From Bugula neritina (Eukaryota > Animalia > Bryozoa), in NCBI GenBank assembly GCA_964035545.1, contig OZ037766.1:15552722-15616721 (forward strand): DNA of 64,000 bases, given 5' to 3'. The position numbers and the translations under genes were made by a program. Below, in pieces: positions 1-64,000 of the stretch. Positions within the stretch are counted from its first letter, which is position 1. Each line of letters begins with the position of its first letter. The notes beneath the pieces were generated by a model, which was not told where the DNA came from, did no database searches, and saw nothing but the letters and a program-made list of their open reading frames with translations.

Positions 1-1
1 T

Positions 2-2206
2 CACCCAGGGAGGCCCGCGCGTCTGTCGCCCCGCTGGGCGCCGCGCGGAGATGCTGTGAAGTGGCGACCCCCGCGGCAAGTAGGCTCAAGCCACTCGCCG
101 CCTGGGTCCTCTACGCCACTCCGGCACCAACACGGAGCCGGCAGACGGTTGACCACAGAGCCTGCGAGGGAAACGGTACAAGCGCCGCAAGGCGTACCGC
201 CCCAACCTCGGCAGCTGGTCAATAGTCGCCGCCAACCGTGGACCCCTCGACCCACAGCGAGGGAGGTGCAACCACGGCACACTCAATTGCAGCCGCACGG
301 AAGTAGCTACTTCCTGCCAGGGAAGTTAGCCGGCAAGCCTGCCAACTTCCTCCTGGACTCCGGCTGCACCACCAACCTCCTTAGCCGTCAGTTCTTTGAC
401 ACCCTCAGCGCTAAGGTCAAGGACAGGTTGGCACCGTACGAGGGGGATCATGGCACCTTGGCAGACGGGTCGTGCATTCCCTTCTACGGCATTATTGAGC
501 TAACTGGTTACGTCCGTGACCAGGCCATCCAAGAGACGTTTATCGTCGGGCAGCTCAACGAGGATGCTATCCTCGGGATGCCATTCTTACAACGACACGG
601 TTGTCGCATCGATTTCAGTAAATCTGCGATAATCATGGGCGACAAGGAGCTCGCTTGTGTCGATAAGTTTGGTCGTCCTCTAGCGGGAGCAGTGCAGGTA
701 GTACGGAGCTGTACTATACCAGGCCACTCCCGGGCTACCGTCCGCTGCAAGGTAGACGGTGGCCAAACCTCTAAGTTGGGAGTTGTCGAAAGTACGCACT
801 CGAGAGTCCAACTTGCCCGTAGTTTTAGCCGGCTCACGGGGCAAGGAGAGATCTCAGTGCAGTGTGTCAACCCCTTCTCAGAGACAGTAGACCTACCACC
901 CAGATCCATGCTGGGTCGCTTCCATCCTGTCCAGGAGGAAGCCATTGGGCCGTCGTCGGGAGCTACGACGGAAGGTCCTCAGCAGAGCCCGTCTCGAGGG
1001 CGGAGGACCGTCCCAACCCACGCCTCCCCTCCTCCAGGGACGCGTGGCTGCACAGGCAACGGGAAGCGCCAGGCTATGGCTAGGTTGCCACATGGGTACA
1101 GTGAGGCGTTCAGCCACACAAACCACGGAGCCCGCCTAAATAGAGCAGGCTGCCGTGAGGTACCACGGGCGGCGAGGACCGCCCCTGCTCAGCCACTTCA
1201 ACAGAGGGCTGACACGCCCCCGGAGGCTGCCCAGAGCCTCCGCGCCAAACCTGTATGGGCTGGTAACGTTAGGGAGCTGCCGAAGCTCCAGGAATGCCTT
1301 CCTGGGGTGGTAGCCGACGTGTACCGAGCGAAACAGGAGGGGCGACGACCCAGTAGTACACAACGGCGACAGGGATGCGCCGAGTTACGGCTGTACTGTC
1401 AACGTTGGAGCTCTCTGCGGGTCGGGCCAGATGGTCTGCTAACCATGACCTTGGCCACCAACAGCAGACAGCCAGCCAGGAAGAGGGTTGTCTGCCCAGT
1501 TGCCATCCGCCGGAAGTTGATACAAGACACTCACGAGGAGACTCACGGAGGAGTCCAAGGGGTGGTCACCAAGTTACAACTCCGGTGGTACTGGCCTAAC
1601 ATGGAACGGGATATCCGACGCAGAGTGAGACGGTGCAAAGTCTGCCAGACCAACAAGCATAGCCGTCTCCCTGGTGAAGCGGGGCGGCAGACGCATTGTG
1701 CGAGAAGGTCTCGGCAGGCGGAGACTGTCAACCTGGCCGGAAACACCTCCATGACACGTCAGGAAGACTTGGCGAGGCGAGAAAGGCCACTTCCGTCCTT
1801 GAAAGTGCGCCCACCGCCCCCAACGTCAAGCCTGCCATCATCACCACTTCCGGAACCAGAAACAGGTCCGGAAGTGCAAAAACCCCCCGTGGGAGGGGCT
1901 CCGCAAGGAGATGCCAACATAGGACCAGCACCACACACTAGGCAACTTCCAGCGTGTCTCAGAGACTGTGTACGTGACCGCGGTATAAGCGGCAGTAACA
2001 AAAGTCTAGAGAGGCCTCGCATGGGAAAACAGGCAAAGAGCCGTGGGAGTTGTGATCACCACGAGAATCTCAACTTTTGCCTCGGCGGAATCTCACACGA
2101 GATTCATCCGCTGGAAGTGAAAAGCCCTAGTCACGTTTCACAACCACGCTGTCCGGTCTTTTCCTATGTTGATGCAGTCGAGAGTAGACGTGCCAGTAAA
2201 CAGTAA
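2..2206 (+). CDS. Gypsy polyprotein remnant: aspartic protease, RT N-terminal relic, integrase Zn-binding domain; no RT core, RNase H or integrase core
   Basis: Frame is open from the window edge. FLLDSGCTTNLL (D at 356-358) and AILGMPFL mark the protease. HEETH...WYWPNM...CKVC (1532-1645) is the integrase HHCC. No YxDD motif or DDE triad is visible. Confidence 0.85.
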   Translation, partial: HPGRPARLSPRWAPRGDAVKWRPPRQVGSSHSPPGSSTPLRHQHGAGRRLTTEPARETVQAPQGVPPQPRQLVNSRRQPWTPRPTAREVQPRHTQLQPHGSSYFLPGKLAGKPANFLLDSGCTTNLLSRQFFDTLSAKVKDRLAPYEGDHGTLADGSCIPFYGIIELTGYVRDQAIQETFIVGQLNEDAILGMPFLQRHGCRIDFSKSAIIMGDKELACVDKFGRPLAGAVQVVRSCTIPGHSRATVRCKVDGGQTSKLGVVESTHSRVQLARSFSRLTGQGEISVQCVNPFSETVDLPPRSMLGRFHPVQEEAIGPSSGATTEGPQQSPSRGRRTVPTHASPPPGTRGCTGNGKRQAMARLPHGYSEAFSHTNHGARLNRAGCREVPRAARTAPAQPLQQRADTPPEAAQSLRAKPVWAGNVRELPKLQECLPGVVADVYRAKQEGRRPSSTQRRQGCAELRLYCQRWSSLRVGPDGLLTMTLATNSRQPARKRVVCPVAIRRKLIQDTHEETHGGVQGVVTKLQLRWYWPNMERDIRRRVRRCKVCQTNKHSRLPGEAGRQTHCARRSRQAETVNLAGNTSMTRQEDLARRERPLPSLKVRPPPPTSSLPSSPLPEPETGPEVQKPPVGGAPQGDANIGPAPHTRQLPACLRDCVRDRGISGSNKSLERPRMGKQAKSRGSCDHHENLNFCLGGISHEIHPLEVKSPSHVSQPRCPVFSYVDAVESRRASKQ

Positions 2207-2563
2207 TCAGATACCACTTTCATTCCAAAATGTCTTACTATTCTGGATCGAAGGGTGAGTTAATTATGTTTTTGGTACGATAACTAGACTGCATCAGTCA
2301 GCTACACTAGCTAGCTGGAGATTCGATAATGATAAACAGTGGTGGGAATACACGTCGACTTTGATTTTAAATAATCTGTCATAGCGAGTGTGTTCTCCAT
2401 CAACTATTCATTAGCCTGAATCTCACGAGTGTAACTGAACAGAGTACCGGTCAGGCTGTACACGCCGACGGTGTCTCAGTGTATAATCTTTAACACTGCT
2501 ACTCTTTCAGATCACACTCGAGTGACCACCTCCCGGTCACGGGACCAGCCAACCTCTCTGTCT

Positions 2564-3277
2564 ATGGAAGAAGAGCCTGTAATGGAGAATGGCATACCAG
2601 TAGTACTCCGCCGACGACACCGTTGGGTGTCACCCACGACAGAGAGGAGAATTGAAGAAGCCTGGGGACCCAGTGGACCACACCGAACCTGCCAGGTCTG
2701 CTTTGAGGAGTGCCCGTCACACCGCTCCTTGCGTTTACATGTAGATGCCCATTTCCTACTCCACTTCTGTCCCTGCGGGTTCCACGACGTCTACCCGTAT
2801 CCCGTGACAGTACATAAGCTAAGCTGCTTCGCCGGAGAGAACCACACTGTTGATGAAGACAGTTTCCCCCTATACCTGGATGCCATCAAGCCAGTCATCA
2901 GGAAGGCTATTACCCTGGCCGCACTAACGTCCGGGTTTCACGTACTGTTACTATCTGCCCGCCATAAGTCCCCTATGGTTCAGGGCCCACCTCCTACCCC
3001 CGTCAACCCTAGCAACACCCCAGAAGTAGAAGAAACAACCATATCCCGTATAACGGAGACCCCCATAACCCCACCAAGACCTAGCCAGCTGGCTAACGTA
3101 GAAGAGCGGCTTCTAAGACTGCAAGCCGAGTTCACACAACTTGCCCCTGACTTGCTGGATACGACGACAGGTCTATACCAGTTGAAGGACTCAGTGGGAC
3201 GACTGAAGAGGCGGCTACGGGCCCGACAGGCTCGACACAGAGCACGGTCGCTACAAGAAGCAGAGTCCAACCAATGA
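2564..3277 (+). CDS. Extra 3' ORF of the retrotransposon: C2H2 + C2HC zinc fingers, Pro/Thr linker, C-terminal coiled coil (237 aa from the ATG)
   Basis: CQVC-x12-HVDAH followed by CPC-x12-HKLSC; heptad-like LANVEERLLRLQAEF...LKDSVGRLKRRL. Lies between ORF1 and the PPT. Candidate splice acceptor CTCTTTCAG ends at 2510. Confidence 0.7.
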   Translation: MEEEPVMENGIPVVLRRRHRWVSPTTERRIEEAWGPSGPHRTCQVCFEECPSHRSLRLHVDAHFLLHFCPCGFHDVYPYPVTVHKLSCFAGENHTVDEDSFPLYLDAIKPVIRKAITLAALTSGFHVLLLSARHKSPMVQGPPPTPVNPSNTPEVEETTISRITETPITPPRPSQLANVEERLLRLQAEFTQLAPDLLDTTTGLYQLKDSVGRLKRRLRARQARHRARSLQEAESNQ

Positions 3278-3556
3278 GAATGCCTGGGGTAGGCACCTTC
3301 GTTGAGCTATAGCTCGTTTAGGATGTGACGAGCGCTCCGACATTGGCCCGCGTGCTGGTAAGCACCCTCTCTCTTAATAGCTGACTAGATGTGTGTGATC
3401 GATCACCCTGTTGTCTTCTAATGTAAACGTTGTCGTGTTTAACTATTTCTTTTCTTACTCTTTGTGGGTTTACTTATGAATATTTCCTTTTTGGATTATT
3501 GTATGGTTTTTCATTATGTTTTTTTATTGTGTTATCAGAAAGTAGGGCTTTCTGCT

Positions 3557-3567
3557 GGGGGGGACGG
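3557..3567 (+). other. Polypurine tract
   Basis: GGGGGGGACGG abutting the TG start of the LTR. Confidence 0.8.
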
Positions 3568-3919
3568 TGTAGTGAGTAGTGCAAGTACAAATACAGGAAT
3601 CGCCCTCTCCCTATTCTTGGAATACTTAGACTCTTATGTAGCAACCAATTAGCAGCTCCGGAAGATATGCTTCCGAGTCACGTGACACTTCCCGGGTTAT
3701 TAGCATTATATCACGTTGTTGTAAGCGGAGGCTTGAAGTAGTAACATGTGTTAGTAGTTGACTCTTGTATAGGATAATTTGATGTGATGTTTGGTTTATG
3801 CTTTATTGTGGATAATAAATATAATTACTCGACAGCTACCCTAGTAATTGATAACAGAATAACCAGCTAACTATACGCAAGTAAATAACTCACGCTCAGT
3901 AATTGCACAAATTACTACA
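3568..3919 (+). repeat. 3' LTR (352 bp)
   Basis: Starts TGTAGT right after the PPT, ends ACTACA (6-bp terminal inverted repeat), with an internal AATAAA near 3813. The 5' LTR and TSD are not in the window. Confidence 0.8.
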
Positions 3920-5269
3920 ATAACATCTTTTGATAAGAATGTTGCGAATAATTTGTAAATAATATTCAAAGGCGTTCAAATCACCGCAGACAAGGGTTGG
4001 CTTTATTATGATTAGTCACAGCTCAACGTCATGCGTTGTACTTTTACGGCAATGTGTGAACACCCGTTGACAAAATGCAACAGCGTCGCCATTTTATTTT
4101 TGCTGTTACGGCGTACGGTACGGTAAGTGTGAATAGGGGGTTATAATTCATTGATTATACGCACCGTTATGATAATGAATATGTTATTAGTGGAACCCCC
4201 AGTGTTTACCAGAAATTAAATAAACGTTAATAAAAAGCGCAAAGCTGAAGTGCAACTTTTCACATTGAAAGTTTGAGCTGAAATAATCATAATTTGTAAT
4301 TAAAAAATAATTAAACAACAAATTACAATTTTTTGCTATAAATAAATTTTATAATTGCAGTATATTTGTGTACTCTCCATGCTGTATAAACTAATATGAA
4401 TTAGAGTCTAGACTTATATTATAAGCTTTTGAGCGCTATTAGTTTGTTCGATTGTTACTAATAGTAACACTGACTGTATTTCCGTTTAACATTTTCTTCA
4501 ACTATCATTTGTACTATTGGATTTAGTTTATTCATTAGTGAAGCTTCTTCATCTAATACTTATACTACTATTGCGTTTGAAAACGCTTTTAAAATTTGAA
4601 AAACAAACAAAAAACGGTTAACATGATTTCATCAACAAAAATACAGGTACTGGTAGGCTGTTAATATTAAATAAGCTTACGTAATTAGTGGAATTCGCTG
4701 ATGATCATGATGGATAAAATATAATAATATTAATAATAACAAAGTATTCAATTTTAAGCTTCAGTATTTTAACTTTAAAACTCTAATTAATAATTACAAG
4801 CTATAACTTATAAATTGTAGACGGCGGTTGAGGAGTGGAGAAAATGGTGGGGTACTCTAAAATTTGACTTAATCTTAGGGCTTAGAGTTAGAATGGGGCC
4901 TCAATTTTTTTTATAAAATTAGTCTTATAATGTAAAATGCCAGGAAAAACAGTCAAGTATATTTTTCAATATTGTTTCAATGAATAGAGATAAATGGCTT
5001 CCGTGCTCTGGCTCCATGCTTTAGGATTTGTCAGTACGGTTGTTTGAAAGCCAACAATTTAATTTTGAATGAAGGGCCAAACATTGTGTTTTTGAACACC
5101 TTTAAATGTGTTCAAGCGGTTTTCATGCATATTATTACAATATAAGTGTCCTAATTTTATTTATTGTCATCTTAGTGTTTGAAAACTTATCTGTTTATGA
5201 GGTGCAGTACAATCTTATGTATAGCTAGGCAAAATTTAATTGTCATATTGGAATTTGCTAAAGAATAAT

Positions 5270-5690
5270 TATTTAATTTTTTTTGATTTTACACTATTGC
5301 ACCACTGTCCAACTCTGTAATGAGTTGAAAGGTTTCTGAAACAATAAATGTTTGCAATATTCATTAGCTCATGATATAGTAAAGATTGTTTAGCTAACAA
5401 TTGTATGGTGCCATGATCAACACAGTCAACAGTTTCATCTATAAACTTTGGAAAATGTGTGTGTGTCTTAACAGAACTTTGAGGTACACCTAATGTATCA
5501 CTAGTATAGTCTGACGTCATATTATTAGTCATCAGTCTGGAAAGTAAGATTTTATTAAGCAAATTAAAGTAGCATTTACTTCATGCCTAATCAGTTTTCC
5601 TAATAGTTTGCTATGATCCATGAAATCTAAAGCTTTTGGAACATTTATTACTACAGCATAGACTATTTTGCCTTTGTATATTAGTTTTTA
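5270..5690 (-). pseudogene. Decayed non-LTR (CR1/L2-like) reverse transcriptase fragment
   Basis: Minus-strand translation gives KALDFMDHSKLLGKL (cf. KAFDxVxHxxLLxKL), GVPQSSV (cf. GVPQGSVLGP) and KFIDE (cf. YxDD), with stops and frameshifts. Confidence 0.65.
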
Positions 5691-7347
5691 GCTCTTAGAA
5701 TATATCACGACTTTACTGTAGCACAAAAACGGTGTGCTTGGAAACCATGTGAATTTCAACTTCGATATATTCTCTAAGCTAATGTGAGATGGAATGTTAC
5801 ATTATTCTGCAGCATGCGTAAATGGGTGAAATTGAGCTATAGGTGAAAACTAAAAACTATTTAACTGTTACTTTTAAAAATAACGGCTTTGTTAGAGGCA
5901 TTTACGTGTTTAGAACATGTAGTTGAATATTTAAACTAAGTTTTGCATGTGAGGTGGCTCTTAGTAAGTTTGTCAGAATTAAGATTGCTTCAAGTTTGTG
6001 ACTTTAAAGTATTTCGATTATAAACATGAAGATAAAGGAGTATAGAATAGAATGAATGACTTGAATTGAAGTTAATGCAAAATTATGTTCATTAAGCAGT
6101 CACCATAAATTGTGCTCTAATTCTTATCTATTAGCTTCTTGGTAAACTCCTCAGACTTTAATGTATGCTGTTAGTGAAGTTTATAAGACAGAGCCCTGTA
6201 ATACTTTCTAATTTAATTCGTGTACCTGTATACATATGTGCACTATTTTAGCAGTTATTATATAATTTATTTTAATTTTTTATAAAAGTTTTAGCAATAA
6301 CATGCAAAAGAAGTTCAACTATAACTAAAATTTGAAATAAAATTTGGACAAAAATACAATAGCTTATATCAATAACATTAGTTCATGTAACACTCGAAGT
6401 TTGTTTAAATAAAATTTTTAATGCTTTCTGGCATGTCATCAATTTTTTTAACTTCATAAATGAAAGTTTTTATAAATCAAATTCTTTGAAAAGAAATGTT
6501 TAAAAATTCAAAAACTCAAATATTCTAGCAGATTACTGTTAGCATAATTCAGTTTTGCATTTTAAAAACTTTGTTTTGTCTCTGTGCTTTAAAGAGGGTT
6601 TCTAATATCTAAAGAGTTCAAGATATAAGTATATTTATATCATGTGCATTTTTTTCTATATCTTTATATATAATATATATTATAATTCATTGTTCTAACT
6701 TTAATTTCTAACCTTTATAGCGTAAAGGTCTCATATACTTAAAATCATGAAGTGTGATTTTTATGCAAATCAATAAAGAATAGGCCAGATGGTAAATATC
6801 TTTTTACAAAATTATTTTTGTGGTCTTCAAACTAAAATTAGTTATTTAGTTGTGAAACACATGCTAAGAGATGACCTAAATAACGTATGCCTATTACTAT
6901 ATTAATAAATTACTTGGACTAATTATACTTCTATCATATTTTGCCCAACATTTACATGCATGTCTTTAATGTTATTTCTAAAACATTTTCCTATCCTAAA
7001 CTCCATTTTTTGTCAAAATAAGTTAGTTTGGTGAGCTTTTTATATTCATGACAGCCCTTGTAAATTATTGCATTCGCTATGCACTAAATACTTTGCGAAT
7101 AATATAGTCTCTGTTTTGCAAGAACAACATTTTCACTTTGGCTATTTTTTGTTGAGAAATGTTGTAAATCAGGCATATGATTGTTACCATAGACTTATTA
7201 TGTTTAAGTCACAATATTTTTTGTACTAAGGTATTACATAATTTTATATTCCTATATGTTGACTGTTCTTTGATTTTGTTACAGAGAATAGAGTTCTTCT
7301 ATTTCAAGCATATATATAGTTAATTACTTGTATAATTATATGTCTAG

Positions 7348-10300
7348 GCAAATGAAAGAGGTGAAGAACCGATGGAAGAGCTTGTCAAGCTGTCAAACCT
7401 TTCAGCTGATGAAAAAACAGAAAATGCCATGCTCAGGAGCAGAATAGATGAACAGTGTGAGCTAATTATGATTTTAAAGCAGCGAGCCGATGAAGCCTTA
7501 ACTAAACTCAAAACAACAGAGAGAATACGAGATACTCTAGAAGAGTTCCGTAAGAATGCTCAAGGCGCTATTAGCGCTGAGACTAGAAAATGTGAAATGC
7601 TAGACAGAAGGTTCAATGAGCTGGCCGACAATCACCAGGAGCTGATCAAGTTTAAGGATGAATATAAAATTGAGAATGAATCGCTGAGAAAAGAAAATGC
7701 CCAGCTTAAAGCAGACAATGAAAGGCTGTTTTCAGATGCTCTTCAAGAAAAGCAGCTTATTGTTGAAGATTTGGAGAAGCAAATTGAAATTCTGAAAGAG
7801 AAGTGTGCATTGGCTGAGCAAAATGCTTTGTAAGTTGACGGATGCATGTCTAAGACTCTCAATGGCTTCTCAATTTGCAGTTACCTTGTGGAATTATTCT
7901 GATTTTATAGTGATTCGCCCATACTGTTTGTGTAATCAATTAAAAATCACATAATATAGTTAGGTTACTAATTTCCTTTAGATTAATTTTTTAGAGAGTG
8001 CAATCATTTGATGCTTGAAAATCGAAAGGTGCTGCAAGAGAGGATTGATCTTACAGAGAATAATCTAAACTCTACTATAGTGAAGTTGGAGCAGCAAGTG
8101 ATAGACACTGAAAGACGATTGAAAGGTAAGTTTTTTCTTTAACCTACATACATGTTTCATTTGTTATACAACAAAGAAATTTCTATCTGGAGATTTATGA
8201 AATTTCTGAATGGAATTATGAATCTAATATTAGAATCATTTAAATTTATTTAGAACACAATTTAACTTTAGATAAAACCATGAAAATATTTTGGTTTGCA
8301 TAAAGACTTTGCTTAACTTGAATTCTGCTGAGCTAATGCTAAGTTCTACCTTGAAAAGTTGTTTTGGTGTGCTGCAACTGTAATTAAATGCTGCTGCAGT
8401 GACAGTTTCAAACTTAAAAGTTAGAGTAAATAAATTTGTAGGTATATTTTGGGCTTAAAACTGTAAGTTGATCATTTTAGTTTAACAAAACAGGTTATTC
8501 TAGTTTAACTGGAGCTTTTAGAATAAGTCATTACACAACACTGTTAAGCACAATAAAAAATCACAAAGGATATAATCTAAAACTGGTTTTATGCAGAAAG
8601 GAAAATTAAAATTAAAAATAATGTATTTTTGGTGTATTAATATTAAATACTTAAAAACTAATACACGACCTATAATTTAGTGTAAAACAAATAGTGGACG
8701 ATTTAAAACTAGTGTAATTTTTTTAGAATGCATAGAAGACAGTACATTTTTAACAATGATTACAACAATATTGTTTGATCTAATTTTTTTGCTAAAAACA
8801 TTTAGAAAATGATTTTTGCTAGTTTAAGGGATGAACAATTAGTGTTTTATCAAAGCTGAATATAATTCTCTGTTAAATTACCTCTGTTTTATTCCGTGGT
8901 AATGGACCAAACCTAATCTATGGGAGTTGTGTTTCTTGTAAAAGTATATCATATTGAACAAAAAGAAGACAGCTTTCAACATATTTAAGATATATTTAAC
9001 AATTCAATAGCTTAGCGCAGCCGTTCAATGCATACATTATTTTCTTTACATTTGCTGATACATCAGCTGGTTAATGCAAATGTTTTAATATGAAAATGAG
9101 ACAATTGATATTAAAATTCAACCCCAGTTTTGATAAATTGGGTGACATTAATTGTGTGGTATTATGTAATTATTTATTTTACCAATGCTCATCTTTAGAA
9201 GTGACAAGAAAATATAATGAACAGAGCAGTAGCATAGAAAACAAAGAAGCAGATAAAGTGGAACGATTAGAGCAGCTTACTAAGGAAAAGGATGAACTGC
9301 TTGCGCTAGTTATGCAAAGAGGGAAAACTATTGAGGTGAGGTTTTGATTCTTTGTCTTGTTTTGAAATGTAACTTTTATTTACCTTGAAAAAAATCTTAT
9401 TATTGCCAATTCAGTTATTCAAACACATTGATATATATTTTTCATTGAAATAGAAGGGTGGGGGAATAGTGACATTGTGCACCATTTGTGTTTAGTAATT
9501 ATAAACACGTGGAGTTATCTGATAAATTAATACCTAAATTATAATGAGCAAAATATTCAATGTGGTTTCATTTTAAAAGCACCTCAATTATTAAAAATGT
9601 TTCAAAGAAAATCTACAGATTTCTGTTCAATGGATGGTGTGAGGGTACATACGCTCTCTATGTATTCTCTGCAAGTTATTTGTGTTATTTAGAGATAACG
9701 CATAGAAAGTTATTAACATATTATGTGAACTCGCATATTTTTTTCTCATCTAAAAAACTAAGCTGCTGGTGTTATTTGTTTTTAAGTTCTTTTTTATTTT
9801 TGAGACAAAATTTAATGCACTCCACTGAATCTCAGCACTTATACATAATTTTCAGAGTATTGTGAGTTAGAGTTGTCTCTCCTTTTTATGTTGATGAAAA
9901 GCACCTCAAAACACTTGTTCTAGAAAATGATTTATTTGTGCCTTGTTGCACAGTGAGTGAAATGTCAATTTGATTAATTGCCATAGGTAATATTTGGCTC
10001 TCACCATATGTTTGTAATTGTTCTTTCAATAATTTTAATCAAAAGTGATTATAGATGTTTGTAATGACTCTTTCAAGAACATTAATAAATAGCCACCTGG
10101 CTGGTTTATTTTATAGGAGAAAGTTGCTGAAAATAAAAAGCTGGAAAGCAAAGCTGAAGAGGCTAGAAAAAGACAGAAAGAAGCAGAAGAGAGATTTGAG
10201 TGAGTTGCTTTATGTTGTTGTAAAACAATATTGCTTGTTCATATTTTATCATTTGAAAATATAGTCCTTGCATTAATTTGTAACCTCCAAGTTATAGTCA

Positions 10301-12104
10301 AGCACATTACTCGCTATTTGTTCAAATTTATTGGTAGAATATTGGTAACTTGGAGGCATACTATAATGTTCACATTTCAATACTACTCCTATTTTCATTT
10401 TACCATCAAAAATTGTTGTGTTCATTCTTCTATAACAATTAATGACTCCACTGTTTGACGAGTAAATATAGGAAACTATTTTCAAGCAGTAGCCACAACA
10501 TAGTTATAATTGAGTGAAGTTTGAAGAGTCTGCAAGTGTGACTTTCTAATTTATCTTCTACAGGCGAGAGTCTGCTGCTGTTGACAGCAACCTGCAGATT
10601 ATAAAGCTGCGTAAGGAGTTGATGCATTCTCAAGATCACATGACAGAAATAGACAAGGTGAGTGATGGTGGTGATATATGAATGTGTGCTCATAGGTGTG
10701 TGTATATACATACATACATAGGTGTATGTATGTATATGTATATGTAATTGGTATGCGTTTGTATGTATATAATGCATTCACTTTGTAACAGTATTGCTTT
10801 ATGAAATTATCTTTCTCAGATGTAGCATACAATATACACATTTTTCTTAAAAAATTGTTAGTAAAAGATTAAATATAAATGCAACAACAACACAAATGCA
10901 GGCTCCAGTGGCTTTATATACACAACTATTGGAATATTGATCTTAGCTAGAAGTTAACATGTTCATAGGGTTAGCACTGTTGCGGTACACTATAGTAAAT
11001 TGTTAGATAAAGTTACATAACACTAAAACCCATGCAGCTGGAGATATTACTCAGATACACAAAATTAATATAGAAAGTAATAAGTTTTTAAATATTTGTA
11101 TGGAGGTTATTTTTGCTAATTAGATTATTCATTCACTTTGCTTTATAATCAATACTCACTGTGAAATAATTGAATACTTGCTCTCACATAAATAACTCTA
11201 GCTAAATAAAGTAAAAATAATTAGGCTATAAGGAACAGATATTGGCACACTATTTATGCTTCTCCTTAGCGTAGTGAGATAAAAAAACACAGCTAAATAA
11301 AGTGAATAAACTACTCAACCTACCGCAGTTGAATATGGCGTATTCTGTTTTATTATAAATATAGCTATTGTAATGTAGGGTAAAAAGTCAAAAGCATATT
11401 TTATAATATGTTCCTTACAATAGAGTTTATAAATAGTGTGTTAAACGCTTTGATTCTTTGATTCGTACAAATTAATATATACTATACACACTTATATGCA
11501 TGCATTTTGCTTATAAAATACATAATTGCCCACATTCACCTCATAAACAATGGTTCTTGGTAATATAATCAGTTTTGTGTAAAGTTCAACACATGTAAAC
11601 CAAATTCATTGAACTCTGTGATTGGATTTGACAACATGAGTGATTTAGGCGTAATAATACTGATTCTGCACAATATATTGTAGTTATTATAATTATAATG
11701 ACATATTTTAATATAATTTGTGCATTTAGTTTTCTTACTATATTTTATGCAATTTCTATTTGACTCTGGTTATACAATACCTATAATGCACAATAAGATC
11801 TATAAGTTTATGACCATAAGGTAAATATAAAAAAAATGCTATTGCACAGGCTCAGTCAAATCTTTCAAAAGTTAAAAGTATAAAATTATTAGGAAGTACA
11901 GTCTTCATTATTTCAGTGTGATGATTACTAGTTTAATGCTTAGTTGGTTGTAAATTGTTTATGCATCACACGGTGCTGTTTATGTTCTACTTTTCATATT
12001 GTTTGTGTAATTTACAGAAATTTGAAGCCTACAAGACCCACACAAACAAGTTGCTGCAACAAGAGAGAGATCTCAATGCTAAGCTTCGACATCTGACAGC
12101 CTAA
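7348..12104 (+). CDS. CCDC89: Coiled-coil domain-containing protein 89-like
   Basis: Phase-consistent GT-AG exons 7348-7829, 7995-8125, 9199-9335, 10117-10199, 10564-10657, 12018-12104 (TAA). Motifs AMLRSRIDEQ..LI.ILK.R.DE, NH.EL.KFKDEYK.EN, EKDELL.L..QRGK, AVDSNL and ERDLNAKLRHL match CCDC89. The true start (ATG 7372 or an upstream exon) is uncertain. Confidence 0.88.
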
Positions 12105-15100
12105 GCATGTTGAAGGACATCAACCTTTCTTACCAGTCAAATGTTTAATACTCAGCCCCAAAAACACTAATGCCCTAATCTCTAAGGTCATTACAGTTGA
12201 TTGCATTTTGTATAGTATTCAGTAAAATGACACACTAATTGCTCCCAAGACACACCGTAGTACTTGAAATAGAAGGTTATATCTTGACCTCCCCTGCAAT
12301 ATTTATTGCTCTTATGAGAATTATTTTATAGACTTCGTGTGCTAGCATATAGTTGAGTCAGCAATGTTAGTACTGTTATATGCTGCCACATGCTTATGAA
12401 TTTTACCAACGATTATGCTCTTGTTATAGTTAACAAATCTATCTGCTTCGTCTTCACTGTCTATTGTATACAAAATCATCACTCACTTTAAATTTTATTC
12501 AAACTTGAAACTATTAATTTCCACGAAAGTTTACTATGTTTGCTGATATTTTTAGATTTAGATATAATTTAATTTTTCAGTCATTATTCTTGTTTGTTAG
12601 ATTTTGGGCACTCAGAAAATAATATGTAGGCTAGCTACATATTTAGTTCACAAAACACACGCAGTTCTAAGCAGAGGTATTTACTGTGTTATATTTTAAT
12701 TTACTAGTTTTATTGTTTGAAAAATAATAATTTCCCACTTACTAAGCATTTAAAACCTGAAGTGTAAAATATGAGTTGCATTAATCTTGAAGCTCTGGAG
12801 TCCAGCTTAAGAGTGCTTTTCTATAAATAAACAATTGATAAAACTAAGGTGTATGTGTGCTATATATGCAAGTTACAAAAATTATGAAAAAAACATATGA
12901 AAAATTTTATTTTACAAATATTCGTTCTTGAATTTTAATTATTTTGAATTAACGGTTATCTCAGCATTTGTATTGGTATTGATGCTCATGCATTTGGCAT
13001 AATAATTTTCAATAAATCTACAGAACTAGCTGTATAGCTGAACACAGCCTGTGTACATTTGTATACCTCAACTGTAAGATGTACTGCAGCCTGTTTGGTA
13101 TATTGGCTACTGTAACATCAAAACAGGTTTTAGCGCTAATTATAGATCTATAAAACATGAAACCGATATTGATTTAATGTACTGTCACTAATAACTACTT
13201 TGAAACTATAATAACAGTGTACATTCACATGTGAGACGATTAAGATGCCAAAATCAGCAGCAAGTCAAATTAGGTTACACGAGTGTTCAGCTAGTCTGTT
13301 ATCAACAGGGTAATGACTTTTATTTGCAGAATTTCTGCGCAATTTTACTAAAAACTTTACGATATTAAGAAAAAGTTATTGGAAATGAGTTCAAGGACTG
13401 CAATTACGTGCAACTGTATATGCTTTCATATTGGCTAGTTTCGACCAATCTAAATCAAATAAGCATAATGGGATTTCTTTAGCAATCCAACATCATGTAA
13501 CAAGGTTACTTGATCGTAACACTTTCACTTATGCAGCACACTGGGTTAGTATCAGAAATTGTGGTTAGTATAGCAAAGCAGATAAAATTATTGGTGATAA
13601 CTGGCACAAAATGAAAGTGTGATCTAAGAAGACTGTATATAATATAGCTGGTAAGTTGAGCTAATAGCATATCACATATTTCTCACTTTTACCTCGGCAG
13701 CTGTAGTGACGTACAGGTAGCTAATTGGTATATCACATATGTATTTTACAAATACACAAAACTCGAAATTCCCAACAAGTTCACTGAAGTGAAACTTTTT
13801 AGTGGCTATATTAGTAAAATACATACAGTATTTATTTATCATTTCTATAAGGTTCATTTTTAAACCGCTCTTGATTTTCTCTGTAAGATAGAAATTTATA
13901 AATCAATAGTGACATTTCATTCTAAATTATTTTCTATCTAAGAAACTAAGTTCAAGGTTTTATCTTGTCTCTAGTGTTAGGATTCACTAGACTAGATCAA
14001 TATCAACAAAATGTTGATTACCTAGGATAAATTGGAAATTTTCAGCCTTTACTCTACAGCTGTTAACTTAATAAAAAATTAAAGCATGAATATTTTACTA
14101 TTACTAATTATACGAATTATTAACTTCTCGTAAAGCATATTTTTGGTATTGGTTTAAGGATCGTGAATTGTTGTAAATATACTTTCTCACCAAAAATTTT
14201 TTCTCAAGTGCATTACTTGAGCATCTATTTTCAAACTATAGCCCATCCGTATGACCTTTGAAATAGAAAAAGTTGGATATAGCGGCTAAATCTAGTATTT
14301 TGTATGAGTTTATAAAAGACATAGTTTAATTTATGAAAGTTTCACATCTATATAAATATGTGTATAGCTGTAAAATGAGCTGGCTACATTTTTGAACCTA
14401 AAATCTTAAACTTTAAGAAGTTGAAGAACTAAAGTTTTTGGGTAGGTAGACTATTTGTTTAAATTATTACAATCCACGTGTTAATGTAATAACCTAAAAA
14501 TATTTTTCATATTCTTAAATATTATTTTGATTGTATGGTTTCAATTTATATAATATGTCTGCTAGTAGACATATTTATAGTTTCTGTTCTCTCTCCCCCT
14601 CCTCCCCAATACACTACATGATGAGAAAATCCTTTATTTTGAGATTAATTACTTGTTATCATTACAGTTATTGTAATATTTTCCTAAATTAGTTACTGAT
14701 TACTTGGTACCTTCTCAGCAAATATGAATTGTCAACATCACAGCACGCAGCATCTATTATTATATTACATCAATTAATTATACTGTTTGCCACAGGAAGC
14801 TGCTTTTCTGGCTGTAGGTGTTTTTGTTATTATAAAAGGCTTTCTTCAACAAAAATAAAATGTATTTCTGAGTAAAATCTTCTGTTTTTCAGGCATGCAT
14901 TTTGTTAATATTTATGGCTGTAAAGACTTTGAACCCACATTCCTACACCTTGACTTCTGGCAGTAAACTGTTTCAGTAATGTGTCTGAGTTATTAAAATA
15001 ATCAGTCAGTGATAAACTCTTCTAGTTCAAATTGAATTATTGTATGTGTGCAGCTTCTGCAATTATGTATATTCAACTTATTTCCCCAACGGGCCTTTTG

Positions 15101-18100
15101 TATTGTCTAAACTTGTTGCAACTAAAGGTTACCAAAGGATTTTGCTGAAGTTGTGGTAGACAGCAGTTGTAAGCTGTCATCACCAGATTAAGCCGAGATG
15201 CTAAGCAAATCCAGGCACGAAATAATGCAATGTGTAACAATGTAATACAAATGGCACTTGAGCTATTGCTAACAACATGCTTGAGACCTGCGTGTAACTG
15301 TCACTCACTATACACCGTGCTGACTTGTCTTTCACAATTCTTTACTTTTAAAATCTCCCGAGTCCAGTTTGCTCATAGCAAGGAAATGGCTATTATTTGG
15401 ATGCTATTTTTAATATCTATAGTGTGAGTAGTTCATTGAGATAAGTTTATTAATGCTACTCTGGTGGGTCTGACCTTGATTTATGCTGATAGACTATACA
15501 TGTAGTGTCATCACTTGAATAGAGTAAACAGTAATGAATGTACTTGAAACTTTTTATATTTCACTCAATACAAAATATTGAATGTCTATCTATTACTATT
15601 ACTATACTTGTCCGCAAAGTTTCTTGGTTTTGCTGATTTTTGCTGTTATTTAACTTTACTGATCTAACTTTGCTACCACTGCATACTTGGCTCAACTTTG
15701 ACAAACATTCAGCAAAAAGGCACATTCAGAAAAGCTGAAAGACAAAAAGTTATTGCACATTTCTTTTAGTATTATGTTAATACTATAATAGCCTTGTGAT
15801 CATCAAGTTATCAGAAAATATGCATAAAATAATGGTCAATCATATTTTATGAATAATTCTTTTCATTACTCCGCTATTAGCACAACCTCAGATGTATGCG
15901 AACTTTTTCACTCCTACATTCATAATCTACCAGCATGGGAACATGATCTTGCATACATGTCTATTAGCTTGGCATTCTATTTTTAAGCTTTTTGGAGGTA
16001 AGAAAGTCATAGTAATCATGATCCATAAAATAGCTTGCAACTGCACTTTAATGTTGGTAACACAGATTCTAGCATGTATTTTAGCAGCAATTTATCAGGC
16101 AGCTTTCAAGCGCAGTTATGATTTATTTTATTCTACAAGCATTTAAAAGTAGTGTGGTGACCTAAATGTTCATGTCATATTTGATTCAGAAAATTGTGTC
16201 GTTAATCGAAAAGTGTTATGTAAAACACTCAATAAGATTGAATTTACTAGTTTCATCATCTATTTCACATTAAGTAGGTATTGCTACCTATTCAGCTTGC
16301 ACGTTATATATTTTTACCATGCTCACCTTGCACATATATAATAATAATAACTGATATACTGTTGCTTCATGCATTGAAACCACTTGGCAGCCATTTCATT
16401 ATATAGAGACACTAGTTAATGATCTCAAAGGATCTGCATGAATTTATTATCTTGCTACATCATCATTCTGCTTCTAGCCAGCCCTAAATGTAGCAGTAGT
16501 GGGATATGTACCATTAAATATTTTCCATGTCAAGTTTTTTTTTCTATAATGTGTCTAAGCATGTATCTGTATCAATTAAATACAGAAGTGCAAATAATAC
16601 CATACTAATTGTTGTTGAATTATCTATATAAATTTTGTTTTTAAATGTTACTTGAGAATGTGTTGAATAAATCACATCGTTTTGTTTTCCCTACAGAGTA
16701 AAATTTTTACTTTATTTTACAAAATTGTAGCTGCTAGATACAACTGTGCTTTAGCAATGAGTTTTATCATTATAAGAAAAATTCTACACATGCAGGCTAC
16801 ATGCTTCGTGTATATGCATGTATATGTAGTACATGTAGTAAATATATTAACCATATGGGCAGTACAGGCAATCTATGCAGTTGATGTACTATTTGCACTA
16901 GATTTAGTAAATTATGTCGCTACAAAACTTAACTCAGTTTTCAGTTTATAATTCTATCCTGCAAATTAAATCTCTGTACTATCTGTTGTAGGGATTTCGA
17001 AGTTCTTTAATATTATTGCTGCTAGCTAATACCATTGTCTCTCTATTAGAAGAGAAAGTCATGAAATCTCTTTCCACATAGCTCAGCATACTCATTAGGT
17101 ATAAGCTATCTTACCATGAGTGAATGAGTTGAAAATCACAGCTATTCAGAGGTAAGTTTTCTTATGTATATGCGCAAGAATGGGACATACAGTACGTAAT
17201 TAAGTTGATCTAACAAGCCAGTTCAAAGTGCATATTATTTTAAACAAAGCTGTTCTTTGATGAAAAATTTAGTTTTTGTCTCTGATCACCTCCATATTGA
17301 CTGGCTCAACCCAAAAATCATAAAACATTGTCTGTGCTTCTTTTCAAGTTTTTTTTTATTCTGCCCTTACATCTCCCTTGATTCTTAGCAGGAGATGACC
17401 AAGTTAATGTGTGCCTTCAGTAAGTTGTGAATAAAACAGAAAGTTTAAGTATTCTTTGTTATTCTTCTTGAGTTTTCAAATTTGTCAAGACGACCTGACA
17501 GTAACCAACGGTGCGAGGTCATCTATAGATACAAATTTTATACAACAAGAAATCCAGTTAAAAATACTTTTATTTGATAAAATTATAATGTCGCCATTTG
17601 AGGGTGGGTCTGAGGCGTCTCATTAGAACATTATATATGCTCTGAACTTGCATACCTACAAGCTAAGGTCTCAATCCACAGAGAAAAGCTGACACTTACT
17701 CTGTTACAAAACTTATAGTCTTGATGATTAAATTTTATTGCATCGAATCTGTAGGGCTGCTTCTTTGAGGCATTAGACATTCTTTCTTCTAGCTTACTGA
17801 ATAGCTCTTTGGTGTTGGTTACAGTTGAGGTCAGGGGTTTGCACTGATCTGTACCATATCTTTTTTTTCCTATTCTATATATACATCATAGCCTCTTCAT
17901 GTTGTGTCTAATGGAGGCGCAACATTCCAATTTTTTTATGCCGCAATTACTCCAAACTGTAATGATAAGATTGGAAAAACATTGTATGCATCTGTTTGAT
18001 TGTTAACAATATACTGTGTCATTTGAAAACAGCAGTTTCTGTGTTCACACTCTTTTTATTCTTTTTGATTGTGCGATTGCACTGGTGCAGTGTGTGCTGC

Positions 18101-19760
18101 ACGGTAATATAGCTATAAAGACTCAAGGTCACACAATACTAAGTGTACTATAAACATATGACTGTTTTGAGGAATACCTTTCGAACAACCCACATGCGGC
18201 TAATCATTTGTTGGTGTGATCAACACCGTTTAAATATGAGTATCTAACTAGACCAGTTAGGAAACTAATTAATTATGCAATAAATAATTAGCAGTTCACA
18301 TGTTATAAGAGTGTTTAATTATGTAAAGCCATTTGTTTCAGTTTAGTGTGCTATAATTAAATAGATGCTGGTGGTCAGATGTGAACTATAACAACAAGTA
18401 CAGTTATGCAATATTCATGTAATGGAGCATCGTGAAAATTATAATATTCATGAATACTAGGAAAGCTGCAGTACATTGTTGTTAGTAGTGCATAGTGGTT
18501 ATTTTGATCTTATACATGCATATGTCAGCTATATGCCTACTAAAAGTACTGATGCATATTATTTTAAATATAGCAAGGTATGGGTTAATACAAAATTATT
18601 CAGACATTACACGTTTGATGTATGTTTGCATCAATGCTACAAATTACAATTGTTTGCTGAACAATTTAGTGGTAATGGACCACAATTTGGCAACGGCAAC
18701 CTCAAAATTGTATTATCATTTGTTGATGCTTGGTAAAACATGGCTCTACATATTGCTATGATTACAATTTTATATAACATCTTCAACTAGCAAGCATTGT
18801 TGATAGTGTGAATATTCAAAAAGGCTTCAGTACCTAGCACCACTATTGTATGCAGACAACACAATTTATGTTGCATACATGTGCTGTAAAAGCTTTAAAT
18901 GAGTTTTGGAATTATTCATGCTTACAATAAATATTTTCATTGAAAATGGCCCATAAATTTATGCAAATATAAGCACTACACATAACAAAATTTTACTGAC
19001 TTCAGAGATGACCAAGCAAAAAAGCTTTCTCAAAGGTTTTATCCCAGAGAGAATCCTTCATGAGAAAAATTATTTCAAGGTTTGTTTTCACTGTGGCACA
19101 AAAGCAACTTTGAAAATGGTCTATTGCTAGGCTAGCACTCTAACTACTAGATCATGGGTGCTCCATGTAACCAAACAAATAGTGTGATATATTCTTTCAA
19201 AAAATTAAGACAAAACTGTACAGCATCAAACATACTTTATTAAACATAATCTCAAAAATTTCATTTAGAACATTATAGTCTTATAGCCAAACTTTAGTTG
19301 TGTCATAAATTCTTTTCATCATAAGATTACAAGTTTGCTCAAGTTGATTTAAATGCTATTCGTTGCCAAATTAGTGTGCAAGATATGTTCTAAAAATGAC
19401 AAATTATGTAAGTTGTTACTATGGCTACGATTTAAATTCAATCTTAAATTCTAAATCATTTGAACTAAACTTTATTAAATTCAAGTTCACTGAAAATAAA
19501 GCAATACTTCAGTAAACTTTATTCCTGCTGCTTTAAATACAAAAAATTTCAAAATGATGGTTTTTGTCTACAAAAACACAACTTTTTACTTGAATGCATA
19601 TAATTGGATTGTTATAACTGATAGACTATAATATATATGCATTGGCATTATATGTTCATTTGAGTAGATATGCTAAATGCATCTTTTAGAATATGAAAGT
19701 GTCAATGAAAACTTGATGAGTTTTCAATTATAATTTCAATTTTGCAGATTCTTAATAGCT

Positions 19761-21723
19761 ATGATTGACTTTGGCAACTTGAGTGACCCAGTCAACATGA
19801 ATACTTATTATGTAAATGTGACATCTTCCAACACTAATATAGATCAGCCTTCACCAGGTAACTATGACTTCCATGTATATTAATATCAAACGTCTTATTA
19901 TTTTACAATGTCAATGAATCTGCTCCTCTATAATGGAATATATAATAATATGAGTTTTAATTAGTCTATTAATAGATTTTGCTACTGTAGTCTATAATAT
20001 ACATTATGCAAATGCCTTCACATGTGGAATGCATTGCTTGTTTTGTAACTAATTATATACTAGTTCCGTTTTGCAAGAAGCCTTATATATTTTGCAATTG
20101 TCTTTAGCTTATTAACTAAACCTAAAATCAGTATTAATATGAATAATAGTTACAAAATTATCTTTGCCATATTTTAAATAATTTTTGTCAACTTTTATAT
20201 TTCATTTTTCAGATTTATATGCTCCAGAGAGAATAATTTCTGCATTATTCAAAAGCGCATTGACTCTAGTTTGTATCATTGGAAATGGTTTGGTAATCGC
20301 AGCTGTAACAAGTCTAAAGCCGTTACGGACCCCTCCAAATGTATTGATTGTAAGTCTGGCTGTTTCGGATCTACTCGTTGGAATTATAGTAATGCCATTG
20401 TCTATTATGTACGTGTACCTGAGGAGATGGCCGCTTGGGTTTCGGGCATGCTCGGCTTGGGCTACCTTTGACGTAATGCTTTGTACGGCGTCTATTCTTA
20501 ATCTGATGATGCTGACAATTGATAGATATATGATCATAACTAGGCCTATGGTTTATGAGAAGTATAGAACTATTAGGATGCTACTGCTATGGATTTTTCT
20601 TACCTGGTTGTTAAGCATAATGATTAGTGTAACGCCTTTAATCATTGGCTGGGATGTGGAATTTAATGGAAAACTATGTGAAATTAACCACCAAATTGGC
20701 TACCAGTTATACGCTACGTTTGGGGCTTTCTATCTTCCGTTATTTGTTATGTTTGTGTTATACGGAAAAATATATAGCATCTCACGACATATGGCTAAGG
20801 AAGACAAAAAGATGCATCCAACATATTTAGAATCATTATATAGTGTAGATACAGAAGTCACCATGAATAGCCTTACAACTTTTCAAATGCTAACAACGAA
20901 AAGAACTTTTCAATTATCTTCTACAATTGATACACAAATGAGTATGCTTGAAAATGAAGATACTAATAAGGCAGTTGAAGAACCTGCTAGCGAAGAAAAA
21001 CAGGACTATCTTTCATGTAACCAGACAAATTCAAATGCAAATAAGCTTGATCATATCAAGAAACATACTGGAAATGATGGCAATGGTGTATGCTTTTATA
21101 TAGATCATAATAGTACAGCAGACATGGAAGATATGAACAAAAATATTTGCTATAAAGGGAATGAAGATAGCACTGGTAAAGGTACAGATAATAGTCATGA
21201 AGCTTGTTTGGATGATGAAACAAACAGTTTTATGCCTAATGCTAATGGTGCTAGTCATCAAGATGCATTACAGTTAAAATCGAATCCTATAAACATGCTT
21301 CAGTCTAGAAATGCTATACCAGCGGAACTGAGCTCTTGTATGTATCCTGCTAAGCATAAAAACTCAGATATATGTGAACCAATCAGACATTCAGCCAAAA
21401 GAAAAAAATCAACAGTAAGTGGAGGAAATGTGATGAAGACTCTGGGTGTCGTGATGGGCACGTTCACAGTGTGCTGGCTGCCATTTTTTATTCTGGCTGT
21501 TGTACGATCTAGCTGCCAAGATAATTGCCCTGTGCCAGAAACTGTCACCATTATTCTGACTTGGTTAGGTTATGTTAACTCATGTTTAAATCCAATTATT
21601 TATGTGAGCTTCAACAAGGACTTCAGAACACCATTCAAAGAAATACTATGCTGTCGATGTCGCACTATAAAGCATGCACTTCGCCAAAACATGTACCAAC
21701 AACGCTATGGCAGGAAAAGTTGA
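19761..21723 (+). CDS. HTR7: Serotonin receptor, 5-HT7-like class A GPCR (about 535 aa)
   Basis: Exons 19761-19857 (N-terminus with NLS and NVT glycosylation sequons, phase 1) and 20213-21723. Shows GN, LAVSD, D3.32 (FDVMLCTASILNL), DRY, YQLYATFGAFYLPL, CWLPFF, WLGYVNSCLNPIIY and a tail DFRTPFKEIL..RC...YQQRYG typical of invertebrate 5-HT7. Confidence 0.9.
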
Positions 21724-23416
21724 GAAATTTGTAAACCTGTATGCATGCTAAATGCTCCAAATTTCATTTTTCATTATATCTTTTAACAAATAAATTGCTG
21801 TATATACTTCGTATTACAAATTATAATTTCAGTTTTGCTGATGCTTTTAATCATAACTGTACACATATATATGCACAAAGCAACAAGGCTAAAGCAGGTT
21901 GCATACTGTTTTATATACAAAGAGTTGAAATCTTAAGAGCTTGCAAGGTGAGATGAAAACACAATAGCCAGCAGCAAACGATAATAAAATGTTAAACATT
22001 TTATTTTACAGCCAAATATGAAACTTGGAGCTCAAGATAATTTCACCACTTCTAGAAAACAAACATAGTTTCGTGATAATTATTTATTGATTTTTGTTGC
22101 TCTTGAGACTTTAGGTTTAAAGATGCCATTTTGTATCATAGCATTTGAAAATTAGTCATGCTATGCTGTGCAGGATTAGATATTATAGATTTATGTGTTA
22201 ACAGTTACATGCTCATCACACTTTTAGTTTGTAACTAATACATTTTTTGATCAGAGTGAAGATTTCTTCATTATGTTAAAATATACAAATTAAATTCAAC
22301 AAGGGCGGTGTATTGTATGAAACTCATATTGCAAATATAACACCGCAGTAGCATCTTTATTATTGCAATTATTATATGTCAGTGAATAATTTATTACAAT
22401 TTTTTTTCATTAATTTTTTCAAGTCAATACCCTACTTTCCAAATTTGTAAATTTTAAGAATATGTAGCACCCAATAATCCACATGAACCTATTAATTTAA
22501 AGATTATTTTCTTGGGATTTTATAGGACTTGCACTGCTGCATAACAACCTTGAAACATGACAAATTAGATAGTTAAAGCCATTGGTTCAACATATTGATC
22601 ATTTCTGAGACGTGTTAGAATGAAGCGTTGTAGTAAGGCATTACTTTTACCAATTCTATGAACGTAAGATGTGATAATTAAAAATTGATTATACTACGCA
22701 CCTGGGCATATAATCATGCACAAAACTGAAATATGAAATTCTTTATGCATGTACCAGTAGTTCTATGATTACCTGGCTTTGAATTTAGACTAGTAATATT
22801 GATTAGCAGATGATGGTTAGTTAGGCCCAAATTTAGAGCAGTTACTTGAGAGAAAATTTTATTTCTAAATTTTTTAGAATAATAAAGATTCGAATGCAAT
22901 AACATTAACCTTTATTGACACTATTACATTCATTCTTTGGTGTTCTACAATTATCTCCACAGGTACAAACATATGTGAGATTACTATAACAAATAATATT
23001 TGTATGGAAGCTAGTACAAGTAATATTGCAATAATTATATTCACGGGGTAAGAGTGAGGGGCATATGAACATACAGACACAGAGTTAAGCTTTCACATAA
23101 TAATACTGATATACAAATTGAGAATGAATGTTAACTCACGAAGAATCAGTAGCTGCAACAAGTAAAGAGCATTAAAGTGAAAATATCAATAGTAATTGAA
23201 AAAGCAATAATATTTTTGTACATTACAAACCCGTTTGATAAGTACAAAACATAGCAATTAAAAACTTTTCAACAAATTCAGAGTGTCCAAAATTAAACAT
23301 CAACTAGTAAATTCAATTTATGAAACACAAAGCAAGTATTGGAGTTCTTCATGCCATTACTGTGATAGCACCAACAAAATGTGTTCCTTGAGGTAAATAT
23401 GGTATGTACGCTTAAA

Positions 23417-26400
23417 TCAATGCTGATTGGTCTGGTACACAATAGGTATTAGGTCAGTGTCATTGGTCGTTCCATCAGAATTAAGAAATATTGGAGTAAG
23501 ACCAGCAAGGACCTTCAACCCATCAGCGGTGTAGTCATTAGACAGACTGTCACTAGGCAAGGTCTGACTCGAATCCATCATCATACTCGAATGTCTGTTC
23601 AGAGAATCTAAGTTGACTGCAGCAGATGCAGTGTTTGTATCTTGAGGCAGTAAGTATGTAGTGACTGTATTGTCAGGCTGAACGGGAAGCCTTATAGAAT
23701 CACCAGTTAAATAATACCTTGGCAAAGTACCGTCACCTTGCGGAGTCATTGGATCACCAGAGATGACATAACGACTGCTGCTGTCAACTGTTCCATGCTG
23801 CCATGAAACTTGAGGCTTTTGTGAAGAGCTAAGATTTGATGATGATGTTGCAATATTATTGAGGAAGCTGTTAATGCTATTGCGCTGACCTTGGGCAAGA
23901 CTTTGGACTGGTGTAAAACCAACAGGGTCATTGTGACCGCTAGTTCTAGTGTTCAACAGGGGAGTGATGTGTACTGTAGTGCTGGAAGAGCCAAGGTCAG
24001 GGGCATTAGCCAGAGGTAAGGAAGAAGAGCTGCCCTCCATCAGGTTAGTCTCTACTAACAACTGTTGAATGGAACGAGTGAACTCAGACGCAGTTAGCTC
24101 AGAAAGCTGCTCGGTCTTTGAGTTTCTACCTCTTGATGACTTCACTGTTCTCTGTCCATCAGGATGTATCTTCACATGATGTCTTTTAAGATGATCTGAC
24201 CGAGCAAACTTCATGAAACATATATTACACTCAAAGTTCTTCTCTTTGGTATGAGTCAACAAATGGCGATCACGATCTTTCAATGCAAAAAACCTCTTTT
24301 CACACGTAGTACATTTGTATTTCTTCTCCATAATGCCCCGACTTTTATAAGATCCAGCGTGAACTTTAATGTGTTGAGTGACGGTAACCGAGCTATCGAA
24401 TAGTTTATGACAGAGAGAACATTCTAGAGAACCCTCTTCTTCCACTTTATGTAAGGCTGTGTGCACATTGTATGATAACTTACTCGTATATTGCTTCTTG
24501 CAGTGATTGTAAGTGCATTTAAATAACTGCCTGCTGCTATCATGCACAACCAAATGGGCATTGAGATTGTCTTTCCGAACAAATGCCTACCAACACAAAA
24601 ATATTCATTTACATTTCCACCAGCTACCAACAGCATATACTACACCTACTACCATCTTCAAAGCGTGTAGACATGGTAGCTTACATTTTCAGCTTTACCT
24701 TTTCTTAACAGAAGTTGGTAAACTAGCTTGTTTAACTAAAATGGGTGCAGATATATTGTAACTTAAAGGAAAAACAGCTCATTAGCTTACAGAGCGCGCT
24801 GGTTGAACATCTTACCTTGCCACAATGCGTGCATGTGAAATCCCGCGATCCATGAGTGAGAAGATGTCTATCAAGTTTAAATTTAGTGTTGAAATTCTTA
24901 AAGCATTCTGTAATATGGCACTTGTAAGGATATTCCCCTGTATGAACATGCATGTGTATATCCAGCCTAAAAAAACCAAGTAGACATTGACATTGATATA
25001 AGAGTATTTCGAAGAAAAATGGTTTGTCATCTTTTTCAACTACTAAATAAGCTAAATCACAGGTGTTCTGGCAAAACATATAATGCATAACCAGAGCAAA
25101 TTAGTATTTAAGGGTCAGCCAAGTTAAAGCAACAACTAAAGGATGCTAGATTGCTGCCGTGCTACTCACCTTCGTCTGCTATTGAATGAGCTGTCACATT
25201 CCTGACACTTGACCTGCTCAGCCGTATCCTTCTGGTACCTTCTGACAGGCATCTTGCGGGATGCTGATTTCTTCCGGTTCTTATCTCCAGCCGTTATTTT
25301 AGTTTTAGGTAAAGATCCAAGTTTTTGTGGTTTGCCTTTCCGTTTATTCCGAGTTCGACCTCCTTTCATACCAGGGCCTACAAACCAGTTCTTCAAATTG
25401 AAGTATTTTATTTATGTACATATAATTAAAACAATAAATTATAAGATTATTGGATGCAATGAATGCAAAGAAGTACCTATACACCTAGTATATCGCACAA
25501 GTTTGTATTACATTACATACATTTAGCTGGTTGACCTAGTTGATTCCCAGATATATTGAAATCTCGCATAAGCAACATCAACATACCAGGAATAATCTGG
25601 TCATTAGCTGAACAATAAAATCTCACCTGTTTTAAGTGCTTCATTTGGACAGTTATGGGCATCAAACGATTCAAAATCAGAAAACACCAAATCACACGTA
25701 TCACAGGGGAAGCCATCCTTGAAGATTACCTTTTTTTCAAGCGGAGGTAAAGCAGCACCTGAAAATCATCATAAGTGATAAGAGCGAACCAGAAAAACGT
25801 AAGAAAATAAAATAGTGAACAGGGTAGCAAGTGTTAAAATAGAGAAAAAAAAAACTGCAGAAGTATTGCGAAGCTAAAAGAGCAGAGAAAGATATATCAA
25901 AGGAAAAGTTATGATTTTGAAGCAGAACCAAAAAAGATGTTCATAGAAAAATGGCAAAATTAGTGAGAGAGCGACCTAATACCTTACTCAAACTAATTTT
26001 ATTTCAACAATATTATTTAAGCAGATGCACACACATAAATCTTATTTTTAAACACTAAACATTGTGAGCAATAAAGTAGAGTAAAAGCTATAATACAATA
26101 TATACTATGCAAAAAAGTACTTTGGTAAGTGCTTACTGGATTGCTTAAGAGTTTTCACACCCATTAAAAGAGCATAACTCTCAGATAAGCCAACTCTCAA
26201 TTCTTCACCAACGTCAATGTTCTGAAAAACAATAGTAAATCAAATGTTAAGAAAAACACAATTCACATAGAATGCAGCACACATTTAAAATGAGACTGTC
26301 TTTGAGATGACTAATCTCTTGTTGAATGTTAACTTTATTATCCCCTCTTTGTGAGATAGTTGGAAGCTGTCCGGATATGAAATAAAATTCAAATTTGCTC

Positions 26401-28091
26401 AAAAGCAATTGTGGTTTGACTATGATTACGAAATACTTCACCTCATGACGCAATGTAAACCAGTAAAATTTTTACTATTGAACAACTAACAATGGCTTTT
26501 AAAAAGTTATATAATTGTGGTAGTAAAAACTTTACTTACGCATATGGAGGAAAAGTAAATGTTTCCATTGTGCTGGTAAGCAATAAGATTCTGTTCAAAC
26601 AGAGTACTAGCCAACCGTATGAACATCATCCAATTACACATATTCTCATCTGAGGTGTCCAAATATTCAAACGTGTGGCGTGACTTGAAAACCTTGTGAT
26701 ATAACATATAATAACAGTGTAAACAGTCACCTTGTAATATAACATATAACAATGTCAAAAGCAAAAACATAAAATTATGTAAATAATTTAGAGTTGCTAC
26801 TATTTAAAATCCATTACTGTAACAACTTTTTGAATTATACTAGAAGATGAATAAGCTGACTGATTTCAATGCTACTAAACTATCAAGTTATTGCAATAGT
26901 AGATATTTCTAGTGAACCAGTTTGGCTGAAAACTCCCACTAAAAGTTAACTTGTACTGCAACCACAACAACATGGCCTAACTACTAGCTCAAATTATATA
27001 GTCATGAGTGAAAAACTTTGTCTGCCTACAATAAGTTATTCTAGCAGCAAGAGTTTGTACAGCACAACTAAAAGCCTATTTGATTGTATCTAGTGTAGTG
27101 TAGAATTAGCTTTTAGTATGGGGCCCATCAACACTACTGAGTTCATTGATGGCACATTATTTTCTTCAACACAAATATGACGAAGCTCAAAACATGTAAC
27201 TAATATAATGGCAGCCATATGCAATGAGTTTATACATGTTATCAGATTTAGTGAAAGCAACAAAAAACTACAACCATTTATGAAGAGACTTACCTTGAAT
27301 GTGTACTTTTCCTGCTGCGCTTTGTCGATTTGATCAACTGAGAGTTTAGGTGCAATAAAGGGACCAAATCTGGTGCACTTTTTGATTCGCTTGTTACATA
27401 TGACGGCAGCCTTGTGGTCAGCAGTTGAGCCGATACTGAAATGATTTGGTAAGGTTTGCCGAGCTAGACTAATCGGCTTTGCATCTCGAATCACAGTGGA
27501 GGGGTGGTCAGGACAATCTGTGTTTTTACTGGTGCCACAATCTTCACACCCTAGTCAGTAGATAGACAAACTAACTTACTTATAGATTAATTACGGAAAA
27601 AAACAGTTGTGCATTTGAAAATATCGGAACGAGCTAGCTTTTACTACATAAAATTGATGATGACAAAACAATTTATACTCACATATAAGCTTGTCATTGA
27701 AGGCTTCTTCTTCAAGATTACTTGTACTCAAGGTTTCCGAGTTCACGTTTAACGTAACTGAATCGGGTTGAAGCTTGTTGAGGGATTGGTCGGAATTAAT
27801 GACCATCAGAGCATCATTCTGAGAATTATTGCTTATGGCATTACTTTGCGATTGGTGTTCTATATAGGTTGGAGGGTTTTTATTGTAAATGTGAACGCTG
27901 GATGCAGTGTTGAAGCTATCTTTCATTAAGTCTGCCGACATCAACGGCTGTTGCACATTGTGATACAAGTCTGGAATTATGTGCTCTTGGTTGAGTTGAT
28001 GAAGGAAAGATTGGTAGTTGTTAGTGAGCTTGGCATTTGACTCCGAAAGATCTTGGTTTTGTATTTTGTTCATCTCGGCAATTCTTTCCAT
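23417..28091 (-). CDS. PR/SET-domain zinc-finger protein with a PLAG-type seven-C2H2 array (about 854 aa)
   Basis: Phase-consistent exons 28091-27683, 27550-27294, 26692-26540, 26221-26137, 25758-25627, 25377-25170, 24966-24816, 24586-23417. Zn knuckle WCEDC...CPDH; PR motifs RFGPF and CNWMMFIR...EQNLIAYQ; one C2HC finger; then seven C2H2 fingers and a Ser/Thr/Pro-rich tail. Confidence 0.88.
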
Positions 28092-28389
28092 AATGAGGTC
28101 TACAAACTTAAATACCAATTCCAATGTCAATTCAATTTGTAAACATACTCAATTTATTTATTTTTACCAATTTACTCGCATGAGGGAAAACCATCAAATA
28201 TCCCAAAAATACAACAATATACACAATGAAACAGCCTAAAGATAGACAAAGGAACATACACGATAAAGCAGTTCACACAACATTCTTGACATAATTTGAT
28301 GAGCATGCCAACGTAGCAAATGTCTGTTCATTATGTTACTGCTTATGGAGCATGTCACCTGCTTGTTTACGTAAGAGTTGAAAAACTTA

Positions 28390-28490
28390 CCAAACCGCCA
28401 CCTTAGCTTAGGACAAATTTGTTTTTCCCTTTCTGCGGCCTAATAGATGGAACACCTGTAGATACAGTGTACTGCGAGGGCTAGTCGGTC
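28390..28490 (-). other. Probable non-coding upstream exon of the PR/PLAG gene
   Basis: Minus-strand donor TTTG|GTAAGT at 28390/28389 and an acceptor TTTGTAG eight bases upstream of ATG 28091. The exon's 5' boundary is approximate. Confidence 0.4.
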
Positions 28491-28949
28491 CCTGTTAACC
28501 AATTAGATATGTATAAAATAATATTTTTGGTTGAATAAAATTATTTAGATTATAATTATCATAACAAAATAATTTGAATATCATTATTTGATGAAAATAC
28601 ATTTTAATACATCTTTTTATTACAACTAAAATTGCCAACTCAAACTGTTACTTACAATCACTGTGATCAGCTACCATAAAAATAACATTAGTAATCTGTT
28701 CAATACAATGACAATAAATAAACAAAAACTCATAAAACTGAAACTATCATAATTATCATCATTGCTTACTGTCATAATTATAACTATATTAACATTTATC
28801 TTAACTTATAAATATGATACATGACAAGCATTGAAATAACTGTACAAAACGAAGACACTAGACATGAACAGCAAGTCACCCATAACAAGATAAATTTATC
28901 CTTCAAGCAGTAACTTTGAGTTTGTCTATGATTATTATGAAAATTATTA

Positions 28950-29620
28950 TATACAAAGTTATAGTATCATAAATTTAAACATCACCACCATGGTCACTAT
29001 CACTATGAGTATGACTGTTACTGTAGTTTTATTCATAATTATTAAATGGTAATGATTATGATAATTGCTATAAAATCATAATGATTAACGGCAATTAATA
29101 ACTATAACAGTTCATTTCTATTTTGATCAGTGATTATTAATAAATATTATCAATAAGATTATGAGTAATTCTAGAATTATTCTACTAGTATTAGAATTAG
29201 GTACTATTAGACTTAGTAATACTAATACTATTACTAAGAGTAAGTATCTATTAGTATTAGTATAAGTATTACTAATATCAATAGTTTAGTATTACTATTA
29301 CTAATACTATTAGTAATTGTAATACTAATTTTAATAGTAATAGTAATACTTATAATTATACTTATACTTCACACTTGAACTTGAATTGTGATGTGTCATA
29401 ATGATAATATTCATTTCACATTGAATTTGAGCTAACAGCTACTGCAAGAAGGAACCTGATAGTTATACTGATAGCGATTCAGATTATTCTAGAAGTCAGT
29501 ACAGGTACTAGAACAGTAGAAGTACTACTACTACTGTACTAGAAGTAGAAGACGAAGTAGAAAGTATAACTATAACATTAACTATAATAAATATAATAAA
29601 GACTAGAGTCCATATTAGTA
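28950..29620. repeat. AT-rich low-complexity region (ATT/ACT/TAG-type degenerate repeats)
   Basis: Runs of tattactaatac- and agtagaagt-like motifs. Confidence 0.6.
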
Positions 29621-30439
29621 TTACATAAGATCTAAGTTTATAATAGGTATGTTATTGCTTGTATGCCTATGTCAGTATGTATATCATTATAGTTACTGGT
29701 TGAGTGAAAATCACGAAAGAGCAGAATCACATACTGACACTGGTAGTGATACTGATACTCATAATGAGGATTAATTTTGTGCTGTATATTTTATAGGTCC
29801 TATAGCGAGTTTTGATCGCATCGATGAGTGAATTCGAATGGTGGTAGAAGCAACATCACGTTAGGGGTGATTGAGCACAGTATTCATATACAGGTAATAC
29901 TTGTCCAGACTCCAACCCTCTAACTCCAAGCTCGAGAACATGAACTAATGCGCTTAGTAACCCTGAACTCCGTGCCGCTTCAAGCGGATTTTAGCAACGC
30001 CACTATTACTATACTACACCCAGAAATGGTAAATATCCAGAGTGGCGACTTTGAAGCATGAGAAATTATTATGCCGCGTTCTGTACCATGAGTTTATATA
30101 AGTTATAAAGGGAAAATTTTGCTACTTTTGCTATTTTTTTAATTTTATGTGTACATTGTTTTTAGTTTTGTTTAAAGGCATAGTGTTTAAAACATTTCTT
30201 ATGCATATATATAGAAAAATTTAAAACTCACTTATGCACGTAAATACAAAGCTATAAAGTTTAAGTTTCGCTATGATTACAATGTGAATATGAATAGAAT
30301 AATGCTTGGAATAACCATTTTACACAAAATACATTACAATTGCCATAAATGTAAGACTAGTGAATTGGATGCAAAAAAAGTATAGTAATACTACTTAATT
30401 TATGCTATTTTTAAAATTTGTAGTAAATAATTGGCATGT

Positions 30440-30493
30440 ATATGTATATATATAAATATATATATATATATTTATACAAATATAAATAAATAA

Positions 30494-30538
<45 letters not shown>
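30440..30538. repeat. (TA)n/(TAAA)n microsatellite
   Basis: Seen directly. Confidence 0.95.
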
Positions 30539-30544
<6 letters not shown>

Positions 30545-30559
30545 GAAACGTAATAAGAT

Positions 30560-31270
30560 TTGATTAATATAATGACATAATTTATTATTAATAGTTTCGT
30601 AGACAGAATGTTGTGCACTGGTCAGATATAAAATTGTCATTATAATTGCTCTCAACTATATAATATTGTAAAAAGTGAATATACGCAGAATAAAGCATGA
30701 TAATTAAAACATAACAAAGAGGTAGCATTGGATGTAATTAGCTATGTCACAGCATTCTTGAGTAGGAATTTGCTGCTATGCCTGCATATAGATAAAATGT
30801 CATTGCGCTTGGTAAGAGAAGACAACTGTGGCTTGTGCAGAATAAAATATTTCTCCCATGAGCACACCCGCAGCTTTTGGTGATGTTATTATATGGCTCT
30901 GCCGTTTTTTCTGAGAGTTTTCCAGGATATTGTGTTAATCCAGGCCTCTGTCTTTCAATGACCAGATGTGTTTGTTTAACTCAGTTTGTAAGCGCTTGGT
31001 GGGATGCCTGAAGGAAGCCAGGTGGTTGTAATACCTTGCCTTGAATGCAGTAAAAGAAATTTCTACATATGTTTCAACAGTATCGTTGGAGTTGTGCATT
31101 CTCCTGGAAGCGGGCATCTCTCTACATTTCTACAATTGCAGCCTGCCTGTGATGTAGAGGCAGTGTTACAATTAGCAGCACTTTTGTTGTGAGCAGTAAT
31201 GGTTTGCTCCAAGTTAGGGCAGCAACTGTAGCTAAGTTTGAGTGTGTTCTTGTTAAACAATTTGTGCAGC
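30560..31270 (-). mobile_element. Penelope-like element remnant (C-terminal GIY-YIG endonuclease region and 3' tail), decayed
   Basis: Minus strand, frameshifted: LHKLFNKNTLKLSYSC, CNCR...CPLPGEC, TYV...FKARYYNHLASF...TELNKHIWSLK, EKYFI...KRNDILSICRHSSKFLL. This is the typical PLE C-terminus. It ends next to a (TA)n tract. Confidence 0.85.
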
Positions 31271-31687
31271 ATCATTAAATACAATGTTAGATATAAGATT
31301 TTGCAAGGCAACAGGTTACATTCTAATACAAAATGCAATGATGCCTTATAGATTAGTTTGAAAACTAATTTGATATAAAGTTTATTGTATTCAGTCACTT
31401 TTTATACTTTCAATTTTTCTTGCTAACACAAGCTGGTTTATGATCATATTGCCTAAGGGTTCAGTATTGTCCTAAAATACTAATTTCCCAAAGTACTAGT
31501 TTAACACTTGAATGTTTTTTAAAACTGCTTAGATAGTATTATTTAACATATTACACTTTGTTAGAAGTAAATTGTAGTGTCAATATAAACTACCACAGTT
31601 AAGTAACTGCTATTCATGTGTATGTGTAATGCCTGCATGCATCTATAAAGTGTAATGTTCTAACAATTACTACATATATCTTTGCAG

Positions 31688-31890
31688 TGGATAGCTGCAC
31701 GTGCTACTTAAACACTACTTACTACTCAGCTGATGTTACTAATGAATGTGATAGTTATATTCAGAAGTCATCTCCCAACTAGCCAGGTATAAAAAAGAAG
31801 TGTCCATTTCCTCTCAAGTTTGACGTATAGTCAAGTGTGACTGCTTCTATCACTGGTCTATAGCTGTTTGGTGTCCAGAAAGTTGTACAA
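31688..31890 (+). pseudogene. Pseudogenised exon of a divergent paralog of the chitin-binding array genes
   Basis: Acceptor TTTGCAG with the same phase as the array's middle exon. Reads (V)DSCTCYLNTTYYSADVTNECDSYIQKSSPN*PGIKKKCPFPLKFDV / VKCDCFYHWSIAVWCPESC, with one TAG and a 2-nt frameshift. Confidence 0.75.
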
Positions 31891-33081
31891 GCAGACTCAA
31901 TGAATTTAACATATCACCTGCAATACTTATCCAAAATGTTCTCGATAAATAGGTTGAAACAATTACACTTTTATTTCAATTATTTTACTATTCTTTGATA
32001 CACTACAAAAGTATAGCACTTGCAATATAATGACTAGTTACCAAACCATTATAATTTAATGAGCTTTTTATTAATTCAACTTTCAACTTTCAACTTTTAA
32101 AAATTTGCACACCTTCCCAAAAGTATTATATGTAATGAAGGGATATAATTTATTAGTAATAATACAGTTTCTCTGTAGCTGTTACATTTGTTGTATTCTT
32201 CTCTGTAAAGTTGCTGTTGCAGAAACATGTTTTACAGCCACCATCTATAATACAATACCTGGAAGTAATTTTGTTAATGCAAATTTTAATATCCCATTGC
32301 ATGAGCAGCCCAAGATATCTGCAGGTATATAGGACACTTGTGTGACATAGCAGCTTGTCATAGTATAGCAGATATAAATTTGTGGAAGCTAGAGTATAAA
32401 TATATAACTTCTAGCCCAAAGCTATGAAAATATTATTCAATTATAACTAAAATTAGAATTATACAAACAAAGGTAACAGTTGCAAGCTCATTAAAAAAAA
32501 CTAAATAAAATTTAACGATAACTCTAGAGTCTAGAGTTTAAACTATGTAAATAGAAACATGCAAAAAGATACAATATACCAAACAAAAATAACTTGACAA
32601 TGCTAGCAGTCATAAAATCGATTAATTATCCAGTTCTTGAGGAAAAAGTGTTAGCTGCTTTGCAAACACGCTACCTACTCATTTATTCATATAATATATT
32701 AGTATGTTACAGCTCATCACATTTTTATCATTTATACTCGATACAGTGAGCAACTATTGCAACCAGGGGTTTTCTTCTCTCCTTAAATTATATGTAGGAG
32801 CAGGTAATCTCACAACACGTTTTCAACTAATATGATATGATACACAAAATAATTACAAGAAAGACTGATATGGATGGTGACTAGTAACAAGTTGAAGTTA
32901 TCTTACCAAACATTCTTGTGATGCAGGCACCAGCAACCATTTGGCAATTCAAAAATTAAAATGATTTGATAGCTTTATGGCAATTTTTTTCAAATTTTAC
33001 ATCATTTTATGCAGATTCCTGGATTTATGATTATCATAATCTTACAATGAAAAACTGCTTGACGCTATCTTTGCATTCCAG

Positions 33082-33086
<5 letters not shown>

Positions 33087-33167
<81 letters not shown>
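33087..33167. repeat. (TA)n microsatellite
   Basis: Seen directly. Confidence 0.95.
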
Positions 33168-33171
<4 letters not shown>

Positions 33172-33174
33172 CAA

Positions 33175-33221
33175 TCTGTGGACAGCAGCTGTTTTAGGGT
33201 TTGTCCCCTCATCAGCACAAA
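33175..33221 (-). ncRNA. Type I hammerhead ribozyme copy with core mutation (GAAA to AAAA)
   Basis: Minus strand UUUGUG CUGAUGA GGGG ACAAA CCCU AAA ACAGC U GCUGU C CACAGA. Stems are retained but G12 is replaced by A. Confidence 0.8.
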
Positions 33222-33446
33222 ACAGAGTACCATGGCCCACACCTTCGCAATAGTAGAAACTTATGTTTCTACTAAAGCATATTTAAAAGGTGTGTAAATT
33301 CAAGCCAGAGAGCTCAAGTGACTCTAGGGGTCACCTAGGAGTCATGAGCCTTGCAAAATGCTAGCAGCTTGAGTTTGTGACCATGGTGAGAGTGCTCAGT
33401 CACTGAATGTCATTGCTGAGCATTAAGTGAAAGCATAATACCTCAA

Positions 33447-33493
33447 TCTGTGGACAGCAGCTGTTTCGGAGTTTGTCCCCTCATCAGCACAGA
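33447..33493 (-). ncRNA. Type I hammerhead ribozyme, intact core
   Basis: Minus strand UCUGUG CUGAUGA GGGG ACAAA CUCC GAA ACAGC U GCUGU C CACAGA. Stems I, II and III all pair. Predicted GUC cleavage between 33453 and 33452. Confidence 0.9.
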
Positions 33494-33530
33494 ACAGAGT
33501 ACCATGGCCCACACCTTCGCAATAGTAGTT

Positions 33531-33726
<196 letters not shown>

Positions 33727-34043
33727 TTTAGTTGATGACATGGATAGCCTAAACTGATCTGCTGATGTTGGATGAACAACGGCGTACTTTGGCAAATAAA
33801 TCTGTTGAAATTGTTAATCAACAAGACCAAATTTATAGCCTACAATATGCCCTTCTCAGCCAAAACAAACAGGCAATGATGTCAATTATGTAAAGATATA
33901 AAACATTGCAGGCCCAATGTTCTGCTTACAACATGATGAGTATATATGCAGTAATAAACAAGTTTATGGTTATTTCATCTCTTAGCACCGAGTGACAGAA
34001 TCTGGGACAAAATAGATTAGCTGAGTTACAATTTTGGCTTTTA

Positions 34044-34232
34044 TACACACACACACACACACGCACACACGCACACACGCACACACGCACACACGCACAC
34101 ACGCACACACGCACACACGCACACACGCACACACGCACACACGCACACACGCACACACGCACACACGCGCACACGCACACACGCACACACGCACACACGC
34201 ACACACGCACACACGCACACACGCACACACAC
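34044..34232. repeat. (GCACACAC)n/(CA)n microsatellite
   Basis: Seen directly. Confidence 0.95.
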
Positions 34233-35339
34233 ATATATGTTATATTTATATTTATATAAGCAATTATATACAAAGTCTACATTTGCAATATCAACATATA
34301 ACATGGCAATACATGAAATATCAATTTTGCAATTGCAACCTATATAATAGCAAAACCTGCAATCAAAACATATACAATTTAACCACATATTATATTGTAA
34401 CAAAATAAATAACAGAAACTTTATAATTTCACTTTAAATCTATAGTTTTGTTATAGTAGTAATGTAGAGCCCATATATTATATTAGCAGCAATGATTTTA
34501 ATGGTACTTTCTTGCGCAAGCTTCTATTTTACAAAAAAGTTGACACCTACCTCTGACAATCAAAACAAAATTTCATTAGATTTGGTAAAACTTTCATGAA
34601 GATTTTATTGCTTTTCAGCTTCATGCTTTTGCATTAATTTTTATATCTATAAAATATATATGCTGAAGGCTATAATCATATTTTTCAAACTAGTTATATT
34701 ATTAACTTTTTTACAGTCTATTGCATGAAGTCCTAAGTATATAGGGCCTATGCATTGTTTTAGAACTTAGCTTAGTTTTTAGTCCTATATAAAACTCCTG
34801 AAGTGTTTAGATTTAAATACATTAACTGATTTTTCATCAAAATGAAATAAAATTTGGGTTTCTGTATAAAGATAAAAAGACCTCATTTTTTGGGAAGCAA
34901 ACCATCCTTCTACCAGCCGAAATAAAATCTCTTGCTAAATTTCTAACTATAATTATTGCAACAGGAAGGTTGAAAACATGTATCACATAAACAAGTGACA
35001 AACAAGACATGATGAATAATTTTTAACTTATAGAACTCAAAGTACATATCCTGACAGAAATGGTGAAACTCTGCTGGTACTTGTGTAATGTGCACACTAC
35101 GTAACTTAAATGATTGCAACCTGAAGCAATACAATCATATGTTGTTGGTTCCTTGTTGTGGTAAACTTAACATAGCTTGAACTTTGACATTTCTTCTGGT
35201 ATATAAGTTAGCTGAGTTGTCTATTGAGGTTATTCCAAACCAGCAAGTCTGTAAAAACCTTCTACCAAGAACAAACTTGATGTAAGTATATAAACTTCTC
35301 TCATTATATAAAGTTGAAACTATCATCATATTATACTGC

Positions 35340-35347
35340 TATAAATA
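35340..35347 (+). promoter_or_regulatory. TATA box of array copy 1 (equivalents at 38585, 45453, 52718, 59366, 63922)
   Basis: GCTATAAATA is conserved in all six units, about 150-210 bp upstream of the ATG, even where the flanks diverge. Confidence 0.65.
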
Positions 35348-35545
35348 TACAGACTGTTCTATATGGGTGTGAAACTTTAAAGAGTATTATTATATTTATT
35401 TTGGTGCAATCGAAGGCGCAATCTAACTATTTTTAGAGCAAACTCGTTTTTTTGAAACTTAGTTTCAATACACTTTGTGCATTCAAGGAAAAATGTTATG
35501 TTTTATTCTCACAAAATGGTGATATTCTTTTAGAATTCAATCAAC

Positions 35546-37064
35546 ATGATGCAAACTAAGGCCGGTGCTATATTTTCATTGGTGACAATAGCTGCGGTTT
35601 CTGCCAGCTATATTGCACATAATCCAACAACTACAACTCAACCACCCTACCAACCAACTACACCTGGGCATATTGTTGGTGAGTTACATTTCACTTTACA
35701 TTTGATTGAAAAGTTATAATTCATAACTGTAGCAATTTAATCTGCTGAATATTTTTCCAACAGCTGTTTTAATTTAAAAATTTAAGCAAAAATATAATTA
35801 GGGTTCAGTAATAAGACATGGTATATGTATAATATAAAATTTAGGGTTCAGAAGTAAAAGGTATATGATAGTATACGGGGCTAGAATTTTCCATTGAATT
35901 CCAGCAATTTCACAATAATTATGTCACAAAAATAGATATCTTAAGATTTGTTTTGTGTCAATTATCCATCAAGTCATGCATATTGCCAGCATATAGCAAA
36001 AAGCAAACTCTCTAATCGTTGCTGGAATGTCTCAAGGATTTTGATAACAAAGTTTAGAAATGCCCCACTAATAAATTTCAGTGGTTGATACATGTCCAAC
36101 ATATCACATGCAATTCTTGCAAAACAATAGTTGTATGTGCTTTTATTTATTTATAGGGAATACATTTGTTAAACTTTTAATAATAATATATCAGATATTG
36201 CTGTCAATATATTGACAAATAGTTGTATAGTAAATATTTATTTATTATGGGCAACAACTCAGTATTTACATTTCATGACATTGTGAAAGTTATCAATTAG
36301 CTATTTTGAAACAAATGCATTGCCATTTTATGTTTGTAACTTTAGTTGATGACTGCACCTGCTTTGAGAAGGGTAACTACTACTCCCCAGTATCAAGTGA
36401 TGATTGTAGAAGTTTCACTCAGAGAACTGCTTTTCTCCCAGCTGAAACTCTAAAATGTCCATATGGTCTACAGTTTGATGTGAAAACCTGTGTCTGTAAT
36501 TTTCCTACGGATACTGTTTGTCCACAATACTGCCCGGCACCTTATACCCCAACTCCTAACCCTGGGCGTAAGTATACATGGAAATTATATATCAGCATTT
36601 CTTATTCTACGCTATTATAATAATTAGAGAAAAACCAAATCAATCTTATATAGTTTGGTTGACCTGCTATATGAAATAATCTTGTGTAATTAAAATAACA
36701 TAATAATTTGCAGGAAAATGATTTTGAATTAGTAAAAATTATCTGGTCAAAATAACATATAATTATTTGCAGAGAGATTATTTTTAATTAGTATAAAAAG
36801 TAATCGGTCTCATACAAAAGTGAAAATTGGCATTTCAAAATTTGAGCACAATTTAGCAAGTTCCACACAATATTTTGTATATTTACAGCAGGCTGCACAG
36901 AGAACGGTAACACATACAGACAAGTACCTGGTACACACTGTCAGAAATTTACTCAAGAGACAGCTACTCTTCCTCCACAAGTTCACTCCTGTCCTTATGG
37001 ACTCAAGTTTGATTTAGACACATGCGTCTGCAACTTCCCAGCTCTCACAAATTGCTCTGTATAA
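35546..37064 (+). CDS. Secreted peritrophin-like protein with two CBM14-type domains, copy 1 (176 aa)
   Basis: Exons 35546-35678, 36346-36567, 36889-37064 with phase-1 GT-AG introns. Signal peptide MMQTKAGAIFSLVTIAAVSA, a Thr/Pro linker, two C..F....CPYGLxFD..TCVCNF domains. Confidence 0.9.
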
Positions 37065-37474
37065 ACTCAAAGTAATAAAAAATTTTCAATTGTATTTGCA
37101 CAATTTGGAGAACAGCTCAGTTCAATCATTCAACTGCTATTTTACTCCTTTGTCTGCTTCTGTAATTAAATGATAAAGTTTTTGCTTCTCAATTTCAGCA
37201 AACAATAAAGTTTTATAAACATATCTAATCTTTGTTAATTTATCTATATACATGTAGAATCAGTGTAATACTATAACTATACACATTACGCTTGACAGCA
37301 AAATGAAAATAATTTATAATATAATATTCTAGTCCAGTTCTAGTCTTTTAGTTTTTGAGTTACATGACAACTAATATACCTGCTGACTACGTGTATTCTC
37401 ACTGCGCAGTAATGTCAACAAATCTGCCTTTGTGCCTTTTGTGCATCATTAATCACAACGTTGAAGTAGCACAA

Positions 37475-37781
<307 letters not shown>

Positions 37782-38741
37782 GCCTATATTATATTTATAT
37801 TTATAAAAGCAATTATATACAAAGTCTACATTTGCAATATCAACATATAACATGACAATACATGAAATATCAATTCTGCAATTGCAACCCATATAATAGC
37901 AAAACCTGTAATCAAAACATATACAATTTAACCACATACTATATTGTAACAAAATACATAACAGAAACTTTATAATATCACTTTAAATCTATAGTTTTGT
38001 TATAGTAGTAATGTAGAGCTCATAGTATATAAAACTCCTGAATTGTTTAGATTTAAATACATTAAATTATTTTTTATCAAAATTAAATAAAATTTGGGTT
38101 TCTGTATAAAAATAAAAAGAACTCATTTTTTTGGGAAGCAAACCATCCTTCTACCAGCCAAAATAAAATCTCTTGCAAAACTTCTAACTATAATTATTGC
38201 AACGGGAAGGTTGAAAACATGTATCACATAAACAAGTGACAAACAAAACCTGATGAATAATTTTAAACTAACAGAACTCAAAGTACATATCCTGACAGAA
38301 ATGGTGCAACTCTGCCGGTACTTGTGTAATGTGCACACTACGTAACATATATTATTGCAACCTGAAGCAATACAATCATGCATATGTTGTTGGTTCCTTG
38401 TTGTGGTAAACTTAACATAGCTTGAACTTTGACATTTTTTCTGGTATATAAGTTAGCTGAATTGTCTATTGAGGTTATTCCAAACCAGCAAGTCTGTAAA
38501 AGCCTTCTACTAAGAATAAACTTAATGTAAGTATAAAAATTTCTCTCATTATATAAAGTTGAAACTATCATCGTACTATACAGCTATAAATATAGTCTGC
38601 TCTATATAGGTGGAAAACTTTGAAAAGTATTATTATATTTATTTCGGTGCAAACTAAGTTTCAATACACATTGTGCATTCAAGGAAAAATATTATGTTTT
38701 ATTTTCACAAAATGGTGATATTATTTTAGAATTTAATCAAA

Positions 38742-40198
38742 ATGATGCAAACTAAAGTCAGCGCTATATTTTCATTGGTGACAATAGCTGTGGTTTCTGC
38801 CAGCTATATTGGACCTAATCCAACAACTACTACTCAACCACCCTACCAACCAACTACACCTGGGCATATTGTTGGTGAGTTACATTTTGTGTTATATTTG
38901 ATTAAAAAATTTTAATTTCATAGTTGTAGCAATTTAATCTGCTGAATATTTTTCCAACAGCTGTTTTAGTTTGAAAATTTAGGCGAAAATTTCATTAGGG
39001 TTCAGTAGTAGGAGGTGGTGTATAATATAAAATTTAGGGTTCAGAAGTAAAAGGTATATGATAGTATACTGTGCTAGAATTTTTCATTGAATCCCAGCAA
39101 TTTCACAATAATTGTCACAAAAATAGATATCTTAAGATTTGTGTTGTGTCAATAATCCATCAAGCCGTGCATATTGCCAGCATATATCAAAAAGCAAAAC
39201 CTCTAATCAATGCTGGAATGTTCCAAGAATTGTGATAATAAAGTTTAGCAATACCTCACTAATAAATTTCAGTGGTGAATACATGTACAACATATTACAT
39301 GCAATTTTTGCAAAACAATATTTGTATGTGCTTTTATTTATCTATAGGAAATATATTTGTTAAACTTTTAAGAAAAACATATCAGACATTGCTGTCAATA
39401 TATTGACAGATATTTGTATAGTAAATATTTATTTATTATGGGCAACAACTCAGTATTTACATTTCATGGCATTGTGAAATTTATTAATTGGCTATTTTGA
39501 AACAAATGCATTGCTATTTTATGTTTGTAACTTTAGTTGATGAGTGCACCTGCTTTGAGAAGGGTAACTACTACTCCCCAGTATCAAGTGATGATTGTAG
39601 AAGTTTCACTCAGAGAACTGCTTTCCTCCCAGCTGAAACTCTAAAATGTCCATATGGTCTACAGTTTGATGTGAAAACTTGTGTCTGTAATTTTCCTACG
39701 GATACTGTCTGTCCACAATACTGCCCTGCACCTTATACCCCAACTCCTAACCCTGGGCGTAAGTATACATGGAAATTACATGTCAGTATTTCTTATTCTA
39801 TGTATTTATAATAATTAGAGAAACACCAAATCAATCTTATATAGCTTGGTTGACCTGCTATATGAAATAATCTTGTAAAATTAAAATAACATATAATAAT
39901 TTGCAGGGAAATTATTTTTAATTAGGAAAAAAAGTTTTTGGTCTCATACAAAAGTGAAAATTGGCATTTCAAAATCTGAGCACAATTTAGCAAGTTCCAC
40001 ACATTATCCTGTATTTTTACAGCAAGCTGCACAGAGAATGGAAACACATACAGACAAGTACCTGGTACACACTGTCAGAAATTTACTCAAGAGACAGCTA
40101 CACTTCCTCCACAAGTTCACTCCTGTCCTTATGGACTTAAGTTTGATTTAGACACATGTGTCTGCAACTTCCCAGCCCTCACAACTTGCTCTGTATAA
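38742..40198 (+). CDS. Secreted peritrophin-like protein, copy 2
   Basis: Exons 38742-38874, 39537-39758, 40023-40198; frame intact. Confidence 0.9.
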
Positions 40199-43100
40199 AC
40201 TCAATGTAATAAAATTTTCACTTCTATATTTGCACAATTTGCAAAACAGCTCAGTTCAATCATTCAACTGCTATTTTACTCCTTTGTCTGCTCCTGTAAT
40301 TAAATGATAAAGTTTTTGCTTCTCAATTTTAGCAAACAATAAAGTTTTATAGACATATCTAATCTTGATCAATTTATCTATATGTAGAGTCAGTGTAATA
40401 CTATAATTATATACATTACGCTTGACAGCAAAATAAAAATTATTTATAATGTAATATTCTAGTCCAATTCTAGTCTTCTAGCTTTTTGAGTTACATGAGA
40501 ACTAATTTACCTGCTGACTATGTGTATTCTCACTGCGCAGTAGTGTCAACCAATCTGCCTTTGTGCTTGTTAGCACCTTAGTATACTATATCATATTTTT
40601 GAGTCATTATAGAATATACTTTGTTCATCATCAATTCCAACGTTAGACTAGCACAAACCTACACACACACTCACACACACACCCGCGCACACGCGCTCAC
40701 GCGAGCACACGCACACAAGAACACACGCACGCACACACACATGCACACACGCATACAAGAACACTCACAAACACAGACACACACTTTACAGTATTTTATC
40801 AAAATATTAATGAACTAATTGTGTTGCATAGTATTGTAGATCAATACATTTATAAAAAAGTAGAGCTATTTGTAATGAAACTTAATTTAATTTTTAGATG
40901 GCCAAGCTCATACAGTTAATAAATTCAGGTGATGCGTGGAGGATGCAATGAGCAAATTGAAAAATTTGTTGTCTATATATATTAGAAATAACTGAACTAG
41001 GACTTGAGACTATCAACATTTTTCTAGCTACTACTGCACCTAAATAAGTTACAGCTGTAATAAATATTCATAATAACTCCAATCAACTATACGCAAGGAG
41101 TTGGTTCAAAAGTTTATATCGTTATGCCAACAGTTATTTTCTGAAGAAATCAATAATGTGGTCACTAAATCTATTTTCAGTCATTTTTGAGATCTTTATA
41201 TAGGTATGTTTTCTGAATTATTTTTTATTTTTATAATAACAATTTCAGAACAGAATATTCAAGAAACAGGAATCTGTAGTGCTTTCTATACTGTAACATC
41301 TGAAACAACTCATATGCCATCACTATGCAAATATGCACTGATTCCATGAATTAAATGCATGTTTTGTGCAAAATATGAATGTCAAAAATTGCAAAAATCA
41401 ACAAGAAGATTTAATTTGTTGAACATCAGAACAGGCTAAAACCATGCTTTTTTTCCTACATCGTAAAATTGCAAATTTGTTACAAATTTATTATATAACA
41501 CTACTCAACGAACTATTTTTTGCTGTTTTTACAGATGAAACAATGAATTAATAAAAATATTTAACATACGATAAATGATACGATATTGAATACCAAAATT
41601 TGAATATTATGCTCCACCAAAATTATGGCAAAAACACATATTTATATAATGATAGCACACATTATAATGCAAGTATATAAAACGTGTTAGTTTAAAATTC
41701 GTGGTACCAAACAATTACAGTTCAAATTAAAATGGTTGTTTAAGGAAGTCAATTATAAGCAGGTTATAGAATTGAAACATTTTTCAAATTCTTAACACTA
41801 GCTGTAAGATGACATATGAGCATCAACCGTGTCCGAGTACTTCACACATAAGCTTCTTTCAAACATGTCTGATTAGTTATATAGTAAACAAAGTTCTGAG
41901 CTTTAACCCTGTAAGAATTTGCAATGCAACTATTATGTTTACTATTTGGAGACTTGAAAGATCAAATCCTTTGTGGACCAGGACACATTATTTAGCAAGA
42001 GGTTACTGACATGCAATGTTAGCTATCTACGTAATTCCTTATCAGTATAAAAACACAGGCCTAGTGATATCATAAAATGTGAAATTATAAAAAACACTCA
42101 CATTGCAACTTGCCAAAGGGAAGAAACAATAACTGTAATCTGACGTGATACGTGTGACTCAAACTCAAACTTGAAATCTAATATTAGCTTTCATCAGTTG
42201 CCTTATAAATAATACTATAATAAATTACCAATAACTGCAAGTACAGCAATACCTGTCATGATCTCTACTCTAGGAATCATGACAGTCTTATTTCTAAATG
42301 ACCATTAAATCATTGTATGAAACAACATAATGGATCTATAAATTGAGTGGTCTTCAAAACAGATTAATTGGGAAACAAGTCATAAAAGGGTGGGTGCTTT
42401 TAAAATAGTGTACATCAGATTTTAAAACAAATAAATTTGTATATTATAGTTTAAAATATTGAATTTTAATTATTTTCAATTTTCAATATACGTATAGAAT
42501 TATAATTAGTCATGTAATTATAACATATTATTAAGCAATAAAATTATCTCGTAATTTGGGCTTCTCTGTGCCAAATTAAAATTAGAAATGGATCAACTTG
42601 TTATGTGGTTTTAAGAAAAAAACTGTAGGTTCTAATTCATTCTATATGGCACAAAATTATAAGTGTATATGTATACTGAATTAATAGTACAGTTTGAATC
42701 AATAGCCATAACATATAAAACTAAAAATTATCATGAGCTCTAATTATATTTATTGCTAATTTCTAAAATTGTGTTATGCAATTTAAACTACAGTAGTTGA
42801 TGAAACATTTTCTAGAGGAATGTGCAAACTGTGTAAGAAAAGTAAGTCAATACATAGAAGGTATTTATACATTAGATTTCAAGTGCATCGGAGCTTATAC
42901 ACTGCTGAATAAAATTATATATAAATAAAATACTGTATTAGAAGAAGTCCGCAGTTTCCATAGAGAGGAGGTTTAGGCAGAAGTCTGTATACATAAAATG
43001 AACTGCATAGGCTATTGCTTTGCTTATTTGATGTGTTTAGTATGTAATCACTTTCATTATGAGGATGAGAGTTGATAAATGTATCTTATTGACAACAATT

Positions 43101-45656
43101 GAAACAAGAAAAATAACAGTAGAATATAATGATTGTGACTTCTCTAATCATCATGGACTATAGTGGTATATGACACACATGCAGACTAACAAACTTTACT
43201 TCATTTTGTTGCATATTATGTAGTACTATATATGTTGTAACACCATGCACCACATTATCATTGTTTCTGTAAATAGTAAATCATTTGAACAATAATCAGT
43301 TGGCATAGTACAATAATAAATTAAATAAAAGGTTCACCACGATGTAGTGTTTTCTGTAAAAAAATATTTTCTGCACATGATTTTTTCAATAGTTACCAAA
43401 TAGCTTTTTGAGTTAAAAGAATTTTGAAACTTGGATTATTAACTCTTTAACTTTTGCTACACGGTTAACAATTTTATATTGCTCATTCAGCAAATATTTA
43501 GGTAGTATCGATTTTCATAAAGTATGTTGTGGTTTAGATTGATGAAGAATTGCAAAGCAAAATATGTGTCTTTATCTATATGCATTATAGTAGACAAAAC
43601 TTAAAGCAGATGCTGTACACAGATTGAGTTATATATTATATAGATATATATTTCTATTTGAAATTAATATTCATAACAAAATTAGCAATTAGTGCATGCC
43701 TACACAATTATTAATACAACCCCATTCCTCACATTATTCACATAAATTTTCTATCAAGACAGCGTGTCAATCAAATGAAACCGCCATTGTGCATATGAAC
43801 ATCCGGTACAGATCTATTCGAAGCATAGGAATGCAGTAATTGAAAGATGACCAACTCATTTAATTTCTATACCAATTATCAATTATCAGTTATCAATTCA
43901 CAATTATCAATTATGCGCATTAACTAAAAAGTTTACCAAAAAGCTTAAATCGTAATTGTAAACTGATACAGAAAAGCTTGTTCACAAAACTTTAAAATGT
44001 GTAGACCCTGTGAAATATGAATATGGAGAAACAATATATTTTTTGTTATTAGTTTCAACTAGTCTCTATAAATGTTGAAACTGGTAATCAACAAGACCAA
44101 ACTTATAGCCTACAATATGCCCTTATCAGCCAAAACAAACAGGCGATGATGTCAATTATGTAAAGATATAAAATATTGCAGGCCCAATGTTCTGCTTACA
44201 ACATTATGAGTATATATGCAGTAATAAACAAGTTTATGATTATTTTATCTCCTCGCACAGGGTGACAAACTGGGACAAAATATATTAGCTGAGTTACAAT
44301 TTTGGCTTTTATACACACACACAGCGCAAGCGCTCACGCACACATATATATTACACTTATATTTATATAAGCAATTATATACAAAGTCTACATAAGCAAT
44401 ATCAACATATAACATGGCAATACATGAAATATCAATTCTGCAATTGCAACCTATATTATAGCAAAACCTGTAATCAAAACATATACAATTTAACCACATA
44501 TTATATTGTAACAAAATAAATAACAGAAACTTTATATATCACTTTAAATCTATAGTTTTGTTATAGTAGTAACGTAGAGCTCATAGTATTATATTAGCAG
44601 CAATGATTTTGATGGTGCTTCCTTGCGCAAGCTTCTATTTTACAAAAAAGTTGGACACCTACATCTGACAATCAAAACAAAATTTCATTAGATTTGGAAA
44701 AATTTTCATGAAGATCTTATTGCTTTTCAGCTGCATGTTTTTGCATTAATTTTTATATCTATAAAATATATATGCTGAAGGCTATAATCATATTTCTTAA
44801 ACTGGTTATATTATTAACTTTTTTACAGTCTATTGCATGCAGTCCAAAGTATGTTGGGCCTATGTATTGTTTTAGATGTTGGCTTAGTTTTTAGTCATAG
44901 ATAAGACTCCTGAAGTGTTTAGATTTAAATACACTAAATGATTATTTATCAAAATGAAATAAAATTTGGGTTTCTGTATAAAGATAAAAAGAACTCATTT
45001 TTTTGGGTAGCAAACCATCCTTCTATTAGCCAAAATAAAATCTCTTGCTGAATTTCTAACTATAATTATTGCAACAGGAAGGTTCAAAACATGTATCACA
45101 TAAACAAGTGACAAACAAAACATGATGAATAATTTTAAATTAACAGAACTCAAAGTACATATCCTGACAGAAATGGTGCAGCTCTGCTCATACTTGTGTA
45201 ATGTGCACACTACGTAACTTAAATTATTGCAACCTGAAGCAATACAATCATATGTTGTTGGTTTCTTGTTGTGGTAAACTTAACATAGCTTGAACTTGGA
45301 CATTTTTTCTAATATATAAGTTAGCTGAGTTGTCTATTGAGGTTATTCCAAACCAACAAGTCTGTAAAAACCTTCTACCAAGAATAAACTTAATGTAAGT
45401 ATAAAAATTTATCTCATTATATAAAGTTGAAACTATCACCATATTATACAGCTATAAATATAGTCTGTTTTATATAGGTGTGAAACTTTAAAAAGTATTA
45501 TTATATTTATTTTGGTGCAATCAAAGGCGCAATCTAACTGTTTTTAAAGCAAACTTGTCTTTTTGAAACTAGGTTTCAATACACATTGTGCATTCACGGA
45601 AAAATATTGTGTTTTATTCTCACAAAATAGTGATATTATTTTAGAATTCAATCAAC

Positions 45657-47089
45657 ATGATGCAAACTAAGGCCAGTGCTATATTTTCATTGGTGACATT
45701 AGCTGTGGTTTCTGCCAGCTATATTGCACATAATCCAACAACTACAACTCAACCACCCTACCAACCAACTACACCTGGGCATATTGTTGGTGAGTTACAT
45801 TTTACTTTACATTTGATTAAAAAGTTATATTTCATTATTGTAGCAGTTGAACCTGCCAAATATTCTTCCAACAGCTGTTTTAATTTGAAAATTTAAGCAA
45901 AAATTTAATTAGGTAAGAGGTGGTGTATAATATAAAATTTAAGGTTCCAAAGTAAAAGGTATATGATAGTATACTGTGCTAGAATTTTCTATTAAATCCT
46001 AGCAATTTCACAATAATTATGTCACAAAAATAGATATCTTAAGATTTGTTTTGTGTCAGTAATCTATCAAGTCGTGCATATTGCAAACATATAGCAAAAA
46101 GCAAAACTTCTGATCATTGCTGGATTGTCTCAAGGATTGCGATGATAAAGTTTAGCAATACCCCACTAATAAATTTCAGTGGTGAATACATGTACAACAT
46201 ATCACATGCAATCCTTACAAAACAATAGTTGTATGTGCTTTTATTTATCTATAAGGAAAATATTTGCTAAACTTCTAATAATAATATATCAGACATTGCT
46301 GTCAATATATTGACAAATAGTTGTATAGTAAATATTTATTTATTATGGGCAACAACTCAGTATTTACATTTCATGACATTGTGAAATTTATTAATTGGCT
46401 ATTTCAAAACAAATGCATTGTCATTTGATATTTTTCTATTTTAGTTGATGACTGCACCTGCTTTGAGAAGGGTAACTACTACTCCCCAGTATCAAGTGAT
46501 GATTGTAGAAGTTTCACTCAGAGAACTGCTTTCCTCCCAGCTGAAACTCTAAAATGTCCATATGGTCTACAGTTTGATGTGAAAACCTGTGTCTGTAATT
46601 TTCCTACGAATACTGTCTGTCCACAATACTGCCCTGCACCTTATACCCCAACTCCTAACCCTGGACGTAAGTATACATGGAAATTATATATCAGCATTTC
46701 TTATTCTAAGCTATTATAATAATTAGAGAAAAACGAAATCAATCTTATATAGTTTGGTTGACCTGCTATATGAAATAATCTTGCAGAATTAAAATAACAT
46801 ATAATAATCTGCAGGGAAATTATTTTGAATTAGTAAAAACAGTATTTGGTCTCATACAAAAGTGAAAGTTGGCATTTTGAAATTTGAGCACAAAATATTT
46901 TGTATATTTACAGCAAGCTGCACAGAGAACGGTAACACATACAGACAAGTACCTGGTACACACTGTCAGAAATTTACTCAAGAGACAGCTACACTTCCTC
47001 CACAAGTTCACTCCTGTCCTTATGGACTCAAGTTTGATTTAAACACATGCGTCTGCAACTTCCCAGCCCTCACAACTTGCTCTGTATAA
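45657..47089 (+). CDS. Secreted peritrophin-like protein, copy 3
   Basis: Exons 45657-45789, 46445-46666, 46914-47089; frame intact. Confidence 0.9.
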
Positions 47090-47117
47090 ACTCAATGTAA
47101 TAACATTGTCACTTCTA

Positions 47118-48877
47118 CAGTGCTGTGAAAAAGTTTAAGGACGCCTCACTGTTTTCCATAATAGCAATGTTCCAAGCTAATTTTAAGACATAACAAAAGC
47201 ATTTCCATAGGCATGGTGCCTATCAAAATGATCCTTAAGATCTCCTTATCTCATTCATATAAGTTATTAATGCCTCTTTCTACATTCTCTCAAAATTAGG
47301 GTGAAACAGTGAGATACTATCCGTATATGGGAATTATTCGATGCTCTCACAATTTGTGTGTACTGTATGACATCAGAATATTTTACTTAAACTATAGAAA
47401 AATATTATATGGGGTTTTTATACACCCTATAGCAGCATTGCAACACACAGTGCACTCAATTTTAGTATCAATATTTTGTGGGCCAGCCTTTATTCTTAAT
47501 CAGAAGTCGGCATCGACTCGTACAGCTTCTCCAACTCGCTTTCAGTCACGACATGATGCCATGCATGAATTACAGACTCTATGAGTGTCACCTTAGTTGT
47601 TGGCTTCTTTGAGGAGACTATTTTAGCCATTCTTGATCATAATTTTTTATAGGGTTCAAGTCAGGGCTTCGTGCTGGCCAGTTGAGCGTTGAGACCGTCT
47701 GCTTTTTCATTCATTCTTTAATACTCTTCTCCCAATGGCATGGTGCATTGTCATCTTGAAATATGAAAATTTCATTTAAAAAAAGTTTTTTTATAATTGG
47801 AAGAAGTTTAGCATTGAAATTATCTATATATTTTTGGGTATTAACATCATTCCAGAGCAAATACTGAGTCGACCTACACCTTTTGATGTTATACAACCCC
47901 AAAACATAACACTGATTATAGGGTGCTTAATTGTTATAAGTATACATTGGCGGCTATATTTCTCATACTGGTATCTTCTAACACAGCAGTTTCCAGGATG
48001 ATTGTCCACATTAAATATGGATTCATCTGAAATAATTACTTTTTCTAATCATTCACTGTCTAACTACCATGCTCCCTGGCCCACCGTAGCCGGTTTTTTG
48101 CTGCTTCTCGGTTGGTAGAGGCTTCCTCTTGCTTTGCGGCCATGTAGACCATGGCTCAGCAATCTTGCCTTATCAGGGATGTCAAAGCCGGTGTTCCTGT
48201 TAATTCTGACCATTCCTTGCCAACTCAGGACTTGTTTTATGGCGATCCTTTTTTACTGATCCCAATGAGAACCGTGTCATCTCTGGGTGTGCTTAGTTTT
48301 GGTCGTCCACTTTCAGGTCCATCTGCTACACTGCCAGTCTCCATAAACTTCTTGATAATTTGATGTACAGTTGTCTTTGCTTTGCCAACCTTCTCAGATA
48401 CTTTCCTAATTGAATAACCTTCCTTATGCAAAAAAATTATTACAAACCTTGTTTCTGAAGTAAGATTTACAGCTCTCATTTTGTCTATGCGCAGCACCCA
48501 AGTGGACACCATGTAAAAGCTCACAACTGAATGACAGGTTTCAAATTATGAAGGAAAGTCATACCTTATGATAACATGATGCCATGCACTAAGTCAAATT
48601 TCACTATTTAGCCTTTTGTGGTTATAAAAAGCGATAAACTTTGGTTACATAAAAATACAGGAGTTGCGCTTCTCTAACTGCTTGTGTAGTTGGCCCGAAA
48701 ATGGGTGGAAAACATCACAAAAGTAAGAATTTATAAGGTGGAAATTGTAGTTCACATTCTAAGGGTCATTTTGATATATAGAACTTGCAGGAAAATGTTA
48801 ATAACTTACAAGAAATGCCTATTAAACAAGATACATAGAAATTTCTGCAAGGGTCCTTAAACTTTTTCGCATTACTG
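47118..48877 (-). mobile_element. Tc1/mariner (Tc1-like) DNA transposon, full length, decayed
   Basis: Imperfect 27-bp TIRs (CAGTGCTGTGAAAAAGTTTAAGGACGC vs CAGTAATGCGAAAAAGTTTAAGGACCC). TA TSDs at 47116-47117 and 48878-48879. The empty site CACTTCTATATTTGCAC is present behind copy 2. Confidence 0.93.
47468..48479 (-). pseudogene. Tc1 transposase pseudogene
   Basis: HTH region and GRPK, SDES, VMFWGC, FQDDNAPCH, WPARSPDLNPIK (E to K), ending GWPTKY*; several frameshifts and stops. Confidence 0.9.
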
Positions 48878-49789
48878 TATATTTGCACAATTTGCAAAAC
48901 AGCTCGGTTCAATCATTCAACTGCTATTTTACTCCTTTATCTGCTCCTGTAATTAAATGATGAAGTTTTTGCTTCTCAATTTCAGCAAACAATAAAGTTT
49001 TATAAACATATCTAATCTTTGTTAATTTATCTATATGTAGAGTCAATGTAATACTATAATTAAATACATTATGCTTGACAGCAAAATAAAAATAATTTTT
49101 AATACAATATTCTAGTCCAGTTCTAGTCTTTTAGCTTTTTGAGTTGCATGACAACTAATTTACCTGCTGACTACGTGTATTCTCACTGCGCAGTAATGTC
49201 AACAATTCTGCCTTTGTGCTTGTTAGCACCTTAGTATACTACCGTATTTTTGAGTCATTATAGAATATACTTTATTCATCAGCAATTCCAACGTTAGACT
49301 TGCACAAAACTACACACGCACACACGCACACACACGCACACACGCGCATACACGCACATAAGAACACACGTACACACGCACACACGCACACACGCACACA
49401 CGTACACACGCACACATGCACACACAAGAACACTTACACACACACGCACTTTACAGTATGTTTATCAAAATAATAATGAACTAATTTTGTTGCATAGTAT
49501 TCATAGATCAATAGATTTATAAAAAAGTAGAGCTATTTGTGATGAAATTTAATTTAATTTTTAGATGGCCAAGCTCATACAGTTAATAAGTTCAGGTAGA
49601 TGCATGGAGTATGCAACGAACAAATTGAAAATTTTGTTGTCTATATATTAGAAATTAACGAACTAAGACTTAAGACTATCAAAACCTTTCTAGCTACTAC
49701 TGCACCTAAATAAGTTACAGCTGTAATAAATATTCGTAATAAATCTAATCAACTATATGCAGAGAGCCGGTTCAAAATTTTATATCATT

Positions 49790-50560
49790 ATGCCAACAGT
49801 TATTTTCTGAAGCAATAATGTGGTCACTAAATCTATTTTTAGTTTTTTTATATACGATTTCTGAATTCTTTTTTTAATTTTATAATGACTTTTTTAAAAC
49901 AGAACGTTCAAGAAACAGCAATCTGTACCGCTTTCTATACTTGAACATCTGAAACAACTCATATGCCATCACTATGCAAATATGCACTGATTCCATGAAT
50001 TAAATGCATGCTTTGTGCAAAATATGAACGTCAAAAGTTGCAAAAATCAACAACAAGATTAAATTTGTTGAACATCAGAACACGCCAAAACCATGCTTTT
50101 TTCCTGCAACGAAAATTGAAAATTTGTTACAAATTTATTATATAGCACTAATCAACAAACTATTTTGTGCTGTTTCCAATATCCATATGCCAACAATTAT
50201 TTTCTGAAGCAATAAATTATGTGGTCACTAAATATATTTTTAGTTTTTTTTATATATGGTTTCTGAATTCTTTTTTTAATTTTATAATGACTTTTTTAAA
50301 ACAGAACGTTCAAGAAACAGCAATCTGTAGGGCTTTCTATACTTCAACATCTGAAAAAACTTATATGCCATCGCTAATCCCTGAAGTAAATATTTTGTGC
50401 AAAGTATGAACGTCAAAAGAAGCAAAAATCAACAACAAGATTAAATTTGTTGAATATCAGAACACACAAAAACCATGCTTTCCTTCCTACAACATAAAAA
50501 TGCAAATTTGTTACAAAATTATTATATAACACTAATCAACAAACTATCTTTTGTTGTTTT
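49790..50560. repeat. Local tandem duplication of about 395 bp of spacer
   Basis: TGCCAACA.TTATTTTCTGAAGCAATA...CACTAATCAACAAACTAT occurs from about 49792 and again from about 50188. Confidence 0.8.
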
Positions 50561-50617
50561 TACAGATAAAATAATAAATTAATAAAAATATTTACCATAC
50601 AATAAACGATATGATAT

Positions 50618-50971
50618 GGCAAAAAGTTAAAAAGTAATGTAGTTAATTACAATTACAAATACTTTTGTTCTCATAAGGGATAAATAGAAGTTAGGGTTCA
50701 AATACCAGGGGCAATTTTGACAGTGCTGAATTTCTTTTGTTCTCAGCAGTGATACTATATACTACATTAAATTATAAATCTGAACTTGTTAGTTAACAGT
50801 GGCATGGTAGAAAAAGTATGAAACTCCTAAGATTTAAAAGTTTTAAGTAATTGACATGTAATTATAAAGCAATTGCAAAAAATCAATTACATTAGATATG
50901 TAATCAACGACAATTACAGCTACAATTACATTATCATACATCAATTACAAATTACAATTACCCCAACCCTG
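50618..50971. mobile_element. Possible MITE-like insertion with AATTAC-rich ends (second copy at about 61708-62060)
   Basis: Repeated (C)AATTAC motifs near both ends and a right terminus TTACCCCAACCCTG. Absent from the homologous spacers near 41600-41750 and 55500-55670. Confidence 0.45.
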
Positions 50972-51996
50972 TTTATAAACAGGATACATAATTGAAATAT
51001 TTTTCAAATTCTTAAGACTAGCTGTAAGATGGCATATGAGCATCAACCATGTTCGAGTATTTCACACATAAGCTTCTTTCAAACATATTTGAGTAGTTAT
51101 ATAGTAAACAAAGTGCTGAGGTTTAAACCTGTAAGAGTTTGCAATGCAACTATTATGTTTACTATTTGGAGACTTGAAAGATAAAATCCTTTGTGGACCA
51201 TGACACATTCTTTAGCAAAAAGTTACTGACATGCAATGTTAGCTATCTACGTAATTCCTTATCAGTATAAAAACACAGGTCTAGTGATATCATAGAATGT
51301 GAAATTATAAAAACACTCACAATGAGAAGCATGCCAACAGGAAGAAGCAATAACTGTAATAACATGATAAGTGGCACTCAAAATGATTGTAACATCAGTT
51401 GCTGTCACCTCCACTATACAATATATCATAATGTTAATCATATCCTATCATGTGCATTTTATTTAGATATATAATTAGACAAAAATCTGTCTACATACAA
51501 TGAACTGGCTAATATTTTGTTTATTTGTTACGTTTACCGTTTAAACAGTTTCATTATCAGGATAGGAACTGATTACCCTACCCCAGTGACATCAATTGAA
51601 TCAATCCAGTCAAAATATTAGTGTCATGATATTGACCTGATCTCTGATCATCATAGACTAGTGGCATGACACACATGCATACTAATAAACTTTGCTTCAG
51701 TTTGTGGCATGTAATAACATGTTGTAACACCAACACAACATTATTGCTCTTGTAAAATGTTCATTCTTTAAACACTCATCAGTTGGCAGAGCATATGATC
51801 AGTTAAATACAATGCTTCGCCATGATGTAATAATATCTGTAAAAAATACTTTATATTGAGAAAAACTATCTTTTGCACACAAGTTTTAATACAATTACCA
51901 ATTTAGCTTTTAAAGTTAAATTATTTATCTTTTGTAACACTGTTAGAAATCTTATATTGCGTATTTAACAAATATCTAATTAATATCAAATGTGTT

Positions 51997-51998
<2 letters not shown>

Positions 51999-52066
<68 letters not shown>
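51999..52066. repeat. (TA)n microsatellite
   Basis: Seen directly. Confidence 0.95.
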
Positions 52067-52072
<6 letters not shown>

Positions 52073-52915
52073 ATATAATAGAAATTATATGATATCTACA
52101 CTTGTAATATCAACATATAAAATGGCAATATATAAAATATCAATTATACAACAGCAACCTGTATAATAGTAAAACGTGTAACAAAAACATATTCCATAAC
52201 TACATGTTACATAATAACAAAATATATAACATAAAACTTTATAATAGCCATAAACCCGTAGTCTTTAAATATAAGAAGAACCAACTAGTTTTGGTACCAA
52301 AACATCCTTCTACCAGCCTAAAAGGACTATAATTATTGAAGCAGGAAAGTTGAAAATATGTAACACATGAACAAAATATTACAAGCAAAACATGATGAAT
52401 AATTTTAAAGTAATGGAACTCAAAATAAATGCTGACAGAAATGGAGCAACTCCACTGGTACTTGAGTAATGTGCCCACACAACTGATTGCAACTTATTGC
52501 AACACAACCATATATTTTAGGTTCCTGGTTTGGATAGACAACATAGCTTGAACTTTGACACTTATTTTGGTATATAAGTTTGCTGAGTGGACTATTGAGG
52601 TTATTCCAAACCAACAAGTCTGTAAAAACCTTCTACCAACAAAAAATCTAATGTAAGTATAAATAGAATATTCTCTGATTATGAATTAGGTTGAAACTAT
52701 CACTATATATACACTGCTATAAATACAGGGTAATTTAGGTGCAAAGTTTTGAACGACAATATTATATTTAGTTTCATTCAATTAAAAAGAATCAGCTAAA
52801 TATTTCTAGATTAAACTTGTCTTGTTGAAGCTAAATTTTAATAGATTTTGTGCATTCAAAATAAAATTTGTATTATTGTCACAAAATGGTGATATTATTT
52901 TAGAATTTAATCAAC

Positions 52916-54402
52916 ATGATGCAAACTAAAGTCAGCGCTATATTTTCATTGGTGACAATAGCTGTGGTTTCAGCCAGCTATATTGGACCTCATCCAACAA
53001 CTACTACTCAACCACCCTACCAACCAACAACACCTGGGCATATTGTTGGTGAGTTACATTTTATGTTATATTTGATTCAAAAATTTTAATTTCATTATTT
53101 TAGCTTTAACCTGATGAATATTTTTTTAACAACTGTTTTAAGTTGAAAATTAAATGAAAACTTAGAGTTCAGAAGTAAAAGGTAAGATACTCTATTGTGC
53201 TAGGCCTAATGTCAAATGAATCTCAGCCAGTTCATGGTATGTCACTAATATAGATTATGTTTATAATTACTTTCGGGCCAATAATTCACCAAGTTAAATT
53301 CTTCTAGTCAGTGTTTGAAGAGGCAAAGCCCTCTATAATAATTATTGCACGAGTTTCTCTGAACATTGTTATAGTAAAAAAAAGTTGGCGATGTGATTTG
53401 TAAAAATATGTCTAACCTTGTGTGCAGTTCTTGCAAAACAAAAAGTATCATGACTCATATGTTTAAAGAAAAAAGCATTTGACAACTTTTTAATAATGTG
53501 GTGATTATTGATATTGAAAAATAATCTAATATTGCTTGATAACTATGAATTAGTTACGCAACAGTAAAATAAACCAAGCATCAATCCCTGTATTTATCCA
53601 TTGTGAGTACACAGCGCAACAACTCTAAACATAATATAAAACCTTATATTAGGCCTATTGACTTTTTGTTACAGCTGAAAGTTCACTAATTAGTTCCTTT
53701 GAAACAAATGCATTGTCATTTGATATTTTTCTATTTCAGTTGATGAGTGCACCTGCTTTGAGAAGGGTAACTACTACTCCCCAGTATCAAGTGATGATTG
53801 TAGAAGTTTCACTCAGAGAACTGCTTTCCTCCCAGCTGAAACTCTAAAATGTCCATATGGTCTACAGTTTGATGTGAAAACTTGTGTCTGTAATTTTCCT
53901 ACGGACACTGTCTGTCCACAATACTGCCCTGCACCTTATACCCTAACCCCTAACCCTGGACGTAAGTATACATGGTAATTATATATCAGCATTTTTTATT
54001 CTACGCTACAATAATAATTAGAGAAACGCCAAATCAATCTTTTATGGCTTGGTTGACCTGCTATATAAAATAATCTTGTAAAATTAAAATAACATATAAT
54101 AATTTGAAGGGAATTTAGTTTGAAATAGTAGATAATATATCTTATCTCATACAAAAGTGAATTAGCATTCTAAACATTGTGCTTAATTCAACAACATGTT
54201 CCACACAATATTTTGTATATTTACAGCAAGCTGCACAGAGAACGGTAACACATACAGACAAGTACCTGGTACACACTGTCAGAAATTTACTCAAGAGACA
54301 GCTACTCTTCCTTCACAAGTTCACTCTTGTCCTTATGGACTCAAGTTTGATTTAGACACATGCGTCTGCAACTTCCCAGCCCTCACAACTTGCACTGTAT
54401 AA
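52916..54402 (+). CDS. Secreted peritrophin-like protein, copy 4 (divergent flanks and first intron)
   Basis: Exons 52916-53048, 53740-53961, 54227-54402; frame intact. Confidence 0.9.
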
Positions 54403-57400
54403 ACTCAATGTAATAACATATTGTCAATTCTATTTGCACAATTTTTAGAATTGCAAAAATCTTCGTTCAATCACTCAACTGCCATTTTACTCACTATATT
54501 ATTATCTTTTTCTGAAAAAGTTTTTATTTCTCAATCTCAACAAGCAATAAAGTTATATAAACACGCAGCCATTAAGGGTTTGACAGAAGCTCTTTAGAAA
54601 ATTATCTATATGTAAACTTAGTGTAGTATAATCTGCACTATACTTATAGCATTAAAATAAGAAATATTGATATGTAGAACTATCTGGGTTATGGAATATA
54701 TTTCCGCATGATGATATACAGTGTGATTATGAATTCATGAGGTGCCAGAGCGCAGGTATTATAGGGAGCATTATTTGGGCAAAAAATATATTATTACATA
54801 ACTAAATCTTACATCACTATCACAAATATAACAAGCATAACGTACGTTGAAACCTCTTACTTATTATTTATAGATTAATACACAGTTATAGGAAAAACCT
54901 TGTAATGTAAAACGCTTCAACTCAAGCTTAGCATATAAGATAACTTGCTAATTTTTGCAAAGGTAATAATGCAAACCACTTTGATTGAAATATTTGCCAT
55001 TTACAGTTATCTGACTTATATTGTAAATGTATATTTCTGAAACTGTGCAGTTCATCACTAAGCGCTATCTGTAATTATTTATAGTCTCTGCAGTAATCAG
55101 CCTTATGGAGTGGAGCCTAGCTATTACAAAGTTCATATGTCAACATCAAATCTTTAAAATGATAAACAATTTGGTCACTAAATCTATTTTTGTCTGTTTC
55201 ATGACACCTCAATCATTCACTAATTTGAATTTTTTTAAATCATATAATATAATAACAATTCTAGAGCAAATAACAGTCTGTAGTAGCTTTATATATTTGA
55301 ACATTTGAGGCAGCTCATGAAATTACCATACAATATGAACTAATACCCTGAAGCAAATGTCTTATGTGCAAAGTATGAACAGCAGTCAACTACGAATTTC
55401 CTTATTATAAAAACCACAACTTCATCACATAATTATTATATCAGTATAAAAAACAATTATTTATTTCTTTTTTATGCATAAAAATATTTGATATAAAAAG
55501 CATGAAAATGTTGAATATACCAAGCAGTAAACAAACTCTACTAAAATGATGACAATTACATGTATTTATATATTATTGCATAGGTTGAGAGTATTTTGCA
55601 TTCGTATAAATTTAAAATTTATGTTGTCAAACAGCTACAGTTTAAATTTATATATAGTTATTCAATGAAGCCAATTATAAGCAGCGTGCAGTGTTGGGAT
55701 ATTTTTTCAAATATTTAGAATTATAATTGATATAGCACATGAGCATCAACCAAAGTTGTGTATTTGACATATACATGTTTTCAGCATATGTCTGAGTAGT
55801 TATTTGCTAAACAAAACATTGAGCTGTAACTCTGTAAGAGTTTGCAATGCAACTATTATTTTTACAATTATGAGACTTCAAAGATAAAATCCCTTGTGGA
55901 CAAGGACACATTCTTTAGCAAAAGGTTACTGACAAGCAATGCTTTTATTTACGTAATTCCTCATCATTATAAAAAAACACAGGCCTAGTGATATCATAGA
56001 ATGCGAAATTATAAAAACACTTACAATTTGCAGCTTGCCAAAGGTGAGAAGCAATAACTGTAATCTGACGTGATATGGGTGACTCAAACTCAAACTTGAA
56101 ATCTAACATTAGCTTTTATCTGTTGCATTATACATTATACTATAATATTACCAATAACTGCAAATACAGCAATACCTGTCATGATCTCTGCTCTAGGAAT
56201 CATGACAGTCTTATTTCTAAATGACCATTAAACCATTGTATGAAACACATAATGTATCTATGAATTTGGTGTCTTCAAAACAGATTAATTGGGAAACAAG
56301 TCATAGAATGGGTGGGTGCTTTTAAAGTAGTGTACATCAGGTTTTAAAATGAATAAATTTGCGTGTTATAGTTTGAAAATTTCAATTTCAATTTTTTTCA
56401 ATTTTCAATATACGTATAGAATTATATTCAGTCATGTAATTATTACATATTATTATGCAATAAAATTATCTCGTAATTTGGGCTTCTCTGTGCCAAATTA
56501 ATATTAGAAATAGATCAAATTGTTATGTAGTTTTAAGAAAAAAAACTGTAGGTTCTAACTCATTCTATATGGCACAAAATTATAAGTATATATGTATACT
56601 GAATTAATATTATAGTTTGAATCAATAACCATAACATATAAAACTAAAACATATCATGAGCTCTAATAATATTTACTGCTAATTTATAAAATTATGTTAC
56701 GCAATTTAAACTACAGTAGTTGATGAAACATTTTTTAGAGGAATGTGCAAACTAAGTAACAAAAGTAAGTCAATACATCGAAGGTATGTATACATTAGGT
56801 GTTAAGTGCATCTGAGCTTATGCACTGCTGAATAAAAAAATATATAAATAAAATACTGTATTAGAAGAAGTGAGCAGTTTCCATAGAGAGGAGGTTTAGG
56901 CAGAAGTCTGTATACATAAAATGAACTGCATAGGCTGTTGCTTTGCTTATTTGATATGTTTAGTACGTAATCACTTTCATCATGAGGATGAGAGTTGATA
57001 AAAATATCTCATTGACATCAATTGAAACATGAAAAATAACAGTAGAATATAATGATTGTGACCTCTCTAATCATCATGGACTATAGTGGTATATGACACA
57101 CATGCAGACTAACAAACTTTACTTCATTTTGTTGCATATTATGTAGTACTATATGTTGTAACACCATGCACCACATTATCATTGTTTCTGTAAATAGTAA
57201 ACCATTTGAACAATAATCAGTTGGCATAGTACAATAATAAATTAAATAAAAGGTTCACCACGATGTAGTGGTTTCTGTAAAAAAATATTTTCTGCACATG
57301 ATTTTTTCAATAGTTACCAAATAGCTTTTTGAGTTAAAAGAATTTTGAAACTTGGATTATTAACTCTTTAACTTTTGCTACACGGTTAACAATTTTATAT

Positions 57401-58229
57401 TGCTCATTCAGCAAATATTTAGGTAGTATCGATTTTCATAAAGTATGTTGTGGTTTAGATTGATGAAGAATTGCAAAGCAAAATATGTGTCTTTATCTAT
57501 ATGCATTATAGTAGACAAAACTTAAAGCAGATGCTGTACACAGATTGAGTTATATATTATATAGATATATATTTCTATTTGAAATTAATATTCATAACAA
57601 AATTAGCAATTAGTGCATGCCTACACAATTATTAATACAACCCCATTCCTCACATCATTCACATAAATTTTTTATCAAGACAGCGTGTCAATCAAATGAA
57701 ACCGCCATTGTGCATATGAACATCCGGTACAGATCTATTCGAAGCATAGGAATGCAGTAATTGAAAGATGACCAACTCATTTAATTTCTATACCAATTAT
57801 CAATTATCAGTTATCAATTCACAATTATCAATTATACGCATTAACCAAAAAGTTTACCAAAAAGCTTAAATCGTAATTGTAAACTGATACAGAAAAGCTT
57901 GTTCACAAAACTTTAAAATGTGTAGACCCTGTGAAATATGAATATAGAGAAACAATATATTTTTTGTTATTATTTTCAACTAGTCTCTATGAATGTTGAA
58001 ACTGGTAATCAACAAGACCAAACTTATAGCCTACAATATGCCCTTATCAGCCAAAACAAACAGGCGATGATGTCAATTATGTGAAGATATAAAACATTGC
58101 AGGCCCAATGTTCTGCTTACAACATGATGAGTATATATGCAGTAATAAACAAGTTTATGGTTATTTTATCTCTTAGCACCGAGTGACAGAAACTGGGACA
58201 AAATATATTAGCTGAGTTACAATTTTGGC

Positions 58230-58563
<334 letters not shown>

Positions 58564-59572
58564 CCTATATTATATTTATATTTATAAAAGCAATTATATA
58601 CAAAGTCTACATTTGCAATATCAACATATAACATGACAATACATGAAATATCAATTCTGCAATTGCAACCTATATAATAGCAAAACCTGTAATCAAAACA
58701 TATACAATTTAACCACATATTATATTGTAACAAAATACATAACAGAAACTTTATAATATCACTTTAAATCTATAGTTTTGTTATAGTAGTAATGTAGAGC
58801 TCATAGCATATAAAACTCCTGAAGTGTTTAGATTTAAATACATTAAATTATTTTTTATCAAAATTAAATAAAATTTGGGTTTCTGTATAAAGATAAAAAG
58901 AACTCATTTTTTTAGGAAGCAAACCATCCTTCTACCAGCCAAAATAAAATCTCTTGCAAAACTTCTAACTATAATTATTGCAACAGGAAGGTTGAAAACA
59001 TGTATCACATAAACAAGTGACAAACAAAACATGATGAATAATTTTAAATTAACAGAACTCAAAGTACATATCCTGACAGAAATGGTGCAACTCTGCTGGT
59101 ACTTGTGTAATGTGCACACTACGTAACTTATATTATTGCAACCTGAAGCAATACAATCATGCATATGTTGTTGGTTCCTTGTTGTGGTAAACTTAACATA
59201 GCTTGAACTTTGACATTTCTTTTGGTATATAAGTCAGCTGAGTTGTCTATTGAGGTTATTCCAAACCAACAAGTCTGTAAAAACCTTCTACCAAGAATAA
59301 ACTTAATGTAAGTATATAAACTTCTCTCATTATATAAAGTTGTTACTATCATCATATTATACAGCTATAAATACAGACTGTTTTATATAGGTGTAAAACT
59401 TTGAAAAGTATTATTATATTTATTTTGGTGCAATCAAAGGCGCAATCTAACTATTTTTAAAGCAAACATATCTTTTTAAAACTGAGTTTCAATACCCTTT
59501 GTGCATTCAAGGAAAAATATTATGTTTTATTCTCACAAAATGGTGATATTATTTTAGAATTCAATCAACAAG

Positions 59573-61020
59573 ATGCAAACTAAGGCCAGTTCCATCTTCT
59601 CATTGGTGACAATAGCTGTGGTTTCTGCCAGCTATATTGCTCATAATCCAACAACTACAACTCAAAAACCCTACCAACCAACTACACCTGGGCATATTGT
59701 TGGTGAGTTACATTTTACTTTACATTTGATTAAAAAGTTATATTTTATTATTGTAGCAGTTAAACCTGCCAAATATTTTTCCAACAGCTGTTTTAATTTG
59801 AAAATTTAAGCAAAAATATAATTAGGGTTCAGTAATAAGACATGGTATATGTATAATATAAAATTTAGGGTTCAGAAGTAAAAGGTATATGATAGTATAC
59901 TGTGCTAGAATTTTTCATTGAATCCCAGCAATTTCACAATAATTATGTTACAAAACTAGATATCTTAAGATTTGTTTTGTGTCAATAATCCATCAAGTTG
60001 TGCATATATTTGCCAGCATATAGCAAAAAGCAAACTCTCTAACCATTGCTTGAATGTCTCAAGGATATTGATAATAAAGTTTAGCAGTACCCCACTAATA
60101 AATTTTAGTGGTGAATTATACATGTGCAACATATCATGTACAATTCTTGCAAAACAATAGTTGTATGTGCCTTTATTTATCTATAGGAAATATATTTGTT
60201 GAACTTCTAATAATAATATATCAGACATTGCTGTCAATATATTGAAAAATATTTGTATAGTAAATATTTATTTATTATGGGCAACAACTGAGTATTTACA
60301 TTTCATGGCATTGTGAAATTTATTAATTGTCTATTTCAAAACAAATGCATTGCCATTTTATGTTTGTAACTTTAGTTGATGACTGCACCTGCTTTGAGAA
60401 GGGTAACTACTACTCCCCAGTATCAAGTGATGATTGTAGGAGTTTCACTCAGAGAACTGCTTTCCTCCCAGCTGAAACTCTAAAGTGTCCATATGGTCTA
60501 CAGTTTGATGTGAAAACCTGTGTCTGTAATTTTCCTACGAATACTGTCTGTCCACAATACTGCCCTGCACCTTATACCCCAACTCCTAACCCTGGACGTA
60601 AGTATACATGGAAATTATATATCAGCATTTCTTATTCTAAGCTATTATAATAATTAGAGAAAAACGAAATCAATCTTATATAGTTTGGTTGACCTGCTAT
60701 ATGAAATAATCTTGCAGAATTAAAATAACATATAATAATCTGCAGGGAAATTATTTTGAATTAGTAAAAACAGTATTTGGTCTCATACAAAAGTGAAAGT
60801 TGGCATTTTGAAATTTGAGCACAAAATATTTTGTATATTTACAGCAAGCTGCACAGAGAACGGTAACACATACAGACAAGTACCTGGTACACACTGTCAG
60901 AAATTTACTCAAGAGACAGCTACTCTTCCTCCACAAGTTCACTCCTGTCCTTATAGACTCAAGTTTGATTTAGACACATGCGTCTGCAACTTCCCAGCCC
61001 TCACAACTTGCACTGTATAA
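59573..61020 (+). CDS. Secreted peritrophin-like protein, copy 5 (175 aa)
   Basis: Exons 59573-59702, 60376-60597, 60845-61020. The first ATG is mutated to AAG; the second is retained. Confidence 0.9.
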
Positions 61021-63064
61021 ACTCAATGTAATAACATATTGTCAATTCTATTTGCACAATTTTTAGAATTGCAAAAATCTTCGTTCAATCACTCAACTGC
61101 CATTTTAATCACTATATTATTATCTGTTTCTGAAAAAGTTTTTATTTCTCAATCTCAACAAGCAATAAAGTTATATAAACACGCAGCCATTAAGGGTTTG
61201 ACAGAAGCTCTTTAGAAAATTATCTATATGTAAACTTAGTGTAGTATAATCTGCACTATACTTATACCATTAAAATAAGAAATGTTGATATGTAGAACTA
61301 TCTGGGTTATGGAATATATTTCCGCATGATGATATACAGTGTGATTATGAATTCATGAGGTGCCAGAGCGCAGGTATTATAGGGAGCATTATTTGGGCAA
61401 AAAATATATTATTACATAACTAAATCTTACATCACTATCACAAATATAACTTATATGCCATCACTGATCCCTGAAGTAAATATTTTGTGCAAAGTATGAA
61501 CGTCAAAAGAAGCAAAAATCAACAACAAGATTAAATTTGTTGAATATGAGAACACGCCAAAACCATGCTTTCTTTCCTACAACATAAAAATGCAAATTTG
61601 TTACAAAATTATTATATAACACTAATCAACAACCTATCTTTTGTTGTTTTTACAGATGAAATAATAAATTAATAAAAATATTTACCATACAATAAACGAT
61701 ATGATATGGCAAAAAGTTAAAAAGTAATGTAGTTAATTACAATTACAAATACTTTTGTTCTCATAAGGGATAAATAGGAGTTAGGGTTCCCATACCAGGG
61801 GCAATTTTGACAGTGCTGAGTTTCCTTTGTTCTCAGCAGTGATACTACATACTACATTAAATTAATCTGAACTTGCTAGTTAACAGTGGCATGGTAGAAA
61901 AAGTATGAAACTCTTAAGATTTAAAAAGTTTAAGTAATTGACATGTAATTATAAAGCAATTGCAAAAAATCAATTACATTAAATATGTAATTAACTACAA
62001 TTACAACTACAATTATACATTATCATACATCAATTACAAATTACAATTACCCCAACCCTGTTTATAAGCAGGATGACATAATTGAAATATTTTTCAAATT
62101 CTTAAAACTAGCTGTAAGATGGCATATGAGCATCAACCATGTTCGAGTATTTCCCACATGAGCTTCTTTCAAACATAATGTCTGATTAGTTATAGTAAAC
62201 TATAAACTTTATAGTAAACAAAGTTTTGAGCTTTAACCCTGTAAGAGTTTGCAATGCAATTATTATGTTTACTATTTGGAGACTTGAAAGATAAAATCCT
62301 TTGTGGACCAGGACACATTATTTAACAAGAGGTTACTGACATGCAATGTTAGCTATCTACGTAATTCCTTATCAGTATAAAAACATAAGTCTAGTGATGT
62401 CATAGAATGTGAAATAATAAAATCACTCACAATGAGAAGCATGCCAACAGGAAGCAATAACTGTAATAACATGATAAGTGGCACTCAAAATGATTGTAAC
62501 ATCAGTTGCTGTCACCTCTACTATACAATATATTATAATGTTAGTCATATCATGTCATGTGCATTTTATTTAGATATATAATTAGACAAATATCTGTCTA
62601 CATGCAATGAACTGGCTATTATTTTGTTTATTTGTTACGTTTACCATTTAGACAGTTTCATCATCAGGATAAGAACTGATTACTCTACCCCAGTGACATC
62701 AATTGAAACAATCCAGTCAAAATATTAGTGTCATGATATTGACCTGATCTCTAATCATCATGGACTGTTGGTATGACACACATGCATACTAATAAACTTT
62801 GCTTCAGTTTGCCACATGTAATAACATGTTGTAACACCAACACAACATTATTGCTCTTGTAAAATGTTGATTCTTTAAACACTCATCAGTTGGCAGAGGA
62901 TATGATCAGTTAAACACAATGCTTCAGCATGATGTAATAATATCTGTAAACAATATTTTATATTGAGAAAAATTATCTTCTGCAAGTTTTAATACAATTA
63001 CTAATTTAACTTCAAAATCTTATATTGCATATTTAGCAAATATCTAATTAATATCAAGTGTATT

Positions 63065-63264
<200 letters not shown>

Positions 63265-63269
63265 GAAAT

Positions 63270-64000
63270 TATATGCTATCTACACTTGCAATATCAACAT
63301 ATAAAATGGCAATATATGAAATATCAATTATACAACAGTAATCTGTATAATAGCAAAACGTGTAACAAAAACATATTCCATAACTACATATTATAACATA
63401 GTATAACCAAATATATAACAGACACCTTATAATAGCTATAGCCCTGCAGTCTTTAAATATAAAAAGAACCAACTAGTTTTGGTACCAAAACATCCTTCTA
63501 CCAGCCTAAACGAATCTCTTGCTAAATTGACTATAGTTTTTGGAGCAGGAATTAAGTTGAAAATATGTAACACATAAACAAATTACAATCAAAACATGAT
63601 GAATAATTTTAAAGCAATGGAACTCAAAATAAATGCTGACAGAAATGGAGCAACTCTGTTGGTACTTGAGTAATGTGCCCACACAACTGATTACAAATTA
63701 TTGCAACACAACCATATGTCGTTGGTTCCTGGTTTTGATAGACAACATAGCTTGAACTTTGACACTTATTCTGGTATATAAGTTAGCTGAGTGGACTATT
63801 GAGGTTATTCCAAACCAACAAGTCTGCAAAAACCTTCTACCAACAAAAAATCTAATGTAAGTACATATAGAATATTCTCACATTATGAATTAAGTTGAAA
63901 CTATCACTATATATACTCTGCTATAAATACAGGGTATTTTAAGTGCAAAGTTCCGTGCAATTAAAAAGAATCAGCTAAATATTTCTAGATTAAACTTGTC
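63270..64000 (+). promoter_or_regulatory. Upstream region of a presumed sixth array copy (copy-4 type)
   Basis: Colinear with 52085-52820, with TATA at 63922. The CDS would begin just past the window end. Confidence 0.75.

Follow-up and report, generated by a model that had tools for sequence, protein, structure and literature searches.

The window, i.e. the whole 64-kb stretch of Bugula neritina DNA that was analysed, begins with an LTR-element relic at 56-2206 and 2471-3277 (both plus strand). The relic held a 716-aa ORF with matches to an aspartyl protease and an integrase zinc-binding domain and no match to a reverse transcriptase (RT). The GC content of this region was 54%, compared with approximately 30% in the window. 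A rhodopsin-family GPCR (7tm_1, E = 3e-67) was encoded by a long intron-less exon at 20185-21723 (+), without a start codon at its 5' end. A C2H2 zinc-finger ORF was located at 23417-24553 (-). A microsatellite of the type (CACACACG)23 occupied 34048-34230, 320 bp past a TA tract. The element analysed in the following lies within TA sequence at 33169-33528 and was read on the minus strand.

Two direct repeats of 91 nt each, 33166-33256 and 33438-33528, were spaced 272 nt apart in the window. They had been reported in the initial annotation and were present with 4 mismatches, at 33195, 33196, 33198 and 33220. All four differences between the repeats fell inside the 47-nt ribozyme. Since the first 3 nt of the repeat (ATA) are common to the TA tract, the element proper was delimited as 33169-33528 (-). 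This insertion, assigned to the family A described below, comprised 360 nt or 1.32 units of 272 nt. Its 3' end on the minus strand read ...GUC/CACAGAUUGAGG at 33169, and its 5' end at 33528 was positioned mid-unit, at unit position 197. The two TA microsatellites that had been named as flanks were likewise found. On the 3' side with respect to the ribozyme strand, 33086-33168 consisted of (AT)41 = (TA)41, with a period of 2, 41.5 copies and 100% matches in Tandem Repeats Finder. The 5' side, 33529-33727, began with a filler TTT (plus strand) and continued as (TA)n with few interruptions, for which Tandem Repeats Finder gave 33531-33727. One (TA)n tract was split by the element.

The 272-nt unit between the two cleavage sites, 33181-33452 (-), had a GC content of 43.8% and was non-coding and strongly self-paired. 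Its minimum free energy (MFE) was -99.8 kcal/mol compared with -69.8 +/- 4.6 kcal/mol for 200 shuffles (z = -6.55), and 0 shuffles were as stable. As stated in the initial annotation, the unit contained no credible ORF. ORFs were at most 39 aa, and longer ones were read-through of the TA repeats. A UAUUAU box was present at 33435-33440 (-), just 3' of the fixed copying start (GAGG-UAUUAU), and may be the place where a (TA)n DNA primer aligns.

Hammerheads of type I were recognised by the motif CUGANGA at positions 3-9, GAA at positions 12-14 and a cleavage triplet NUH. The upstream hammerhead at 33447-33493 (-) had an intact core and was identified by a descriptor scan, a pairing list and a sub-threshold Rfam alignment. 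CUGAUGA was located at 33487-33481, helix II at 33480-33468, G12 at 33467 and C17 at 33453. The predicted cleavage site was 33453/33452, after GUC. The layout was that of type I, with both RNA ends in helix I and CUGAUGA, GAAA and GUC in correct order and spacing. Helix I was formed by UCUGUG/CACAGA with 6 bp plus a distal 3 bp past an internal loop. Helix II comprised GGGG/CUCC, i.e. 4 bp including one G-U pair, with the loop ACAAA and followed by GAAA. The G-U pair originated from a single C-to-U change at 33470. Besides 33447-33493, no complete hammerhead was found in the 64-kb window with the helix-aware descriptor. The downstream hammerhead at 33175-33221 (-) was detected by copy alignment and the mismatch list, not in the descriptor scan. 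It read CCCU-AAAA compared with CCCC-GAAA in the family, corresponding to C11.1U (33196) and G12A (33195). Both changes were transitions at the one CpG of the core. An additional C-to-U change was located in helix I (33220), and the GUC site was intact with C17 at 33181. G12 is essential for hammerhead catalysis. The catalytic core of 33175-33221 was broken by C11.1U and G12A, and the locus therefore does not hold two working ribozymes. Of the tandem hammerheads claimed initially, only the one at 33447-33493 retained a complete core.

The fold initially described for 33447-33493 was correct for helices I and II, the core and the GUC site. Its helix III, ACAGC/GCUGU, cannot close within one copy because the loop would have 1 nt. 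A single copy allowed a helix III of at most 3 bp with a 5-nt loop. This catalytic fold reached -8.3 kcal/mol and was not the MFE structure (-15.7 kcal/mol). When two 61-nt copies were co-folded, the MFE structure was a double hammerhead with -39.7 kcal/mol, compared with 2 x -15.7 kcal/mol for separate copies. In this prediction, the copies shared a helix III of 5+5 bp and helices I were formed between the copies. The full 356-nt transcript of the canonical 1.31-unit copy L020:1417-1772 was also predicted to form a double hammerhead, and the models suggest this fold for the family. A dimeric design has been published for most metazoan type I hammerheads (PMC4209133). In the predicted fold of the 360-nt transcript of the window copy, the double hammerhead was not formed. 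Within a double hammerhead, the site at 33181/33180 would be cut by the live upstream core, and no cut would occur at 33453/33452, the site served by the dead core. This makes the cut at 33453/33452 expected in the initial annotation doubtful. With one core dead and a transcript not predicted to fold as an active double hammerhead, the window locus should not release a 272-nt monomer.

The Rfam search proposed initially did not recover the ribozyme. Rfam hammerhead families gave 0 matches at the gathering score, and the best permissive match, RAGATH-1-hammerhead, reached 15.2 bits compared with a cut-off of 56.3 bits, alike for the window copy and the canonical copy. Other matches at permissive E-values, to miRNA and lncRNA families, were regarded as chance.

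The monomer had 757 candidate matches in the 216-Mb genome. Forty of these 757 candidates were scored and gave 80 alignments with 91-100% identity to the window copy, distributed over all large contigs. The 40-nt ribozyme core was matched 522 times in the genome with at most 3 mismatches compared with 0 times for the reversed control, so that the hammerhead motif is not a product of chance. A generic pattern, CUGAUGAG..CGAAAC..GUC, gave 391 matches and 25 in the control. Two sister families were distinguished. Family A had a 272-nt unit, a helix II ending in ...ACCCC and the tail GAGG. Family B had a 271-nt unit, a helix II ending in ...AUCCC and the tail GAGA. Family C was an older, decayed relative of both. 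The unit junctions read GAGG-UAUUAU in family A, GAGA-UAUUAC in family B and GAGG-UAUAAA in the old family C. Arrays ranged from less than 1 to 5.0 units with one hammerhead per unit, and units were 99.4% identical within arrays and 96.8% between arrays. Approximately 70% of the ribozyme copies had a canonical core. Apart from the unit itself, no terminal repeats were found, and neither were an LTR, a primer-binding site or a polypurine tract. The genome-wide picture that the initial annotation had proposed to check, hundreds of loci with short tandem arrays and (TA)n flanks, was confirmed. The covariation in the stems that it had also proposed was hardly found. Across families A, B and C, both sides had changed in only 2 of 86 predicted pairs, which is uninformative because the families are too young.

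Retrozymes are defined structurally by units of about 150-450 bp with less than 50% GC and a type I hammerhead each. With a unit of 272 nt, 43.8% GC and arrays of up to 5 units, the family belongs in this definition; the window copy comprised 1.32 units and one live core. The element in the window is supported as a genomic copy of a non-coding family of the metazoan non-LTR retrozyme type, as the initial annotation had proposed, by the 757 candidates, arrays of up to 5.0 units and the combination of one fixed and one variable end. The other genomic copies closest to the window element showed 97% identity. Its two repeats differed by 4.4%, indicating that it is older than most copies, and 33169-33528 is an old, decayed and probably inert family member. 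Two decayed family C copies were located at C1:4.23 Mb (L032:1361-1643 and 5743-6053) in a local segmental duplication, together with a duplicated TPR-repeat ORF. The lineage has therefore been resident for a long time.

For the anatomy of the insertions, 37 arrays of families A and B were oriented on the ribozyme strand and the unit was numbered from the first base after the cleavage site. The 3' end was positioned at unit position 11 or 12 in all 37 arrays (...GUC/CACAGAUUGAG(G)), next to TA-type sequence, and directly abutted plain (TA)n in 35 of them. Across the genome, 3' junctions of the form ...GAUUGAG(G) followed by (TA)n were found 335 times compared with 0 in the control. TA targeting, suggested initially from the window, was thereby extended to the family. 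The base after the copying start always opened a UAU(U/A)A box in families A, B and C. The 5' ends were variable and many family B copies held less than 1 unit. However variable, 5' starts fell on unit positions 6-16, corresponding to whole-unit lengths, in 11 of the 37 arrays (binomial P = 1.5e-7). Some 5' joins carried short extra pieces of the tail: AGG, TTGAGG or, in L008, a repeated AGG-TATATAT. Insertions ending at GUC beside A/T sequence were found 0 times genome-wide, and only 1 insertion in the genome started at the first base after the cleavage site.

TA microsatellites interrupted by GG were observed as well, for example at C3:18807306-18807417, C7:9510221-9510254 and C4:13397705-13397740. 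The sequence (TA)5-GG-(TA)5 had 24 genome matches compared with 1 for the reversed control, often in runs 12-30 nt apart. These interruptions may have been left by insertions that were aborted or truncated to an extreme degree. Short partial copies in inverted head-to-head arrangement were present beside retrozyme arrays at C5:9208046-9208191 and C7:11143813/11144149. Inverted neighbouring copies have been described for Penelope-like insertions.

A helper element was sought by domain and motif searches. RVT_1 had 2192 candidates in the genome, and the best 150 of these were all LINE- or LTR-like. The Pfam GIY-YIG search gave one locus only, with small and unrelated ORFs, probably a host gene. 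A degenerate GIY-YIG pattern, Y-[VI]-G-[EQ]-T-x-R-x4-R, was matched 88 times in the genome compared with 1 time in the control. Nearly all of the 88 matches were due to one 35-mer encoding YVGETGRRLSHR, as expected of a young repeat family. The matches frequently occurred as close inverted pairs, an arrangement also typical of Penelope insertions. Loci with this motif include C5:6,370,200, C4:21,362,932, C3:9,905,932 and a complex at C9:2,727,000-2,738,600. Seven of 73 motif loci were situated within 5 kb of 125 sampled retrozyme loci compared with 0.42 expected, one of the seven retrozyme positions having been added by hand from the monomer search. The closeness could result from a preference of both for TA tracts or repeat-rich regions. 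In the loci examined around retrozyme copies, the GIY-YIG motif was absent, and ten ORFs near copies either belonged to host genes or matched no family. Penelope-like elements have a (TA)n insertion bias (10.1101/2021.04.23.441226) and have been named as likely retrozyme helpers (PMC7229834), and their terminal repeats are related to retrozymes (10.64898/2026.07.22.740005). The helper is probably a Penelope-like element, identified here from a 12-residue motif alone. The link to a Penelope-like RT, named in the initial annotation beside other retroelement RTs, gains indirect support from the motif repeat, which was found near retrozyme sites above chance.

On contig C9, the 21-nt unit start occurred four times on one strand at a spacing of approximately 2.59 kb (2730544, 2733136, 2735720 and 2738308). 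A normal 3' junction closed the series at C9:2738562, and the GIY-YIG pattern was matched at C9:2727128(-) and 2727539(+). A tandem element of larger size, perhaps the parent or the helper, may have its ends in common with the retrozyme.

Altogether, 33169-33528 is likely an inactivated insertion of a young, non-autonomous metazoan non-LTR retrozyme with the following life cycle. Copies of more than one unit would be transcribed on the ribozyme strand. In the transcript, two hammerheads 272 nt apart would pair via an extended helix III and cut after GUC, with the fold predicted in silico and the activity presumed. The 272-nt monomer would be circularised by a host RNA ligase, as suggested by published work on other species. 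An RT and an endonuclease, probably from a resident Penelope-like element, would nick a (TA)n microsatellite, and the TA 3' end would align on the UAU(U/A)A box and presumably prime synthesis there. Copying would always begin at the same place inside the unit, which the junctions locate 11-12 nt 3' of the cleavage site. Synthesis would proceed for less than 1 to approximately 5 turns round the template, often halting at whole turns, and the product would be rejoined into the TA tract. The outcome would be the structure observed, partial tandem arrays in which one end is fixed and the other varies. One turn and a further 88 nt would yield the window copy, an ordinary product of this process, and later loss of the CpG in its downstream core would have ended monomer release.

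The pattern of the junctions suggests an origin of the copies from RNA, through target-primed reverse transcription at a (TA)n nick. The template was continuous across the ribozyme site and was therefore not a cleaved linear monomer. This candidate was rejected, with 0 insertions ending at GUC and 1 starting just after the site. On an RNA religated into a circle, the enzyme would come round to the point where it began, which accounts for the internal start as well as for the peak at whole turns. The template was unbroken and probably circular. It is tentatively suggested, with low confidence, that the family records how a Penelope-type, telomerase-related RT initiates. The TA end would be placed on the UAU box of a circular RNA and copying would start at the fixed internal position 11-12 nt past the site. 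Synthesis would stop after exact turns or roll on, and aborted starts would leave GG scars, resembling a telomerase-like templated addition to TA repeats.

The junctions themselves require only a template that was unbroken at the cleavage site. A linear multimer that had not been cut, or a read-through transcript, could also have served, and the hammerhead would then have no bearing on mobility or be used otherwise. Microhomology between TA and UAUUAU at the 5' join could alone favour whole-unit lengths, and the extra pieces at some 5' joins (TTGAGG, AGG and the AGG-TATATAT of L008) resemble template switching. However, approximately 70% of the ribozyme copies in this young family had a canonical core. 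The whole transcript of the canonical copy L020 is by prediction built to form the double hammerhead, and the monomer was unusually self-paired, like published retrozyme circles (PMC7229834). A linear multimer in place of the circle is rather unlikely. It is improbable that the copies are 5'-truncated tails, i.e. terminal repeats, of a protein-coding Penelope-like element and do not form a family of their own. Every array of more than one unit among the 37 cycled into the same 272- or 271-nt unit for up to 5 units and none entered other sequence, and neither a GIY-YIG motif nor an RT-like ORF was present in the examined loci around copies. This is set against a family A unit at C5:6.37 Mb that follows a GIY-YIG motif of the same strand at a distance of approximately 0.7 kb, and against the unit-start 21-mer recurring every ~2.59 kb at C9:2,730,544-2,738,328, where a larger element may share the ends.

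The identity of the enzyme was considered in the same way. The 2192 RVT_1 candidates included several families with long open frames among the best 150, which would make a LINE or another RT available for mobilisation. However, partial tandems, inverted neighbours, hammerheads and the (TA)n bias are published hallmarks of Penelope-like elements, and the Penelope-type GIY-YIG repeat was both present in the genome and near retrozyme sites. Mobilisation by a LINE or another RT instead of a Penelope-like element is quite improbable. Ordinary satellite DNA with the relic of a ribozyme motif, multiplied by unequal crossing-over or segmental duplication, is scarcely credible as an explanation for the hundreds of short arrays scattered over all large contigs. 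Some copies were duplicated together with their flanks, as in L013/L014, where identical 430-nt copies were 590 nt apart, and in the old pair of L032. One exact end and variable, truncated other ends in TA tracts form a pattern of retroposition, not of a satellite. The retrozyme reading, with a probably circular template and a probable Penelope-like helper, was retained.

Animal retrozymes and their link to Penelope are already published, and the element itself is not surprising. The family is young and homogeneous, and its value lies in a clean insertion anatomy. The fixed start, the absence of ends at the cleavage site, the whole-unit peak and the TA targets lead to a testable model of reverse transcription, with an unbroken, probably circular template and TA-primed internal initiation. 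An in vitro assay of Penelope retrotransposition is still lacking in the field (Craig et al. 2021, 10.1101/2021.04.23.441226), and the family offers a compact substrate for it. For genome annotation, the family accounts for many interrupted TA microsatellites that are invisible in the ORF track.

Newt satellite 2 and Schistosoma Sm-alpha are repeats of approximately 330 nt with type I hammerheads and resemble the present family, and newt and salamander ribozymes need the double-hammerhead form. To our knowledge, newt satellite 2 and Sm-alpha occur as long satellite-like arrays or SINE-like copies, with no reported (TA)n specificity. Plant LTR retrozymes (Cervera et al. 2016, PMC4918200) are likewise non-autonomous, processed by hammerheads and dependent on the RT of another element, and share the circular intermediate proposed here. 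In contrast to the present family, they carry type III hammerheads in LTRs, a primer-binding site and a polypurine tract, and they show 4-bp target duplications and Gypsy-type helpers. Hammerheads and partial tandems are also known from Penelope-like elements (Cervera & de la Pena 2014, PMC4209133; Craig et al. 2021, 10.1101/2021.04.23.441226). The present family shares with these elements a type I hammerhead whose helix III is short and palindromic and which, by prediction, works as a dimer. Partial tandems in head-to-tail order of which one end varies, inverted neighbours and a microsatellite bias that includes (TA)n are also common to both. The present family differs from them by the absence of an RT/endonuclease ORF and by a unit of 272 nt compared with approximately 3 kb. 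Unlike the 'minimal' variant of many Penelope terminal repeats, its hammerhead has a canonical helix I of 6 bp and helix II of 4 bp.

The closest likeness was to metazoan non-LTR retrozymes (Cervera & de la Pena 2020, PMC7229834; Li, Clavereau & Pollet 2026, 10.64898/2026.07.22.740005). Three features were not found stated in the cited retrozyme literature, namely a target that is strictly (TA)n, a start fixed at 11-12 nt past the site and the absence of ends at the cleavage site. Compared with the published elements, arrays were mostly very short here (less than 1 to 5 units). Metazoan retrozymes co-reside with Penelope-like elements, to which the GIY-YIG motif repeat may belong here. The present family agrees with them in its non-coding tandem units (170-400 nt in metazoan retrozymes) with less than 50% GC and a type I hammerhead each, and in being dispersed, multicopy and strongly self-paired. 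For metazoan retrozymes, copying of a circular RNA into tandem cDNA has been proposed, as it is for the family described here.
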